A stretch of 64,000 nt of DNA from a virus. Lineage: Duplodnaviria; Heunggongvirae; Uroviricota; Caudoviricetes. The stretch lies in the IMG/VR virus record IMGVR_UViG_2648501802_000002; one strand, 5' to 3'. The position numbers were made by a program, and so were the translations under genes. The notes below the pieces were generated by a model. The model did not search any database and had not been told where the DNA came from. It saw only the letters and a list, made by a program, of their open reading frames with translations. How positions within the stretch are numbered: position 1 is the first letter of the stretch; each line of letters opens with the position of its first letter. This document shows positions 1-64,000 of this stretch, piece by piece.

Positions 1-234
1 ATGAAATCAAAAGACACCCTAAAGTGGTTCCCTGCGCAGCTTCCTGAAGTAAGAATTATCCTAGGGGATGCTGTAGTGGAAGTAGCAAAACAGGGAAGAC
101 CTATCAATACCAGAACATTGCTTGATTACATTGAAGGAAACATAAAGAAAAAATCATGGCTGGATAACAAAGAATTATTACAAACAGCGATATCAGTTCT
201 TAAAGACAACCAAAATTTAAATGGTAAAATGTAA
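1..234 (+). CDS. Hypothetical protein, 77 aa; may be the 3' part of a gene starting outside the window
   Basis: ORF begins at nt 1; no recognisable domain. Confidence 0.3.
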   Translation: MKSKDTLKWFPAQLPEVRIILGDAVVEVAKQGRPINTRTLLDYIEGNIKKKSWLDNKELLQTAISVLKDNQNLNGKM

Positions 235-550
235 TATAATAAACTTACTTTTTTATCATTTTTCCACTTTAACAACATTTTGCTCCACTTTTCCACGACC
301 AAACAACTTGAAATCTGGTTAAAATAACACGCAACACTATTCTTCTTCCTTGAGTCCGCCCGGAACTCGAAAAACAAACCGAGTTAAAGCTATTTTTCAC
401 AAAATCGATTTTGGGTCTCACCAAAATTACGGGGTTGCATACGCATTCGTTTATTTTCGAACGTGTACATACAAACATGCACAAAAATAATCAAAATTAT
501 TTTCTGAGATGCATTATGATATGAACACCAATTTCGTATAGAGTCTCACT

Positions 551-1141
551 ATGTCTCGAATTTTTGCTTACTGTCGGATATCAACGCTGGATCAGACCAC
601 CGAAAATCAACGCCGGGAAATCGAAAGTGTAGGTTTTAAAATCAAACCTCAGCAAATAATCGAAGAACACATTAGCGGCTCAGCAGCAACCAGTGAGCGT
701 CCTGGTTTTAACCGGTTGCTTGCTCGCCTGAAATGTGGTGATCAATTGATTGTGACAAAACTGGATCGCCTTGGTTGTAATGCAATGGATATCAGGAAAA
801 CAGTGGAACAACTGACCGAAACAGGTATCAGAGTGCATTGCTTAGCATTGGGGGGCATTGACCTGACCAGTCCAACAGGAAAAATGATGATGCAAGTAAT
901 TTCAGCAGTCGCTGAATTTGAACGAGACCTTTTACTTGAACGCACTCATTCCGGGATAGTAAGAGCCCGGGGCGCAGGGAAACGTTTTGGTCGACCACCT
1001 GTGTTAAATGAAGAACAGAAACAGGTGGTATTCGAACGGATTAAGTCAGGTGTAAGTATAAGTGCCATTGCCCGGGAATTCAAAACCTCGCGGCAAACCA
1101 TTTTAAGAGCCAAAGCAAAACTTCAGACACCTGACATATAA
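551..1141 (+). CDS. Serine recombinase (resolvase/DNA-invertase family)
   Basis: N-terminal catalytic motif [15 protein letters not shown] motif, C-terminal HTH (GRPP...SISAIAREF); sits beside tail-fibre genes like Gin/Pin/Cin invertases. Confidence 0.85.
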
Positions 1142-1368
1142 AAAATAATCTCGGTGTGAGATGCCTTACGTCTTCCAAGCCCCCTTCCTTGCCGTAAATG
1201 GAAAGATACATCTAATTATAGAATTTATATGTTTTACCCTACGGCAGTGCTGGCCATTCAATATCCTGTGCAGTTGACGTATCAACACGGTTCAGCAACA
1301 CCCGATACTTCTTCCAGGCTTCCCGCAACGAGGTTTCTTCCTCCGTTGCATATACAGCTCACCTTTTT

Positions 1369-1677
1369 TCACCCACGATTAACCAACAGCCAGACCAGCA
1401 GACACGCCACCACCGGCACAGCAAAATCCATCAGGCTTGCCACATCCCACGCGCGCGGATCAAAACCGCCCCACCACGGCATATTCATTCGCTTGCCATG
1501 CCCGAACATTTCAATCCAGCGATATTCTGCCTGGGTGTGTTCACGCGCAATGAAGAACGTACAACCGGCTATCGCCCCGTAAGCCCAGTTCCCGGTAAAA
1601 AGACCAATCAGTAGCTGCGCAGCCACAGCACAAAGCGCATGAAGGAAAGGTGTTATATCCATTTTCATCCTACCCAA
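1369..1677 (-). CDS. Hypothetical membrane protein, 102 aa
   Basis: Hydrophobic segments; the overlapping plus-strand ORF 1229..1582 looks non-coding. Confidence 0.35.
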   Translation of the reverse strand: MGRMKMDITPFLHALCAVAAQLLIGLFTGNWAYGAIAGCTFFIAREHTQAEYRWIEMFGHGKRMNMPWWGGFDPRAWDVASLMDFAVPVVACLLVWLLVNRG

Positions 1678-1698
1678 TAAAACGGGGCGCTCGGCCCC
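1670..1698 (-). terminator. Putative rho-independent terminator after tail-fibre operon
   Basis: GGGGC/GCCCC stem (1684-1698) followed on the minus strand by a U-rich tract. Confidence 0.45.
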
Positions 1699-1704
1699 TT
1701 AATA

Positions 1705-2745
1705 TTATTTAGACGCAAGCGCCGCCTCAATTGCAGATAATCTTTGTCTTAATTCTGCGTTTTCTTCTTCCAGTGCTGTTATTCTGTCGTCTGACTCTCT
1801 GGCTACCTGAACAAGCAAGCCAGTAACACCAGAATAATCTACTGTGTAATAACGTTCACCTTCTTCACCTTCCGATCCGCTTGCACCGTCCTGATATTTC
1901 ATTGCGGAACCTACAACTTCTGGGATTGCTTCCAGAGCTTCCTGTGCAATGACACCAGCATAGGGCATACCGTTTTCTTTAAGCGTGTATGTATAGCCGT
2001 TCATTTTACGGATGCGGTCGGTTGCATTATCGATCACCTGAATGTTGTCTTTCAGATCCCGGTCGGAATGCTGGTTAAATGCGGTGGCATGACATGCACC
2101 ATTAACGCTTAACATATAGGTGTTATCGGTATTTTTCTGCGCATAGAACATATAAGCGCCACCATCAACACCGACTTCATAAACAACAGGACGGCTGGTG
2201 TTGCCCCACAATTGAGCAGTAACACCAGCATAAGCGGTTCCCTGTGTGTTTAATGTCATGGTTGACCCATGATTGGCATATTTGATCTGTAATGTGTCGG
2301 TGTAATCAAATTTAATAAGCGCGCTACTTCCACGCTTGCTGTATGACATAAGGCAGTTACCCATTTTGAGGTATCCGCTGTCACCGGGAAAAATCATCGT
2401 ACCGCCATAAAGGTTGGTAAAGTCCCAGCAAATGTTTGTCCCGTTATCGTTCAGGTTAAGGCGCGCCATTGCGTTACCTGGACTGTCTATCCATTTTTTG
2501 AGGTATAGTTCGCAATACGCATCCTCAACACCTGCCGTCCTGTGAGTTGAGCGGAGTTTTCTCCCAAATATAGCTCCGCTAGTTGGCAATACCTGCTGAT
2601 ACCATGAAGCAGACCAGTCACCAACGATTTCATCTTTGCTGTCTACATATAATTTTGTTGCGTAGCTTCCTTGATCGTTTTTTAATTTGCTAACGTCGGA
2701 TTTTAGCGTTTTGATGTCATCAGGAATTACTGTCGATGTAGCCAT
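1705..2745 (-). CDS. Tail fibre/tailspike protein with C-terminal intramolecular chaperone (peptidase S74-like) domain
   Basis: C-terminus SDRDLKDNIQVIDNATDRIRKMNGYTYTLKENG...AGVIAQEALEAIPEVV matches the auto-processing chaperone domain of endosialidase/L-shaped tail fibres. Confidence 0.6.
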   Translation of the reverse strand: MATSTVIPDDIKTLKSDVSKLKNDQGSYATKLYVDSKDEIVGDWSASWYQQVLPTSGAIFGRKLRSTHRTAGVEDAYCELYLKKWIDSPGNAMARLNLNDNGTNICWDFTNLYGGTMIFPGDSGYLKMGNCLMSYSKRGSSALIKFDYTDTLQIKYANHGSTMTLNTQGTAYAGVTAQLWGNTSRPVVYEVGVDGGAYMFYAQKNTDNTYMLSVNGACHATAFNQHSDRDLKDNIQVIDNATDRIRKMNGYTYTLKENGMPYAGVIAQEALEAIPEVVGSAMKYQDGASGSEGEEGERYYTVDYSGVTGLLVQVARESDDRITALEEENAELRQRLSAIEAALASK

Positions 2746-2754
2746 TTTTCTTCC

Positions 2755-3036
2755 TCACATCCAGCCACGAAGTTGATGCTCAACAGCAACCACGTATTCA
2801 TCGAATAATGACGATATTTGCGAATCATTAATGATGCGCACGTTTACAAAATATCCGTCTTCCTTAACACATACCGGTTCGCCATCTTCAGTCAGTTCTC
2901 CGGTTTCTTTGTACACGTTACCTATCACGTCAATAAGAATATCATCCTGCATCGACTCGTCATCATAATAGCCAGTGCTATCCATAAAGGCCGAAAAGTC
3001 GGCCCTGTCGGCAAATTTGAGTGTTAAATCTTTCAT
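2755..3036 (-). CDS. Hypothetical protein, 93 aa, between the two tail-fibre genes
   Basis: ORF abuts stf; acidic; no family recognised. Confidence 0.35.
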   Translation of the reverse strand: MKDLTLKFADRADFSAFMDSTGYYDDESMQDDILIDVIGNVYKETGELTEDGEPVCVKEDGYFVNVRIINDSQISSLFDEYVVAVEHQLRGWM

Positions 3037-5411
3037 TAGATTGACTCCCCCACCTGAGCATCAGTCAATGCCTTGTGCCATATTCTGAAATTCCTGACAT
3101 GACCAAATAAATGACGTAACCCGGCTGTAGTCTGGCCTCCAATACGGATAATTGCGGTGTTCTGAATACAGGACCATGTGGTTTTTGTTTCGCTGGATAT
3201 ATGCCCGTTACTTACTGAGCACGTAGACTGCTCTGACTTTACACGCATCCCCATAACCATTTTTTCAAGCGATGCGTTTTCGTTTACCCGTCTGTTAGCT
3301 CCTCCAATATCGCAATAAGGAAATCCGTCGTAATCTGTTGAACGACCGAAGCCAAGAATAATAGCCGCTCCGGTTTGATGACCGCCGGTATCAAAAACAC
3401 GTGGCGCTGCATTTGGCGTTTTATACCAGTTCTTATGTACCTCACAAAGAACCGTAAAAGGAAGATTATAAAGATTATTCTTAATTGGAACTGTAACTAT
3501 ATCGCTTGCGCGGGTCGCCGCCGTCGCTCCTGATATAATAAAAGATGATACACAAGGCCCATCTTCTACTTGTGGGGTGGCCAGATAAATATAGTCACCA
3601 GATACGGTTGCCCCGCTCTGCTTAGGAGAATACTGTATCTGAGAGCCTATTTTTAGCTCCCCATCAATTGCCTGAATTGTTGCCTCTGCAAAAATCCATC
3701 CGGTAGCTTCGTCCTTTCTGACTCTCGCTGTAATCCTTGAGGCAGCACCGCCTGTCATATTAATTTCAAGCGTTTGTGTATCAATATACGCATCACCAAG
3801 AAAAGTTGTTGCGCTACCGTCATATTTATCAAACCGGATACGCAACCTTACCTGCAGTTCTGTTTTAAAACGACATGAGGTTGTCACGTGTTTATTATCG
3901 CCTGAGACATCAACTGACTTTGTTGCAGCAATTGATGCCATATTAATGGCTGAGGTTTGCCCAATCAGAGAATCGTTGCAGACAAACTTTCCATAGGTAA
4001 AACCAAAATTATCCGTCCCTGTTTCGGGCACATCCATATTTGAAGATCGCCCCCAACTGGCAGGGCTTTCCGAATTGAGCATGTAGTTTGTTCTTTGCCC
4101 CTCAATAAGCAGGCCATCACGTTCAAATCGTGGCTCGTCAATGGCAGCCTCTGTCAGCACACCAGATTTGTTAATATAGGTTGCTTTCGATGCACGTTTA
4201 AACTTAACAATCTTGTCGCCAGGCATCGTTATTTCATCGTCACCAATAACAATTTTTTTATATGACGGCGAAAAGCCCGTAATCATATCCAGCGAATCGT
4301 TAAATGGTATCCACACATCAGGCAGCGGCTGTAAGACATATTTATACGGCTCCGCAGCCTGGCTTGCGTACTCTCTGGCTGCATCTTCGCTTGCTTTAGC
4401 TGCCGTCTGGCTTGCTGCCGATGCTTTCGCTGAGTTCGCAGCCGCTGTTTCGCTCACCTTTGCGTTGGTTTCACTGGTTTTTGCTGCTTTTTGACTGTTA
4501 GCTGATGCAGTGGCAGAAGCAGCCGCCGCGCTTGCAGAACTGGCTGCGGCACTCTCGCTTTGAGCCGCTGCATCCTGACTGCTTTTCGCCGCAGTTTCAC
4601 TGGCTTTGGCATTCGTTTCACTGGTCTTCGCTGCCGTCTGGCTGGACTTTGCGTTAGTTTCACTCGTCTTCGCAGCTTTCTGGCTGTTAGCCGTAGCAGT
4701 TGCTGATCCAGCTGCTGAAGTCGCAGAACCGGCTGCCGCGCTCTCGCTTTGGGCTGCTGCAACCTGGCTGTTTTTTGCCGCAGTTTCACTGGCTTTGGCA
4801 TTCGTTTCGCTGGTCTTCGCTGCCGTCTGGCTGGACTTTGCGTTGGTTTCGCTCGTCTTTGCGGCTGTCTCGCTATTTTTCGCGTTGGTTTCTGATTTTT
4901 TAGCTGCTGTTGCGGAGTTTGCCGATGCAGTCTGCGAGGCCGCTGCCGCCTGTGCGCTGTTAGCTGCATTCGTTTCTGAGGTTTTCGCCGCGTTCTTCGA
5001 TGATGCCGCTGCAGTTTCGGATTTCTTTGCCGCCGCTGCGCTCTGAGAGGCGGCTTCAGCGTTGCGTGCCGCTTCTTCCACCATTTCCTCAAAACGACGC
5101 AATGCCTCCGGCATGACATCATCTTCCGTCATGGCACCGAGAAAATCATTCAGCGTACCTGGTCTGGAACCTTCATAGACGGTAATGGTCCCGGCATGTG
5201 AAGGCGGAAAACCTTCAACCAGCAGGGTGACGCTGTACTGACCATACTCAACATCCATGCTGTAACGCCCGGCTTCATCCGGATTTTCAGAGGCCACCGT
5301 GTTCACCAGTACCGTGGTGCTGTTACGCTTTGCCTTCAGTTGAATAGTGCAGTTCTGTATTGGTTTTCCCGCACCATCTTTCAGCACACCTGAGATTTTT
5401 ACTGCTGCCAT
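3036..5411 (-). CDS. stf: Side tail fibre protein (lambda Stf-like)
   Basis: N-terminus MAAVKISGVLKDGAGKPIQNCTIQLKAKRNSTTV... matches lambda Stf; likely ATG at 5411 with GGAG 5 nt upstream (ORF-track GTG at 5417). Confidence 0.85.
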   Translation of the reverse strand: MAAVKISGVLKDGAGKPIQNCTIQLKAKRNSTTVLVNTVASENPDEAGRYSMDVEYGQYSVTLLVEGFPPSHAGTITVYEGSRPGTLNDFLGAMTEDDVMPEALRRFEEMVEEAARNAEAASQSAAAAKKSETAAASSKNAAKTSETNAANSAQAAAASQTASANSATAAKKSETNAKNSETAAKTSETNAKSSQTAAKTSETNAKASETAAKNSQVAAAQSESAAAGSATSAAGSATATANSQKAAKTSETNAKSSQTAAKTSETNAKASETAAKSSQDAAAQSESAAASSASAAAASATASANSQKAAKTSETNAKVSETAAANSAKASAASQTAAKASEDAAREYASQAAEPYKYVLQPLPDVWIPFNDSLDMITGFSPSYKKIVIGDDEITMPGDKIVKFKRASKATYINKSGVLTEAAIDEPRFERDGLLIEGQRTNYMLNSESPASWGRSSNMDVPETGTDNFGFTYGKFVCNDSLIGQTSAINMASIAATKSVDVSGDNKHVTTSCRFKTELQVRLRIRFDKYDGSATTFLGDAYIDTQTLEINMTGGAASRITARVRKDEATGWIFAEATIQAIDGELKIGSQIQYSPKQSGATVSGDYIYLATPQVEDGPCVSSFIISGATAATRASDIVTVPIKNNLYNLPFTVLCEVHKNWYKTPNAAPRVFDTGGHQTGAAIILGFGRSTDYDGFPYCDIGGANRRVNENASLEKMVMGMRVKSEQSTCSVSNGHISSETKTTWSCIQNTAIIRIGGQTTAGLRHLFGHVRNFRIWHKALTDAQVGESI
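4430..5000 (-). repeat. In-frame tandem repeats inside stf (about 160-bp unit, about 3 copies) encoding Ala/Ser/Thr-rich AAKTSETNAKSSQTAAK... units
   Basis: Repeated protein blocks ANSQKAAKTSETNAKSSQTAAKTSETNAKASETAAK; boundaries approximate. Confidence 0.5.
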
Positions 5412-5420
5412 ATCCACTCC

Positions 5421-5450
5421 ACAAAAAAGCCCGCCTGAACCGGCGGGCTG
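5421..5450 (-). terminator. Rho-independent terminator between lom and stf
   Basis: Stem agcccgcc/ggcgggct followed by TTTTTT on the minus strand. Confidence 0.5.
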
Positions 5451-5475
5451 TCATAACACTGTGTTACCTGGCTAA

Positions 5476-6075
5476 TCAGAACTTATAACCGACACCCACG
5501 ATGAAACCGTCAGTGCGCCAGTCGCCACTGCCGGAGCCTTCATAAGCAATATCAATGGCCACGGATTCGGTCGGGTTAAACTGCACGCCAGCTCCCCACG
5601 CCAGAGACGTGTTGCTGTGGCGATCGTCATCACTTCCGGTCAGCACATCGTGCGTTTTCCCCTTGTTGTCAGTTACGCGGAGATAATCCCCGGAGAACGT
5701 CGAAACACGGCTGTAAGCCACACCTGCCATCGCATAAGCACTGAACCATTCATTCACGCGTACAGATGGCCCCGCCATCATGCTGAACCAGCGGTTACGC
5801 ACTGAATCTTCATGCCAGCGGGTATCGCTGTAATGCGTTTTTTGCTCATCTTTGGCATTGGCATAACTGAATGACGTCACCAGCCCCAGCGTGTCCGTAA
5901 ATTCATAACGGTATTTCACGTTAATGCCCTTCAGGTCATCACTGCCTGGCATATCAGTATGGGCCTGAAGATACCCGGCGCTTAGTGTGGACTGATGCTC
6001 TGCTGCGCTCGCTGGCGTACCAGCGGCAACCAGCCAGACTACTGCGGACAGAATAACAGCACATAATTTACGCAT
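5476..6075 (-). CDS. lom: Outer membrane protein Lom (Ail/Lom/OmpX family)
   Basis: Signal peptide plus beta-barrel OMP sequence closely matching lambda Lom; ends ...GVGYKF. Confidence 0.9.
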   Translation of the reverse strand: MRKLCAVILSAVVWLVAAGTPASAAEHQSTLSAGYLQAHTDMPGSDDLKGINVKYRYEFTDTLGLVTSFSYANAKDEQKTHYSDTRWHEDSVRNRWFSMMAGPSVRVNEWFSAYAMAGVAYSRVSTFSGDYLRVTDNKGKTHDVLTGSDDDRHSNTSLAWGAGVQFNPTESVAIDIAYEGSGSGDWRTDGFIVGVGYKF

Positions 6076-6142
6076 AATTACCTCTCGCTTTTCTGCAATA
6101 AAAAAGGCGTCATTTCTGACGCCCGTATTGGGGTTATAAAAT

Positions 6143-9100
6143 TCAGCTGATACTGATGCCTGCGGTGGCTTTCTTCATCACCACAACCAGCAAATCGCTG
6201 ATACTTGCTGTGGGATACCAGCCATTTACCCACCATGCTGATACCGAAAACTCCAGTGTCATTACGCCACTGCCTGCAGGCATATCAATAACACCCGTGT
6301 AAATCAGAGTATTATCCAGAGCCGTTCGGTTATAAATTTCAGCCCCGTTTTTCTTCACTATCAGGCGGCATGACGAATAAGTATCGCTATTCTCCCGTTC
6401 ATGTCTGGCACCGCTGAAAGCCACCGCCGGGATAACAATTTGCCGGTCAAACGGCTGATCGTCATAAACCCTGACGGTAATGGTCCCTGATGGCCACCGT
6501 TCCGGTGCACGGGAGTCACGGGGGAAAGCTTTGCCCACTGTTTTAACGAGATCGCCTTCAATCTGGTTCGCGGACAGTTTTCCCAGAACCCGGCAGTTCT
6601 CGTTAATCGTGACGTTGTTGAGCGTCCCGGAGTTCGCATTCACGTTACCGCTGATATCGGCATTTTTTGCCGTCAGCCGCCCGTCCGGTGTCAGGGAAAA
6701 TGCCGGAGGATTACCGCCGCTGGTAATGGTGGGAGCCGTCAGATATTTCAGGAACACTTCATTCATAAATATCTGATCGCCCTGACCAACAAACATCGGC
6801 TTTGTGTTGCCATTCGCAGGATTAATCATCGCAATCCTGTCCGCCGCCAGCAGCACCTGACTCTGCATACCGTCAGGGGTATTCTCAATACCGGCACCAA
6901 TACCCGCGATATAAAGGCGTCCGTCCTGCATCTGCTGCAGCTTCACAGCCCACATGCTGTTCAGGTTATTATTTGTATCAACCTGAACCTTCTGTATCTG
7001 CTGAATTGCCGCACTCTGGTCTTCCAGTTTCTTATTGACGGTCTGCGTGATTTCATTGCTGACATCCGTAATGGACGTCCTGATTTCAGCCAGGTCAGGC
7101 GCAAGCTGACCGTTATCAATCTGCGTCCACAGCTCCTGAGCCAGATGGCTTTTCCCTATCTCTCCTTTGAAAAAATCCAGATAGCCGGATGCATCATCAC
7201 TCGGCTGGCCAACAGCCTCCACAAATGCCGATTTGCCAACGGTGTTCACACTGCGGATGTAAAAATAATAATCATGGCCCGGTTTGATATTGATACTGGC
7301 GGCTATCCAGTACAGCGCCGTGCCAAGATAGCGGGCTGTGGTTTCAACCTGCCTGATATCGGTAATCCGCTTTTCCGAGAACCAGAACTCAAACTGTACC
7401 GTCGGGTCATAAATGGCAAGATGCGGCGTGGCGGTTATCTGAAAATAGCCCGGCGTCAGCTCAATCCTCGACGGTGCTGCCGGTGCGGCAATCCGGAACG
7501 ATACCGACGCCGCATCGCCCTGCTGCCCCCACGCATTTACCGCCCGGACTGTCAGCCTGTAGTTCCCCAGCGCCAGTTGCGTGAAGCGGTATGTGGTTTC
7601 CGTCGTCCGGGCCGTGCTGACCAGCCGCTCACTGCCGTCGTCCGCTGTTACGGTCAGACGGAGCAGGAAGCTCACGCCCTTCACCACCTTCGGTGTGTCC
7701 CATCGCGCCAGCACCTGATATTCCCCGCTGTCTGCAGTGACTTCTGCGGTCAGGTGCTGCACCGCTGGCGGCGTGACACCATTCACCGTGCCACTCTGTT
7801 CGCCGTCAAAGTGCGCCCCGTTATCCACGATGGCCTCTTTTTCCGGCACATGCTGCACGGCGGTGATGGCATACGTGCCGTCGTCGTTCTCACGGATACT
7901 CACGCAGCGGAACAGGCGCTGGCGCAGCGTCGGCAGCTTCAGCCCCCATACGCTGTATTCAGCAACACCCTCAGGAACACGGCTCACTTTTACCTTCACG
8001 CCGTCGTTGACGGACTGAACCTCCACGCTGACCGGATTGCCACTTCCGTCAACCAGGCTTATCAGCGTGGTACCGGAGGATGGCAGCGTGATTTCACGGT
8101 CGAGCGTCAGCGTCCGGGTCTGGCTGTTCACCGCCAGCACACGACCACCGGTGCTGATACCGGCATAGTCATCATCGCAGATTTCAATAACATCGCCCGG
8201 TACATGGCGAAGCCCTTCTGCGCCGACGCTGAAATCCACGGTCTGCGTCTCCAGCAGCTCCGTTTTAATCAGCCACAGCCCGGCGCGGTGTGCCTGCCCC
8301 CGGCTGGTACAGCCAAAGGCATCCATCTTCGTAACATTACGACCGTAACGGGCAATGGCCTGCGTATCTTCAACAAGCTCTGTCGCCGTCTCCCAGCCGT
8401 TGTCCGGGTCAATCCAGTTCACCTCAACGGCATTATGGCGGTCTTTCAGGGCGCTGAAGCTGTAGCGGAACGGCGCGCCATCATCCGGCATCACCACATT
8501 ACTGCGGTTATAGGTCCACGCCTTATCCGACGGTCGGTCCTGCACGAACGTCAGCGTCTGCCCGTTCCATACCGGCATACAGCGCATCGCCGAGCAGAAA
8601 TCACTGAGAACGTCCCACGCCTTGCGCTGTGTGGTCAGGTACGCATTACAGGTGATGCGCGGCTCCGTGCCGCCAAAGCCGTCCGGCACTGACTGGTCGC
8701 AGTACTGGCCGATGACATACAGCGCCCATTTGTCCACATCCGCCGCACCAAGACGTTTCCCCATGCCGTAGCGCGGATGGGTCAGCATATCCCACAGACA
8801 CCAGGCCATGTTGTTGCTGTATGCTGGCTTAAACGTTCCGTCCCAGATACCGCTGTATTGTCGCGTCTGCGGGTTATAGTTCGACGGCACCTGCAGAATG
8901 CGCCCGCGAAGATGATAATTACGACTCACCTGCTGGCTGCCGAACTGCTCCGAGTCCACCTGTACGCCGACCAGTGCCGTGTTCGGGTAGCACTGTTTCA
9001 CATCGATGATTTCGGTGTATGACGACCAGAGCGTTTTGTTCTGCAGCTGGTCTGTGGTGCTGTCCGGCGTCATCCTGCGCATCCGGATATTAAACGGGCG

Positions 9101-9409
9101 CGGCGGCAGGTTATCCACCACCACCGAGGCCAGATACTGCGAGGTGGTTTTGCCTTTAATGGTGATGTCTTTTTCCGTCACCCAGCCACCGTTACGCTGT
9201 ATCTGAACCAGCAGGCGGACTTCCGACGGATTCCGGTCCCCCTTTGAGGTGGTTTCCACCAGTGCCTGCACACCGAAGGTAAAGCGCAGACGGTCGATGT
9301 TTGCAGACGTGATGGTCCGGGTAATCGGCGTGTCGTACTTCACTTCCGTACCCAGCACCGTCTCGGAGCCGGAGGATTCAAATCCCTCCGGCGGTGGCTG
9401 TCGTAGCAA
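6143..9409 (-). pseudogene. J: Tail tip host-specificity protein J, 5'-truncated (about first 45 codons missing)
   Basis: Matches lambda J from [21 protein letters not shown] onward; upstream codons diverge and hit an in-frame stop at 9425-9427; ORF-track start is a TTG. Confidence 0.8.
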
Positions 9410-9513
9410 ATTCTGCGACCGGGTTTAGCAGCCTGAATGATTGTGCGGACAGCCGCAGATATCCGATATTGCGGTATTTTTGTGTCCGTAAAACCGCGTT
9501 ACGCCCAAATTAT

Positions 9514-9590
9514 GGTGGGGCGTGATGGGGAGGCTTCGGCCTGCTGGTTTCACAATCGCCAGTCTGCTAACCCCGTCACGTCCTGCCACC
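9514..9590 (+). ncRNA. c4: Candidate c4-type antisense RNA (immI)
   Basis: 77-nt element closed by GGTGG...CCACC; contains cacaatc and ctgctaac complementary to gattgtg/gtttagcag copies upstream (9423-9445) and at the icd RBS (9592-9632). Confidence 0.45.
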
Positions 9591-9640
9591 TGTTTAGCAG
9601 CGGGTAGCAGGTTGTTAAACCTGATTGTGAGGCCGTAACT

Positions 9641-9862
9641 ATGGTTAATGCCAATCCTTGCGCACGCCCAGAATTCATCTGGCGTTTCTATTCCTGTAAA
9701 AAACACCACTATCACTTCGTTATCGCAGCAACTGAAGACGAAGCACGCTCTCAATTGCCTGATGGCCCCTGCATTTTTACTGCCCGTTTTTCAACTAACT
9801 CGCGCAATTCACTTAGTTACTGGAACCTCCCCTTCTCTGCCGACGTTCAGGGGGGTTTATGA
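9641..9862 (+). CDS. icd: Icd-like small protein upstream of antirepressor
   Basis: 73-aa ORF overlapping ant start (ATGA), preceded by c4-like targets; layout as P1 immI. Confidence 0.55.
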   Translation: MVNANPCARPEFIWRFYSCKKHHYHFVIAATEDEARSQLPDGPCIFTARFSTNSRNSLSYWNLPFSADVQGGL

Positions 9863-11250
9863 AAAAACCTCTCGTCACCCGTAATGAAATAGCCGAAGCG
9901 ATCGCCCTGCATACAACCTGTATGCCGACACGGGAGATCCCCGGCGCAATTGCCAACTATTTCATGATAACCAGGCGTTTTTATACCCGAACAGATAAGG
10001 CTGTGATCAACAAGCTACTGATAGCCGAGATCAGGGATTATTTGATTGAACAAGGACGTCTACGTTACGCAACAGTGGCAGCAGAAATGAGAAAGGAGGC
10101 ACATAGAATGACCGGTAATAATTTAAATGTTGAAAAAACAGTACCTGTTACGTCAGCTACGCCAGCACCAGCCGTGAATGTCATCCCCAACACCGGAGAC
10201 ACAATCGACAGCCAAACATTGTTGAAGATGGTCAATGAGGCACGTAAGTTATGTGGAGAACCAGAGGTTAGAAACAATAAATTCATCGAAAAAATACTCG
10301 ATGAACTTGAAGGTGAATTTTACACAAAAAGTGCAAAATCCCATGGCACAAGGGCCGGGCGCTCTTTTGAGGTCATAACCATGACCTATAAACAAGCCCT
10401 GCGAGTCGCCGCACGCGAATCAAAAGCGGTCCGCCGTTCGCTACATACCATGATTCAGTCATTGGAACCTATAAATGTAGAAAATCAGCCTGATGAAATT
10501 CCCGTTCTGGAATGGCAGGGAGTACGCGTCGTGACAACCGAGACTCTTGCTAGAGGGTATGGCACTACACCTATTCGTATTCAGCAGAACTACAATCGCA
10601 ATGAAGAACGATTTGTAGAGGGTAAACACTTCTTTAAAATCAAAGGAGATGAGATAAAAAGTTTGCGACTATCTTTTAGCGAGTTGCAAATTTCCCCCAA
10701 GACCAGATCCTTAATACTCTGGACCGAACGCGGAGCGGCACGCATGTCTAAGATCGTAGACACAGAGCAAGCGTGGGCATTCTTTGAAAAACTGGAAGAC
10801 AGCTACTTCCGGCAAAAAGAACAGCAACCGGTCACAATCCCCCAAACATTACCAGAAGCTCTACGCCTGGCTGCCGAGTTGGCAGAGCAGAAAATGCAGT
10901 TGGAACAACAGCTGGTGGCCGCAGCCCCTAAAGTAGATTTTGCCGACCGGGTATCAGTGGCTAATGGAATCCTGATCGGGAACTTTGCAAAGGTCGTTGG
11001 ACTTAAGCAAAACGCCCTTTTCTCATGGTTGCGCCAGAACGGCATTCTCATGGCTTTTGGTGCGCGCAAAAACGTACCGCGCCAGCAGTACATTAACGCC
11101 GGGTATTTCACGGTGAAAGAAGTGGTGCTGGATGATGAAAATGGCTACCAGATACGGCTGACGCCCCAATTAACGGGTAAAGGCCAGCAGTGGTTAACTC
11201 GCAAGCTACTTGATGCTGGTTTGTTAAAACCAGTGGCGTCCTTGTCTTAA
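9859..11250 (+). CDS. ant: Antirepressor (ORF6N domain plus KilA-C domain)
   Basis: Central IPVLEWQGVRVVTTETLARGYG... and C-terminal PKVDFADRVSVANGILIGNFAKVVGLKQN...GYFTVKEV motifs. Confidence 0.85.
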   Translation: MKKPLVTRNEIAEAIALHTTCMPTREIPGAIANYFMITRRFYTRTDKAVINKLLIAEIRDYLIEQGRLRYATVAAEMRKEAHRMTGNNLNVEKTVPVTSATPAPAVNVIPNTGDTIDSQTLLKMVNEARKLCGEPEVRNNKFIEKILDELEGEFYTKSAKSHGTRAGRSFEVITMTYKQALRVAARESKAVRRSLHTMIQSLEPINVENQPDEIPVLEWQGVRVVTTETLARGYGTTPIRIQQNYNRNEERFVEGKHFFKIKGDEIKSLRLSFSELQISPKTRSLILWTERGAARMSKIVDTEQAWAFFEKLEDSYFRQKEQQPVTIPQTLPEALRLAAELAEQKMQLEQQLVAAAPKVDFADRVSVANGILIGNFAKVVGLKQNALFSWLRQNGILMAFGARKNVPRQQYINAGYFTVKEVVLDDENGYQIRLTPQLTGKGQQWLTRKLLDAGLLKPVASLS

Positions 11251-11488
11251 CGTATTCAGACCAGGATTTGCCATAAATTACAGGCATGTGTACGATATGC
11301 CCAACCCTGTTTTTCAGGGGAGGCGCAACGTTATGCGGGGGTTATGAACTCCTGGATGCGTAGCCTCCAGACAGAAAAAACCCTCGCTACAACGTTGCAT
11401 GGAGGCAACCAGCGAGGGCATTCCTTATGTCTGAACAACAAGAGGATAGCCGCAAGCAGTTGCTGTTGCAAGTATGCGGAGCTTCGTA

Positions 11489-11605
11489 ATGACTCTTCAA
11501 AAAGCTTGCAAGTGGATTGTGACCAACATCATTGTTCCTGTCATCATCGGAGCTTCAAGTTCTGTGTTGGCATCAGTGATTGCCTCACTTCTCCACATTG
11601 CATAA
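11489..11605 (+). CDS. Small hydrophobic peptide, 38 aa (MTLQKACKWIVTNIIVPVIIGASSSVLASVIASLLHIA)
   Basis: GGAG 8 nt upstream of ATG; single TM-like segment; terminator follows. Confidence 0.3.
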   Translation: MTLQKACKWIVTNIIVPVIIGASSSVLASVIASLLHIA

Positions 11606-11658
11606 CAACATTGAAGGGCGTTAGTTCGCAGTATAACAGCAGCGCGTTGCGCCCGAAC

Positions 11659-11693
11659 AGGCCACAGGGTAAAACCTGTGGCCTTTTTCGTTT
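11659..11693 (+). terminator. Rho-independent terminator
   Basis: aggccacagg/cctgtggcct hairpin followed by TTTTT. Confidence 0.6.
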
Positions 11694-11803
11694 TATCCAG
11701 CCACAAATCCACATTGAAAAACGCCTTATACAAAAAAACCTGCCAGCAAACTGGCAGGTTTCTGAGCAGATCGTCCAACCCGATCTGGATCGAGTCAGAA
11801 AAA

Positions 11804-11820
11804 TTTGCTCTAATAAATTT
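11804..11820 (+). promoter_or_regulatory. C1 operator-like site upstream of kilA
   Basis: tttgctctaataaattt, 16/17 to P1 consensus ATTGCTCTAATAAATTT. Confidence 0.6.
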
Positions 11821-11889
11821 CGTTTTCTAAGTGCAAAAAATCACCATTTCGAGCTGGTGATTGAAGGTTGATGCAAATTTGGAGAAAAA

Positions 11890-12738
11890 ATGCAACAAAC
11901 ATTCAATGCGGATATGAATATATCAAACCTTCATCAAAATGTCGATCCTTCAACCACCCTGCCTGTTATTTGTGGTGTTGAAATTACGACCGACCGCGCT
12001 GGCCGTTATAACCTTAATGCTCTACACAGAGCGAGCGGACTCGGTGCCCATAAAGCGCCAGCTCAATGGCTAAGAACGCTCTCAGCTAAACAGCTCATCG
12101 AAGAGCTTGAAAAAGAAACTATGCAGAATTGCATAGTTTCGTTCGAAGGCCGTGGCGGCGGCACTTTTGCCCATGAATTGCTCGCAGTGGAGTACGCTGG
12201 TTGGATTTCTCCCGCGTTTCGGCTGAAGGTAAACCAGACATTTATCGACTATCGAGCTGGAAGATTACAACCTGCTATTCCGAAGAGCCTCCCAGAAGCT
12301 CTCCGTTTGGCTGCCGACCTGGCAGAGCAAAAGCAACGGCTGGAGCAAAAAATGCTGATGGATGCACCTAAAGTCGAATTCGCCGAACGCGTTGCTACCG
12401 CCAGCGGGGTTCTAATCGGCAACTATGCCAAAGTGCTCGGCCTGGGCCAAAACTATCTCTTCACCTGGTTGCGTGATAACGGAATTCTGATCGCAACCGG
12501 TGAACGCAGGAACGTCCCCAAACAAGAATACATATCCCGTGGGTATTTCACCCTTAAAGAAACCGTGATCGATACAAGCAATGGAAGCAGGATTTCTTTC
12601 ACGACTCGTATAACCGGCAAAGGTCAGCAGTGGCTGATGAAGCGATTGCTTGATGCTGGTGTGCTGGTGTGCTGGTACCTGTCGCGGCAACGCGCTAACA
12701 GACGTAGTAAGAACCACCAGCATTGTAATGCTGGCTAA
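11890..12738 (+). CDS. kilA: KilA-N domain protein with KilA-C domain (P1 KilA-like)
   Basis: N-terminal KilA-N motif (RYNLNALHRASGL...), C-terminal PKVEFAERVATASGVLIGNYAKVLG. Confidence 0.75.
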   Translation: MQQTFNADMNISNLHQNVDPSTTLPVICGVEITTDRAGRYNLNALHRASGLGAHKAPAQWLRTLSAKQLIEELEKETMQNCIVSFEGRGGGTFAHELLAVEYAGWISPAFRLKVNQTFIDYRAGRLQPAIPKSLPEALRLAADLAEQKQRLEQKMLMDAPKVEFAERVATASGVLIGNYAKVLGLGQNYLFTWLRDNGILIATGERRNVPKQEYISRGYFTLKETVIDTSNGSRISFTTRITGKGQQWLMKRLLDAGVLVCWYLSRQRANRRSKNHQHCNAG

Positions 12739-13570
12739 AGTCACTTTCCTGAGCTGTATAACGATGAGCGATTTTACTTTTTCTGGCTATGAATTGGCCT
12801 GCTTTGTAACACACTCTGGTCTATCCCGTAGCGCCGGGCATATCCTGTCGCAATGTGCAAATCTCGCGGCAACAACCAGTGAATACTTCATTCATAAGCC
12901 TCACCGCCTGATCGCGGCAGAAACTGGTTATAGCCAATCAACCGTCGTTCGTGCATTCCGTGAAGCAGTAAACAAAGGAATCCTGTCAGTAGAGATTGTT
13001 ATCGGCGATCACCGTGAACGTCGCGCTAACCTGTACCGGTTTACCCCATCCTTTTTGGCCTTCGCACAACAAGCCAAAAATGCGCTGATTGAAAGCAAAT
13101 TAAAGATCTCTTCAGCCGCAACCAAGGTTAAAGCTGTTCTCGCTAAGACATTGGCTTTATTTGATTTTTTATCCACACCCCCATGTCAAAATGATACCCC
13201 CTCCCCCTGTCAGGATGACGTGGCAATAAAGAATAAGAAGTCACAAGTTAAAAAAACAAAAAGATCAGTTTCCGGCGCTGCCGGAACGACCAAACTCAAA
13301 AAATTGACTTCATGGATCGCTGGTGCAAAAGCAAAGGCCGACAATCTGCGGTTATCCAAAAAACGCGCTCAAAAACATGAGTTCCAGCAGAAAGTTGAGG
13401 CAGCGGCCCGGAAATATGCTTACCTGAAGAGCAAGCGTTCTCCTGATATTGGCGGGATATCAAACTTCGATAATCTGCCGCATTGCATGACGATAAACGA
13501 AGCTCTGGATATGGTCCTATCTACAAGAAAAGAAAAGGAATTTTATATTCCAACTGGTTTTCGCGGATGA
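12728..13570 (+). CDS. repL: RepL-like lytic replication initiator
   Basis: Follows kilA as in P1; HTH-like SQSTVVRAFREAVNKGIL; start ambiguous (ATG 12728 or 12764). Confidence 0.55.
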   Translation: MLAKVTFLSCITMSDFTFSGYELACFVTHSGLSRSAGHILSQCANLAATTSEYFIHKPHRLIAAETGYSQSTVVRAFREAVNKGILSVEIVIGDHRERRANLYRFTPSFLAFAQQAKNALIESKLKISSAATKVKAVLAKTLALFDFLSTPPCQNDTPSPCQDDVAIKNKKSQVKKTKRSVSGAAGTTKLKKLTSWIAGAKAKADNLRLSKKRAQKHEFQQKVEAAARKYAYLKSKRSPDIGGISNFDNLPHCMTINEALDMVLSTRKEKEFYIPTGFRG

Positions 13571-13665
13571 TCGCGAATGATAGAATCTTTACGTGTATTT
13601 AACGCTCAATACACACTATTTTGTCACCAGTATTATTTTTAACGTTTTTATAGGTAACTTTTTCC

Positions 13666-14181
13666 ATGAAAAAAGTAGTTTTAACGGCCCTTCTGGCATG
13701 TGCCTTGGGGGTTGCTGGGACTGCCTCCGCATATCAGCACACACTCTCCTTAGACTTTGCCCAAGGAAGCGCAACGGTTAAAGGCGGAGATATAAAAGAT
13801 CCAAAAGGCGTGAATATTAAATATCGCTACGAAATGGATTCTACGTGGGGTGGATTAGCTTCGGTCACTTACGAAAAGTCAAACACAAACCTATGGAATG
13901 CCGCCAAAGCCAAGGTTGAGTATGCCTCATTTACTTTTGGTCCGTCATACAGATTCAATGAATTAATGAGTGCATACGGCTTGGTGGGTTTAAGCCATGC
14001 GGATGCAACAGCAAAACTGAATGGACAGTCATATGCTGGCTTTGGAACCGATTTTGCTTATGGACTTGGGCTTCAATTTAACCCATCTCCGCAGTTTGCA
14101 GTTGATCTCTCGTATGAACGTTCTAAACCAGGTGATCTAAGCAATAGCATTTGGATGCTTGGTGTCGGTTACCGATTTTAA
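13666..14181 (+). CDS. Ail/Lom/OmpX-family outer membrane protein
   Basis: Signal peptide MKKVVLTALLACALGVAGTASA; beta-barrel ending GVGYRF. Confidence 0.85.
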   Translation: MKKVVLTALLACALGVAGTASAYQHTLSLDFAQGSATVKGGDIKDPKGVNIKYRYEMDSTWGGLASVTYEKSNTNLWNAAKAKVEYASFTFGPSYRFNELMSAYGLVGLSHADATAKLNGQSYAGFGTDFAYGLGLQFNPSPQFAVDLSYERSKPGDLSNSIWMLGVGYRF

Positions 14182-14228
14182 CTATTTAGTCCCTCTGCCC
14201 TACGCAGAGGGATTTATACTTTGCTCTG

Positions 14229-14492
14229 GTGATATTCGTTATGTTCATTGAGACTAACGCTATGACTATCCTGGTATCTATTCCCATCTATATACTAATT
14301 GGTGGACTGATATACGCATTAAGTCGATATATTTTGCGAGCTAATGCAGAAATGGCCTGGTGGGATCGTTTTTGGATAATGATTTTTTTTGGCATATTCT
14401 GGCCATTAGGGCTCATGTTTGTTGCAACATTTCTTCTGATGTGGATATTCACCCTTCCAGGTGATTTCTATAGAAAAAAAACCAGACATTGA
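14229..14492 (+). CDS. Small integral membrane protein (hypothetical)
   Basis: Two or three hydrophobic helices; start uncertain. Confidence 0.3.
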   Translation: MIFVMFIETNAMTILVSIPIYILIGGLIYALSRYILRANAEMAWWDRFWIMIFFGIFWPLGLMFVATFLLMWIFTLPGDFYRKKTRH

Positions 14493-14674
14493 TACACCCG
14501 CTGCGGTGTGCTTGGGGCTATCAGCTTCAGGTATTACCCGAAAAGCAGATAGAAGAAAGCCCCAGTAAACATTATGCGTCCCGCACAACGCTTAACATTA
14601 ACCGGGGCCATACCTATGCTTAGCGTACTTAGATTAATCCTCTCCTCTGTCAAGGAGCAAGGAATTTTTTACTG

Positions 14675-15271
14675 CTATGCCGCCTTTCCAGTTATGGATT
14701 CTGCGACAAGAACAACCCCATGCTTACTTCGATCCGGATGTTCACTCCATATCTCGGATTCAGGAATACTTTCCCCGTCATAGCAAACACGTTCGCCATC
14801 AAATGGGTAATACTGAGCAGTATCGGTGTCCAGGATAAAAACTTTTAGTTCGGAAGAACGACGAGCGATGTGCTGCCAAAGAGCTTTTCCACCTTCGTAT
14901 TGCTCATTATCACTGAGCAAAACAACACCAGCTTTTGAGGCTACGGTTTCGTAAACAAAAGTGGCTAAACCGACATCCCGGACGATTCCATCAACCACGA
15001 TACCTTCAATCTGGGCAACATCGCTATCCTCCCAGAACTTCCTTACCAGTACGCCTTCAAGCTGCGGGCGACGTTGAAGTTCAAGAGTAGCGACAACCTT
15101 ATGCCGCATATCACCATCGATAACAGAAGGCGCAGCCTCTATTACAGCTGCAAATGGGGTTTTGGAATCCCATATAACCTGGTAAAGCACACCCTGGATG
15201 GTAACGCCGTCCAGGATCGAAAATCGACGAGCGACAGTACCCGGGGAGTACGACATTGGAATCACAGCCAT
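14675..15271 (-). CDS. Hypothetical protein
   Basis: ATG at 15271 with AAGGGGGA RBS; no family recognised. Confidence 0.45.
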   Translation of the reverse strand: MAVIPMSYSPGTVARRFSILDGVTIQGVLYQVIWDSKTPFAAVIEAAPSVIDGDMRHKVVATLELQRRPQLEGVLVRKFWEDSDVAQIEGIVVDGIVRDVGLATFVYETVASKAGVVLLSDNEQYEGGKALWQHIARRSSELKVFILDTDTAQYYPFDGERVCYDGESIPESEIWSEHPDRSKHGVVLVAESITGKAA

Positions 15272-15399
15272 TTTAGAGTCCCCCTTTAACAGTACAGGCA
15301 CAAACATCTACCTCAATAATTGTAGTTTATTAGAACATTAATAATCTAACATAAAACTCCAGACAATGTTATCGATGCATTTTTATATAAAAAGGTTAT

Positions 15400-15422
15400 A
15401 AAAAAAGCTCCCGAAGGAGCTT
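15400..15422 (-). terminator. Rho-independent terminator
   Basis: agctcc-cgaa-ggagct hairpin with U-run on minus strand. Confidence 0.6.
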
Positions 15423-15442
15423 TAAAATACAAGGGATGACTC

Positions 15443-15952
15443 TTAATCCCACTCAATCCAGTTGTAGACGATACGAAGTGACGGGCGCACAGCGGCAGTC
15501 ACATCTTCGGTACTAAAGTCGATTGCATCACTGTAGATTTTGCAGTCCAACATTTCAATTGTTGTAGCAGCTTTTGTCACAGCGTTAACCCCGGAAGATT
15601 TGGATTCAGGGGTAGCAGCCATCGTGATATCAACATAGTCCTTCGCCGCAATGCGATCCTTAATGAACTGAAGAATATCGCCTTCGATAGTCTCCACGCA
15701 CTGGACCTGGATTTCCCCAGAGTTTCGAATTGGTCCGTGCTGGTTGAACTTCACACCATTCGGACCATAGTCCTCCACATCCTCGCGAGTCATTTCAGGG
15801 ATTTGCGACGTACGAACCAGTACACTGATATCTTCATAGCCTGCAAAAGTGAGCTGGAATTCAGAAGATACCAGTCGTTCGCCTTTGGCCGCGTTGGCAG
15901 TATAGCGGCCCTTAATAAATTTACGGTTTCCCTTAGTGTTATTGTGCCCCAT
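15443..15952 (-). CDS. Phage tail protein, possibly tail tube (T4 gp19-like features)
   Basis: About 169 aa, C-terminus ...RIVYNWIEWD resembling gp19 ...LALDYWE; in sheath operon. Confidence 0.4.
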   Translation of the reverse strand: MGHNNTKGNRKFIKGRYTANAAKGERLVSSEFQLTFAGYEDISVLVRTSQIPEMTREDVEDYGPNGVKFNQHGPIRNSGEIQVQCVETIEGDILQFIKDRIAAKDYVDITMAATPESKSSGVNAVTKAATTIEMLDCKIYSDAIDFSTEDVTAAVRPSLRIVYNWIEWD

Positions 15953-15963
15953 ATAAAATCCTT

Positions 15964-16545
15964 TTACTGGAACGCCCGAACAATATCGGAGCTGTTATAT
16001 ATCGAAGAACCGGTCAACTGGAGGTTGACGGTGTTTTTCAGGAAATATCCATTACTGTCCCTTGGCGCATCGAGATCAAAACTTAAGTCCTGGATAGCGA
16101 CATCGGTGATGTTGATCCGGCGACCAATGTTTAGCGTCACACGCTCCGGGATTCGACCACCAACATTGGCCGCTTTTAGTTCCGGGCTAATCATGGCTGT
16201 CAACGCGGCGATAGCGCCTGAAACTTCAATGAATGGATTGTTCAAAGCAATGAAAGTTACGGGCAGCGTGAACGTCGGCGGTGTCCCCCCTTCCCAAACC
16301 ATTAAGCTATTCCAACGGGCAACCGACGTTGTTTCAGTACCTACTTGCACAAAACCACCCAGAGCACCAGAAACAGCCCCCATGGACATACCGGTAAACG
16401 GCGCTTCCCAATTCTGGGCCATGTTCATTGCTGCCCCCTGGCTGATATATCCGGTAACCTGGTACTGAGAGTTCGTTAAAGTAACTTTCAGATATGGCGA
16501 TACACCGTCAGCCTGGCTGTAAACCCCATAAGCTATAGGAGCCAT
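15964..16545 (-). CDS. Phage structural protein (tail-associated, function unknown)
   Basis: In structural operon between sheath and tube-like genes. Confidence 0.4.
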   Translation of the reverse strand: MAPIAYGVYSQADGVSPYLKVTLTNSQYQVTGYISQGAAMNMAQNWEAPFTGMSMGAVSGALGGFVQVGTETTSVARWNSLMVWEGGTPPTFTLPVTFIALNNPFIEVSGAIAALTAMISPELKAANVGGRIPERVTLNIGRRINITDVAIQDLSFDLDAPRDSNGYFLKNTVNLQLTGSSIYNSSDIVRAFQ

Positions 16546-16580
16546 TCAAGTTAAAGGCCGGAGTTCTCCGGCCTCCTCCT

Positions 16581-17396
16581 TTAGCCAAGGCGCTTACGGC
16601 GCAGTTTCATTGACTTTTTGCGGGCAAGTTTTGCCGCGCCGGTCTGGGCTTTTCGACGCGCTTTTTTCAGCGCCGATTTTTGAGCCGCAGTCAGACGTTT
16701 TTTACGCAGGCGCTTACGGATGAGTTTGATCTCACCGTTACGAACAACCTTCTTAAATGCTTCAGTCAGCATTTCATCAGAAGTGCCAGCAACAACAAAC
16801 GCCGCTTCCAGTTCGTCGCGGTCGTCGCTATCTAAACCAGCGATAGAGGCACCAACATCAGCAGCTGCGTCGTCGTCTTCATCGTCAGCCAGTGCTTCGA
16901 TCAGATCATCATCTACACCGCATGCTGCGAGGAAGTCAGCAACATTTGCCCATGCTTCGTTATAGGCATCGTCCTGTTCTTCTGTAACTTCGGAGTCGTC
17001 GTCATCAGAGATACCAGCGATAGCCTGAACGAAACCATCAAGGGAGTCGAAAGTCAGATCACCGCTATCAGCCCAGGCGAAAACGGCGTCGGCCGCATCA
17101 CTCAACGCATTCTGCATAGCACTTCGATTTGCAGCTTCCAGAATCATCTGGTGCGCCTGTTCGACGGTCCATTCTTTACCGTCTTTCCCTTCCAGGATTT
17201 GCTCAGGAGCCGGGGCAGATGGAACGTTATCGTTAGTCTGTGCCGCCGGTTCCGGATTATTATTAATAACCGGATCTGTTGGCGGTTCGGCGCTTGCTCG
17301 GGCAGACTCCATCAGCTGCACAGGATCAGAGTTCAAAGCGAAACGGGACAGTCCATTCCCCAAAAATGCCCCGGATTGAAAAAAGTTTTTGCTCAT
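16581..17396 (-). CDS. Acidic phage protein with basic C-terminal tail
   Basis: Asp/Glu-rich centre, Lys/Arg-rich C-terminus; no family recognised. Confidence 0.4.
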   Translation of the reverse strand: MSKNFFQSGAFLGNGLSRFALNSDPVQLMESARASAEPPTDPVINNNPEPAAQTNDNVPSAPAPEQILEGKDGKEWTVEQAHQMILEAANRSAMQNALSDAADAVFAWADSGDLTFDSLDGFVQAIAGISDDDDSEVTEEQDDAYNEAWANVADFLAACGVDDDLIEALADDEDDDAAADVGASIAGLDSDDRDELEAAFVVAGTSDEMLTEAFKKVVRNGEIKLIRKRLRKKRLTAAQKSALKKARRKAQTGAAKLARKKSMKLRRKRLG

Positions 17397-17405
17397 TGTA
17401 TTCCC

Positions 17406-18995
17406 TTACTTAATAAGCAGCGGTACGCCCTGGATACGACGGGCTACGCCAGTCGGGCAGCAGGCCCAGACTACTTCCCATTTATCGAATTCCGCCTGCG
17501 TAACTTTCAGCACATACGGTTCTGTACCGTCAGCATCAGGATCACGAGGAGCCACCAGAGCGCCGGAGGCGACAAAGCGATCTAAAAGTTTGGTCATCCC
17601 TTTAGTCAGGCCAGCCGCAGTAATACCGTCCGGGCTATGCTTCATCTGGCGGGCTAACTGGACAAAGAAACGGCTGATTGCATTCATCAGGGATGGGACG
17701 TGCTGGAAGTGCAGATAGTTATCCTGCGTGCAGCAAGTTAAAGCATCGTCGATGATCATCTGGCCAGAGGTGCCAACAGATACTTTATTGAGACGGCCCT
17801 TGACCATTGCTTCTTCGTCCGGGGTATCTTCCGGATACAGCGGTTGAATTGACGCACGAGCAATGACGGCACGTTCTTCACCAGCCGGTGAGTAATGCCA
17901 ACCGCCGACATCAGAGTTTTTCTTGACGCCACGAGCTTTCGCCGCATACGCCACGCCAGACAGACCAAAGACCACACGGGATTGGGTCCATTTGTCTTTG
18001 CAGGAGAACGGGTAGTGATAGACAGAACAGCTTACATAATCGGTACCAAGTAAACCGGTATCCTCAACAGCTGGTAGTGCTTCTGCGTACGTTAATGTCG
18101 GTTTGACATCAAAGAAGCCATCAATCAGGCGATCAGAACAGATATTACCTAACGCGGTGATCGCCGCATTGTCATAGCAACCCAGGCCGAGAACAGCGGT
18201 GTACATGTACGGCGCATTGTTCAGCACCTTAACCGCACGCAGGTAGGCTTCGGTGGAGATTTTCGACTGATCGCCGTTGGTACCGCCAGTGAACGCCAGT
18301 GATTTTTTATTTGTTACTTTCGCGGTCGAAATCAGCTCTTCATTTACAACCGCGCGCAGATATTTAGAACGGGCTTCCAGAGCCGTAGGCAGATAACACA
18401 AGCGGCCCATGTCATCTTTCGCTTCTTCCGCCAAAGACACAGTGTGTGTCTCCAGGGTCGTTACCACACCGAGCGAAGTCGTCTGGGTCAGTTTTAAGAG
18501 GAAGCGTTCATTACCTGCGCTGTCCGCTGTTGCCGTTTCGATGGTTAACTCACGGGTAGGTGAAATACACGGATCACCATCATCAACGTAGATAGCAAAG
18601 GCTTCGCCGCTATCAAGTTCAATTTCAGAACCGTATGGCAACGCACTGTAAGCTGGTTCGCCTGATTCATCGAACATAATAATCGGGAACTTCGCATCAT
18701 CCGGAACAGCACGAACAACATAACCAGACGTTTGCTGAATAGCTTCGTACACATGACGAATTGGTTCGAACTGTGAGCCGGAAGACGGCTTCAGCGGTTC
18801 GCCGAGAACATCTTCGTAATTGGACTCAGTAACCGCCAGAACAGTAAACGGCTTGCCACGCGCAAATACGCCAATACCAGCCCACAAGCTGCTATTTAAT
18901 GCAACACCGGTAGATAACGTCGCATCGGCATTGATCGGGCTAACCGCGACGCCGGATGCATTACCTAATGACTGTTGAATTGAATATTGAGACAT
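17406..18995 (-). CDS. Contractile tail sheath protein
   Basis: C-terminal sheath-family motifs (YSPAGEERAVIARAS..., GRLNKVSVGTSGQMIIDDALT). Confidence 0.7.
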   Translation of the reverse strand: MSQYSIQQSLGNASGVAVSPINADATLSTGVALNSSLWAGIGVFARGKPFTVLAVTESNYEDVLGEPLKPSSGSQFEPIRHVYEAIQQTSGYVVRAVPDDAKFPIIMFDESGEPAYSALPYGSEIELDSGEAFAIYVDDGDPCISPTRELTIETATADSAGNERFLLKLTQTTSLGVVTTLETHTVSLAEEAKDDMGRLCYLPTALEARSKYLRAVVNEELISTAKVTNKKSLAFTGGTNGDQSKISTEAYLRAVKVLNNAPYMYTAVLGLGCYDNAAITALGNICSDRLIDGFFDVKPTLTYAEALPAVEDTGLLGTDYVSCSVYHYPFSCKDKWTQSRVVFGLSGVAYAAKARGVKKNSDVGGWHYSPAGEERAVIARASIQPLYPEDTPDEEAMVKGRLNKVSVGTSGQMIIDDALTCCTQDNYLHFQHVPSLMNAISRFFVQLARQMKHSPDGITAAGLTKGMTKLLDRFVASGALVAPRDPDADGTEPYVLKVTQAEFDKWEVVWACCPTGVARRIQGVPLLIK

Positions 18996-19055
18996 AACTT
19001 TCCCTGTTATGCGCCCCGCACGGGGGCGCTATGTTAAACGGAGAACTTCCCCTGA

Positions 19056-29158: not shown

Positions 29159-32100
29159 AAGAACTGTGCTATGGATCTGTTTGCAGTGGAATTGAAGCCG
29201 CGAGTATTGCCTGGGAACCGTTGGGTATGCGTCCGGCGTGGTTTGCTGAAATAGAGCCTTTTCCATCTGCCGTTCTTGCGCACCGCTGGCCCCATGTCGC
29301 CAACCTTGGCGACATGACAAAACTCGCCCAAAAAGTCCAGGCTGGAGAAATTGAAGCCCCTGATGTGCTGGTGGGAGGGACACCATGTTTTACCGCGGGG
29401 CATATGGTTCTTTGTAAAAATGGTTATAAACCAATAGAAGATGTTTGCCCTGGCGATTACGTAGTCAGTCATCTCGGGCGGTTACAACAAGTAAAAAGAG
29501 TTGGTTCAAAAATAGCTAATACGGGGTTACTTAATGCCGTTGGGCAGCCTTTAGGTATAAGAACAACCAATGACCATCCCTTCCTGGCGGTTCGGTGGAA
29601 AGCCCAAAACACCCGGAAAAATGGCACATATTTTAAGAGAGAGTTGTTGTCTGAACCGGAATGGCGAGCAGCATGTGATATGCCGGGATATCAATGGTGT
29701 GCTCTAACTAATTTCAATATTGCATCTCCAGATATTTGTTCTCGGTTCTTGTCTGAAGAACAGGCTATGTATCTTGCGGGCGCTTATGTTGGCGATGGAT
29801 ATATTAGGAGATGGAAAGGTAAATCTAAGAAGGCGGTTGTTTTTGGCATAAATTGCCAGAAGTTGAGAAAGTTTCATTGCCGCATACCAGAAAACATATT
29901 TTCCGTGGCAAGCGAAATCCGAGGGAGCATCAAAGTAACCTTGAATGATACGTGTTATGCCAATTGGCTTAATGAACATTTTGGCGAGTTAAGCCATGCT
30001 AAGCGTATCCCTGCATGGGTGATGTCGCATCCATTGCGTCATGTGTTTTTACAAGGCTATCTTGATACTGATGGGACACCAAGTGGTAAAGCGGGATTTA
30101 GAATTAATAGTGTTAGTCCTGCGCTTGCTTGGGGCGTTGCGGAGTTGTCACAGACTTGTGGTTATGTTTCTTCGGTCAGCTTTATTGAAGTTGAGCCCAA
30201 AAAAGTGATTGAGGATCGCGTGGTAAATCAACGGAATTATTATCAGGTAACAATCTGCCCGCAGAAATTGTCACGTAAATCAAGATTGGCTCATGGAATG
30301 CTTTTACGAACAGTCAAAGAGTTTAAATCGGTAGGCCTAGATACTGTATACAACATAGAAGTCGAAGGTGATCATTCCTATATCCTCAATGGTGCGGTGG
30401 TCCATAACTGTCAGGCATTCAGTATCGCTGGATTACGTGGTGGGCTTGATGATGAGCGTGGCGCGCTAACTTTAAAGTATGTGGAGCTTGCAAATGCAAT
30501 TGACGACAAACGGGCTGAGTCATTTCTCAAACCATCCGTTATCGTCTGGGAAAATGTCCCAGGAGTCTTGTCATCGGCAGATAACGCCTTCGGATGTTTC
30601 CTTGCCGGATTGGCTGGAGAAGATGCGCCATTTGAACCAGGTGATCGACCTGAATCAGGAAAAAGTAACGCGTTCTGGCGGTGGGATGTCAAAACCGGTT
30701 GCCATGCTCCAAAGTGGCCGCAGTGTGGTTGTATTTATGGACCGCAGCGAAAAGTGGCCTGGAGAATCCTTGATGCCCAATACTTCGGAGTGGCACAACG
30801 ACGCCGACGCGTGTTTGTTGTCGCAAGTGCTCGAACAGACCTCGATCCCGCAACGGTACTTTTTGAGTTCGAAGGCGTGCGCCGGAATATTGCGCCGAGC
30901 CGAAAAAAGAAGGAAATCACTTCCGCCATTATTGCAAATGGCGCTGCAATCAGTGGCGAAAGCCTAAATCCATGCCTACACGCTGACATGCCACCCGGTA
31001 TGAAATCGACGAAAGCCGTAAACGCTTTCAGGATGGCAGCATTTGGGGAATATATTGACGATGAAACCGCATCGACAGTAAAGGCAAGAGATTTTAAAGA
31101 TGCCACTGACCTTGCCGTTTTTAGCAGCACAGGAGCAGGTTTTTGGTCAGAAGGGCATGGTACATTGCGGGCACGTGAGCAAGAAAGCCATGAGCATCTT
31201 GTTACATTGGCTTTTCCTGAGCGTATGAGCGGTACACAACATGCTGCAACTAAGAATACTTCACCATCTCTAATGGCTAAAAATCCAACAGCTGTTTGCT
31301 ATGAAGTAAGAAACGCAGAAGTAGCTGTCCGCCGTCTTACCCCTGTCGAATGTGAAAGGCTGCAAGGTTTTCCTGATGGGCATACGTTGATCCCGACGGA
31401 AAAGCGTAAAAAAGTTAATTCAGATGAACTGGCATATCTTCGCAATCACTATCCAGATTTAAGCGAAGAAGAGGCCGCGATGCTTGCAGCTGACGGGCCG
31501 CGTTACAAAGCGATCGGCAATAGTATGGCAATACCAGTAATGCGCTGGATTGGCGATCGGATTACTAAGGCCGTATGTCGGCAGAAAGAAGGAAGTGAAA
31601 CAAAAGAGCGAAAAGTTAAACCAGCGGCAGAATTCGAACGGTCCATATTCAAATGGGCTGGTGGAAAATTTGGTGTTCTGGAACAAATCTTTCGCTATTT
31701 GCCAGAAGGGAAGCGCCTGATTGAACCTTTCGTTGGTGGCGGAGCTGTCTTCATGAATGCCGGATACCAGGAAAATCTGCTAAATGATGTGAATGCTGAC
31801 CTGATTAACTTTTACAAGACTCTGCAACGCGAGGCGCATTCACTTATCACTCTGGCACATCGTTTCTTCCAGGACTACAACACACAGGAAGGATACCTGG
31901 CAGTACGGAATGCGTTTAACAAACAAGTCTATGATGATTTACATCGCGCAGCGGCGTTTTTGTTCCTGAACCGACATTGTTTTAACGGATTGACGCGTTA
32001 CAACCAGGCCGGTGAGTTCAATGTCGGTTATGGGAAGTATAAAACTCCGTATTTCCCATTGCAGGAGATGGAAGCCTTCCTTGGTGCGGAAGGGCGTTCT

Positions 32101-32442
32101 GAGTTTGTATGTGGTGATTTTGCTGCGGTGATTGAAGCTGCCGGAGAAGGAGATGTCATCTTTTGCGATCCGCCGTATGAACCGCTCCCAAATACAGAGG
32201 GATTCACGAACTATTCCGGTCATGACTTTAAGTTTGAAGAGCAAAAACGCCTGGTGTCTCTGTTGACGGATGCTCATCGCCGAGGTGCAAAGGTTCTAAT
32301 TACTAACAGTGGCGCGCCAAATATCAGAGAGCTTTATCATGACAGTGGCTTCAGAGTGGAACCTCTTTTTGCCAGACGTTCTGTGTCTTGTAAGGGGGAT
32401 ACTCGAGGTGTAGCTCATGACGTTTTAGGTATATTGCTCTAA
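29155..32442 (+). CDS. dmt: Bifunctional DNA methyltransferase Dmt (N-terminal Dcm-like C5 domain interrupted by an intein; C-terminal Dam-like N6-adenine domain)
   Basis: C5 motifs: GGTP|CQAFSIAG (IV, split by intein), ENVPGVL (VI), QRRRR (VIII), GNSMAIPV (X); Dam motifs FKWAGGK and DPPY; GTG start with GGAGAGG RBS. Confidence 0.85.
29386..30408 (+). mobile_element. Intein (341 aa) with LAGLIDADG homing endonuclease, inserted before the catalytic Cys of MTase motif IV
   Basis: Block [14 protein letters not shown]...GDYV; block B TTNDHPF; LAGLIDADG motifs [11 protein letters not shown] and [10 protein letters not shown]; blocks [23 protein letters not shown] then +1 Cys. Confidence 0.9.
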
Positions 32443-32449
32443 TAAATTT
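32433..32449 (+). promoter_or_regulatory. C1 operator (perfect consensus) overlapping dmt stop
   Basis: attgctctaataaattt 17/17; TAATAT -10-like element follows. Confidence 0.7.
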
Positions 32450-32828
32450 ATTAGTGTAATATCGCCTCAATGAATCGTGATTTATAGAGCGATTTAGCTG
32501 TTAGCCGCGACAGGCGCGGCGGCAAGTATGGCGGGGTAGTGACTCCTTCCCCATCATGACGCCGAGTTGCCAGGTTGACCATACGCCTAAGTGGCAACAC
32601 CGAAGTGCGTTACGAGCTTCCAGTTTGCCCATCTTCGGGTGGGCGTTTTTTTCAGGGTTTTCGTCATGGTTAGCGACTTTGCGGCGGTTTAGAAACTGAC
32701 CATTAAAGTAAATGCAAACGATGATCTGATGATGGTAGCGGCCTAAGAAGCCAGACGCCACGGGGTATGAGTCGTCCCCCGTCAAAAAATCGACCGCAGA
32801 GTGTCCCCGTCTGTGTATTAGGGAACGG

Positions 32829-32909
32829 GGAGGCACAACAGGTAAGGGCGCTGGTTCGATTAACCAGATGAGCGAGAAGGGGCCATCTTTTTGGTCAGCG
32901 TCCTTACCT
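32829..32909 (+). other. Structured hairpin element, copy 1
   Basis: Long stem aacaggtaagg/ccttacctgtt enclosing about 55 nt with internal ctggttcgattaaccag hairpin. Confidence 0.4.
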
Positions 32910-33118
32910 GTTACGTCCTTTTTCATTCGGCGTAACAGCAATTGCTTTTAGCAATTTAGGAATAACGTCTTGCTACGGGTATATCCCGTCATGCTGAAGG
33001 CGCTAATCACGCTGGAAGCCAGGGTTATGCATCCCCTGTTACCGAATTGCAGCCAGGGCGCGGTGCGCCGAAAAGCATACGGAGGTGGAAGCCCTCGCCG
33101 GAGACGTACCCGGCAAGT

Positions 33119-33194
33119 GATGGTGTAGCTCAGCGGTTAGAGCGGTTGACTGTTAATCAACGGGTCGATGGTTCAAATCCATCCACCATCGCCA
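33119..33194 (+). tRNA. tRNA-Asn (anticodon GTT)
   Basis: Cloverleaf: acceptor GATGGTG/CACCATC, anticodon loop CTGTTAA, T-loop TTCAAAT, 3' CCA. Confidence 0.9.
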
Positions 33195-33196
33195 AT

Positions 33197-33272
33197 GCCG
33201 GTTTAGCTCAGTTGGTAGAGCGCCTGCCTTGTAAGCAGGATGTCAGCGGTTCGAGTCCGTTAATCGGCACCA
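33197..33272 (+). tRNA. tRNA-Thr (anticodon TGT)
   Basis: Acceptor GCCGGTT, D-arm GCTCAGTTGGTAGAGC, anticodon loop CTTGTAA, T-loop TTCGAGT, 3' CCA. Confidence 0.9.
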
Positions 33273-33275
33273 GCA

Positions 33276-33358
33276 CAACAGGTAAGGGTATTTTGCGACG
33301 TCGGAGATCGCCGAGCTTGGCAGAGGGTTCGAATCCCTACGAAGTACCCTTACCGTTG
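33276..33358 (+). other. Structured hairpin element, copy 2 (tRNA-like interior)
   Basis: Stem caacaggtaagggta/tacccttaccgttg enclosing GGTTCGAATCC T-loop-like motif; not a canonical cloverleaf. Confidence 0.4.
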
Positions 33359-33746
33359 TGAGGAAGCGCAGCTCTTTGAAGCAACCAGAAGATAAGCATC
33401 TGGCTTCACAACATAAACCGCAGGAACGACCAATAAACGGTAGTCCGTATGGAGAACACCCCGTTGAGGAAGAGGCCTGGCCGGAACCGTAACCGGCACT
33501 ACAACGTTGAGAACACTGGCGTAACGGGGTCATATCCCAATCTATGAATAAATGTTGCGTTGCCGCGTGACAACCAGTGTTCTCAACATTGTGGTGAATG
33601 CGTGTTGCTGGCGCGCAAGTCCGCCCGATGGCAACGAGGCGGCGTAGTAAATATCGATGCCTCAGTCATCAAGCGCACTGACCGGCCTTATGGGCTATGA
33701 AAAAAAGAGGCGCAGTCGGAGATCAGCACCGACCACCACAATCACT

Positions 33747-33833
33747 GGAGAGTAGGGAGCATGGTGCTCAAGCGGTCTTGAAAGCCGTCCCGTTGCGCAA
33801 GCGATGATGGTTCGATTCCATTACTCTCCGCCA
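33747..33833 (+). tRNA. Type-II tRNA-like gene, putative tRNA-Ser (anticodon TGA), non-canonical D-arm
   Basis: Perfect 7-bp acceptor GGAGAGT/ACTCTCC, discriminator G plus CCA, T-arm GATGG-TTCGATT-CCATT, anticodon loop CTTGAAA, 17-nt variable arm; D-loop only about 5 nt. Confidence 0.5.
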
Positions 33834-34096
33834 TCGCAACGTTAAGAGTATTTGGCTAATTAAGCGAATGCCGGAAGCAGAACCGGATCACCAAATGCGT
33901 ACAGGCGTCATCGCCGCTCAGTCAGCCAAATGCTCTTACCATTGCGGTGAATGCGGCTAAGCGCACGCGGGGAAATGGTTATATCAGTCCATTCATTTCT
34001 CCTTGTTTCCCCGTCCACGGTGGATAACCAGCCAAAGGACACCGGGAGGCACCCGGCACCGCAACCTTATTTCCCAACCAGTAATGAGGTTAATAA

Positions 34097-34522
34097 ATGC
34101 TCGGCATTCTCAAAAAGAAATTCCGCAAAGCGGCTGGCGGAGTCAAGAAGATGGAAAACCGTGATGCGGTGGAAGCGACCGTCTGGGGCGCATATTCCAT
34201 TGCATACTCTGACGGCACCTGCGATGCGAAAGAAATTGCAGTATTGGAAAAAACCATTGCAGCACTTCCTGCCTTTGCGCCCTTCTCCGGTGAAATTGCC
34301 CAGATGAGCGCCAATATTCGCGCTCAATATGAAGCCTCGCCGCGCCGAGCTAATGCCCAGGCTTTACGTGAGCTGGCTGATGTGTCCGGGACTAATGATG
34401 CGGTAGATGTTCTGTGCCTATGCATTGATATTGCTGACCAGGATGGCATTGGGGCTGAAGAGCAGGAGCAATTGAAGAAAATTGCCCAGGCTCTTCAATT
34501 GCCACTGGAACAGTATGTCTGA
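34097..34522 (+). CDS. tciA: TerB-like protein (P1 TciA-like)
   Basis: 141 aa with TerB-like repeats; GAGG RBS. Confidence 0.55.
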   Translation: MLGILKKKFRKAAGGVKKMENRDAVEATVWGAYSIAYSDGTCDAKEIAVLEKTIAALPAFAPFSGEIAQMSANIRAQYEASPRRANAQALRELADVSGTNDAVDVLCLCIDIADQDGIGAEEQEQLKKIAQALQLPLEQYV

Positions 34523-34686
34523 TGGTTATAAAAGCACGTTTAATTCTGGCTTTGGTCTTTCTCGTGCTATCTGTGCTGGTGGATTTCACCAGCACAATCC
34601 TGTCAGTTTTATCGGACGGGGCGTTGGTGGCAGTAGCTGTAACATTGGTATGGCCGATATTTAAAACAGTCTCGAAGGATCAGTGA
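34522..34686 (+). CDS. Small membrane protein, 54 aa, translationally coupled (TGATG) to tciA
   Basis: MVIKARLILALVFLVLSVLVDF...; start overlaps tciA stop. Confidence 0.4.
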   Translation: MVIKARLILALVFLVLSVLVDFTSTILSVLSDGALVAVAVTLVWPIFKTVSKDQ

Positions 34687-34793
34687 TGGGTTTCTGGGAT
34701 TTTGCAGATAAGTATCCAATTGTTCTCATTATCATTGTTGCCATAGTTGTAGGCGGTATTGTTAGCGCCATTGAAGCACTTAAGAAACAGTAA
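34686..34793 (+). CDS. Small membrane peptide, 35 aa, coupled to previous ORF
   Basis: MGFWDFADKYPIVLIIIVAIVVGGIVSAIEALKKQ; TGATG overlap. Confidence 0.35.
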   Translation: MGFWDFADKYPIVLIIIVAIVVGGIVSAIEALKKQ

Positions 34794-34796
34794 TCC

Positions 34797-34872
34797 GGCC
34801 CTTTAGCTCAGTGGTTAGAGCTGGCGACTCATAATCGCACGGTCACCGGTTCAAGTCCGGTAGGGGCCACCA
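34797..34872 (+). tRNA. tRNA-Ile2 (anticodon CAT, ileX-like)
   Basis: Near-identical architecture to E. coli tRNA-Ile2 (GGCCC(C)TTAGCTCAGTGGTTAGAGC...CTCATAA...), 3' CCA. Confidence 0.85.
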
Positions 34873-35153
34873 TATTTGGTTGTAACACGGCGTCTGGCAC
34901 ATGCGTCGTTAGCGGTCTGGTGACGTTAAAGGGGTTACCTTTTCCCCTAGCTCAGGCAACAAACCAGGTAGCCGGAATGTGCAAGCCCCGTTCATAGCGT
35001 CGGACTGCGGATTCACCATCTTGGCGATTCGGTGTGACAGCCGGGAAGAGTCCGGCGAATTAATCCTGATTTTCTGGTGATGACTCATATCGTTAGGAGT
35101 GATTTGAGTATGCCGATTATATCTGACATTCAGCACGCCTGGGTGGAGTGCTA

Positions 35154-36518
35154 ATGTCTGCATCCCCTCTTGAATCCATGCCAAATTCCCTTAGTGCAGA
35201 ACAAGCTGTACTTGGTGGCTTAATGCTTGATAACTGCCGCTGGGATGAAGTGGCAGATCGTATAGTTGCTGATGATTTTTATACCAATGCTCATCGTGAA
35301 ATTTTCAGTGAGATGGAGAGGTTATTAAGTCATGGCAAACCGATTGATTTGATAACACTTGCTGAAGCACTTGAACAGAACGGTAAATTAGAACGCGCCG
35401 GTGGTTTTGCGTACCTTGCGGAGATGTCAAAGAACACGCCCAGCGCGGCAAATATTTGTGCTTATGCGGATATCGTTCGTGAACGCGCGGTTGTTCGTGA
35501 AATGATTTCCGTCGCAAATGAAATAGCTGAAGCTGGATATGCGCAGGATGGCCGGGGCAGCAATGAATTGCTGGGTATGGCTGAACGCCGCGTTTTTGAA
35601 ATAGCTGAAAAACGACAAAAGAGCGGTAGTGGTCCAAAAGATATCGCCAGCATTCTCGATGCAACGGTATCTCGCATAGAAGAGTTGTTTCAGCGACCGC
35701 ATGATGGTGTAACGGGACTTGATACCGGATTTACCGATCTCAATAAGAAGACGGCAGGGCTTCAGTCGTCCGATCTCATCATTGTCGCCGCCCGCCCATC
35801 TATGGGGAAGACCACGTTTGCGATGAATCTCGTCGAAAATGCCGCAGTTCGTAACGATAAGCCCGTATTGGTTTTTAGCCTTGAGATGCCGAGCCACCAG
35901 CTGATGATGCGCTCACTGGCTTCTCTTGCACGCGTTGATCAGACTCGTATTCGAACAGGGCAACTTAACGACGAGGATTGGGCGCGGGTTTCTGGCGCAA
36001 TGGGTATTCTGTTGGACAAGCAGAATATTTTTATTGATGACTCAAGCGCCCTGACGCCGACAGAGCTACGTTCCCGCGCTCGTCGTGTTTATAAAGAAAA
36101 TGGTGGTTTGAGCATGATTATGATCGACTACCTGCAACTTATGCGCGTCCCGGAGCTGCAAGATAACCGAACGCTGGAAATTGCCGAGATTTCTCGCTCA
36201 CTGAAGGCGTTGGCGAAGGAATTACAAGTACCGGTGGTGGCATTGTCACAACTTAATCGATCGCTTGAACAGCGTGCGGACAAACGACCGGTAAATTCAG
36301 ATTTACGTGAATCAGGAGCAATTGAGCAGGACGCAGACCTGATCATGTTTTTGTATCGCGACGAAGTTTATCACCAGGATAGCGAAATGAAGGGCATTGC
36401 CGAGGTAATTATCGGAAAGCAACGAAATGGCCCAATTGGCACGGTGAGATTGGCTTTTAACGGCCAATACTCACGGTTTGATAACTATGCTGGTGCTGAC
36501 TGGCAAGAGGATTATTAA
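35154..36518 (+). CDS. ban: Replicative DNA helicase (DnaB analogue Ban)
   Basis: DnaB family: Walker A ARPSMGKTTFAMN, full-length collinearity; ATG 35154 with GGAG RBS. Confidence 0.9.
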   Translation: MSASPLESMPNSLSAEQAVLGGLMLDNCRWDEVADRIVADDFYTNAHREIFSEMERLLSHGKPIDLITLAEALEQNGKLERAGGFAYLAEMSKNTPSAANICAYADIVRERAVVREMISVANEIAEAGYAQDGRGSNELLGMAERRVFEIAEKRQKSGSGPKDIASILDATVSRIEELFQRPHDGVTGLDTGFTDLNKKTAGLQSSDLIIVAARPSMGKTTFAMNLVENAAVRNDKPVLVFSLEMPSHQLMMRSLASLARVDQTRIRTGQLNDEDWARVSGAMGILLDKQNIFIDDSSALTPTELRSRARRVYKENGGLSMIMIDYLQLMRVPELQDNRTLEIAEISRSLKALAKELQVPVVALSQLNRSLEQRADKRPVNSDLRESGAIEQDADLIMFLYRDEVYHQDSEMKGIAEVIIGKQRNGPIGTVRLAFNGQYSRFDNYAGADWQEDY

Positions 36519-37516
36519 TGCAATGGAATGAGGAAAAGCCGATGAACATCCTGATCATTGGGCGAAAATTTGAAGCTATCAGTGATGTGAAAACATATAC
36601 GGAAATGTGGGCTTACAACCTGGCCTGCGCCTTTAGTGAGGCAGGGGTAACATTGCAATACCATCGTCCATATTCCCCCGGCGTCGAAAGCCCGGAGGAT
36701 TATGTTGAAGCTGTGTTGACCGCTGCGACCTCGTGTTCTGCGAAAGCCATTTTAGCGCCAGGATTGCGGTATTTTACTACGGTGCCCAGGGAAATAGGCG
36801 TGCAACTGCGTCGTCGATTCACTGGATGGGTAGCCCAGGTATACGACGGTTCTATGCTGGATTCGGCACCAGTCGATATTACTTTTACTGTCCGCGATGA
36901 TACCTGGCGGTACCTGGATAATCCAGGCAGGTTAGAGCGTCATAATCGCTTTAACAAACATGTTGGATGGGCAGCGAATCAGGATCTGTTCCATCTGGAA
37001 ACCAAAACAGACGATGTTCTGCGTATTTTTGTAGACCACGCTGCATTTGATGTTAGTGGGTTTGATCACTCCTTAAGTATCCTTATGAACCTTCAGCGTC
37101 TGACCGTTCCATATGAGGCCAGAACGTTGACCGATGACGGATTGATTACCATTGATCCGGGGAATATATCGGTAACCCCATACAGACGGACGCCGGTACC
37201 AGCAACCGAATTTGCAGCTGAATTGCGTAAGAGTGACGTGTTTATCGTTACGCATCCCGAAAGCCTTGGATTAACTGTACTTGAGGCGGCAATGTGCGGG
37301 GCGTTGGTATTAACGCCTCCCGATTGCCTTCCGCCAGATCGCTTGGCTTTGGTGAACCATATGGTTATCAAGTCGCGGATTGATTGGGATGAGGTTATTG
37401 CTCGCGTTGATCGCGTGAAAAATGCTGAAAAGGTCCAGTGTCACACCTGGTCGGCAATTGCGGAAAAGATGCTTGAGACGTTTATCACGCAGAAACCGTC
37501 GTGCGGTAACGGATAA
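36518..37516 (+). CDS. Putative GT4-family glycosyltransferase
   Basis: E-x7-E motif (HPESLGLTVLEAAMCG); TAATG coupling to ban stop (alternative start 36542). Confidence 0.5.
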   Translation: MQWNEEKPMNILIIGRKFEAISDVKTYTEMWAYNLACAFSEAGVTLQYHRPYSPGVESPEDYVEAVLTAATSCSAKAILAPGLRYFTTVPREIGVQLRRRFTGWVAQVYDGSMLDSAPVDITFTVRDDTWRYLDNPGRLERHNRFNKHVGWAANQDLFHLETKTDDVLRIFVDHAAFDVSGFDHSLSILMNLQRLTVPYEARTLTDDGLITIDPGNISVTPYRRTPVPATEFAAELRKSDVFIVTHPESLGLTVLEAAMCGALVLTPPDCLPPDRLALVNHMVIKSRIDWDEVIARVDRVKNAEKVQCHTWSAIAEKMLETFITQKPSCGNG

Positions 37517-37562
37517 AAAATTGAACCCGTCATAACAGAAAAGCCCGAACGCCGGGCTTTTC

Positions 37563-40710
<3,148 letters not shown>

Positions 40711-41928
40711 TTATCCTTTCCGTTTACGGGCTTCGTTAATTTGTGTCTCAAGAATGCTTCGCGCCTGCGCGGTGGCAGCGGCCTTGTCCATTCCCTGACT
40801 CATGAAAAACTTTATGAGGTTGTTCGCCTGCGTTTGCAGGGCTTTTTTGAGAGCGTCGGCTTCAGCGCGAGCCTGGGCTTCCCTCACCCGCGAGGCTTTT
40901 AGTTCGGCATTCTTCCTGTTTGCCGTGGTGCGAGCTTTTTTTAACAACCGGCGAACGTTGTCCGTGGCGCTATCTTTGGCGCGTAGTTTTTTGCCTAATG
41001 CATCCTGAGATTTCAGATATAACTCATACTCACGCGCCGCTTTAGCCTGATCCGTCGTTGTTGTCCGGTTGCGCGCGAGCGATTTAGCCAGTTCGCCTTT
41101 GAAATAGGTTGTTGTCTTCCGCTTGTCATCGCCGAAGGCTACCTGTTCAGCTGCTTTTTCCAGGGCAATAATGATGGCCTTGTGCCATGTGGGAGACTGA
41201 AAACGCGTCATAGCGTGCAACACATGTTTGCAGGCTACACCAGTCAGATCAGGGTTGCGGATCTTGGGGAATGCATACTCTTTTGGCGGCGCGACAGCAT
41301 AGTTACCAGCAGTGGCCATATAACGATACCAGTATTGATGGCGTCCACAATCACAGTCGAAAGATACCCGGCCCTTGCAGAGATCGGCAGCGATTCGGGC
41401 TTTTTTCGCACCGTCTTCAGCAATTTCCTCAACGGCTTTATCCCATTCCTCAAATCGAATTCTGACACGGTGATGCTGGTGGACCGACTCATCCGAGGCA
41501 TTAACAGATATCAATGCAAGGTTGTGTTTTAGCCCGAGGAATGTCGCGGCTTTGATCCCTGTGCCATCAGAAACCTTGTTGTTAGCGCGTTTTATATCAA
41601 TGCTGGTGGACTGCGCCACCAGCTGAGCATAGGTAATGCCGGGTACCGTGCTCTTGAATTTGGTTTTATGAGCCTGCCTTGAGGTGTTGAAACTGCGTAT
41701 ATCTTCGGGCGTAAAGTAGGTGCCATCTTTCTTTTTCCCAAGGCTGAGGAATGCCTCAAGTTCGCGGTTACGCATCCCCATAATCCTTGGGGTGAGTGTA
41801 CGTCGCGCGTTTCGCCGATTCTGACGCTGCTGTTTACGGATAAGATCGAAGACCTTGTTAAAGTCTTTTGCACTTAATCCATCAGTCTGATAGGGACCAA
41901 GGTTGTCGCGAGCATATTCAGTTGGCAT
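40711..41928 (-). CDS. Hypothetical protein with SWIM-type zinc-finger motif
   Basis: CDCGRHQYWYRY...TGVACKHVLHAM (CxC...CxH); Lys/Arg-rich coiled-coil C-terminus. Confidence 0.5.
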   Translation of the reverse strand: MPTEYARDNLGPYQTDGLSAKDFNKVFDLIRKQQRQNRRNARRTLTPRIMGMRNRELEAFLSLGKKKDGTYFTPEDIRSFNTSRQAHKTKFKSTVPGITYAQLVAQSTSIDIKRANNKVSDGTGIKAATFLGLKHNLALISVNASDESVHQHHRVRIRFEEWDKAVEEIAEDGAKKARIAADLCKGRVSFDCDCGRHQYWYRYMATAGNYAVAPPKEYAFPKIRNPDLTGVACKHVLHAMTRFQSPTWHKAIIIALEKAAEQVAFGDDKRKTTTYFKGELAKSLARNRTTTTDQAKAAREYELYLKSQDALGKKLRAKDSATDNVRRLLKKARTTANRKNAELKASRVREAQARAEADALKKALQTQANNLIKFFMSQGMDKAAATAQARSILETQINEARKRKG

Positions 41929-41937
41929 TCATTTCCC

Positions 41938-52870: not shown

Positions 52871-54429
52871 TTCTGCACCTCGCAGCCTTCAATTTCAGCC
52901 ACAATCGCATCAATATCTTTACGCAACTGGTCGATTTTGCTGACCGTGGTTTTCAGCTCAGCATTTAGCTCAGCAATATCGATAGTTTCGCGGTTATCTT
53001 TCACTTCTACATAGCTGCTCACTGACAGGTTATAGTCATTCGCGACAACGGCCTCAAACGCGACAGATTTTGCCAGATGGGCAACATCTTCCTTGCTGGA
53101 AAATACCTGCATAATTTTTTCGATATGGGCATCGGTCAGGATGTTGTTGTTAGTCTCTTTTTTGAACAGTTCGCTGGCGTCAATAAACTGAACTTTGGTA
53201 TCCGTTTTATGTTTAGACAGCACCAGAATATTTACGGCAATGGTGGTGCCAAAGAACAGGTTCGGTGCCAGTGAAATCACGGTTTCGACATAGTTATTGT
53301 CAACCAGATACTGACGGATTTTCTGCTCCGCTCCGCCACGGTAAAAAATGCCCGGGAAGCAGACAATCGCAGCACGACCTTTGGCAGAAAGATAGTTCAG
53401 CGCATGTAATACAAACGCAAAGTCAGCTTTGGATTTGGGGGCCAGAACGCCAGCCGGGGCAAAACGTTCATCGTTAATCAGCGTCGGGTCATCGCTGCCA
53501 ATCCATTTCACCGAATACGGCGGGTTAGAAACGATGGCATCAAACGGTTTTTCATCTCTGAAGTGCGGCTCAGTCAGTGTATTACCCAGCTTGATATCAA
53601 ACTTGTCGTAGTTGATGTTGTGCAAAAACATGTTCATACGCGCCAGGTTATAGGTCGTATGGTTGATCTCCTGACCAAAAAAGCCTTCTTCGATGATATG
53701 GTCATCAAACTGTTTTTTAGCCTGCAACAACAGCGAACCGGAACCTGCTGCCGGGTCGTAGATTTTGTTAACGTGGGTCTGGCCGTGCATTGCCAGTTGT
53801 GCAATCAGCTTAGAGACGTGCTGCGGTGTAAAGAACTCGCCGCCGGACTTACCGGCATTCGCCGCATAGTTAGAAATCAGGAACTCATAGGCATCACCGA
53901 ACAGGTCAATCTGATGTTCGTTGAAGTCACCAAGGTTTAACCCTTCAACCCCTTTCAGAACCGCAGCCAGGCGGGCATTTTTATCCTTAACGGTGTTACC
54001 CAGGCGGTTACTGGTGGTATCGAAATCAGCAAACAAACCTTTGATGTCAGCTTCTGAAGGATAACCGTAAGCAGAACTTTCGATAGCAACGAAGATGCTG
54101 TTTAAATCTGCATTCAGTCTGTCATTGGTATTTGCTTTCGCCGCTACGTTGCAGAAAAGCTGACTTGGGTAGATGAAGTAGCCTTTGGTTTTGATGGCAT
54201 CGTCTTTAATGTCATCAGTAATTACGCTGTCATCCAGTTTCGCATAACAGATACTGCCATCACCGGCTTCAATATAGCTGGAAAAATTTTCGCTGATAAA
54301 ACGGTAGAAAAGTGCGCCCAGAACGTATTGCTTAAAATCCCATCCATCGACCGAACCCCTGACATCGTTAGCAATTTGCCAGATTTGACGATGAAGCTCT
54401 GCACGTTGTTGAATACTTGTCATTTTCAT
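52867..54429 (-). CDS. hsdM: Type I N6-adenine DNA methyltransferase subunit (HsdM)
   Basis: Motif I, NPPY ([11 protein letters not shown]); ATGA overlap with hsdS. Confidence 0.9.
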
Positions 54430-54569
54430 CCACTTATTTCAGGCTTATGTAATTGGATGTGATTCTACAACAACTTGGTGGCTTTAACAGTTCGGACATT
54501 AGGCTATGAATGACCTGCCTAGAGTTTTGTTAAGCCGCAAAGTGCTGGCGCTTTATGCCTGTGAAGTTT

Positions 54570-54597
54570 ATAATTGTGTACACATAACGAGTACACG
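54570..54597 (+). promoter_or_regulatory. phd-doc promoter/operator with palindromic Phd sites
   Basis: tgtgtacaca palindrome and gagtacacg half-site just upstream of phd. Confidence 0.6.
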
Positions 54598-54605
54598 AGG
54601 TGTTT

Positions 54606-54827
54606 ATGCAATCCATTAACTTCCGTACCGCGCGCGGCAACCTTTCTGAAGTGCTCAACAATGTTGAGGCCGGGGAAGAGGTTGAAATCACCCGCAGAGG
54701 CCGTGAGCCAGCAGTAATTGTCAGCAAGGCTACTTTCGAAGCCTACAAAAAAGCGGCGCTGGATGCTGAATTTGCATCCCTGTTTGACACCCTGGACTCC
54801 ACCAACAAGGAACTGGTTAACCGATAA
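54606..54827 (+). CDS. phd: Antitoxin Phd
   Basis: 73 aa matching P1 Phd ([32 protein letters not shown]...). Confidence 0.9.
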
Positions 54828-55207
54828 TGAGGCATATATCACCGGAAGAACTTATTGCGCTTCATGATGCGAATATAAGCCGCTACGGCGGCCTGCCTGG
54901 CATGTCAGATCCGGGCAGGGCAGAGGCCATTATCGGGAGAGTTCAGGCCAGAGTTGCCTACGAAGAGATCACCGACCTTTTCGAAGTCTCCGCCACCTAC
55001 CTGGTGGCTACAGCGAGAGGGCATATATTCAATGATGCCAATAAGCGTACCGCGCTAAACAGTGCGCTGCTATTTCTACGCCGTAACGGGGTGCAGGTAT
55101 TTGATTCACCTGAACTGGCAGACCTTACCGTAGGCGCTGCGACTGGCGAGATATCTGTATCTTCTGTCGCCGACTCGTTACGTAGATTGTATGGTTCTGC
55201 GGAGTAG
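54827..55207 (+). CDS. doc: Toxin Doc (Fic-fold kinase)
   Basis: 126 aa matching P1 Doc; TAATG overlap with phd. Confidence 0.9.
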
Positions 55208-55211
55208 ATTA

Positions 55212-55391
55212 ATGGCACGCAAATACGACAAATTGTCCCGTGAAGCGTTAAAGATGCTTCTTGATGGCGTGAGTCGCCGCAAGGTAAAGCAATACCTGGT
55301 TGGTAAGCAAATTGGAGTCAGGACCGCTATTGCTGTGTTATGCCGTCAGGAAATGGTTGTGCTTAAACAGAGAATGCCGGGCAGCAGATAA
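55212..55391 (+). CDS. Small basic protein after doc (P1 PdcA-like position)
   Basis: ATG 55212 with GGAG RBS. Confidence 0.4.
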   Translation: MARKYDKLSREALKMLLDGVSRRKVKQYLVGKQIGVRTAIAVLCRQEMVVLKQRMPGSR

Positions 55392-55418
55392 AGCCCAATC
55401 AGTGATTAAAGGTGTGAT

Positions 55419-56462
55419 GTGAAAGCCATAATTACTCCCTTTGTACAGAAAGAGCTTGGCCTCGCCACGTTCAAAGTGGATCAGGAGGTCAGAAAGCTGG
55501 TGGAGGCTGGCCGTAAATTTATTATGGAGCCGGTGCCGCGTGAGTTAATCGAGCACATGGAAGACGGCCTCGTTGTTACTGAGCAAACCATGGCAACAAA
55601 TGAGGCGTTGCAGCCGTTTTTTAACAGCGATGAACTGTTTCGCCGTATTGGTGGAATTGACGCGCTGGTTGCGTGGTTGCGTAGGAAAGAGGGTCAATGC
55701 CAGGCCGCAGATCGTAGTTGGTGTGACAACCATATTGTCCACGCTGAACGAGACAATAGCGCGGTGTTGTTGTGCTGGCATCACGATAACCATTACCGGA
55801 TGCGTGGTTTTAATGAGCTGAAAGAAACGCTGCACAATAATCGCGTTAACTGGATACTGGATGTCGCCCGTCAGGAAATGGGCCTTTCAAATAGCCATGA
55901 TTTAAGTATTCAGGAGCTGTGCTGGTGGGCTTTCATGCGCAACATGATGCACCTGATGCCGGAAGAAGTCTGCCGCATATCAATAAATAAGATGAAGGCT
56001 ACTCCGCAGGATAGTGGACCTCTGAAAGAGGCGGATATTCGCCCGTATGACGATCGCGCTACAGCATATGTTCAGATGATGGAAGAACGCGCCGCGCCGA
56101 TGCGTGCAAAAGTATGCCCTGTGGATGTTGACTCCGACCCTAGCATGGCGCATTTCAAAATACCAAAACTTCAATCGCTAAAATTGCCTGAGTACATGGA
56201 TTTTGTGGCTTCCCGTCCATGCTGTGGCTGTGGAGCTGCGGGAGCTGGCGCTCACATTACGCCTTATATCGTTCGTCATAGTCGATTATGCGCGCATGAC
56301 ATTTATGCTATTCCTCTGTGCCAGTCATGCCAGCGTGATATTGAGCGTGACCGCGATAATTGGGAGAAGACGCACGGTAGGCTGGCGATGCATCAACGAT
56401 TGTTCTTTGATTACGCGCTTGGAGTCGGCGCTATCACAAGTCATTCGTCGAGCGTTAGATAA
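55419..56462 (+). CDS. Cys/His-rich hypothetical protein (P1 PdcB-like position)
   Basis: 347 aa with clusters CWHHDNH and CCGCG...CQSCQ. Confidence 0.5.
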
Positions 56463-56463
56463 A

Positions 56464-56480
56464 ATTGCTCTAATGCATTG
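56464..56480 (+). promoter_or_regulatory. C1 operator-like site upstream of lpa
   Basis: attgctctaatgcattg, 13/17. Confidence 0.45.
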
Positions 56481-56550
56481 CTATTTCTTTAATCGATGGT
56501 ATTATATTCGACGTTGATTAGTTGACATGGGCTAATCAGTAGGTGACAGG

Positions 56551-57003
56551 ATGTTACTTAACTGGCAGGGACGCCACTTCATGGAAATAAATCACTCACG
56601 AATAACATCGTACGAGATTGCGGATTACATGATCCGCACTAAATCTCTTCTATCAGCGAAAGAACTCGCAGCAATTCTTGAAAAGGAATACCCGCATCTG
56701 GATGTCGATAAGCGCGATGTTTATCTGCGCTTAAAGGCTATCGCTGTGTCTAAGTATTCGTCTGTTTTGATTGATGACAGTACACGCCCACGTAGATTTC
56801 AGATCCACTCTCTGAATCCTGAATTCTTTCGCCGCAGCCGCGCTCCGCGCCGGTTTGATGAAAAACTCCAGAACGAACTCTATATGACGCAGGACGAAAA
56901 GGAACGCCGGGAGCACCAGCCTTGGGTAATGGCGCGTCAACTTTTCAATAAGGTGGCCCGTCAGCACCGTCATTACGGTAATGCCACATCCGCACGTATC
57001 TGA
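56551..57003 (+). CDS. lpa: Late promoter activator Lpa-like protein
   Basis: 150-aa ORF directly upstream of pacA-pacB as in P1. Confidence 0.5.
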   Translation: MLLNWQGRHFMEINHSRITSYEIADYMIRTKSLLSAKELAAILEKEYPHLDVDKRDVYLRLKAIAVSKYSSVLIDDSTRPRRFQIHSLNPEFFRRSRAPRRFDEKLQNELYMTQDEKERREHQPWVMARQLFNKVARQHRHYGNATSARI

Positions 57004-57088
57004 TTGATTGCTTGCCCGTTCCGGGCCTTTTGACATGTGACTTTCGTTACCCTCGCGTCAAAAAGAGTTTTTACGAAAGGAAGCATAA

Positions 57089-58282
57089 GTGACCTGGGAC
57101 GATCACAAGAAGAATTTTGCTCGCCTGGCGCGAGATGGTGGTTACACCATCGCACAGTATGCCGCCGAGTTTAATCTTAACCCTAATACCGCACGTCGTT
57201 ATCTCCGTGCCTTCAAAGAAGACACCAGGACTGCGGACAGCCGCAAGCCAAATAAGCCAGTCAGGAAGCCACTAAAAGGCATGATCATTGATCACTCTAA
57301 TGATCAACATGCAGGTGATCATATTGCGGCTGAAATAGCGGAAAAACAGAGAGTTAATGCCGTTGTCAGTGCCGCAGTCGAGAATGCGAAGCGCCAAAAT
57401 AAGCGCATAAATGATCGTTCAGATGATCATGACGTGATCACCCGCGCCCACCGGACCTTACGTGATCGCCTGGAACGCGACACCCTGGATGATGATGGTG
57501 AACGCTTTGAATTCGAAGCTGGCGATTACCTGATAGATAACGTTGAAGCGCGGAAGGCCGCGCGCGCTATGTTGCGTCGGTCCGGGGCCGATGTTCTGGA
57601 AACCACTCTTCTTGAAAAGTCTCTTTCTCATCTCCTTATGCTGGAGAACGCCAGGGATACGTGTATTCGTCTGGTGCAGGAAATGCGCGATCAGCAAAAA
57701 GACGATGATGAAGGGACTCCGCCTGAATATCGTATCGCGAGCATGCTAAACAGCTGTTCCGCGCAGATAAGCAGCCTGATCAACACCATTTACAGCATCC
57801 GGAATAACTATCGAAAAGAAAGCCGGGAGGCGGAAAAGCACGCTTTATCTATGGGGCAAGCTGGCATTGTTAAGCTGGCATACGAACGAAAGCGTGAAAA
57901 TAACTGGTCAGTGCTGGAAGCAGCTGAATTCATCGAGGCGCATGGCGGAAAAGTGCCGCCCCTGATGCTGGAGCAAATCAAAGCCGATCTGCGTGCTCCT
58001 AAGACCAATACCGATGATGAGGAAAGGCAAACAGCCGTCGGTGGCCCTTCTCTTGAAGATCTGGACAAAGTTGCGCGAGAACGGGCTGCCAACCGCCGCG
58101 CCGATGCCGCATTGTGGATTGAGCAGCGTAGGGAAGAAATCGCCGATATCGTTGATACAGGCGGTTATGGAGATGTTGATACTGAAGGTGTATCAAACGA
58201 CCCATGGCTGGAACAAGACCTGGACGAAGACGAGGAGGAAGACGAAGAAGTTACCCGCAAGCTATACGGGGATGATGATTAA
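57089..58282 (+). CDS. pacA: Terminase small subunit PacA
   Basis: 397 aa matching P1 PacA; GTG start with GAAAGGAAG RBS. Confidence 0.85.
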
Positions 58283-59766
58283 TGGCCAGAAGTTGCGTAA
58301 CGGATCCACGTTGGCGCGAGCTGGTGGCGCTATATCGTTATGACTGGATTGCTGCCGCTGATGTTTTGTTCGGCAAAACACCTACCTGGCAGCAGGATCT
58401 GATTATTGAGTCTGTGCAGGAACAGGGTAGCAAGACATCTGTTTCGTCTGGTCACGGTACCGGGAAATCAGACATGACTTCTATCATGATCATGTTGTTC
58501 ATAATCATGTATCCCGGTGCCCGCGCCATTATCGTTGCGAACAAAATTCAGCAGGTAATGACCGGTATATTCAAGTACATCAAGATAAACTGGGCTACTG
58601 CCACCAGCCGTTTTCCATGGCTTGCTGATTATTTTGTTCTGACAGAAACCGCTTTCTATGAGGTTACTGGTAAAGGTGTATGGACTGTAGTACCGAAGGG
58701 CTTTCGTCTGGGAAGTGAAGAAGCTCTCGCCGGTGAACACGCAGATCATCTTCTGTATATTATCGATGAAGCCTCCGGTGTCAGTGATAGAGCTTTCGGT
58801 ATCATCACTGGTGCTCTTACCGGACAGGATAACCGCATCTTATTACTGTCACAGCCTACACGCCCAAGCGGCTATTTCTACGATACTCACCATAAACTGG
58901 CCAAGCGTCCTGGTAACCCTGATGGCGTTTATACGGCGATCACGCTTAACAGTGAGGAATCACCGCTGGTAACGCCAGCATTTATCAAAATGAAGCTGGC
59001 GGAGTACGGCGGGCGTGATAACCCTATGTACATGATTAAGGTACGCGGACTATTCCCTAAATCACAGGATGGCTTCCTTCTTGGACGTGATGAGGTTGAA
59101 CGTGCGACGCGGCGGAAAGTCAAGATTGCCAAAGGATGGGGCTGGCTTGCATGTGTGGACGTTGCTGGTGGTACAGGACGGGATAAGTCCGTTATCAATA
59201 TCATGATGGTGTCCGGCCAGCGAAATAAACGCCGTGTAATCAACTATCGAATGCTGGAATACACAGACGTTACAGAAACGCAGCTTGCCGCCAAAATTTT
59301 CGCAGAATGTAATCCTGAGCGATTCCCAAATATCACCATAGCGATAGACGGCGATGGGCTGGGTAAAGCAACGGCGGATCTGATGTACGAGTATTATGGT
59401 ATTACCGTACAGCGCATACGCTGGGGTAAAAAGATGCATAGCCGTGAAGATAAGAGCCTGTACTTTGATAAACGTGCTTATGCCAACGTTCAAGCCGCAG
59501 AGGCCGTAAAATCTGGTCGTATGAGACTGGATAAGGGTAATGAAACTATTGAGGAAGCGTCGAAAATCCCTGTAGGGATTAACTCCGCAGGTCAATGGAA
59601 GGTGATGAGTAAGGAGGATATGAAGAAAAAACTCAACCTGCACTCACCAGACCATTGGGATACATATTGTTTCGCTATGCTGGCGGATTATGTTCCCCAG
59701 GACGAAGTGCTTAGCGTCGAAGACGAAGCGCAGGTTGATGAAGCTCTGGCATGGCTTAATGAATGA
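58282..59766 (+). CDS. pacB: Terminase large subunit PacB
   Basis: 494 aa; Walker A-like [10 protein letters not shown]; overlaps pacA stop. Confidence 0.9.
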
Positions 59767-59769
59767 ATA

Positions 59770-59786
59770 CTTGCTCTAATAAATTG
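59770..59786 (+). promoter_or_regulatory. C1 operator-like site after pacB
   Basis: cttgctctaataaattg, 15/17. Confidence 0.5.
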
Positions 59787-59917
59787 TGTTTTTTAACTGC
59801 CGATGTTACATTGAGCCTGACCTCTTGCGCCTTGAGGCATTTTCGGTTTATGCTTATCAGGCACCTCAGTAAAACGGGTGCCGGGATTGAGACCCCGGAT
59901 AATGCAAAAGGCGACAC

Positions 59918-59941
59918 AGACGCCAAAAGCGTCTTTTTTTG
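59918..59941 (+). terminator. Rho-independent terminator after pacB
   Basis: agacgc-caaaa-gcgtct hairpin plus T7. Confidence 0.7.
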
Positions 59942-59974
59942 TGTCATGCCATCGCACAGCCATACGTAGCGTTT

Positions 59975-60075
59975 AGCTCAGAGATCAATGGTAGTGCTGG
60001 CTGGGCTGCCGAAAGGCAGGCCGGTTCCCTTTTGCGCCGGTAGTCTCAACCCAGTCAGTGCTACCGCCATTGAGA
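59975..60075 (+). ncRNA. Possible second c4-type antisense RNA (divergent sequence)
   Basis: Long-range pairing 59985-59999 with 60055-60071; caatgg complementary to ccattg at the icd-2 RBS. Confidence 0.3.
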
Positions 60076-60125
60076 TTGAGACCTCACGCGGTAGCTCCTT
60101 AAATTAGCAAAAGGAGGCTGCCATT

Positions 60126-60347
60126 GTGGCTACTATCCCTACCCCAGCTCATCCTGAATTTATCTGGCGCTTTTACTCCTGCCAAAAACGTCACTATCAC
60201 TTCGTTATTGCACCGACAGAAGATGAGGCACGTTCTCAGCTTCCGGATGCTCCCTGTATTTTCTCTGCCCGCTTTTCTACCGATTCGCGCAATTCTCTCA
60301 GTTACTGGTGCCTCCCTGTTAACGCTTCTGCTCAGGAGGGACTATGA
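60126..60347 (+). CDS. icd: Icd-like small protein, copy 2
   Basis: 73 aa, paralogue of 9641..9862; GTG start after AAAGGAGG. Confidence 0.5.
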   Translation: MATIPTPAHPEFIWRFYSCQKRHYHFVIAPTEDEARSQLPDAPCIFSARFSTDSRNSLSYWCLPVNASAQEGL

Positions 60348-61446
60348 GAACGTCATTAGTCACCCGTGAAGAGATGATCGAGGCAATTGAACAGCACACT
60401 GCCTGTATCAGTACCAGGGATATACCGGGCGTTATTGCCAACTACTTCATGATCACCAAACAACTTTACCGGAGAAAGGACAAATACGCGGTTCACCGCA
60501 TTCTGCTAACCGATATCCGTGAATACCTGCTCGAACAGGGTCATCTGAATTACGCAACCGTCGCAGCCGAAGCACGCAAGGAGGCACACAGAATGAAAGC
60601 AACTAACGTTAAATCAGAAAAAATTTATGCACCTTCAGTTCAGGAATCGGAACTGGTGGTTGTTCAGAATCAGCCGGATGAAATTCCCGTTCTGGAATGG
60701 CAGGGAGTACGTGTCGTGACAACCGAAACTCTTGCTAGAGGGTATGGTGTCGATGAAGCCAATATTCGCAACAATTTGTCTCGCAACCTTGACCGCTTTG
60801 AAGAAGGTAAGCATTACTTTCTTCTAACTGGTTTAAAATTAAGAGAATTTAAGAACAGAGTAACCGGAAGTTACTCTGTTGGTAAGAACGCCAGAAGCCT
60901 TACACTCTGGACAGAGCGCGGCGCTGCACGCATGTCTAAGATCGTGGACACAAATGAAGCATGGGCATTCTTTGAAAAACTGGAAGACAGCTACTTCCGG
61001 CAAAAAGAACAGCAACCGGTTGCAATCCCCCAGACGCTTCCAGAAGCTCTGCGCCTGGCTGCCGAACTGGCTGAACAAAAGAACAGAAAGCCCACCAGCT
61101 AAATCAGCAGCTGGTGGCCGCCGCTCCTAAAGTCGATTTTGCCGACCGGGTATCAGTAGCTAAAGGGATCCTGATTGGGAATTTTGCAAAGGTTGTTGGA
61201 CTTAAGCAAAACGCGCTGTTTGCCTGGTTACGGGAGAACGGCATCCTGATAGCGTCCGGTGGACGTAAAAATGTGCCGTTCCAGCAGTACATCAATGCGG
61301 GGTATTTCACGGTGAAAGAAGTGGTGCTGGATGATGAAGATGGCTACCAGATACGGTTGACGCCTCAATTAACGGGTAAAGGCCAGCAGTGGTTGACGCG
61401 TAAACTGCTCGATGCTGGCTTGTTAAAACCGGTGGCGGCTGAATAA
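60344..61446 (+). pseudogene. ant: Antirepressor copy 2, split by a frameshifting indel between ORF6N and KilA-C parts
   Basis: ORFs 60344..61102 and 61114..61446; net +11 nt palindromic segment at about 61085-61115 relative to copy 1. Confidence 0.55.
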
Positions 61447-61478
61447 TGGAAGAATGCCCGGTTGATGCCGGGCATAAT

Positions 61479-62330
61479 TTATTGCGCGCTTTCGGGGTTG
61501 TCGTTTACTGGCTGCCCCTTCTTGGTTTTACGGCTGCGCGTAACTGATGCGGCTGACTTAACCTTTTTCTCTTCGCGAGTGATGGCAATTTGTTTTTTTA
61601 CATTTTCAATATCTGCCAGGCGATATATTTTTGCTTGCGGCCAGCGGTCGCAGATGATCGGTTCTATAGAGTCATAAAGGCTAAATTTTGCTTTCTCGAA
61701 TTCACCGTTGATGATGATTCCATCACGGAGAGTTTCATCGCAGATAAACACGCCACACAGCGGTACATGGTAACTAACTGATTTACCATCATTGTAGTTA
61801 GGGCTACTGGAGATGTAGTGGACGCGCAGCATTGTTTCGCTAAAGCCGTGTACACGCATACGGAATTTTTCATCCTCCGGGTACTGCCTCATTAGCTCTT
61901 TTGTTGCTTCCAGGTTCTCTATGTATTTCGCACTGTGCTCATTGATCCCCGCGCTTTTTTGGATGCGAATGTCCTTATCAATCAGATGAATAATGCGGCC
62001 AGCGGTCATGTTGACGCTGTTCACAGCTTCTGTCTGATAAGTTGTAACCTTGCGCACACCGCGAAGGATGTTAGGCACTGGATATAAAATAGTCTTTGGG
62101 ATATTGAGGTCTGGGTACTGTTCCAGTTCCCGCGCCATTAAAGTCCATTTATCAATTTCAGCCTGAATGCTGTCAGTTTCTTTGAACGGTAGAACGACAA
62201 CCGGGCGTACAGGACGACCGTCGCTGGCTGTATCAACGTGTTGGGCGCGTGCAACAGCTTTTTTTAGAAAGAGATCCCTGAAGCTGACGAACTCCTGGTA
62301 CAGTTGTTCGCCGTAGACATAATTTATCAT
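61479..62330 (-). CDS. c1: C1 repressor
   Basis: 283 aa matching P1 C1 (MINYVYGEQLYQEFVSFRDLFLKKAVARAQ...). Confidence 0.9.
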   Translation of the reverse strand: MINYVYGEQLYQEFVSFRDLFLKKAVARAQHVDTASDGRPVRPVVVLPFKETDSIQAEIDKWTLMARELEQYPDLNIPKTILYPVPNILRGVRKVTTYQTEAVNSVNMTAGRIIHLIDKDIRIQKSAGINEHSAKYIENLEATKELMRQYPEDEKFRMRVHGFSETMLRVHYISSSPNYNDGKSVSYHVPLCGVFICDETLRDGIIINGEFEKAKFSLYDSIEPIICDRWPQAKIYRLADIENVKKQIAITREEKKVKSAASVTRSRKTKKGQPVNDNPESAQ

Positions 62331-62424
62331 TGATCCTCCTCCAGAATTGACATGGTCAATAACGCCCGGCTGAGAAAACCGGTCATTACTGACCTATATT
62401 ATAGAGGGATCAAACAAAAATAAT

Positions 62425-62441
62425 AGATTTATTAGTGCATT
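62425..62441 (-). promoter_or_regulatory. C1 operator-like site between coi and c1
   Basis: Reverse complement aatgcactaataaatct, 14/17. Confidence 0.4.
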
Positions 62442-62650
62442 TATTGTGAGTCCAACTGGTTAGTTGCCATGAGATATTCGATTGTGTCAGTGAGGTCATC
62501 CAGGTCGTCTTGGGTGATGCGGTACTCCTGATTGGATATCTTTGAGTAGTGTTCAGCAATGGCGCGGGCAGCGTCGGTTTCGGCAGGGTCTACAGATAAA
62601 GCGTTAGAGCAATGTCTAACGTCGTCGATGGTTGGTTGAATGAAAGCCAT
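62441..62650 (-). CDS. coi: C1 inactivator Coi
   Basis: 69-aa ORF immediately upstream of c1 on the same strand. Confidence 0.75.
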   Translation of the reverse strand: MAFIQPTIDDVRHCSNALSVDPAETDAARAIAEHYSKISNQEYRITQDDLDDLTDTIEYLMATNQLDSQ

Positions 62651-62888
62651 AATTATGCCTCACTGTATTGACAACACAGAGCCTGAAGCTCTGACCTACT
62701 GTTTCACCCATGATCCATGCTGGGGTAATCTAACAACATTGCGCTGTGTGTAAGATGAGCAATGCATAGCTGTAATGCCGTTGTATAAGGTTTCCCTGTT
62801 TGCTCATTTCCTTCTGAGCCGCTCTACAACGCTGAAGACACATTAAATAGTGAATCCAAAGTCGTATTACGAAACGGCGGCAAAACTA

Positions 62889-62905
62889 TAATTTATTAGA
62901 GCAAT
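62889..62905 (-). promoter_or_regulatory. C1 operator upstream of coi-c1
   Basis: Reverse complement attgctctaataaatta, 16/17. Confidence 0.6.
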
Positions 62906-62959
62906 TGTCAAACAACTATGAAAAACAATCCAGTTTTTGTTTGATATTTATGGTGACAT

Positions 62960-63271
62960 ATGAGAAAGGATTTCAACATCGACGGAAAATATGTAGTGCT
63001 GTCTGTAAGCACTAATATTCAGTCGCCAGCCGTCATTGTCACTGTAAAGCTGAGCGATAGAATGCCTGATATTGACTCAATATCCGTTGCGTTCCCTGTC
63101 AAAAGTATGCGTGGTGCTGAACATTTCGTGATGAATGCCACCGAGGAAGAAGCACGGCGCGGTTTTGCTAAAGTAGTGTCTGACTTTGGCGAACTCTTGG
63201 ATAAGGTTAACAATGTCCTTTCAATCAGTTCAGCAAGGTCCAAAGCGTTAACAGCTTCCATGATGAAATAA
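62960..63271 (+). CDS. Hypothetical immC-region protein, 103 aa
   Basis: ORF divergent from coi-c1. Confidence 0.4.
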   Translation: MRKDFNIDGKYVVLSVSTNIQSPAVIVTVKLSDRMPDIDSISVAFPVKSMRGAEHFVMNATEEEARRGFAKVVSDFGELLDKVNNVLSISSARSKALTASMMK

Positions 63272-63398
63272 AAAAAGCCTGGCAAGGAACCAGGCTGCAC
63301 AAAAGAGCGGGTTTGTGTTCCGCATCCAATCAATCAGAAAGGAGTATAGCACATAGATACTAAAGTGAAAAAATGTGACTGAAGATAAACAATATAAC

Positions 63399-63415
63399 AT
63401 TGCTCTAATTGATTG
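63399..63415 (+). promoter_or_regulatory. C1 operator-like site
   Basis: attgctctaattgattg, 13/17. Confidence 0.4.
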
Positions 63416-63619
63416 TTATAATTGAGCCGTGGCGTTAGTCAACTACGAAGACGTGGCCATTACCTACTTAACCAGTTCCGCCAGGGCAGCAGAGTAGGTT
63501 TCATCTCGGATGTACCATGCCTGCATGTTTTCCAGAGAAGCCCGCGAGGTTCCCGGACAGGACTCTGCCATTGCGATAGATTAAATGCAATAACCTAAAA
63601 GCGATAACGTGGTGGAAAA

Positions 63620-63984
63620 ATGTTCATCAGAGCTTATTTAAGGGCATCAACGGAAGATCAGTTTGCCGATCGGGCAAAAGAGATGCTGGGGCAGTTTGTT
63701 CAGGAGCGGGGACATAAAATAGCCAGTTACTACCGGGAGAACATAAGCGGTACAAAACTCGACCGCCGGAACTGGGACGCTTACTGATGGACAGCCACCG
63801 CAATGATATTTTACTGGTCGAGCAAATTGACCGCCTGACCCGTCTGAGTAACAGTGACTGGATTACGCTGAAAAAGCAGATAGAACAACACGAACTGCGG
63901 ATTGTCGCCTGGATGTATCCACCTCATGGCAGGCGCTGTCAGATAAAGACCCTTCGCAGGCTGACCCAATCACCCGCGCCGTGA
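63620..63984 (+). pseudogene. Serine recombinase (resolvase-family) remnant with frameshift
   Basis: N-terminal FIRAYLRASTEDQ then, after a 1-nt frame change near 63756-63762 (ccgcc), LLVEQIDRLTR. Confidence 0.5.
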
Positions 63985-64000
63985 TAACCGCCATCAATAA

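Follow-up and report, generated by a model that had tools for sequence, protein, structure and literature searches.

The region between 9400 and 11250 of the 64,000-nucleotide stretch of DNA analysed here (the window) is almost certainly an immI operon of the phage P7 allele, consisting of leader, c4, icd and ant, which is carried by a P1-family phage-plasmid and would operate by the P1/P7-type mechanism. Judged by its sequence, the stretch singled out in the preliminary description is the already known P7 c4 antisense RNA switch and is ordinary as such; this textbook RNA was rightly recognised from the raw sequence and by itself matters little. The presence of a second, different module in the same element and a link to the Salmonella RNA IsrK add modest interest, and the missing promoter at an abrupt join is an unusual point too.

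The direct repeats from which the element was recognised, and their complements in the intervening sequence, all lie at the coordinates first given for them. The nonamer GTTTAGCAG is present at 9423-9431 and 9592-9600, with no third copy on either strand of the whole 64 kb, and each copy is followed downstream by GATTGTG (9439-9445 and 9623-9629). Between the repeats are the complements CACAATC (9551-9557) and CTGCTAAC (9564-9571). The second repeat had been described as 9592-9629 and as including the icd Shine-Dalgarno (SD) sequence GAGG. The overlap is there, but GAGG occupies 9629-9632 (sharing its first base with the end of the second GATTGTG) and stands 8 nt 5' of the ATG at 9641, and the interval had been clipped by a trivial 3 nt. 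Could such repeats arise by chance? The search with the Rfam C4 model (RF01695) that had been proposed as a check matches 9508-9593 end to end with 69.6 bits, against a gathering score of 45 bits, and an E-value of 1.7e-11 for the whole window. Chance repeats are rejected on the strength of this E-value, of a 9-mer that has no further copies in 64 kb and of the identity to P7 described below.

In a three-way alignment, 9400-9665 is the same as phage P7 at every base, through leader, a1, b1, c4, a2, b2 and the start of icd. Transferring the misc_RNA coordinates of the P7 GenBank record through the alignment places the c4 RNA at 9514-9590 on the plus strand, which is the 77-nt intervening RNA that had been postulated. 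The target boxes, all on the plus strand, were placed by transfer of the P1 GenBank annotation in the same way. Upstream of c4 are a1 (TTAGCAG, 9425-9431) and b1 (GATTGTG, 9439-9445), complementary in their P7-allele form to the a' and b' segments of c4 respectively. Downstream, on the icd-ant mRNA, are a2 (TTAGCAG, 9594-9600) and b2 (GATTGTGA(G), 9623-9632), the latter overlapping the SD. Within c4, b' (CACAAUC, 9551-9557) is the loop of the second hairpin and a' (CUGCUAA, 9564-9570) lies in a single-stranded junction; the RNA ends with CCACC.

The predicted fold of the 77-nt core has an energy of -44.9 kcal/mol (z = -5.7 relative to shuffled sequences), and the minimum free energy structure is a long closing stem with two hairpins in which a' and b' are both unpaired. 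The predicted folds thus have the tRNA-like C4 form, namely a closing stem, two hairpins and a 3' CCACC or CCGCC tail. When seven homologues were compared, compensatory (double) changes were found in 12 of the 27 stem pairs. Both a' and b' are complementary to a2 and b2 downstream on the same strand, and b2 overlaps the ribosome-binding site of the first ORF: positions 9623-9631 can form a 9-bp duplex with the b' loop (-10.0 kcal/mol) that takes in the first bases of the SD. The a1 box (9425-9431) pairs with a' at -7.9 kcal/mol according to RNAduplex. It is of note that the sequence GUAGCAGG at about 9604-9611 pairs with a' about as strongly as a2 does.

Comparison with phage P1 identifies the allele. 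The P1 immI region (AF234172/3) has the same architecture, and its annotated a1, b1, c4, a2, b2, icd and ant1/ant2 map one-to-one onto the window, with 96.5% identity over 9400-10442; identity to P7 over 9397-10254 is 97.7%. In each of a1, b1, b', a', a2 and b2, exactly two bases differ between P1 and the window. Because these are the two-base changes per box that separate P1 from P7, the window carries the P7 allele, and such compensatory box differences are the known, classical basis of P1/P7 heteroimmunity. The preliminary description mentioned neither the exact P7 allele, nor the missing native promoters and C1 operator, nor the IsrK-like nature of the leader in which the upstream boxes lie.

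Two genes follow c4 on the plus strand, in the order c4-icd-ant that is shared with P7 immI (AF503408; Citron and Schuster 1990). The first, icd (9641-9862), encodes a 73-residue cell-division inhibitor that is 99% identical to Icd of both P1 and P7 and differs from P7 Icd at one residue. The second, ant (9859-11250), encodes an antirepressor of 463 residues with ORF6N and KilAC domains, and its start overlaps the icd stop codon (ATGA, 9859-9862), as expected of a translationally coupled gene. The N-terminal ~195 residues resemble P1 Ant1; beyond about 195 codons the gene diverges from that of P7 and is the ORF6N plus KilAC variant found in SJ46-type plasmids. Together with the above-gathering C4 match and the P7-identical sequence, the 99% identity of Icd bears out the P1/P7 immI logic that had been proposed, in which the targets flank c4 and overlap the icd ribosome-binding site. 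The surroundings are equally typical of the family: 9397-64000 is P1-family (Punavirus) sequence with kilA-like, repL, par, tail and head genes, dmt, ban, pacAB and c1, and the window contains 13 matches to the C1 operator where 0.37 are expected by chance, none of them upstream of this first module.

In P1 and P7, c4 is excised from the operon transcript and its pairing with b2 hides the icd ribosome-binding site and stops icd translation; since ant expression needs icd translation, no antirepressor is made under c4 (PMC12197685, PMC6906374). The c4 products of both phages were demonstrated to be RNAs by Citron and Schuster in 1990 (cited in PMC7313666 and PMC12197685). By its identity with P7, the window's operon transcript would likewise yield a processed 77-nt tRNA-like c4 RNA; a product of about 77 nt with its 5' end made by RNase P, conferring immunity in vivo, is what the P7 sequence predicts. 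The exposed b' loop and a' junction would then pair with b2 and a2 on the mRNA of the same operon. With b2 covering the SD, icd would go untranslated, no antirepressor would be made (given the ATGA overlap and polarity), and C1 repression of the prophage would persist. Specificity would lie in the 7-9 nt boxes, and a P7-type c4 should leave operons of the P1 type and of the second module's type unsilenced.

The control region that drives this operon in P7 is not in the window. All matches to P1/P7-family sequences begin at 9397-9400, where the immI leader has its 5' end; this is a breakpoint between P1-family phage-plasmid and lambdoid prophage. Positions 1-9399 are lambdoid prophage of the E. 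coli chromosome, with 99.98% identity to ST2747 (NZ_CP007394.1), and contain ydfK, pinR, tail-fibre genes, lom and J in that order; the only two mismatches to ST2747, at 9383 and 9397, are within 17 nt of the break. The window's J (6143-9409, minus strand) is 5'-truncated and encodes 1,088 residues, about the first 70 codons being absent, whereas J of ST2747 (1,159 residues) is intact and runs on into tail-assembly genes. At most 1-3 nt at the break are common to both parents. The break is about 6 nt downstream of the P51b -10 hexamer as annotated in P1 and coincides exactly with the start of the alignment to position 1 of the Rfam isrK model, and so corresponds to the 5' end of the leader transcript. 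Promoters P51a and P51b and the C1 operator Op51 are all absent from the module, and where P7 has Op51 and these promoters, from which c4 would be transcribed together with its target, the window has truncated J in antisense 5' of 9397. A simple consensus scan found no sigma-70-like promoter in 8900-9900 (read-through from farther upstream is possible), and a scan of the window for C1 operators found none near 9400, the nearest being at 11804. As written, then, the first module would probably be transcriptionally orphaned and produce neither c4 nor Ant, barring an artefactual junction.

Is the join real? We lean towards an artefact of assembly, scaffolding or concatenation, which we hold to be somewhat likelier than a genuine illegitimate fusion; if so, the true module has the P7 upstream region (Op51, P51a and P51b), the orphaned-module argument is void, and the first module is a normal, functional P7-type immI. 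The junction was absent from 5,426 complete E. coli genomes and from the phage and plasmid collections searched, and the exact junction 30-mer was absent from GTDB representative genomes, IMG/VR and JGI metagenomes, that is, from every collection in which it was sought. Nor was any record found of the window's hybrid Ant, frameshifted second Ant or truncated J proteins. Each side has close relatives of its own, the ST2747 chromosome with its intact J on the left and P1-like plasmids of about 98% identity on the right. J occurs in multiple copies in E. coli (a median of three places per genome) and is a typical place for contigs to break, and the 1-3 nt or fewer of shared sequence and the clustering of the sole two ST2747 mismatches next to the break also favour an artefact. 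Position 1 of the window is exactly the A of the ydfK start codon in the ST2747 annotation, which would be unlikely for a random cut and hints that the left segment may have been excised at a gene boundary, as a cut-out fragment. Against an artefact, there is no run of Ns or other scaffold mark, and P1-like elements do occasionally reside in chromosomes (21 chromosomal places, plus one match in a complete E. coli genome).

The alternative, that a real illegitimate recombination event fused a P1-like element to a chromosomal lambdoid prophage within J and left a silent, promoterless P7-type immI with the second module as the sole working antirepressor control, we judge to be somewhat less probable. 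The sequence is continuous, a near-blunt break with 1-3 shared nucleotides is typical of illegitimate recombination, and the second module retains a C1 operator. Such a fusion would, however, have no counterpart in the 5,426 complete E. coli genomes or in any of the contig collections, its placement exactly at a transcript 5' end would be a coincidence, and the frameshift in the second ant would leave an element devoid of any intact, expressed antirepressor.

The second module (59770-61446) is complete. It is flanked by pacB (58282-59766) on one side and c1 (61479-62330, minus strand) on the other; all its own features are on the plus strand. A C1 operator-like site with 15 of 17 consensus matches (59770-59786) is directly upstream. 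The leader (59861-59939) belongs to the isrK family (58.2 bits against a gathering score of 50) and contains a1 (TTGAGAC, 59887-59893) and b1 (GCAAAAGG, 59904-59911), after which a terminator scan called an intrinsic terminator with a T-run (59918-59934). There follows a second C4-type antisense RNA of about 79 nt (approximately 59990-60068; Rfam C4 match at 59984-60071, 75 bits) with a predicted fold of -46.4 kcal/mol (z = -5.7), b' being CCUUUUGC (60028-60035) and a' GUCUCAA (60043-60049). On the mRNA, a2 (TTGAGAC) is at 60076-60082 and b2 (GCAAAAGG, 60107-60114) overlaps the SD AAGGAGG (60110-60116). The module's genes span 60126-61446. An icd-like gene with a GTG start (60126-60347), whose product is 74% identical to Icd of the first module, precedes an ant that is split into an ORF6N part (60344-61102) and a KilAC part (61114-61446); relative to phage JL22, a 10-bp deletion (GCAGCTTCTG) at 61081 causes the frameshift. 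A partial tandem copy of a2 (ATTGAG ATTGAGAC, 60070-60082) precedes a2 proper and could be a second, weaker docking site for a'.

As a sequence, this module has been seen before. Complete copies occur in JL22 (98% identity), RCS47 (94%) and vB_EcoM-673R5; D6 has the leader, C4 and the start of icd. In PLSDB, 326 plasmids have at least 80% of the leader-C4-icd part (59767-60347). Venturini et al. (2019) recorded an insertion of 'two short hypothetical orfs and ant' in the pacB-c1 interval (PMC6906374), and the pacB-c1 module of P1-like plasmids such as RCS47, JL22 and pTZ20_1P, published as ORFs only, is its counterpart. We found no published description of its RNA components. What is added here is the C4-type RNA, the IsrK-type leader, the cognate boxes and the distinct predicted specificity; in the window its ant is frameshifted. 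Phage D6 itself has two modules of the c4-icd type (D6 locus 1501-1828 and D6 20806-21157), one 95.7% identical to the second module over the leader, C4 and icd start, the other 86.7% identical to the first. On this sequence evidence, dual modules extend beyond Punavirus.

The preliminary description had pointed out the second copy, noted that its sequences differ from those of the first, and suggested two immunity specificities. The difference is evident in the loops, CACAAUC and CUGCUAA in the first module against CCUUUUGC and GUCUCAA in the second. The second module's boxes show no relation to those of P7, and only weak cross-pairing is predicted. Five alleles can be recognised, those of P1, of P7 and the first module, of the second module together with JL22 and D6, of RCS47, and of 673R5, and across them changes in the loops go together with changes in the boxes on either side of c4, G-U-compatible ones included. 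In a matrix of RNAduplex energies, the summed cognate loop-target values come out best in every case, by about 4-10 kcal/mol; for the two modules of the window, each with a' and b' loops that match its own boxes, the predicted cognate duplexes beat the cross pairs by 4-8 kcal/mol. Non-cognate background reaches -14.5 kcal/mol as against -18.5 to -20.0 for cognate pairs. Orthogonality of the two modules is predicted from these short-duplex energies, which support the presence of two immunity specificities in one element. Cross-talk between the modules was considered and finds no support in the predicted duplexes. By extension from the first module, the second would work in the same manner through an orthogonal RNA-target pair. 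P1-like phage-plasmids, which are key carriers of resistance genes, would often have two orthogonal c4/antirepressor switches, and the natural specificity alleles, with their three-way compensatory changes, offer a ready-made orthogonal antisense toolkit.

What, then, is the leader for? The duplicate a1 and b1 targets are present in the first module's leader (9400-9481, plus strand) and are identical to those of P7. The leader begins with a hairpin (9400-9419), a1 lies in the loop of a second hairpin, and b1 is followed by a terminator-like hairpin and UAUUUUU. It matches the Rfam isrK model (RF01394) over its full length with 43.7 bits (E = 2e-8); this is under the gathering score of 50, which the leader of the second module passes. 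The hairpin and UAUUUUU align with the terminator of the isrK model, and the terminator scan that gave a clear call in the second module made none here. A match to the Rfam c4-a1b1 model (RF03163) at 9387-9439 scores 41.4 bits against a gathering score of 46.7, solely because the first 13 model positions fall to the left of the junction. Tandem isrK and C4 matches were found also in Stx2 phages, phiP27, Ss-VASD and APSE phages. Rfam places isrK outside the C4 clan.

IsrK was characterised in the prophage Gifsy-1. In the region 34076-34329 (minus strand) of NC_010392.1 there are matches to isrK (79 bits), c4-a1b1 (48.1 bits, above gathering) and C4 (69 bits); isrK overlaps c4-a1b1, and b2 overlaps the GGAGG of the antirepressor gene anrP. 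When numbered from the isrK 5' end, all nucleotides named by Hershko-Shalev et al. (2016; PMC4825925) match. The ORF from nt 107 has exactly 45 codons and starts at AUGGUGGGG, the 5' end of C4, and the published compensatory pairs G28-C162 and G31-C159 (PMC4825925) are a1:a' base pairs. In that study orf45 was found to be conserved as nucleotide sequence and not as protein, a processed RNA, STnc1160, comes from orf45, and IsrK supplied in trans raises anrP translation about 140-fold; neither c4 nor P1 is mentioned (PMC4825925). The sequence comparison identifies the Salmonella IsrK locus as a c4-type module and shows that 'orf45' coincides with its C4 RNA. It has in common with the window an isrK and c4-a1b1 leader that pairs with the a' region of C4, the C4 RNA itself and a b2 over the antirepressor SD. 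It differs in that there is no icd and the antirepressor gene comes directly next, that the C4 region was read as a 45-codon ORF, that the host element is a lambdoid prophage not controlled by C1, and that the published account of IsrK makes it an activator and does not refer to c4.

From these alignments, homology between the c4 leader and IsrK is essentially shown, and in both modules the a1/b1 leader would be an IsrK-type RNA able to pair with the c4 loops. The conservation of orf45 at the RNA level, STnc1160 and the ~140-fold activation of anrP suggest that the a1/b1 leader is a decoy for C4. We therefore propose, tentatively and as something a little short of probable, that the leaders of both modules belong to the IsrK RNA family and act as short, terminated decoys that titrate the C4 loops and so turn the antirepressor on; for the P1-like modules the decoy function is argued by analogy with Gifsy-1. 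If true, c4 immunity modules would be switches built of three RNAs (a decoy leader, the antisense RNA and the mRNA), the a1 and b1 boxes of P1 and P7, which have long lacked an explanation, would gain a function, and 'orf45' of Gifsy-1 would really be a C4 RNA. The link would also join two bodies of work between which there is no cross-citation, and it suggests a testable role for a1 and b1. Rouil et al. (2020; PMC7313666) noted the co-occurrence of isrK and C4 RNAs in APSE phages and treated them as unrelated; beyond this remark, we found no publication that equates IsrK with the c4 leader. We regard the link as a lead, not as a result on the flagged interval.

The leader structures also bear on another possible mode of action. 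The CI RNA of P4 and the CA RNA of N15 are homologous processed tRNA-like immunity RNAs, which we take to be in the same Rfam clan as C4 (CL00128), and they act by causing premature transcription termination on targets in the leader. If c4 worked likewise, it would pair with the nascent leader and terminate transcription, and not block translation. Both leaders do consist of a1 and b1 followed by a terminator-like hairpin, and homology between the P4 cI region and the C4 part of the second module can be detected. We nevertheless think it unlikely that termination is the mechanism here. The P4 and N15 targets are in the untranslated leader, clear of the ribosome-binding site, whereas b2 is on the SD in every allele compared (P1, P7 and the first module, the second module, RCS47, 673R5 and Gifsy-1), and for P7, whose sequence is identical, the mechanism in the literature is a block of translation. 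Nor are the two mechanisms exclusive, since translational block in P1 leads to downstream polarity.

That the region encodes a small regulatory protein, as the labels 'c4 CDS', 'transcriptional regulator C4' and 'ash family protein' in X15639, RCS47 and PGAP plasmid records imply and as the overlapping ORF (9437-9607, plus strand, 56 residues) would allow, has virtually no chance of being correct in view of the strong covariance-model match, the allele differences that are compensatory in RNA (12 of 27 stem pairs, and the loop and target boxes) and not protein-conservative, and the demonstration that P1 and P7 c4 are RNAs (Citron and Schuster 1990, in PMC7313666 and PMC12197685). A protein-coding c4/ash ORF is rejected because of the covariation at the RNA level. 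In many P1-like plasmids PGAP calls an 'ash family protein' ORF over the homologues of the second module's C4-type RNA (59984-60071), and RCS47 labels c4 'transcriptional regulator C4'. Such protein calls over an RNA gene are likely spurious; annotation pipelines miss these RNAs and call 'ash family' or 'transcriptional regulator C4' ORFs instead.

Other RNAs were seen in the P1-like part of the window. The three tRNA genes (33119-33191, 33197-33269 and 34797-34869) are usual for P1-family phages. At 14506-14679 there is a match to the Rfam sok antitoxin model (62.3 bits against a gathering score of 59), which adjoins a short hok-like ORF and a gene of the Ail/Lom family (13666-14181).

What the first reader, a model, noticed from the sequence alone, without database searches (positions are those of the whole stretch)
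29386..30408. Intein with LAGLIDADG homing endonuclease splitting the catalytic PCQ motif of the Dmt C5-methyltransferase domain
The 1095-aa dmt ORF contains a 341-aa insertion with every intein hallmark: Cys1 (CFTAGHM...), block B TTNDHPF, two LAGLIDADG motifs, C-terminal ...GAVVHN followed by Cys. Removing it joins GGTP to CQAFSIAG, an intact motif IV, so the intein +1 Cys is also the methyltransferase catalytic nucleophile and methylation would require splicing. The extein product (about 754 aa) is a Dcm-like/Dam-like fusion. Inteins are typically reported in replication, repair and packaging proteins; I do not recall one at this site of a DNA methyltransferase, but cannot verify that.
Basis: partly seen in the sequence, partly recalled or inferred. 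Interest (0 to 1): 0.85.

Follow-up and report, generated by a model that had tools for sequence, protein, structure and literature searches.

The report
Homing intein splitting P1-family Dmt methyltransferase
A 341-residue self-splicing protein insert (an intein) that carries its own DNA-cutting enzyme sits exactly at the catalytic cysteine of the cytosine-methylase half of the Dmt protein of a P1-like phage-plasmid. It is real and present in about 30% of P1-like elements, but it is an ordinary member of a widespread, little-described group of inteins that occupy this same site in cytosine methylases.

Summary
The ORF at 29155-32442 (+) encodes 1095 aa, and residues 78-418 (nt 29386-30408) are a clean in-frame 341-aa insertion compared with reference P1 Dmt (754 aa).

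The insert has every class-1 intein hallmark:
- Cys1, block B TxxH, C-terminal His-Asn and a +1 Cys;
- two LAGLIDADG motifs, each with its acidic residue;
- a confident model (pLDDT 91.7) whose best PDB matches are PI-SceI and other intein homing endonucleases.

In-silico splicing restores GGTP-CQAFS. The +1 Cys aligns with the catalytic Cys81 of M.HhaI.

The intein is polymorphic. It occurs in 133 of about 498 PLSDB P1-like plasmids and in 150 of 491 dmt-carrying complete E. coli genomes. Flanking SNPs are linked to it only within about 150 nt, which is a co-conversion-like signature.

Homologous inteins (23-55% identity) sit at the same motif IV P|C site in dozens of C5 methyltransferases across bacteria and viral contigs. 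Inteins in phage DNA methylases are already published, including a C-5 class in an actinophage survey.

I found no paper describing the P1/Dmt intein, and records annotate the protein only as a methyltransferase.

Verdict: a real intein and a new member of a known kind, of moderate interest. Splicing and homing activity are inferred, not shown.

The parts
27888..27904 (+). C1-repressor operator (Odmt/Op68 equivalent) upstream of the uhr-hrdC-dmt operon. It is context for when the precursor is made.
   Evidence: 1-mismatch match to the C1 operator consensus. It lies at the same relative position as the annotated Odmt/Pdmt of P1 AF234172.
28139..29158 (+). hrdC/rdgC-family gene directly upstream; its stop overlaps the dmt start. 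The mechanical ORF is given here. The annotated P1 homologue is 906 nt, so the true start is probably near 28253.
   Evidence: ORF list and annotation of homologous records.
29155..32442 (+). dmt precursor ORF, 1095 aa: N-extein + intein + C-extein.
   Evidence: 98.5% identical to dmt of phage RCS47.
29155..29385 (+). N-extein (aa 1-77). C5-MTase motif I ([10 protein letters not shown], nt 29176-29205) through the Pro of motif IV (GGTP).
29386..30408 (+). Intein, 341 aa: a class-1 HINT splicing domain split by a LAGLIDADG homing-endonuclease domain.
29386..29406 (+). Intein block A (CFTAGHM). Cys1 is the first nucleophile.
   Evidence: C1, F2 and G5 are invariant in 12 homologues.
29563..29583 (+). 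Intein block B (TTNDHPF), containing the TxxH motif (intein T61, H64).
   Evidence: T61 and H64 invariant.
29770..29802 (+). First LAGLIDADG motif ([11 protein letters not shown]); catalytic Asp is intein D137.
   Evidence: G132 and G138 invariant; D137 in at least 90% of sequences, E in the outgroup. Helix 124-137 in the model.
30046..30078 (+). Second LAGLIDADG motif ([11 protein letters not shown]); catalytic Asp is intein D229.
   Evidence: Pfam LAGLIDADG_3 covers intein residues 221-284. G224 and G230 invariant, D229 in at least 90%. Helix 218-229.
30346..30408 (+). Intein blocks F and G ([12 protein letters not shown]...NGAVVHN), with penultimate His340 and terminal Asn341.
   Evidence: N341, V321, N323 and V326 invariant. 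TIGR01443 intein_Cterm 30.8 bits against cutoff 15.6. 7cfv DnaX mini-intein alignment.
30409..30411 (+). +1 Cys (C419 of the precursor, C78 of spliced Dmt). It is both the C-extein nucleophile for splicing and the motif IV catalytic Cys of the C5 MTase.
   Evidence: Aligns with Cys81 of M.HhaI in ...FPCQAFSISG. Cys81 as the HhaI nucleophile is established knowledge.
30409..32439 (+). C-extein (aa 419-1095). It holds the rest of the C5 MTase (ENV nt 30547-30564, QRRRR nt 30796-30816, GNSMAIPV nt 31516-31539) and the Dam-type D12 N6-adenine MTase domain (about nt 31654-32352, DPPY nt 32167-32178).
32433..32460 (.). Bivalent C1 operator (Oban equivalent) overlapping the dmt stop; it marks the end of the operon.
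   Evidence: P1 annotation.

Best explanation
This is a canonical class-1 intein with an embedded double-motif LAGLIDADG homing endonuclease. It is inserted between Pro77 and Cys78 of motif IV (PCQ) of the C5-cytosine methyltransferase domain of the bifunctional Dmt protein of a P1-like phage-plasmid. The uhr-hrdC-dmt operon lies behind a C1 operator, so the roughly 120-kDa precursor is probably made when the prophage is derepressed.

Inferred mechanism, by the standard class-1 pathway:
1. Cys1 undergoes an N-S acyl shift.
2. The +1 Cys attacks the thioester.
3. Asn341 cyclises and releases the intein.
4. An S-N shift restores the Pro-Cys peptide bond.

The products would be the 754-aa Dmt, with its catalytic cysteine regenerated, and a free 341-aa intein. 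The free intein (or the precursor) would cut intein-less dmt alleles around GGAACACCT|TGTCAGGC. Repair from an intein-bearing copy would then copy the intein and a short stretch of flank into the cut allele. This would happen when two P1-like genomes share a cell, through co-infection or superinfection of a lysogen.

Shown here: the anatomy, conserved catalytic residues, the fold, the clean insertion, restoration of the MTase motif, the polymorphic distribution and short-range linkage of the flanks. Inferred: that splicing occurs, that the endonuclease is active, and that C5 activity depends on splicing. The C-terminal Dam domain may work in the precursor as well.
For: - Exact 341-codon in-frame insertion absent from P1 Dmt.
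- Cys1, T61xxH64, H340-N341 and the +1 Cys are all present. C1, T61, H64 and N341 are invariant in 12 homologues down to 23% identity.
- Both LAGLIDADG acidic residues are conserved.
- Pfam Hint_2 and LAGLIDADG_3, and NCBIfam intein_Cterm, score above their cutoffs.
- AF2 model pLDDT 91.7, pTM 0.89. Best Foldseek PDB hits are PI-SceI, the TliVMA intein, PI-PfuI and PI-PkoII (E 4.5e-17 to 2e-9), followed by free LAGLIDADG enzymes I-SceI and I-DmoI.
- Splicing in silico raises the PF00145 score from 104.3 to 124.7 bits, with one match running across the junction. The Cys aligns to M.HhaI Cys81.
- Sporadic distribution: 133 intein-bearing against 362 uninterrupted among 498 PLSDB plasmids; 150 against 339 among 491 dmt-positive complete E. 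coli genomes.
- The intein sits on both P1-type and P7-type TRD backgrounds.
- In 26 I+ and 19 I- IMG/VR alleles, r2 between SNPs and intein presence is 1.0 at the last N-extein base (CCA in all I+, CCT in all I-). It reaches about 0.4-0.64 at several sites, though not all, from about -120 to +160 nt, and is at most 0.2 at every site beyond that.
- Inteins are 98.9-100% identical to each other.
- Low G+C relative to the flanks.
- The same insertion site is used by homologous inteins in many C5 MTases, as expected for a homing-endonuclease lineage tied to a conserved target.
Against: - No experimental evidence of splicing or cleavage exists for this element.
- Pfam Intein_splicing (PF14890) is below its cutoff (22.1 against 35.8 bits), and Hint_2 is only just at its cutoff (28.5 against 28.4).
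- The linkage pattern is equally compatible with a single ancient insertion followed by ordinary homologous recombination among P1-like plasmids. The sample is not corrected for relatedness or redundancy.
- Among five intein copies there are 8 synonymous and 6 non-synonymous variable codons, which is not a strong sign of purifying selection on the endonuclease.
- C5 methylation by P1 Dmt is itself only annotated as 'perhaps'.
Confidence: 0.8

Rival explanations
1. The intein splices, but its endonuclease is no longer active or no longer finds a target. On this view the 30% frequency and the mosaic flanks reflect one old insertion, vertical descent and ordinary homologous recombination among P1-like plasmids, with no ongoing homing.
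For: All 32 examined I+ alleles share the same -1 codon (CCA) and nearly identical inteins, which fits a single origin. Eight synonymous against six non-synonymous variable codons gives no clear selection signal. P1-like plasmids are visibly mosaic in this region anyway.
Against: Both catalytic Asp residues and the LAGLIDADG glycines are intact and conserved across homologues. The endonuclease domain is modelled with high confidence. The target sequence in I- alleles differs from the I+ flanks by as little as one synonymous base. Mini-inteins that lost the endonuclease exist at this site elsewhere (P0024), which shows that loss does happen when the domain is not maintained, and it has not happened here.
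Confidence: 0.2
2. The insert is a non-splicing domain insertion. The 1095-aa protein would then be the final product, with a dead C5 domain and a working Dam domain, and the element would be tolerated because only Dam activity matters to the phage.
For: Host Dam or phage Dmt adenine methylation is the function known to matter for P1 (quoted in PMC11437467). C5 activity of Dmt is only 'perhaps' in the P1 annotation. Lab P1 carries G74W beside motif IV, and another lab record has an incomplete dmt, so the C5 part is dispensable in the laboratory.
Against: Every residue needed for the four splicing steps is intact and conserved. The C5 MTase motifs I, IV, VI, VIII and X of the extein remain intact, which is not expected if the domain had been dead since insertion. 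Degenerate cases look different, for example the Mannheimia copy with a truncated C-extein.
Confidence: 0.07
3. Chance open reading frame, or another kind of mobile DNA such as an IS element, a group I or II intron, or an assembly artefact.
For: None found.
Against: Identical architecture occurs in more than 130 independently sequenced plasmids and several phage genomes. The length is an exact multiple of three with no stops. Intein and LAGLIDADG profile matches and the fold match are significant.
Confidence: 0.01

Closest known systems
PI-SceI (S. cerevisiae VMA1 intein) and archaeal PI-PfuI, PI-PkoII and TliVMA inteins
   Same: Same two-part architecture: a HINT splicing domain interrupted by a double-motif LAGLIDADG endonuclease. 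Same Cys1 / His-Asn / Cys+1 chemistry. These are the best structural matches.
   Different: Only 11-17% sequence identity. The host protein is different (V-ATPase, polymerase, RNR). This intein is smaller at 341 aa and seems to lack the extra DNA-recognition region of PI-SceI; that last point is inferred from length alone.
Inteins in actinophage and mycobacteriophage DNA methylases (Kelley et al. 2016, PMC5050341; Gosselin et al. 2023, PMC9957025; actinophage survey bioRxiv 10.1101/2025.01.02.630785)
   Same: A LAGLIDADG-type intein in an orphan phage DNA methyltransferase, sporadically distributed, with inteins less diverged than their exteins.
   Different: The characterised cases are N6/N4 (PF01555) methylases. 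The C-5 class is only listed as a host in the 2025 survey, and the passages I read give no insertion site. The hosts are Actinobacteria phages, not an enterobacterial phage-plasmid.
Unnamed homologous inteins at motif IV of other C5 DNA methyltransferases, found here
   Same: Same insertion point (P|C of the PC motif), same block residues, 23-55% identity. Examples are Metarhizobium album, a Mannheimia haemolytica prophage, and Lachnospiraceae, Bifidobacteriaceae, cyanobacterial and Chloroflexota genomes, plus many IMG/VR contigs. Nine of nine spliced hosts tested are PF00145.
   Different: The host MTases are single-domain C5 enzymes from several subfamilies (GSP|CQxxS, SPD|C(K/T)HFS, SPE|CTxxS). 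The P1 allele sits in a C5-Dam fusion. A few relatives use another site (ENV|C, motif VI) or other proteins.
Reference phage P1 Dmt (AAQ14041, 754 aa)
   Same: 99% identical exteins, same operon (uhr-hrdC-dmt) and same C1 operators.
   Different: It lacks the intein, carries G74W next to motif IV, and has CCT rather than CCA at Pro77.

Membership tests
Class 1 intein | Cys/Ser/Thr at intein position 1 (block A) | tested here: met
   Cys1 (CFTAGHM), invariant in 12 homologues.
Class 1 intein | Block B TxxH motif | tested here: met
   T61-N-D-H64; T and H invariant.
Class 1 intein | C-terminal His-Asn (block G) followed by a Cys/Ser/Thr +1 residue | tested here: met
   ...VVHN|C. N341 invariant. 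TIGR01443 intein_Cterm 30.8 bits against cutoff 15.6.
Class 1 intein | HINT fold of the splicing domain | tested here: met
   AF2 pLDDT 91.7. Foldseek top hits are intein structures across the full length. Pfam Hint_2 28.5 against 28.4 bits.
Class 1 intein | Match to the Pfam Intein_splicing profile (PF14890) above its gathering score | tested here: not met
   22.1 bits against a cutoff of 35.8. The profile match is split by the endonuclease domain. Other curated models pass.
Class 1 intein | In-frame insertion at a conserved site, absent from orthologues; removal restores the host motif | tested here: met
   341-column gap against P1 Dmt. GGTP|CQAFS restored, and PF00145 rises from 104.3 to 124.7 bits.
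Class 1 intein | Autocatalytic protein splicing | not testable with these tools
   Needs expression and detection of the ligated exteins.
LAGLIDADG homing endonuclease (double-motif, intein-borne) | Two LAGLIDADG helices, each ending in a catalytic Asp/Glu | tested here: met
   YLAGAYVGD137G and FLQGYLDTD229G, conserved. Pfam LAGLIDADG_3 E=5.7e-9.
LAGLIDADG homing endonuclease (double-motif, intein-borne) | Pseudo-dimeric alpha-beta-beta-alpha-beta-beta-alpha fold | tested here: met
   Secondary-structure order in the model. Foldseek hits to I-SceI and I-DmoI at E of about 1e-5 to 1e-4.
LAGLIDADG homing endonuclease (double-motif, intein-borne) | Sporadic presence among orthologues, with co-conversion of flanking markers | tested here: met
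   About 27-31% of dmt alleles carry it. r2 is 1.0 at the junction, reaches about 0.5 at several sites within roughly 150 nt, and is at most 0.2 further out. Recombination after a single insertion is not excluded.
LAGLIDADG homing endonuclease (double-motif, intein-borne) | Site-specific cleavage of the intein-less allele | not testable with these tools
   Needs an in vitro or in vivo cleavage assay.
C5 cytosine DNA methyltransferase (PF00145), extein | Motifs I, IV (PC), VI (ENV), VIII (QRR) and X (GN) in order; catalytic Cys in motif IV | tested here: met
   PF00145 at 124.7 bits on the spliced protein. Motif positions. The Cys aligns with M.HhaI Cys81.
C5 cytosine DNA methyltransferase (PF00145), extein | Demonstrated m5C formation | not testable with these tools
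   The P1 annotation itself says 'perhaps at C5 cytosine'.
Dam-type D12 N6-adenine DNA methyltransferase, C-terminal extein domain | PF02086 / TIGR00571 match above cutoff, with the DPPY motif | tested here: met
   PF02086 192 bits; TIGR00571 248.8 against 114.85; DPPY at aa 1005-1008.

The most novel reading that the evidence does not exclude
The intein may be more than a passenger. Its endonuclease is probably made only on derepression, when the C1-controlled operon fires. It could then act as an interference weapon that cuts intein-less P1-like plasmids or co-infecting phages, converting or eliminating the competitor. In addition or instead, splicing could be conditional: Cys1 and Cys+1 are both thiols, so it might be redox-sensitive. 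The precursor would then supply Dam activity at once, while C5 methylation appears only after splicing, giving a post-translational timer for one of two methylation activities.
Probability: 0.15. Interest if true: 0.65.

Novelty: new member of a known kind. Interest (0 to 1): 0.4.

Why it matters
P1 is a classic model phage, and P1-like phage-plasmids are common carriers of resistance genes in Enterobacteriaceae. A homing intein present in roughly a third of them has apparently gone unremarked. The records I examined annotate the protein only as a methyltransferase, often as 'Dam family', because the intein pushes the dcm model just below its cutoff (97.4 against 100.65 bits).

There are practical consequences:
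- dmt length polymorphisms of 754, 1013 and 1095 aa in comparative P1 genomics have a simple explanation.
- Some laboratory 'P1' stocks differ from the reference at this locus.
- E. coli and P1 would give a genetically tractable natural system for measuring intein homing, co-conversion and fitness effects in a bacterial mobile element.

More broadly, the catalytic PC motif of C5 methyltransferases turns out to be a widely used intein insertion site. That fits the known rule that inteins sit at active-site residues, and it deserves an entry in intein catalogues.

Tried and rejected
- **Literature.** None describes an intein in P1-family Dmt. Hits that looked promising were irrelevant on reading. 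Novikova et al. 2016 does not mention methylases in its main text.
- **Sequence search of the PDB with the intein.** It gave only weak hits: 7cfv at E=0.0015 for block F/G and PI-PkoII at 0.054. The fold comparison was needed to settle the question.
- **Pfam Intein_splicing and Hom_end.** Both are below threshold, so they were not used as support.
- **dN/dS on the intein.** Only 14 variable codons among five copies, which is too few to be informative.
- **Alternatives considered and rejected.** Group I/II intron, IS element and assembly artefact, because the insert is in frame, has protein-level motifs and recurs in hundreds of records.
Rejected because intein-less homologues lack exactly this segment.
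- **Not done.** No metagenome-contig scan, no exhaustive representative search and no second structure prediction of the precursor. None of them would change the verdict.
Full report
**1. What is in the sequence**

The window carries an ORF at 29155-32442 on the + strand (GTG start, 1095 aa). Residues 78-418 (nt 29386-30408, 341 codons, no stop) begin with CFTAGHM and end with GAVVHN. The next residue is Cys. The insert has 42.8% G+C, against 54.5% for the 231-nt N-extein and 48.1% for the C-extein. The coordinates in the finding are exact.

**2. Where the window comes from, and the clean-insertion test**

The gene is dmt of a P1-like phage-plasmid (Punavirus).
- It is 98.5% identical over its full length to dmt of phages RCS47 and vB_EcoM-Ro157c2YLVW.
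- Reference P1, P7 and SJ46 match only outside the insert.
- A protein alignment with P1 Dmt (754 aa) shows one gap of exactly 341 columns between Pro77 and Cys419 and 99% identity elsewhere.
- The neighbourhood is the P1 one. A C1 operator lies at 27888-27904, followed by uhr, hrdC/rdgC and dmt. A bivalent C1 operator overlaps the dmt stop (32433-32460), and tRNA-Asn and tRNA-Thr follow.

By analogy with annotated P1, the operon is repressed in the prophage and expressed on derepression. This is an inference.

**3. Is it an intein?**

Profile evidence:
- Pfam finds Hint_2 at the N-terminus (28.5 bits, cutoff 28.4) and LAGLIDADG_3 (E 5.7e-9).
- Pfam Intein_splicing is below its cutoff (22.1 against 35.8).
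- NCBIfam intein_Cterm passes (30.8 against 15.6). The remaining weak hits are all to intein-containing RNR, GyrA, DnaB, RFC, RtcB and DnaE models.

Conservation evidence: a database search with the insert alone returned 26 proteins. Nearly all carry PF00145 together with Hint and LAGLIDADG domains. In an alignment of 12 of these inteins (23-52% identity to the window), the following are invariant or nearly so:
- Cys1;
- Thr61 and His64 (block B);
- the Gly and Asp residues of both LAGLIDADG motifs (G132, D137, G138; G224, D229, G230);
- block F (VYNIEV..DHSY);
- the terminal Asn341.

Structural evidence: AlphaFold2 on this alignment gives pLDDT 91.7 and pTM 0.89. Beta-rich N- and C-terminal parts flank an alpha/beta core. 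Foldseek against the PDB ranks PI-SceI, the endonuclease-bearing TliVMA and PhoVMA inteins, PI-PfuI and PI-PkoII first (E 4.5e-17 to 2e-9). Free LAGLIDADG enzymes I-SceI and I-DmoI follow.

Every sequence and fold criterion for a class-1 intein with a double-motif LAGLIDADG endonuclease is met. Activity cannot be tested here.

**4. What the exteins are**

The spliced 754-aa product has two domains:
- a C5-cytosine methylase domain (PF00145, 124.7 bits, one match running through the junction, against 104.3 bits and a broken match in the precursor);
- a D12/Dam domain (PF02086, 192 bits; TIGR00571, 248.8 bits).

Against solved structures, the junction region aligns as [16 protein letters not shown] to DILCAGFPCQAFSISG of M.HhaI. 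That places the +1 Cys on HhaI residue 81, which is the catalytic nucleophile by established knowledge. Motifs I, VI (ENV), VIII (QRRRR) and X (GNS) are intact.

That C5 activity needs splicing is a reasonable inference, because 341 residues are inserted inside the catalytic loop. It is untested, and C5 activity of P1 Dmt is itself only 'perhaps' in the P1 annotation. The Dam domain lies about 400 residues downstream and may work in the precursor. That is also an inference.

**5. Population picture**

| Collection | dmt 5' region present | Uninterrupted | With intein |
|---|---|---|---|
| PLSDB plasmids | 498 | 362 | 133 (at least 95% identity) |
| Complete E. coli genomes (5426) | 491 | 339 | 150 |

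- Five intein copies compared here are 98.9-100% identical.
- The intein occurs on both the P1-type and the P7-type target-recognition-domain backgrounds, as do intein-less alleles.
- At the junction, all 32 intein-bearing alleles examined have CCA for Pro77. All 26 intein-less alleles have CCT. Otherwise the 40 nt around the site can be identical between the two classes.
- In 26 I+ and 19 I- IMG/VR alleles, r2 between SNPs and intein presence is 1.0 at that base. It reaches about 0.4-0.64 at several sites, though not all, between about -120 and +160 nt, and is at most 0.2 at every site further away.

This is what co-conversion during homing predicts. It is also compatible with one insertion followed by recombination, and the sample is not corrected for relatedness.

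**6. How special is the site?**

Scans with the intein alignment found 72 loci in GTDB species representatives and 289 hits in IMG/VR.
- Among the full-length matches, nearly all sit at the same place, directly before the motif IV cysteine of a C5 methylase.
- Several extein subfamilies are represented: GGTP|CQAFS, GSP|CQ(D/N/S)xS, SPD|C(K/T)HFS, SPE|CTxxS, SFP|CTDVS and SCP|CQPFS.
- The hosts span Proteobacteria, Firmicutes, Actinobacteria, Cyanobacteria, Chloroflexota and Bacteroidota.
- Nine of nine spliced hosts tested are PF00145.
- Variants include a 141-aa mini-intein without endonuclease (P0024), a second insertion site after ENV of motif VI (L028, L041), and one methylase with two inteins (L041).

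The P1 intein is therefore one allele of a broad intein lineage tied to the PC motif.

**7. Literature**

- Inteins in phage DNA methylases are published for the N6/N4 class (PMC5050341; PMC9957025).
- A 2025 actinophage survey lists C-5 methylase (IPR001525) among host proteins 'previously reported'.
- I found no paper that mentions an intein in P1, P1-like elements or Dmt.
- In the records I examined the product is named only as a methyltransferase.
- The library does not cover subscription-only papers or the InBase catalogue, so an earlier mention cannot be excluded.

**8. Verdict**

The element is a bona fide, probably active class-1 homing intein at the catalytic cysteine of the C5 domain of Dmt. 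It is a new member of a known kind rather than a new kind. Its value lies in correcting annotation, in documenting a widely used intein site, and in offering a tractable E. coli/P1 system for homing experiments. Interest: 0.4.

Noticed in passing
L001 (AF234172 / NC_005856, reference P1), dmt codon 74; corresponds to window 29374-29376: Reference P1 c1-100 mod749::IS5 Dmt has Trp74 (TGG) where the window, RCS47, P7 and all 26 other intein-less P1-like alleles examined have Gly (GGG). The change is three residues before the catalytic Cys of motif IV. It may be a private lab-strain mutation affecting the C5 domain or the endonuclease target.
   Followed up: partly
L002 (OP279344.1, 'P1 isolate del res del mod'), dmt 1501-4542: A laboratory P1 derivative carries the intein together with a P7-type target-recognition region (Dmt 1013 aa). 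Lab 'P1' stocks therefore differ from the reference at this locus.
   Followed up: partly
L041 (Flexilinea sp. MAG) and L028 (Ruminococcus sp. MAG): There is a second intein insertion site in C5 methyltransferases, directly after ENV of motif VI (WENV|CGA(Y/F)SS). The L041 methylase carries two inteins, one at motif IV and one at motif VI.
   Followed up: partly
L129 (IMGVR_UViG_2898545487_000004), junction at 2547/2548: A related intein at the same site is followed by Ser instead of Cys (VVHN|SQGFS). The spliced methylase would have Ser in place of the catalytic cysteine.
   Followed up: no
P0011; L121 and L122 (Mannheimia haemolytica-type prophage): An apparently intact 340-aa intein sits in a methylase whose C-extein is truncated after about 20 residues (CQSDKGGTVKASGGGFEWRE-stop). 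The cluster is seen on 578 contigs, so the intein ORF outlives its host gene.
   Followed up: no
window 29155-32442 and RefSeq records of the same allele: PGAP names the precursor only 'Dam family site-specific DNA-(adenine-N6)-methyltransferase'. With the intein in place the dcm model TIGR00675 scores 97.4, just under its 100.65 cutoff, so the C5 domain and the intein go unannotated.
   Followed up: yes
window 33747-33833 and 34797-34872: tRNA-Ser(tga) and tRNA-Met/Ile(cat) genes lie downstream of the tRNA-Asn/tRNA-Thr pair (33119-33272) that follows dmt. Only the Asn/Thr pair appeared in the stretch of the P1 reference annotation that I viewed.
   Followed up: no
NZ_CP027223.1 35242-36263 (E. 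coli 2015C-3101 plasmid): One intein copy is 1022 nt rather than 1023, and the gene is annotated as two CDSs. This looks like a frameshifted, probably decaying allele. Three intein copies in complete E. coli genomes lie on chromosomes rather than plasmids, including a 100% match in NZ_CP007394.1.
   Followed up: no
L076 (phage P7 AF503408) 1489-1507: The P7 annotation predicts an internal late promoter (LPdam2) about halfway through the gene. It could express the Dam half independently of the intein-interrupted C5 half. I did not check whether the window conserves it.
   Followed up: no

Follow-up and report, generated by a model that had tools for sequence, protein, structure and literature searches.

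The ban-operon leader of a P1-like phage contains four paralogous stem-loops, here called E1–E4, which belong to one family transcribed on the plus strand. These hairpins are conserved and covarying, are under sense-strand selection and keep a fixed register to the 3' ends of tRNAs. All positions refer to the window, the whole 64-kb stretch of DNA that was analysed, which comes from a P1-like phage. The stalks of the hairpins are read here, at a probability of about 0.4, as double-stranded processing signals of the host RNase III type that punctuate a precursor of several RNAs; RNase III is the presumed nuclease and the fate given to the products is likewise a supposition.

Annotations of phage tRNA clusters generally show bare tRNA genes and leave the spacers between them empty. 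A conserved, covarying hairpin family makes up these spacers in P1, lambda relatives, Cyrano-like contigs, rV5-like phages and others, where it is placed at tRNA 3' ends with single-nucleotide precision. Stalks acting as processing signals would determine how tRNAs and small RNAs are matured from the long untranslated leaders of phage operons. They also mark breakpoints of cassette exchange between unrelated phages. The hairpins further led to a tmRNA-like module whose tag is conserved at the protein level and which has no recognisable tRNA-like domain.

The leader and its four stem-loops

About 1.65 kb of untranslated sequence (32443-34096) separates the stop codon of dmt at 32442 from the first ORF, the tciA/terB-like frame at 34097-34522, and forms the leader of the C1-repressed ban operon (Table 1). 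A sequence-only reading of the same DNA had put the non-coding leader at 675 bp, which falls short of this extent and leaves out E3 and E4. The operator and promoter region is identical to the Obanab / P1ban-P2ban region annotated in P1 (NC_005856) and contains the inverted repeat I6, with ATTGCTCTAATAAATTT at 32433-32449. The dicF-like region has its homologue just ahead of dicF in the K-12 Qin prophage and ends in a hairpin resembling an intrinsic terminator (32626-32652). Between 32300 and 34900 the sole terminator-like site is at 32623-32652, with none at the hairpins. No sigma-70 promoter-like site was found within the 1.65-kb leader, so the downstream genes appear to depend on read-through.

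ARAGORN predicts only tRNA-Asn, tRNA-Thr, tRNA-Ser and tRNA-Met(CAT), and the tRNA-Ser region is ~84% identical to that of rV5-like phages. A leader-hairpin motif, G[CT]CGGA...CCG[GA]C, recurs at 33097, 33480 and 33715 and is also present in other phages, upstream of tRNAs or hairpins. The sequence of the small hairpin that comes after E2 is also found in the ~100-110-kb Cyrano-like contigs, 3' of the hairpin that follows tRNA-Asn. The structured leader upstream of tciA matches Rfam RF02076 at 37.8 bits, under the gathering score of 47; its P7/D6 version is homologous to the dicF-dicB spacer of Qin, and the version in the window has only its first ~27 nt in common with Qin. The long non-coding region is largely explained by the tmRNA-like module described below, the dicF-like region and further hairpins. 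On the opposite strand, the P1 'plp' ORF runs over tRNA-Thr, E2 and E3; it is probably not a gene, which corrects the annotation.

Table 1. Features of the ban-operon leader, in order of position in the window
Feature	Position	Strand	Remarks
C1 operator / Pban promoter region	32433-32462	+	Start of ban-operon leader
dicF-like region	32557-32652	+	Name from P1 annotation; coordinates transferred from P1 misc_feature
Module 5' part	32657-32713	+	GUUUUCG-UCAUGGUUAGCGAC-UUUGCGG, then A-rich AAAGUAAAU; conserved in 32 distinct units
Tag reading frame without start codon	32714-32746	+	ANDDLMMVAA-stop; GCA AAC GAT GAT CTG ATG ATG GTA GCG GCC TAA
Helix-5-like hairpin with stop codon	32732-32760	+	Covarying
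Two H-type pseudoknots	~32761-32794, 32797-32830	+	Covarying
E1 stalk hairpin	32833-32915	+	Closes tmRNA-like module
Leader hairpin 1	33097-33114	+	GCCGG-AGACGUAC-CCGGC; just 5' of tRNA-Asn
tRNA-Asn(GUU)	33119-33194	+	ARAGORN; Rfam tRNA, 74.5 bits
tRNA-Thr(UGU)	33197-33272	+	ARAGORN; Rfam tRNA, 72.9 bits
E2 stalk hairpin	33273-33360	+	First base right after tRNA-Thr CCA
Small hairpin	33378-33407	+	GAAGCAACCAGA-AGAUAAGCA-UCUGGCUUC; comes after E2-type hairpins
Leader hairpin 2	33480-33497	+	GCCGG-AACCGUAA-CCGGC; directly 5' of E3; by eye paralogous to 33097-33114
E3 stalk hairpin	33497-33596	+	23-nt arms, 54 nt between (inverted repeat I2)
Leader hairpin 3	33715-33733	+	GUCGG-AGAUCAGCA-CCGAC; then CACCACAAUCAC, then tRNA-Ser
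tRNA-Ser(UGA)	33747-33833	+	ARAGORN
E4 stalk hairpin	33832-33949	+	Starts at tRNA-Ser CCA (inverted repeat I1)
STnc100-like structured leader	33943-34063	+	Upstream of tciA/terB-like ORF

Two exact copies of the 16-mer GCACAACAGGTAAGGG (32833-32848 and 33273-33288) each supply the 5' arm of a long hairpin. The sequence-only reading was right that two elements exist here which open with the same sequence and close with its complement; the starts that it gave (32829 and 33276) were off by 3-4 nt, and the enclosed sequence measures 42-48 nt rather than about 55 nt. The arms of E1 (32837-32853/32896-32912) are 17 nt long and 94% complementary, with 42 nt between them. The E2 stem (33274-33360) consists of 6 bp (CACAAC/GUUGUG), a bulged A and then ~15 bp, and carries a top made up of a small hairpin and a T-arm. 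In E4 the lower stem is ~26 bp long and contains a conserved 3x3 internal loop; the 5' arm resembles that of E3 and the 3' arm that of E2, as if the two had been combined, and the interior is 97% identical to lambda 44866-44929. Across E1–E4 the stalks measure 19-26 bp and the variable tops 40-80 nt. The stalk base reads CACAAC, an optional bulged A, and GGUAAG or GUUGAG, and the 3' arm ends in GUUGUG.

E1 and E2 fold with z-scores of -4.8 and -6.2, matched by none of 200 shuffles, and E3 folds with z = -5.9. Seven hairpins in the window have stems of at least 17 bp, with E1, E3 and E4 among them at 32.8-33.9 kb; the bulged E2 is additional to this count. A search for other copies of the unit yielded E3 and E4, of the same family and in the same leader, and none elsewhere in the 64-kb window. 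Homologues of E3 occur in 27 viral contigs, and the hairpins are absent from both K-12 prophages DLP12 and Qin. An Rfam E-value scan of 32300-35200 gave no match at all on E1–E4, the ribozyme, C4, YrlA, tRNA and tmRNA models included. No Rfam family or searchable literature describing the stalk hairpins or the tmRNA-like module was found, nor anything specific on P1 ban-leader RNAs, phage tmRNA-like RNAs or lambda late-leader processing. Processing sites in the lambda pR' late leader were reportedly described by Hyman and Honigman in 1986 and may bear on the lambda copy.

The hairpins are not intrinsic terminators, since none is followed by a U-tract. Pairing of the 3' arm of E1 with the 5' arm of E2 into a stalk enclosing tRNA-Asn and tRNA-Thr (I17), in the manner of the rRNA stalks, is possible in the window because the arms are identical. 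The tRNA-flanking hairpins of the Cyrano-like contigs have different stems, and an enclosing stalk was therefore not adopted as a general structure.

Covariation, register and exchangeable tops

Covariation was assessed on 24 distinct stems from P1-like phages and the Cyrano-like ~100-110-kb contigs. In this alignment 94.5% of cells pair, against 34-51% in slid controls, and changes on both sides are seen in 14 of the 21 pairs. Double-change cells number 73, compared with 21.6 in shuffles. None of 500 shuffles matched the alignment on four of five measures, and 2/500 did on the fifth (further standard pair types). A bulged A and a U·U mismatch recur in the stalks. Among context-distinct transition mismatches between the arms, G·U pairs on the tRNA-sense strand outnumber those on the antisense strand 42:10 (binomial p ~9e-6, for events that are not fully independent), and the structure is therefore selected as RNA. 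The two hairpins of the sequence-only reading are real, and they belong to a conserved family that recurs across the P1-likes and other phage lineages.

The family is found on unrelated phage backbones, namely P1-likes, lambda, Cyrano-like contigs, rV5-likes, siphoviruses and Ackermannviridae. The arms detected across 55 distinct family hairpins measure 16-29 nt, often only part of the stalk. In several of these lineages the hairpin starts 0-2 nt past the CCA of the last tRNA in a run, or overlaps it. Such a CCA-adjoining hairpin follows tRNA-Thr in all P1-likes, tRNA-Ser(UGA) in P1-likes, Cyrano-like contigs and rV5, and tRNA-Asn in the Cyrano-like contigs. Placement around the tRNAs, as first described, applies to E2, which adjoins the CCA of tRNA-Thr, but not to E1, whose 3' end lies 203 nt upstream of tRNA-Asn with no tRNA adjoining it. 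In most of 32 distinct units carrying the tag and pseudoknots a long hairpin lies 3' of them, in most cases of this stalk family, and identical hairpins also follow ordinary tRNAs, far from any tag module.

The tops of the hairpins are exchangeable. E2 carries a canonical T-arm, GAGGG-TTCGAAT-CCCT (33323-33338), which is 81% identical to the T-arm region of tRNA-Asn (repeat D2). It is kept in P1 and D6, with an unrelated shorter top in its place in P7 and Ro157c2YLVW, and is genuine but dispensable. A T-loop-like hairpin had been claimed for both elements; that of E1 does not stand, as its GGTTCGATT is GGTGTGATT in P1, P7, D6 and Ro157c2YLVW and is therefore a coincidence specific to the window. 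The E1 tops of P1, P7, D6 and lambda contain no T-arm. At least three different E2 tops occur, in P1, P7 and the loci L007/L051, on a stalk that is kept, as would be expected if the stalk is the functional part. Canonical T-arms are found in the tops of the window's E2, of four further loci (L059, L076, L045, L053) and of phiEa2809, where it is of the tmRNA type (GCGGGTTCAACTCC), which suggests that tops may have a function of their own. Most members of the stalk family have no T-arm.

These tops do not make the hairpins tRNAs. E1 and E2 gave no match to the Rfam tRNA model over their full extents, even at E-values up to 10, and no ARAGORN call, and neither has a 7-bp acceptor stem with a free NCCA. 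The T-arm of E2 is stacked on an unbroken ~21-bp stalk, and the 3' strand of this stalk runs on as ...GUACCCUUACCGUUGUG with no CCA end. A minihelix of the RNase P type was also rejected, given that no NCCA is unpaired and the helix under the T-arm is ~20 bp rather than 7.

A tmRNA-like module upstream of E1

The segment at 32657-32830 appears, from its sequence features, to be a previously unrecognised tag/pseudoknot module derived from tmRNA. It occurs in 265 phage records, among P1, lambda-type and many other enterobacterial phages, and in more than 700 P1-type plasmids; 32650-33365 was found in 740 plasmid records and covered to at least 80% in 517 of these. By eye, its 5' part resembles the 5' end of E. 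coli tmRNA, and the A-rich stretch lies just 5' of the resume codon. The frame has neither a start codon nor a Shine-Dalgarno sequence and would encode a short tag ending in hydrophobic or alanine residues, up to an in-frame stop. The E. coli tmRNA tag is ANDENYALAA, and tags elsewhere in the family include ANDNQYLAVA, ANDDVVLMAA, ANEEVYLAVA and ANDNEFKVAA. All 31 distinct nucleotide versions from other phages keep the 10 codons and the stop (29 TAA, 1 TAG, 1 TGA) and show synonymous third-position changes.

As in tmRNA, the stop codon lies within a hairpin, here helix-5-like, and pseudoknots follow. In 29 sequences, the five helices of the module, including the two pseudoknots, pair in 88.1% of cells compared with 35-47% in slid controls. 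There are 79 double-change cells against 24.7 in shuffles, and the covariation score of 0.371 (0.173 in shuffles) is reached by none of 500.

No detectable tRNA-like acceptor domain was found in the module. The window scores 24.1 bits with the Rfam tmRNA_permuted model (threshold 47) and 14.1 with beta_tmRNA (threshold 84), and no tmRNA model matches at the gathering threshold. ARAGORN -m reports no tmRNA in the window or in 155 loci at default settings. A canonical tmRNA was rejected, since 'permuted tmRNA' calls appear only at or below 80% of the default threshold, alongside obvious false positives. A T-arm with a strand complementary to GUUUUCG and an NCCA was found neither beside any tag module nor in the window; seven pattern matches from this search, at a few loci, end in an acceptor strand plus NCCA. 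Local alignment to E. coli ssrA picked up the tag region in a single lineage (Cyrano) of the four compared, and the other three gave short matches of 10-15 nt only, some outside the tag.

The module raises the question of whether these phages carry a trans-translation template of their own, and how it would work without an acceptor end. One proposal, which we regard as doubtful, is that the leader encodes a widespread, unrecognised phage tmRNA derivative in which the CACAAC stalk hairpins (E1 and T-arm-bearing relatives of the E2 type) either stand in for the tRNA-like domain or give rise to it. Phages from P1 to Ackermannviridae would then hijack or re-programme ribosome rescue, possibly by adding a variant degron to stalled proteins of host or phage, and processing of the stalk hairpin would make the functional ends.

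Possible functions and known systems

The stalks are placed where a processing signal would be expected. They mark boundaries of functional RNAs, with E1 after the tmRNA-like module, E2 after the CCA of tRNA-Thr and E4 at that of tRNA-Ser, so that they lie between the mature RNAs of a polycistronic precursor. If cut within the stalks, the precursor would yield the tmRNA-like RNA, the tRNA pair, tRNA-Ser and the downstream tciA-ban mRNA as separate molecules. The tRNA ahead of each cut would keep a short 3' trailer, to be trimmed by exonucleases, and the tops would be freed as small RNAs. RNase III substrates have about two helical turns of duplex. The mostly Watson-Crick stems of E1–E4 have this length at 17-26 bp, and the 16-29-nt arms of the family are far longer than a simple block to exonucleases needs. 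The dicBF scaffold of Qin has been shown experimentally to be cut by RNase III (PMC10448788). As the dicF-like region at 32557-32652 is homologous to this scaffold, it is counted as a precedent for such processing here.

Some features fit the processing reading less well. RNase III does not call for the conserved stalk base, bulged A or U·U mismatch, which could mark a specific protein-binding site or block cleavage. In E. coli, RNase E and RNase P suffice for the maturation of tRNA operons, which therefore do not strictly need a dedicated double-stranded signal. The lack of a tRNA before E1 and E3 and the T-arm-bearing tops were also counted against it. No RNA-end mapping of this region in P1, P7 or lambda was found in the searchable literature.

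The sequence-only reading had offered processing signals, small stable RNAs or a miniature mobile element. Covariation, the 42:10 G·U ratio and the CCA register favour an element that acts at the RNA level and is tied to tRNA and ncRNA precursors, and fit a processing signal and/or a small stable RNA. The latter on its own is possible but less likely: the hairpins would be cut out of the leader and their variable tops would act in trans, with the stalk providing only stability and defined ends as in C4 RNA, and versions with a T-arm would mimic the tRNA elbow to bind proteins that recognise tRNA or tmRNA. At 75-120 nt with ends paired in a long stem, the hairpins are like the two bona fide C4 RNAs of the window (RF01695; 9508-9593, 69.6 bits, and 59984-60071, 75 bits). 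Their tops differ between close relatives as C4 loops do, those of P1 and P7 being different, and canonical T-arms recur in several lineages. However, the longest complement of a top elsewhere in the 64-kb window is 12 nt, about that expected by chance; the Rfam C4, YrlA and tRNA models miss E1–E4 even at E-values up to 10; a 3' CCA and an RNase P-type end are both lacking; and tops are replaced wholesale with no loss of the element. A cis-acting antisense regulator was rejected, as no target in the window exceeds 12 nt.

It is rather unlikely that the hairpins are instead a degenerate or remodelled tRNA-like domain of the tmRNA derivative, with E1 and its E2-like relatives as a closed-off equivalent of the acceptor and T-arm that works with the upstream tag/pseudoknot module. 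In most units the long hairpin does take the place that helix 2, the T-arm and the acceptor stem occupy in tmRNA, and in several lineages the T-arm is stacked directly on the stalk. The T-arm of phiEa2809, which gives a local Rfam tmRNA match of 33.5 bits, matches the enterobacterial tmRNA T-arm in sequence. The coding-type conservation of the tag also calls for some tRNA-like entry domain. Yet the stalk has no free 3' CCA and no G3·U70 pair was seen, a T-arm is missing from the E1 tops of P1, P7, D6 and lambda, ordinary tRNAs far from any tag module are followed by identical hairpins, and neither ARAGORN at default settings nor Rfam at its gathering thresholds reports a tmRNA.

A passive role is less likely still. 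The hairpins would insulate a long untranslated RNA by preventing misfolding of the tRNAs and ncRNAs, blocking 3' exonucleases and denying Rho an unstructured loading site, which would let transcription run on into tciA and ban. The 1.65 kb of untranslated RNA ahead of the first ORF, which is mostly structured as judged from sequence and partial folds, and the lack of an internal promoter-like site are consistent with this. Insulation leaves unexplained the conserved base sequence, the fixed CCA register and stems of twice the needed length, and an uncut stable hairpin at the CCA would hinder exonucleolytic maturation of the tRNA 3' end.

Least probable is that the hairpins are DNA-level recombination modules (attC-like, MITE-like or patches of homology) that shuffle tRNA and ncRNA cassettes between phages. 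Cassette-like replacements among P1, P7, D6, Ro157c2YLVW and the window do have edges at or near the hairpin arms, where related phages cease to align, and the hybrid-like arms of E4 and the recurrence of the same hairpins on unrelated backbones also fit. The attC core consensus is RYYYAAC/GTTRRRY, and the stalk base, GCACAAC/GTTGTGA, is close to it, with each half 1-2 positions off the R'' and R' sites and the AAC/GTT triplets conserved. Nevertheless, the strand-asymmetric wobble pattern argues for selection on RNA and against a purely DNA-level element, no target-site duplications were seen at the flanks, and P1, P7 and the window diverge 10-15 nt beyond the hairpin rather than at GTT. Recombination at repeats can also be a by-product rather than a function. 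The 64 kb also has no dispersed copies elsewhere; this, the wobble pattern and the absence of visible target-site duplications leave the miniature mobile element unsupported.

Among known systems, species 1 and 2 of T4 (rnaC and rnaD) are small structured RNAs co-transcribed and co-processed with the tRNAs of the T4 cluster. The likeness to E1–E4, drawn in the sequence-only reading, lies in the link to tRNAs; the T4 RNAs are single genes and not a repeated stalk family. YrlA is laid out as a tRNA-like module on a long stem, and E2 and several relatives similarly have a long terminal stem that carries a T-arm together with another small hairpin. However, the YrlA model hits the tandem tRNAs (25.6 bits, gathering score 69) and not E2, and T-arms are missing from most of the stalk family. 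C4 antisense RNA, which is processed out of a longer operon transcript, comes from the same phage, has a similar size and pairs its ends around variable loops. E1–E4 differ from it in having another stalk family, no RF01695 match, no CCA-like 3' end and no antisense target in the window.

The tmRNA-like module shares with SsrA RNAs, including two-piece forms, a GCA resume codon after an A-rich run, a 10-codon tag and a stop codon in a hairpin followed by two covarying pseudoknots. It differs in having no acceptor stem, 3' CCA, G3·U70 or PK1, and a closed stalk hairpin stands where the tRNA-like domain would be. Some phages do carry tmRNA genes, among them mycobacteriophages and phage G (PMC4131195). 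Mycobacteriophage DS6A, which has a TLD-only gene, also belongs among the related systems.

RNase III stalks are represented by the rRNA operon stems, the R sites of the T7 early region, the T4 tRNA cluster and the Qin dicBF precursor. E1–E4 depart from them in their conserved base sequence, bulged A and U·U mismatch, in large variable tops that are tRNA-like in some cases and in adjoining the CCA with no spacer, and their cleavage is a prediction. They resemble them in having stems of ~20 bp or more between functional RNAs and in occurring as paralogous copies within one phage.

Stalk hairpins in the leader of the ban operon

The window derives from a P1-like phage or plasmid-prophage, with P7, D6, SJ46 and P1 as its nearest relatives (92-97% identity in this region). 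The P1 and P7 records identify the sequence from 32443 on as the leader of the ban operon, which C1 represses, and the P1 annotation follows the order 'dicF-like region', trnA (Asn), trnT (Thr), tciA-C, trnI, ban. As the first ORF accepted as a gene past dmt begins only at 34097, the untranslated stretch spans ~1.65 kb, not the 675 bp of non-coding leader claimed by the sequence-only reading.

Features of the ban-operon leader (window positions)
Feature	Position	Basis or remark
dmt	end 32442	P1/P7 records
Divalent C1 operator, P1ban/P2ban promoters	overlapping dmt stop	P1/P7 records
Qin-like segment	32505-32600	homologous to region upstream of dicF
dicF-like region	32557-32652	homologous to Qin dicBF precursor
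Weak tmRNA matches	32616-32784	Rfam permuted and beta-proteobacterial models
Tag module	32657-32830	closed by E1
Tag ORF	32714-32746	
E1	32833-32915	5' arm CACAAC-A-GGUAAGGG
Leader hairpins	33097-33114, 33480-33497, 33715-33733	G(C/U)CGGAG...CCG(G/A)C
tRNA-Asn	33119-33194	ARAGORN
tRNA-Thr	33197-33272	ARAGORN
plp (- strand)	33243-33533	L001 (P1) 2296-2673
E2	33273-33360	5' arm CACAAC-A-GGUAAGGG
E3	33497-33596	23-nt arms; 5' arm CUACAAC-G-UUGAGAAC
tRNA-Ser(UGA)	33747-33833	ARAGORN
E4	33832-33949	starts at CCA of tRNA-Ser; 5' arm CGCAAC-G-UUAAGAGU
tciA/terB-like leader	33943-34063	structured; sub-threshold Rfam STnc100 match, 37.8 bits
tciA homologue	start 34097	homology to P1 tciA
tRNA-Met/Ile2(CAU)	34797-34872	ARAGORN

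Two hairpins with a common start had been proposed around the tRNA-Asn and tRNA-Thr genes. The 16-mer GCACAACAGGTAAGGG does occur exactly twice, at 32833 and 33273 (3-4 nt from the proposed starts), and both copies form the 5' arms of long hairpins. E1 has 17-nt arms, 94% complementary and separated by 42 nt, while E2 consists of CACAAC/GUUGUG, a bulged A and ~15 more pairs. The RNA folding energies are -39 kcal/mol for E1 and -42 kcal/mol for E2 (z -4.8 and -6.2, respectively), a level reached by 0/200 shuffles. Two further hairpins of the same build, E3 and E4 (z about -6), had been overlooked. Stems of at least 17 bp occur in only seven hairpins across the 64-kb window, three of which are E1, E3 and E4 and two of which are Rfam C4 antisense RNAs. 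The observation holds up and is far from a chance result. A T-loop hairpin had also been assigned to both elements. The T-arm of E2 is canonical (GAGGG-TTCGAAT-CCCT), but the look-alike in E1 is a coincidence of this window, because P1, P7, D6 and Ro157c2YLVW read GGTGTGATT there.

E1-E4 lie outside every curated RNA family. Rfam matches above the gathering threshold in the window are two C4 antisense RNAs (59984-60071 and 9508-9593), isrK (59861-59939) and a sok antitoxin RNA (14506-14679). The P1 'putative lipoprotein' ORF plp runs antisense to the 3' end of tRNA-Thr, E2 and E3; it has 96 aa in the window vs 125 in P1, is unannotated in P7, where its length differs by 19 nt, and is probably not a real gene. 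The P7/D6 version of the tciA/terB-like leader is homologous to the dicF-dicB spacer of the K-12 Qin prophage (L157 18455-18580), with only the first ~27 nt of the window's version common to Qin.

Position, relatives and level of selection

A survey of the sequence following every tRNA in all fetched loci found a family hairpin at +0 to +2 nt from the last tRNA of each run, and in one group the CA of the tRNA CCA is common to the hairpin. Such hairpins follow tRNA-Thr in every P1-like, where at least three unrelated tops (the variable interior segments) occur; they also follow tRNA-Ser(UGA) in P1-likes, in Cyrano-like contigs and in rV5, and tRNA-Asn in Cyrano-like contigs. No U-tract follows the hairpins. 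A recurrent 'leader hairpin' lies 4-16 nt upstream of tRNAs or adjoins a stalk hairpin (the copy at 33480 runs directly into E3), and is also found within the E2 and E4 tops and in lambda-like late leaders. Its 3' flank is CACCACAA at 33715 and 5' of tRNAs in other phages, and CAAGUG / CACUACAAC at 33097 and 33480.

ARAGORN finds in P7 (AF503408; L002 ~2770-2860) the same tRNA-Ser(UGA) as in D6 and the window, which the GenBank record omits. Between tRNA-Ser and tRNA-Thr of rV5 (L004 3190-3288) lies a tRNA-like gene without annotation, which ARAGORN calls tRNA-??? with a 4-nt anticodon (atcc) and other rV5-like records label tRNA-Lys or tRNA-OTHER. A conserved tRNA-like element ending the non-coding unit of Salmonella phage ST1UNAM (L035 ~1660-1735) and of L069 (~650-720) has a D-arm and a covarying T-arm, without an anticodon arm or clear acceptor stem.

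The stalks of E1-E4 are paralogous, and relatives occur in phage Cyrano, in a group of viral contigs (30-110 kb) where tRNA-Asn and tRNA-Ser are arranged in the same way, in rV5-like phages after tRNA-Ser, in several siphoviruses and in the Ackermannviridae phage phiEa2809. A further relative in phage lambda (CACAACAGGTAAGAGCATTG...CAGTGCTCTTTCCGTTGTG; J02459 44786-44861, L034 387-462), without annotation in its record, lies directly past a T run ~200 nt downstream of Q, presumably the tR' (6S RNA) terminator. Downstream of this hairpin comes a 64-nt segment with 97% identity to the E4 interior. In an alignment of 24 distinct stems with interiors removed, 94.5% of cells are paired (34-51% in slid registers) and 14 of 21 pairs show changes on both sides. 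Double-change cells number 73 vs 21.6 in shuffles, and the covariation score of 0.466 vs 0.191 was reached by 0/500 shuffles.

To separate RNA from DNA, each 5' arm was aligned wobble-blind to the reverse complement of its 3' arm and transition mismatches were classified. G·U pairs fall on the tRNA-sense strand in 63 cases vs 16 on the other strand; context-distinct cases number 42 vs 10 (p about 9e-6, the cases not being fully independent). In the adjacent tag module, the pseudoknot helices likewise use sense-strand G·U. Selection on the stalk structure thus acts at the RNA level, on the + strand.

Alignment of P1, P7, D6, Ro157c2YLVW and the window shows that tops and inter-hairpin segments are exchanged as blocks; the arms thus act as recombination breakpoints too. 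P1, D6 and the window share a 44-nt E2 top with the T-arm, P7 and Ro157c2YLVW have an unrelated one of 29 nt, and L007/L051 carry a third. E4 joins a 5' arm of E3 type to a 3' arm of E2 type; P1, without tRNA-Ser, has a different E4-like hairpin. Divergence between relatives begins 10-15 nt past the stems. The wobble bias places primary selection on RNA. The miniature mobile element once proposed is not supported.

A tmRNA-like tag module closed by E1

The tag ORF reads GCA AAC GAT GAT CTG ATG ATG GTA GCG GCC TAA (ANDDLMMVAA-stop), with neither a start codon nor a Shine-Dalgarno sequence. Pattern scanning of viral contigs, followed by filtering, left 72 loci and, among them, 32 distinct units sharing this frame. 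All 31 distinct nucleotide versions have exactly ten codons followed by TAA (29), TAG or TGA, with synonymous variation (four Ala codons, TAT/TAC, GAA/GAG, CTG/TTG) around the consensus AN[DE][DEN]xx[LMK][AVM][AV]A. The SsrA tag of E. coli is ANDENYALAA. The ORF bears the signature of translated sequence.

The stop codon lies within a helix-5-like hairpin, with two H-type pseudoknots downstream. Across 29 sequences, 88.1% of cells are paired vs 35-47% when slid, with 79 double-change cells vs 24.7 and a covariation score reached by 0/500 shuffles; two subgroups are partly misaligned, but the pairing result holds regardless. Together, tag, stop hairpin and two pseudoknots are built like the mRNA-like half of tmRNA; its tRNA-like half is absent. 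With default thresholds, ARAGORN called no tmRNA in the window or 155 loci, and every Rfam tmRNA score was sub-threshold. Neither beside any tag module nor in the window was there a T-arm followed first by a complement of the conserved 5' GUUUUCG and then by NCCA; the pattern gave only 7 matches in few loci, all ending in acceptor strand + NCCA. No domain able to deliver the tag ORF to the ribosome was found.

At the position of tmRNA helix 2, T-arm and acceptor, most units carry a long hairpin, usually a CACAAC stalk (E1 in the window), and in several lineages a T-arm is stacked on its stalk. In the Erwinia phage phiEa2809 the tmRNA-type T-arm is instead in a second family hairpin ~350 nt past the E1-position hairpin. 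The top of this stalk hairpin (L158 3025-3123), ~430 nt 3' of the tag ORF ANDNEFKVAA, contains GCGGGTTCAACTCC, a match to the enterobacterial tmRNA T-arm.

The module occurs in 265 phage records (Klebsiella 85, Salmonella 73, Escherichia 63; further hosts include Serratia, Shigella, Cronobacter and Erwinia), and segment 32650-33365 in 740 plasmid records. By eye, a -35/-10-like pair lies just 5' of the module in three lineages (ST1UNAM/SusanneMuster, Cyrano and related large contigs); in ST1UNAM a terminator-like hairpin, also read by eye, follows the module, and ARAGORN calls no tRNA there. An exhaustive 2014 survey of RefSeq phages found ssrA only in mycobacteriophages, phage G and DS6A (PMC4131195), and no later description of such a phage module was found in the literature searched. 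Some 17-19 'Campylobacter phage' records (e.g. C11, CJLB-4, A147) show high identity to rV5-like or lambda sequence and look mislabelled or contaminated.

Possible roles of the stalks

Combined, these data describe conserved, covarying sense-strand stalks of about two helical turns with exchangeable tops, at the boundaries of tRNAs and a tmRNA-like RNA in the long untranslated leader of an operon. RNase III of E. coli has little sequence preference and cleaves stems from ~20 bp upward; among its substrates are rRNA stalks, early mRNA of T7 and the tRNA cluster of T4. The Qin dicBF precursor, to which the dicF-like region is homologous, requires RNase III and RNase E (PMC10448788). Given their size and placement, these substrates and this homology, the most likely role of the stalks would be to punctuate the precursor as RNase III-type processing signals, to which we tentatively assign a probability of about 40%.

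The conserved bulged A, the U·U mismatch and the recurrent T-arms fall outside this model and keep three alternatives alive. The hairpins may be autonomous small RNAs, either C4-like or tRNA-mimicking; they may be a remodelled tRNA-like domain of tmRNA, whose place they usually occupy beside the tag; or they may form a passive insulator against Rho and exonucleases. The original proposal of a processing signal or small stable RNA stands as plausible though unproven, with the conserved stalks at RNA boundaries in its favour. The finding gains interest mainly from the tmRNA-like module that the hairpins flank. Compared with known systems, the hairpins are rated akin to processing stalks and the neighbouring module akin to a tmRNA-derived RNA.

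Follow-up and report, generated by a model that had tools for sequence, protein, structure and literature searches.

A second P1 immI-type immunity operon in the pacB-c1 gap of a P1-like prophage, with an antirepressor gene probably inactivated by a 10-nt deletion

In this study, we consider it likely that positions 59770-61475 of the window (the whole 64,000-nt stretch analysed, from IMG/VR virus record IMGVR_UViG_2648501802_000002) form a second immunity operon of the P1 immI type, in which a 10-nt deletion has made the antirepressor gene ant' a pseudogene. The module is 1.7 kb long and belongs to a P1-like prophage, in which it is flanked by pacB, a packaging gene, and c1, which encodes the repressor. 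This interval contains the complete set of immI-type operon parts except an unbroken ant' (Table 1), and Rfam E-values of 1e-12 to 1e-15 place the matches above chance. A second c4'-icd'-ant' module had been proposed here by an earlier sequence-only reading, and the comparison of gene order with P1 and P1-like plasmids bore this out. In P1, only 24 bp separate the pacB stop from the c1 stop, whereas about 309 plasmids in PLSDB carry the module at this locus, versus 315 with the P1-type junction. Phages JL22 and RCS47 also have it at the same locus, and it is present in about half of P1-like phage-plasmids. At the boundaries of the insert relative to P1, no repeats or remnants were seen that would tell insertion from deletion. 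An ant insertion between pacB and c1 was already noted for pTZ20_1P and RCS47, in an account that covers two short ORFs and ant but neither RNA genes nor an operator nor specificity (Venturini et al. 2019, PMC6906374). The module is therefore of a known kind, a common accessory immunity operon, and ant' is here most likely an ordinary pseudogene. On its far side c1 ends at 61479, and the hairpin between the two convergent genes is likely a terminator shared by ant' and c1.

Table 1. Features of the module between pacB and c1 (positions in the window)
Feature	Position	Strand	Basis or remark
C1 operator-like site CTTGCTCTAATAAATTG	59770-59786	+	directly after pacB stop
Putative constitutive promoter, P51b analogue	59825-59854	+	TTGCGC - 18 nt - TATGCT; read from sequence
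Leader RNA, isrK / c4-a1b1 type	59861-59941	+	Rfam, fold, terminator scan
Leader site a1, TTGAGAC	59887-59893	+	in hairpin loop (fold)
Leader site b1, GCAAAAGG	59904-59911	+	single-stranded (fold)
Leader intrinsic terminator	stem 59918-59934, then T7	+	terminator scan
C4' antisense RNA	59984-60071	+	Rfam RF01695, 75 bits (gathering score 45); predicted fold
C4' loop b', CCTTTTGC	60028-60035	+	complementarity to b1/b2
C4' loop a', GTCTCAA	60043-60049	+	complementarity to a1/a2
icd' leader target a2, TTGAGAC	60076-60082	+	exact complement of a'
icd' leader target b2, GCAAAAGG	60107-60114	+	exact complement of b'
icd', 73 aa, GTG start	60126-60347	+	ORF list; NCBIfam NF033153 phage_ICD_like, 49.8 bits
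ant' 5' part, 252-aa truncated product	60344-61102	+	Pfam ORF6N; P1-Ant1-like N-terminus
ant' internal Ant2-like start	ATG 60593	+	after AAGGAGG 60578-60584; codon 84, position of the P1 ant2 start
10-nt deletion of GCAGCTTCTG, equivalently CAGCTTCTGG	61081/61082	+	alignment with intact relatives
ant' 3' part, out of frame	61082-61446	+	Pfam ANT/KilAC; about 83% nucleotide identity to P1 ant 3' end
Native 9-bp palindrome CCACCAGCT-N8-AGCTGGTGG	61092-61117		in interdomain linker
ant' premature stop TAA	61100-61102	+	ORF list
Longest 3' ORF, 110 aa, GTG start	61114-61446	+	no Shine-Dalgarno; GTG in hairpin 3' arm
Hairpin ATGCCCGGTTGATGCCGGGCAT	61454-61475		terminator scan; between convergent ant' and c1

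The operator-like 17-mer at the start of the module has two mismatches to ATTGCTCTAATAAATTT, and such C1-operator-like sites number 13 in the window against 0.37 expected. It aligns with Op51/P51a of P1 in the same geometry and is kept in relatives. The site overlaps a weak promoter-like pair (TTGTGT at 59784-59789 and TACATT at 59807-59812, spaced by 17 nt), and this arrangement suggests that C1 may bind here and that an overlapping promoter may be active. From the putative constitutive promoter further downstream, transcription would start near 59861, and the Rfam isrK match begins at this same position; phage D6 has TTGCGC - 18 nt - TATATT at the corresponding place. Both putative promoters match the consensus weakly (7/12), and a consensus promoter scan called neither of them. 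The leader matched Rfam isrK (RF01394) over 59861-59939 with 58.2 bits (gathering score 50), and c4-a1b1 with 22 bits only. The leaders of P1 and P7 match c4-a1b1 and also, below threshold, isrK; because these leaders match both families, we regard the two as homologous.

Following the leader, the C4-like RNA that had been read from the sequence was recovered by Rfam with a score well over the gathering score; the first copy in the window lies at 9508-9593, within the resident immI (copy 1, 9508-11250). The target region of C4' in the icd' leader was taken as 60076-60117, where b2 overlaps the icd' Shine-Dalgarno AAGGAGG (60111-60117). The sites a1, b1, a2 and b2 are all exactly complementary to the a'/b' loops of C4', and none of them matches the C4 of copy 1. 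Duplex energies of the C4 copies with the targets, calculated by RNAduplex, were uninformative because intramolecular structure is ignored, and exact complementarity and covariation were used in their place. Across 12 distinct sequences with 5 allele combinations, C4' paired with a2/b2 and with a1/b1 in 180 of 180 cells; one of the sequences counted here had itself served to build the pairing model. In 7 of the 15 C4'-site pairs both sides were changed across alleles, none of 500 shuffles reached the observed pairing, and slid controls paired at 25-56%. At least five a/b combinations occur at the pacB-c1 locus, and a1/b1 of the leader track the C4' specificity in every allele; in RCS47, for example, the b allele is a different one (GTCAAAGG) and C4 has changed to compensate. 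An annotated ORF of 39 aa at 59988-60107 ('ash family'; 29 bits to Pfam Phage_ASH) overlaps C4' and probably does not represent a gene.

As for the protein-coding genes, the icd paralogue was confirmed, with 53 of 73 residues of Icd' identical to P1 Icd. NCBIfam matches Icd', although a Pfam search gave no match, and PGAP named the identical protein of Escherichia coli ST2747 Icd-like. The icd' stop overlaps the ant' start as ATGA (60344-60347). Intact relatives encode a one-piece 370-aa Ant with ORF6N and KilAC domains and nested starts, but in the window the frame is broken at 61081/61082. The division of ant' into an ORF6N part and an ANT/KilAC part, with the break between the domains, had thus been seen correctly. 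For Ant' itself, NCBIfam gave no model and the PDB no sequence relative.

The cause of the split was different from the one first suggested, a net gain of an 11-nt palindromic segment. The alignment rules out a palindromic insertion: 10 nt are missing, and the palindrome is native, since every intact copy has it and reads it in frame as HQLNQQLVA. Its origin lies in Gln-Leu codons (CAG-CTN). As RNA it forms a hairpin within a centroid structure of -16.1 kcal/mol (61070-61135), with an MFE z-score of -2.2 for this segment as a whole. The deletion shifts the frame, so that Ant' ends after ORF6N and the KilAC codons are no longer read in frame; a pseudogene is thus the most likely status of ant', as in the decaying option of the sequence-only reading, and the truncated Ant' has presumably lost its function. 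Other decay is also found in the window: a truncated gpJ adjoins immI copy 1 at the position of that copy's promoter, and loxP-cra-cre is deleted.

It is unlikely that sequencing or assembly produced the split and that the real gene is intact. Copies elsewhere are indeed intact: the linker is undeleted in 59 of 60 IMG/VR copies and in 33 of 33 metagenome copies, and at least 139 plasmids have an intact copy at 90% identity or more. The window's deletion junction was not found by exact-junction scans of IMG/VR and metagenome contigs, and megablast of PLSDB gave no plasmid with this 10-nt deletion. Apart from the window, one record alone has this junction, the near-identical element of E. coli ST2747, in which PGAP calls the gene 'frameshifted'. 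The two records may not be independent witnesses, as no more than 3 mismatches separate them over 33 kb; moreover, the ST2747 assembly is patchy, contains many genes flagged 'frameshifted' or 'partial' and differs from the window at a homopolymer, and the window has unusual junctions of its own (gpJ to c4 at 9400). However, the clean loss of 10 nt is atypical of a read error, and it occurs in two records which differ in large-scale structure. Over 7.2 kb compared with a relative, it is the sole indel of the window, and at the one indel by which window and ST2747 differ, the outgroups have the same state as the window. Since the deletion is shared by a second record and no other indel accompanies it, a real mutation is likelier than a sequencing error. 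The sequence-only reading had held that an uninterrupted ant in relatives would indicate a local error; relatives at the locus do have the uninterrupted 370-aa gene, but the error is disfavoured by the deletion in ST2747.

Still less probable is a deliberate or tolerated two-part antirepressor, in which both the ORF6N and the KilAC fragments are made and the split was selected rather than being decay. Translation of the second part would proceed by re-initiation at GTG 61114, which lies 11 nt past the TAA, or by a -1 slip at A-AAG (61087-61090), where slippage of tRNA-Lys from AAG to AAA would, as read from the sequence, restore the native frame. The break lies exactly within the interdomain linker, P1 Ant acts naturally as two polypeptides according to its annotation (Ant1 and Ant2), and in L062, an independent lineage with another ant allele, 10 nt are deleted at a different site only a few bases off, leading to the same frame, TAA and downstream GTG. 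On the other hand, no Shine-Dalgarno lies 5-13 nt upstream of GTG 61114, which itself is in the 3' arm of the 9-bp hairpin. Programmed -1 frameshifting would call for a slippery heptamer with a structure 5-9 nt downstream; there is no X XXY YYZ heptamer but only the single A-AAG, and the hairpin (from 61092) begins 1 nt after the AAG codon (61088-61090). In addition, split lineages number only 2 among several hundred copies, and in other lineages ant' is inactivated otherwise, by a +4 duplication, a 1-nt deletion or an insertion. The earlier suggestion of a deliberately two-part protein therefore finds little favour, and we retain the pseudogene reading.

The deletion of L062 (IMG/VR contig 2737471840_000005) is a second, independent loss of 10 nt in the same linker, a recurrence that fits simple random decay poorly. 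An inverted repeat, CCAGAAGCT..AGCTTCTGG, was considered as the cause. Its 3' arm is removed by the window's deletion, but the repeat is imperfect in the L062 allele and so does not explain both deletions.

Regarding the origin of the module, its upstream RNA region is unlike that of copy 1, as had been noticed. The C4 of copy 1 is identical to that of P7, whereas the leader and C4 of the second module are 95.7% identical to those of phage D6; judged by its sequences (a = TTGAGAC, b = GCAAAAGG), the module's specificity is of the D6 type and that of the resident immI is of the P7 type. The module is a mosaic: its RNA part is of the D6 type, while both the Ant N-terminus and the KilAC domain are P1-like. 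As to where the module came from, the earlier option of a heterologous antirepressor module fits. That it is instead a diverged duplicate of the resident immI, which arose within this genome and is now decaying, can practically be dismissed: the copies share gene order, 54 of 73 Icd and 264 of 362 Ant residues and about 84% nucleotide identity at the ant 3' ends, but the RNA region and its a/b specificity are those of D6, the same locus and operator-like site recur in about 309 plasmids and in JL22 and RCS47, and at least five specificity alleles exist at the locus.

Compared with the known systems, the module is closest in organization to immI of P1 and P7. In this type of operon, C4 is processed by RNase P from the operon transcript, and Ant binds and inactivates C1. 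The order of operator (in the module an operator-like site), a1/b1 leader, C4, a2/b2 over the icd ribosome-binding site, Icd and ant is the same, as are the 73-aa Icd, the ATGA overlap, the nested Ant2 start at codon 84 and the site lengths of 7 and 8 nt, and at the protein level the KilAC domains share about 90% identity. The differences are the locus (sim-kilA there, pacB-c1 here), the a/b specificity, the leader (c4-a1b1 in P1 and P7, while that of the module scores as isrK and ends in an intrinsic terminator), and the protein, in that P1 Ant1 has another middle segment where the module Ant carries ORF6N, and the window's copy is frameshifted. RCS47 has the same locus and module, matching 91% of the region at 94% identity. 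The immI of phage D6 shares the a/b specificity, and its 95.7% identity extends from the leader and C4 over the first 62 nt of icd; however, its Ant is an unrelated Rha/Roi-type protein (25/95 identical), its promoter-proximal DNA differs, and no P1-type C1 operator is found there. In immI of P22 (sar - ant), a small antisense RNA keeps the antirepressor silent in the lysogen, but RNA and protein are unrelated to those of the module, and an icd-type coupling ORF is absent.

The isrK-orf45-anrP region of Gifsy-1 in Salmonella has in common with the module a leader in Rfam isrK and a terminated short RNA upstream of an antirepressor gene. In Gifsy-1, read-through gives the antirepressor mRNA, whose translation depends on an upstream ORF; no separate C4 RNA was described there, the pairing partner of IsrK is the 3' part of orf45, and AntQ acts as the downstream effector (Hershko-Shalev et al. 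2016, PMC4825925). In the module, by contrast, a full C4 RNA separates the leader from icd', and the loops of this C4 match the sites in the leader. The 39-aa ORF follows the leader like the short ORF of Gifsy-1, but it coincides with C4', whose loops that pair with the leader sites lie inside it, and it is not adjacent to ant'. No AntQ gene of the Gifsy-1 type is found upstream of the module, where pacB lies. A search of the literature turned up no paper that connects isrK with C4.

The working of the module can be proposed by transferring the established P1 immI mechanism to the intact relatives, with the covariation as support. Transcription would begin near 59861, with a further upstream promoter overlapped by the C1 operator. 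Most transcripts would stop at the leader terminator and give an IsrK-like RNA of about 80 nt with a1 and b1, and C4' would come from those that read through. Pairing of C4' a'/b' with a2/b2 of the same mRNA would then cover the icd' ribosome-binding site and block translation, and because ant1'/ant2' translation would be coupled to icd' by the ATGA overlap, it would be blocked too. Limiting or non-cognate C4' would allow both Icd' and Ant' to be made, and Ant' would inactivate the C1 repressor. The leader probably competes for C4', because a1/b1 are identical to a2/b2. In the window's copy, every RNA element and icd' are intact, and the module could still supply C4' immunity.

We also suggest, although we rate the two parts taken together as rather unlikely, that the linker is a recurrent target of selected deletion and that the IsrK-like leader is a trans decoy for C4'. 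If the former is true, such deletions would have been selected because they disarm or re-wire the module, leaving the ORF6N fragment and perhaps a re-initiated KilAC fragment. If the latter is true, the activator mechanism of Gifsy-1 IsrK and the repressor mechanism of P1 C4 would be joined in a three-RNA switch.

In conclusion, for the window itself the finding has little consequence, this being a common accessory operon with an inactivated antirepressor gene. For the family, about half of the P1-like plasmids have a pair of antirepressor operons under C4 control, and the RNA specificities of the two differ. The covariation of leader, C4 and target provides a clean natural data set for the rules of antisense specificity, and its three-way form suggests a link between IsrK-type leaders and C4 RNAs. 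The diversity of alleles bears on which P1-like elements, many of which carry antibiotic resistance genes, coexist, exclude or induce one another.

The window is a P1-like prophage in which the stop codons of pacB and c1, 24 bp apart in P1, are separated by 1,712 bp. This gap holds a second immI-type operon (module 2; its parts are written C4', icd' and ant'), composed as the sequence-only reading had described it, and the Rfam, NCBIfam and ORF evidence agree on these parts. Module 2 adds another example to a known class, the P1-type immI operon, here placed at a second locus; it has a precedent in the literature, since the pacB-c1 insertion was mentioned earlier with RCS47 named (Venturini et al., PMC6906374). 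In PLSDB, 309 plasmids carry the module at 80% coverage or more and 315 have the direct pacB-c1 junction of the P1 type, so the module is present in about half of the P1-like plasmids.

Features of module 2 and its surroundings (window coordinates)
Feature	Position	Strand	Remarks
Copy-1 immI C4	9508-9593		Rfam
pacA	57089-58282
pacB	58282-59766
C1 operator-like site CTTGCTCTAATAAATTG	59770-59786		directly 3' of pacB stop; 2 mismatches to C1 operator consensus
Second weak promoter-like pair, TTGCGC - 18 nt - TATGCT	59825-59854		putative
isrK-family RNA (leader)	59861-59939		Rfam, 58 bits (gathering score 50)
C4 antisense RNA (C4')	59984-60071		Rfam, 75 bits (gathering score 45)
b' CCTTTTGC	60028-60035		C4' loop
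a' GTCTCAA	60043-60049		C4' loop
a2 TTGAGAC	60076-60082		copy of leader site a1
b2 GCAAAAGG	60107-60114		copy of leader site b1
icd'	60126-60347		GTG start, 73 aa
ant' 5' part	60344-61102		252 aa, ORF6N
ant' 3' part	61114-61446		110 aa, KilAC/ANT
Hairpin between ant' and convergent c1	61454-61475
c1	61479-62330	minus
coi	62441-62650	minus

The operator-like site next to pacB is one of 13 in the window (0.37 expected) and, together with TTGTGT - 17 nt - TACATT, aligns with P1 Op51/P51a in identical geometry. From the second promoter-like pair, transcription is predicted to start at ~59861, the first position of the isrK match, and phage D6 has the same arrangement. We infer both promoters; a consensus promoter scan of the window called neither. 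For the leader, the predicted fold has two hairpins plus a terminator (stem 59918-59934, then T7), with a1 (TTGAGAC) in an 8-nt loop and b1 single-stranded. The a and b sites are 7 and 8 nt long, in lengths and order as the annotated P1 sites, and b2 overlaps AAGGAGG, the Shine-Dalgarno sequence of icd'. The icd' product matches NCBIfam phage_ICD_like (49.8 bits) and is identical to P1 Icd at 53 of 73 positions; the end of icd' and the start of ant' overlap in ATGA, and an internal ATG of ant' (codon 84, 60593), preceded by AAGGAGG, has the position of the P1 ant2 start. A 39-aa 'ash family protein' annotated by PGAP in relatives (window 59988-60107) coincides with the C4' gene and probably represents an RNA gene in translation rather than a real protein. 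The icd' leader also contains 6-nt complements to the P7-type C4 loops of the resident immI (copy 1), namely TTAGCA (60103-60108) and ATTGTG (60122-60127), the latter spanning the GTG start where other alleles use ATG; these could be fortuitous or could let the two modules cross-talk weakly.

Close relatives of Icd' were collected from 79 IMG/VR loci, and about 58 of them have pacB, the operator and an isrK-type leader upstream. At these pacB-type loci the a site takes three forms (TTGGCCT, TTGAGAC, TTGGAAC) and the b site also three (GTCTAAGG, GCAAAAGG, GTCAAAGG), with five combinations seen, and in all five a1 equals a2 and the complement of a', and b1 equals b2 and the complement of b' (G-U allowed). 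Across 12 distinct sequences, related to one another and including the one from which the pairing scheme was derived, C4' pairs with a2/b2 in 180/180 cells and with a1/b1 in 180/180, and 7 of 15 pairs are altered on both sides. None of 500 shuffles reached the observed pairing, and slid controls were 25-56% paired. This covariation and the site matches are evidence, at the level of sequence, for a functional RNA system in module 2. In Rfam, the P1 and P7 leaders score 51-55 bits with c4-a1b1 and 35-44 bits, below threshold, with isrK, whereas the module-2 leader scores higher with isrK than with c4-a1b1; leaders that score on both indicate that the two families are homologous. Classical immI loci with P1-type leaders (IMG/VR loci L076-L091) also have many specificity alleles, with TTGACAG or TTAGCAG as a site and b sites of at least five kinds (GTTAGTGA, GATTGTGA, GTACATGA, ACTTACGA, ACGAATGA), every one of them having a C4 loop to match. 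Three icd-ant modules lie 7-10 kb apart on one 42-kb contig (IMGVR_UViG_2698536372_000019; L020, L085, L090), several further contigs have two ~6 kb apart, and in phage D6 a second, sub-threshold C4-like Rfam match (L007, 2574-2653) lies upstream of immI.

The idea that module 2 duplicates the resident immI does not hold, as its RNA part is D6-like whereas the copy-1 C4 is identical to that of P7, with P7-type sites (TTAGCAG, GATTGTGA). Identity between module 2 and D6 immI is 95.7% across the leader, the C4 and the initial 62 nt of icd, but D6 Ant is unrelated to Ant'. The N-terminus and KilAC domain of Ant' are P1-like, and between them lies an ORF6N domain that copy-1 Ant has and P1 Ant1 lacks. 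Judged from these sequences, module 2 is a mosaic brought under a P1-type operator. Copy-1 Ant (463 aa; 9859-11250) is itself a mosaic of the two ant types, consisting of P1 Ant1 with 116 additional aa, an ORF6N segment homologous to that of the pacB-c1 Ant.

At the place of the split ant', a single Ant of 370-371 aa is found in pHNTH9F11-2, pSZL38.1, phages JL22 and RCS47, and NCCP 15734. Alignment to intact relatives reveals a loss of 10 nt (GCAGCTTCTG) from the window between 61081 and 61082. The split had been attributed to a palindromic insertion, but the palindrome (61092-61117) is in frame in every intact copy (HQLNQQLVA) and owes its form to Gln-Leu codons (CAG-CTN). The corresponding RNA is predicted to make a hairpin, part of the centroid fold of 61070-61135 at -16.1 kcal/mol (whole-stretch MFE z = -2.2). 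The earlier observation is confirmed in part, and its interpretation supported in part; the feature is a second-locus P1-type immI operon with a lineage-specific frameshift. No PLSDB plasmid has the deletion, its exact junction gave 0 matches in scans of IMG/VR and metagenome contigs, and a gapped pattern found the linker undeleted in 59/60 IMG/VR and 33/33 metagenome copies. A single one of 5,426 complete E. coli genomes, ST2747 (NZ_CP007394.1), shares it, in a gene labeled 'frameshifted' by PGAP. No more than 3 mismatches occur in the blocks, 33 kb in total, that the window shares with ST2747, and the large deletions of the two are not the same. Their 4.4-kb pacA-to-ant' block differs by one small indel, a T6/T5 run in which outgroups side with the window, and over 7.2 kb the 10-nt deletion is the single indel between the window and a close relative. 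We favor a real mutation in the window lineage over an artefact; the two records may not be independent. The ST2747 element (2144000-2192000 of a 'chromosome' record) is a patchy copy of the P1-like element seen in the window, beside a lambdoid prophage, with many partial or frameshifted genes and differing from the window mainly through indels; its state suggests assembly problems or advanced decay.

Lesions of ant' occur in other lineages too: L054 has a +4 duplication, 673R5 a 1-nt deletion and L032 an insertion between icd' and ant'. Another 10-nt deletion (TTCTGGAACA) lies in the same linker a few bases from that of the window, in a different ant allele with the same frame and stop (L062 2966 = L101; IMGVR_UViG_2737471840_000005). 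That a 20-nt linker has lost 10 nt twice, independently, points to either a mutational hot spot or selection. Programmed frameshifting is unlikely here, since a slippery heptamer is absent and the hairpin begins 1 nt past the AAG codon.

Elsewhere the window shows further signs of decay. Copy-1 immI (9400-11250) is joined at ~9397-9400 to an N-terminally truncated lambda-like gpJ (6143-9409, minus strand), exactly at the P51b transcription start, and therefore copy 1 lacks Op51 and both promoters. None of the complete E. coli genomes or plasmid records spans this junction, which may stem from illegitimate recombination in a chromosomal prophage or from an assembly join. Compared with close relatives, 1.6 kb holding loxP, cra and cre is missing at 62937-62938, and no loxP site is left in the window. 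The downstream serine recombinase is a pseudogene in the window (two ORFs, 63620-63984) and in relatives, annotated in NCCP 15734 as 'frameshifted; internal stop'. Rfam also identified a sok antitoxin RNA and three tRNA genes (14506-14679; 33119-33269 and 34797-34869).

In P1 immI, C4 blocks icd translation, which keeps the coupled ant off, and Ant inactivates C1. With the parts, complementarity and covariation observed here, and by analogy with P1, C4' would block icd' translation at b2/a2 and thereby prevent the coupled translation of ant', and where C4' is absent or non-cognate, Ant' would inactivate C1. Judging from its anatomy and from work on Gifsy-1 IsrK (PMC4825925), the terminated leader could be a competitor for C4' and, by that route, an activator. 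In the window, ant' is probably dead, because its product has lost KilAC and the 110-aa ORF lacks a Shine-Dalgarno sequence and has its GTG start inside a hairpin arm. The RNA parts of module 2 and icd' are intact, and C4' immunity may persist in this prophage.
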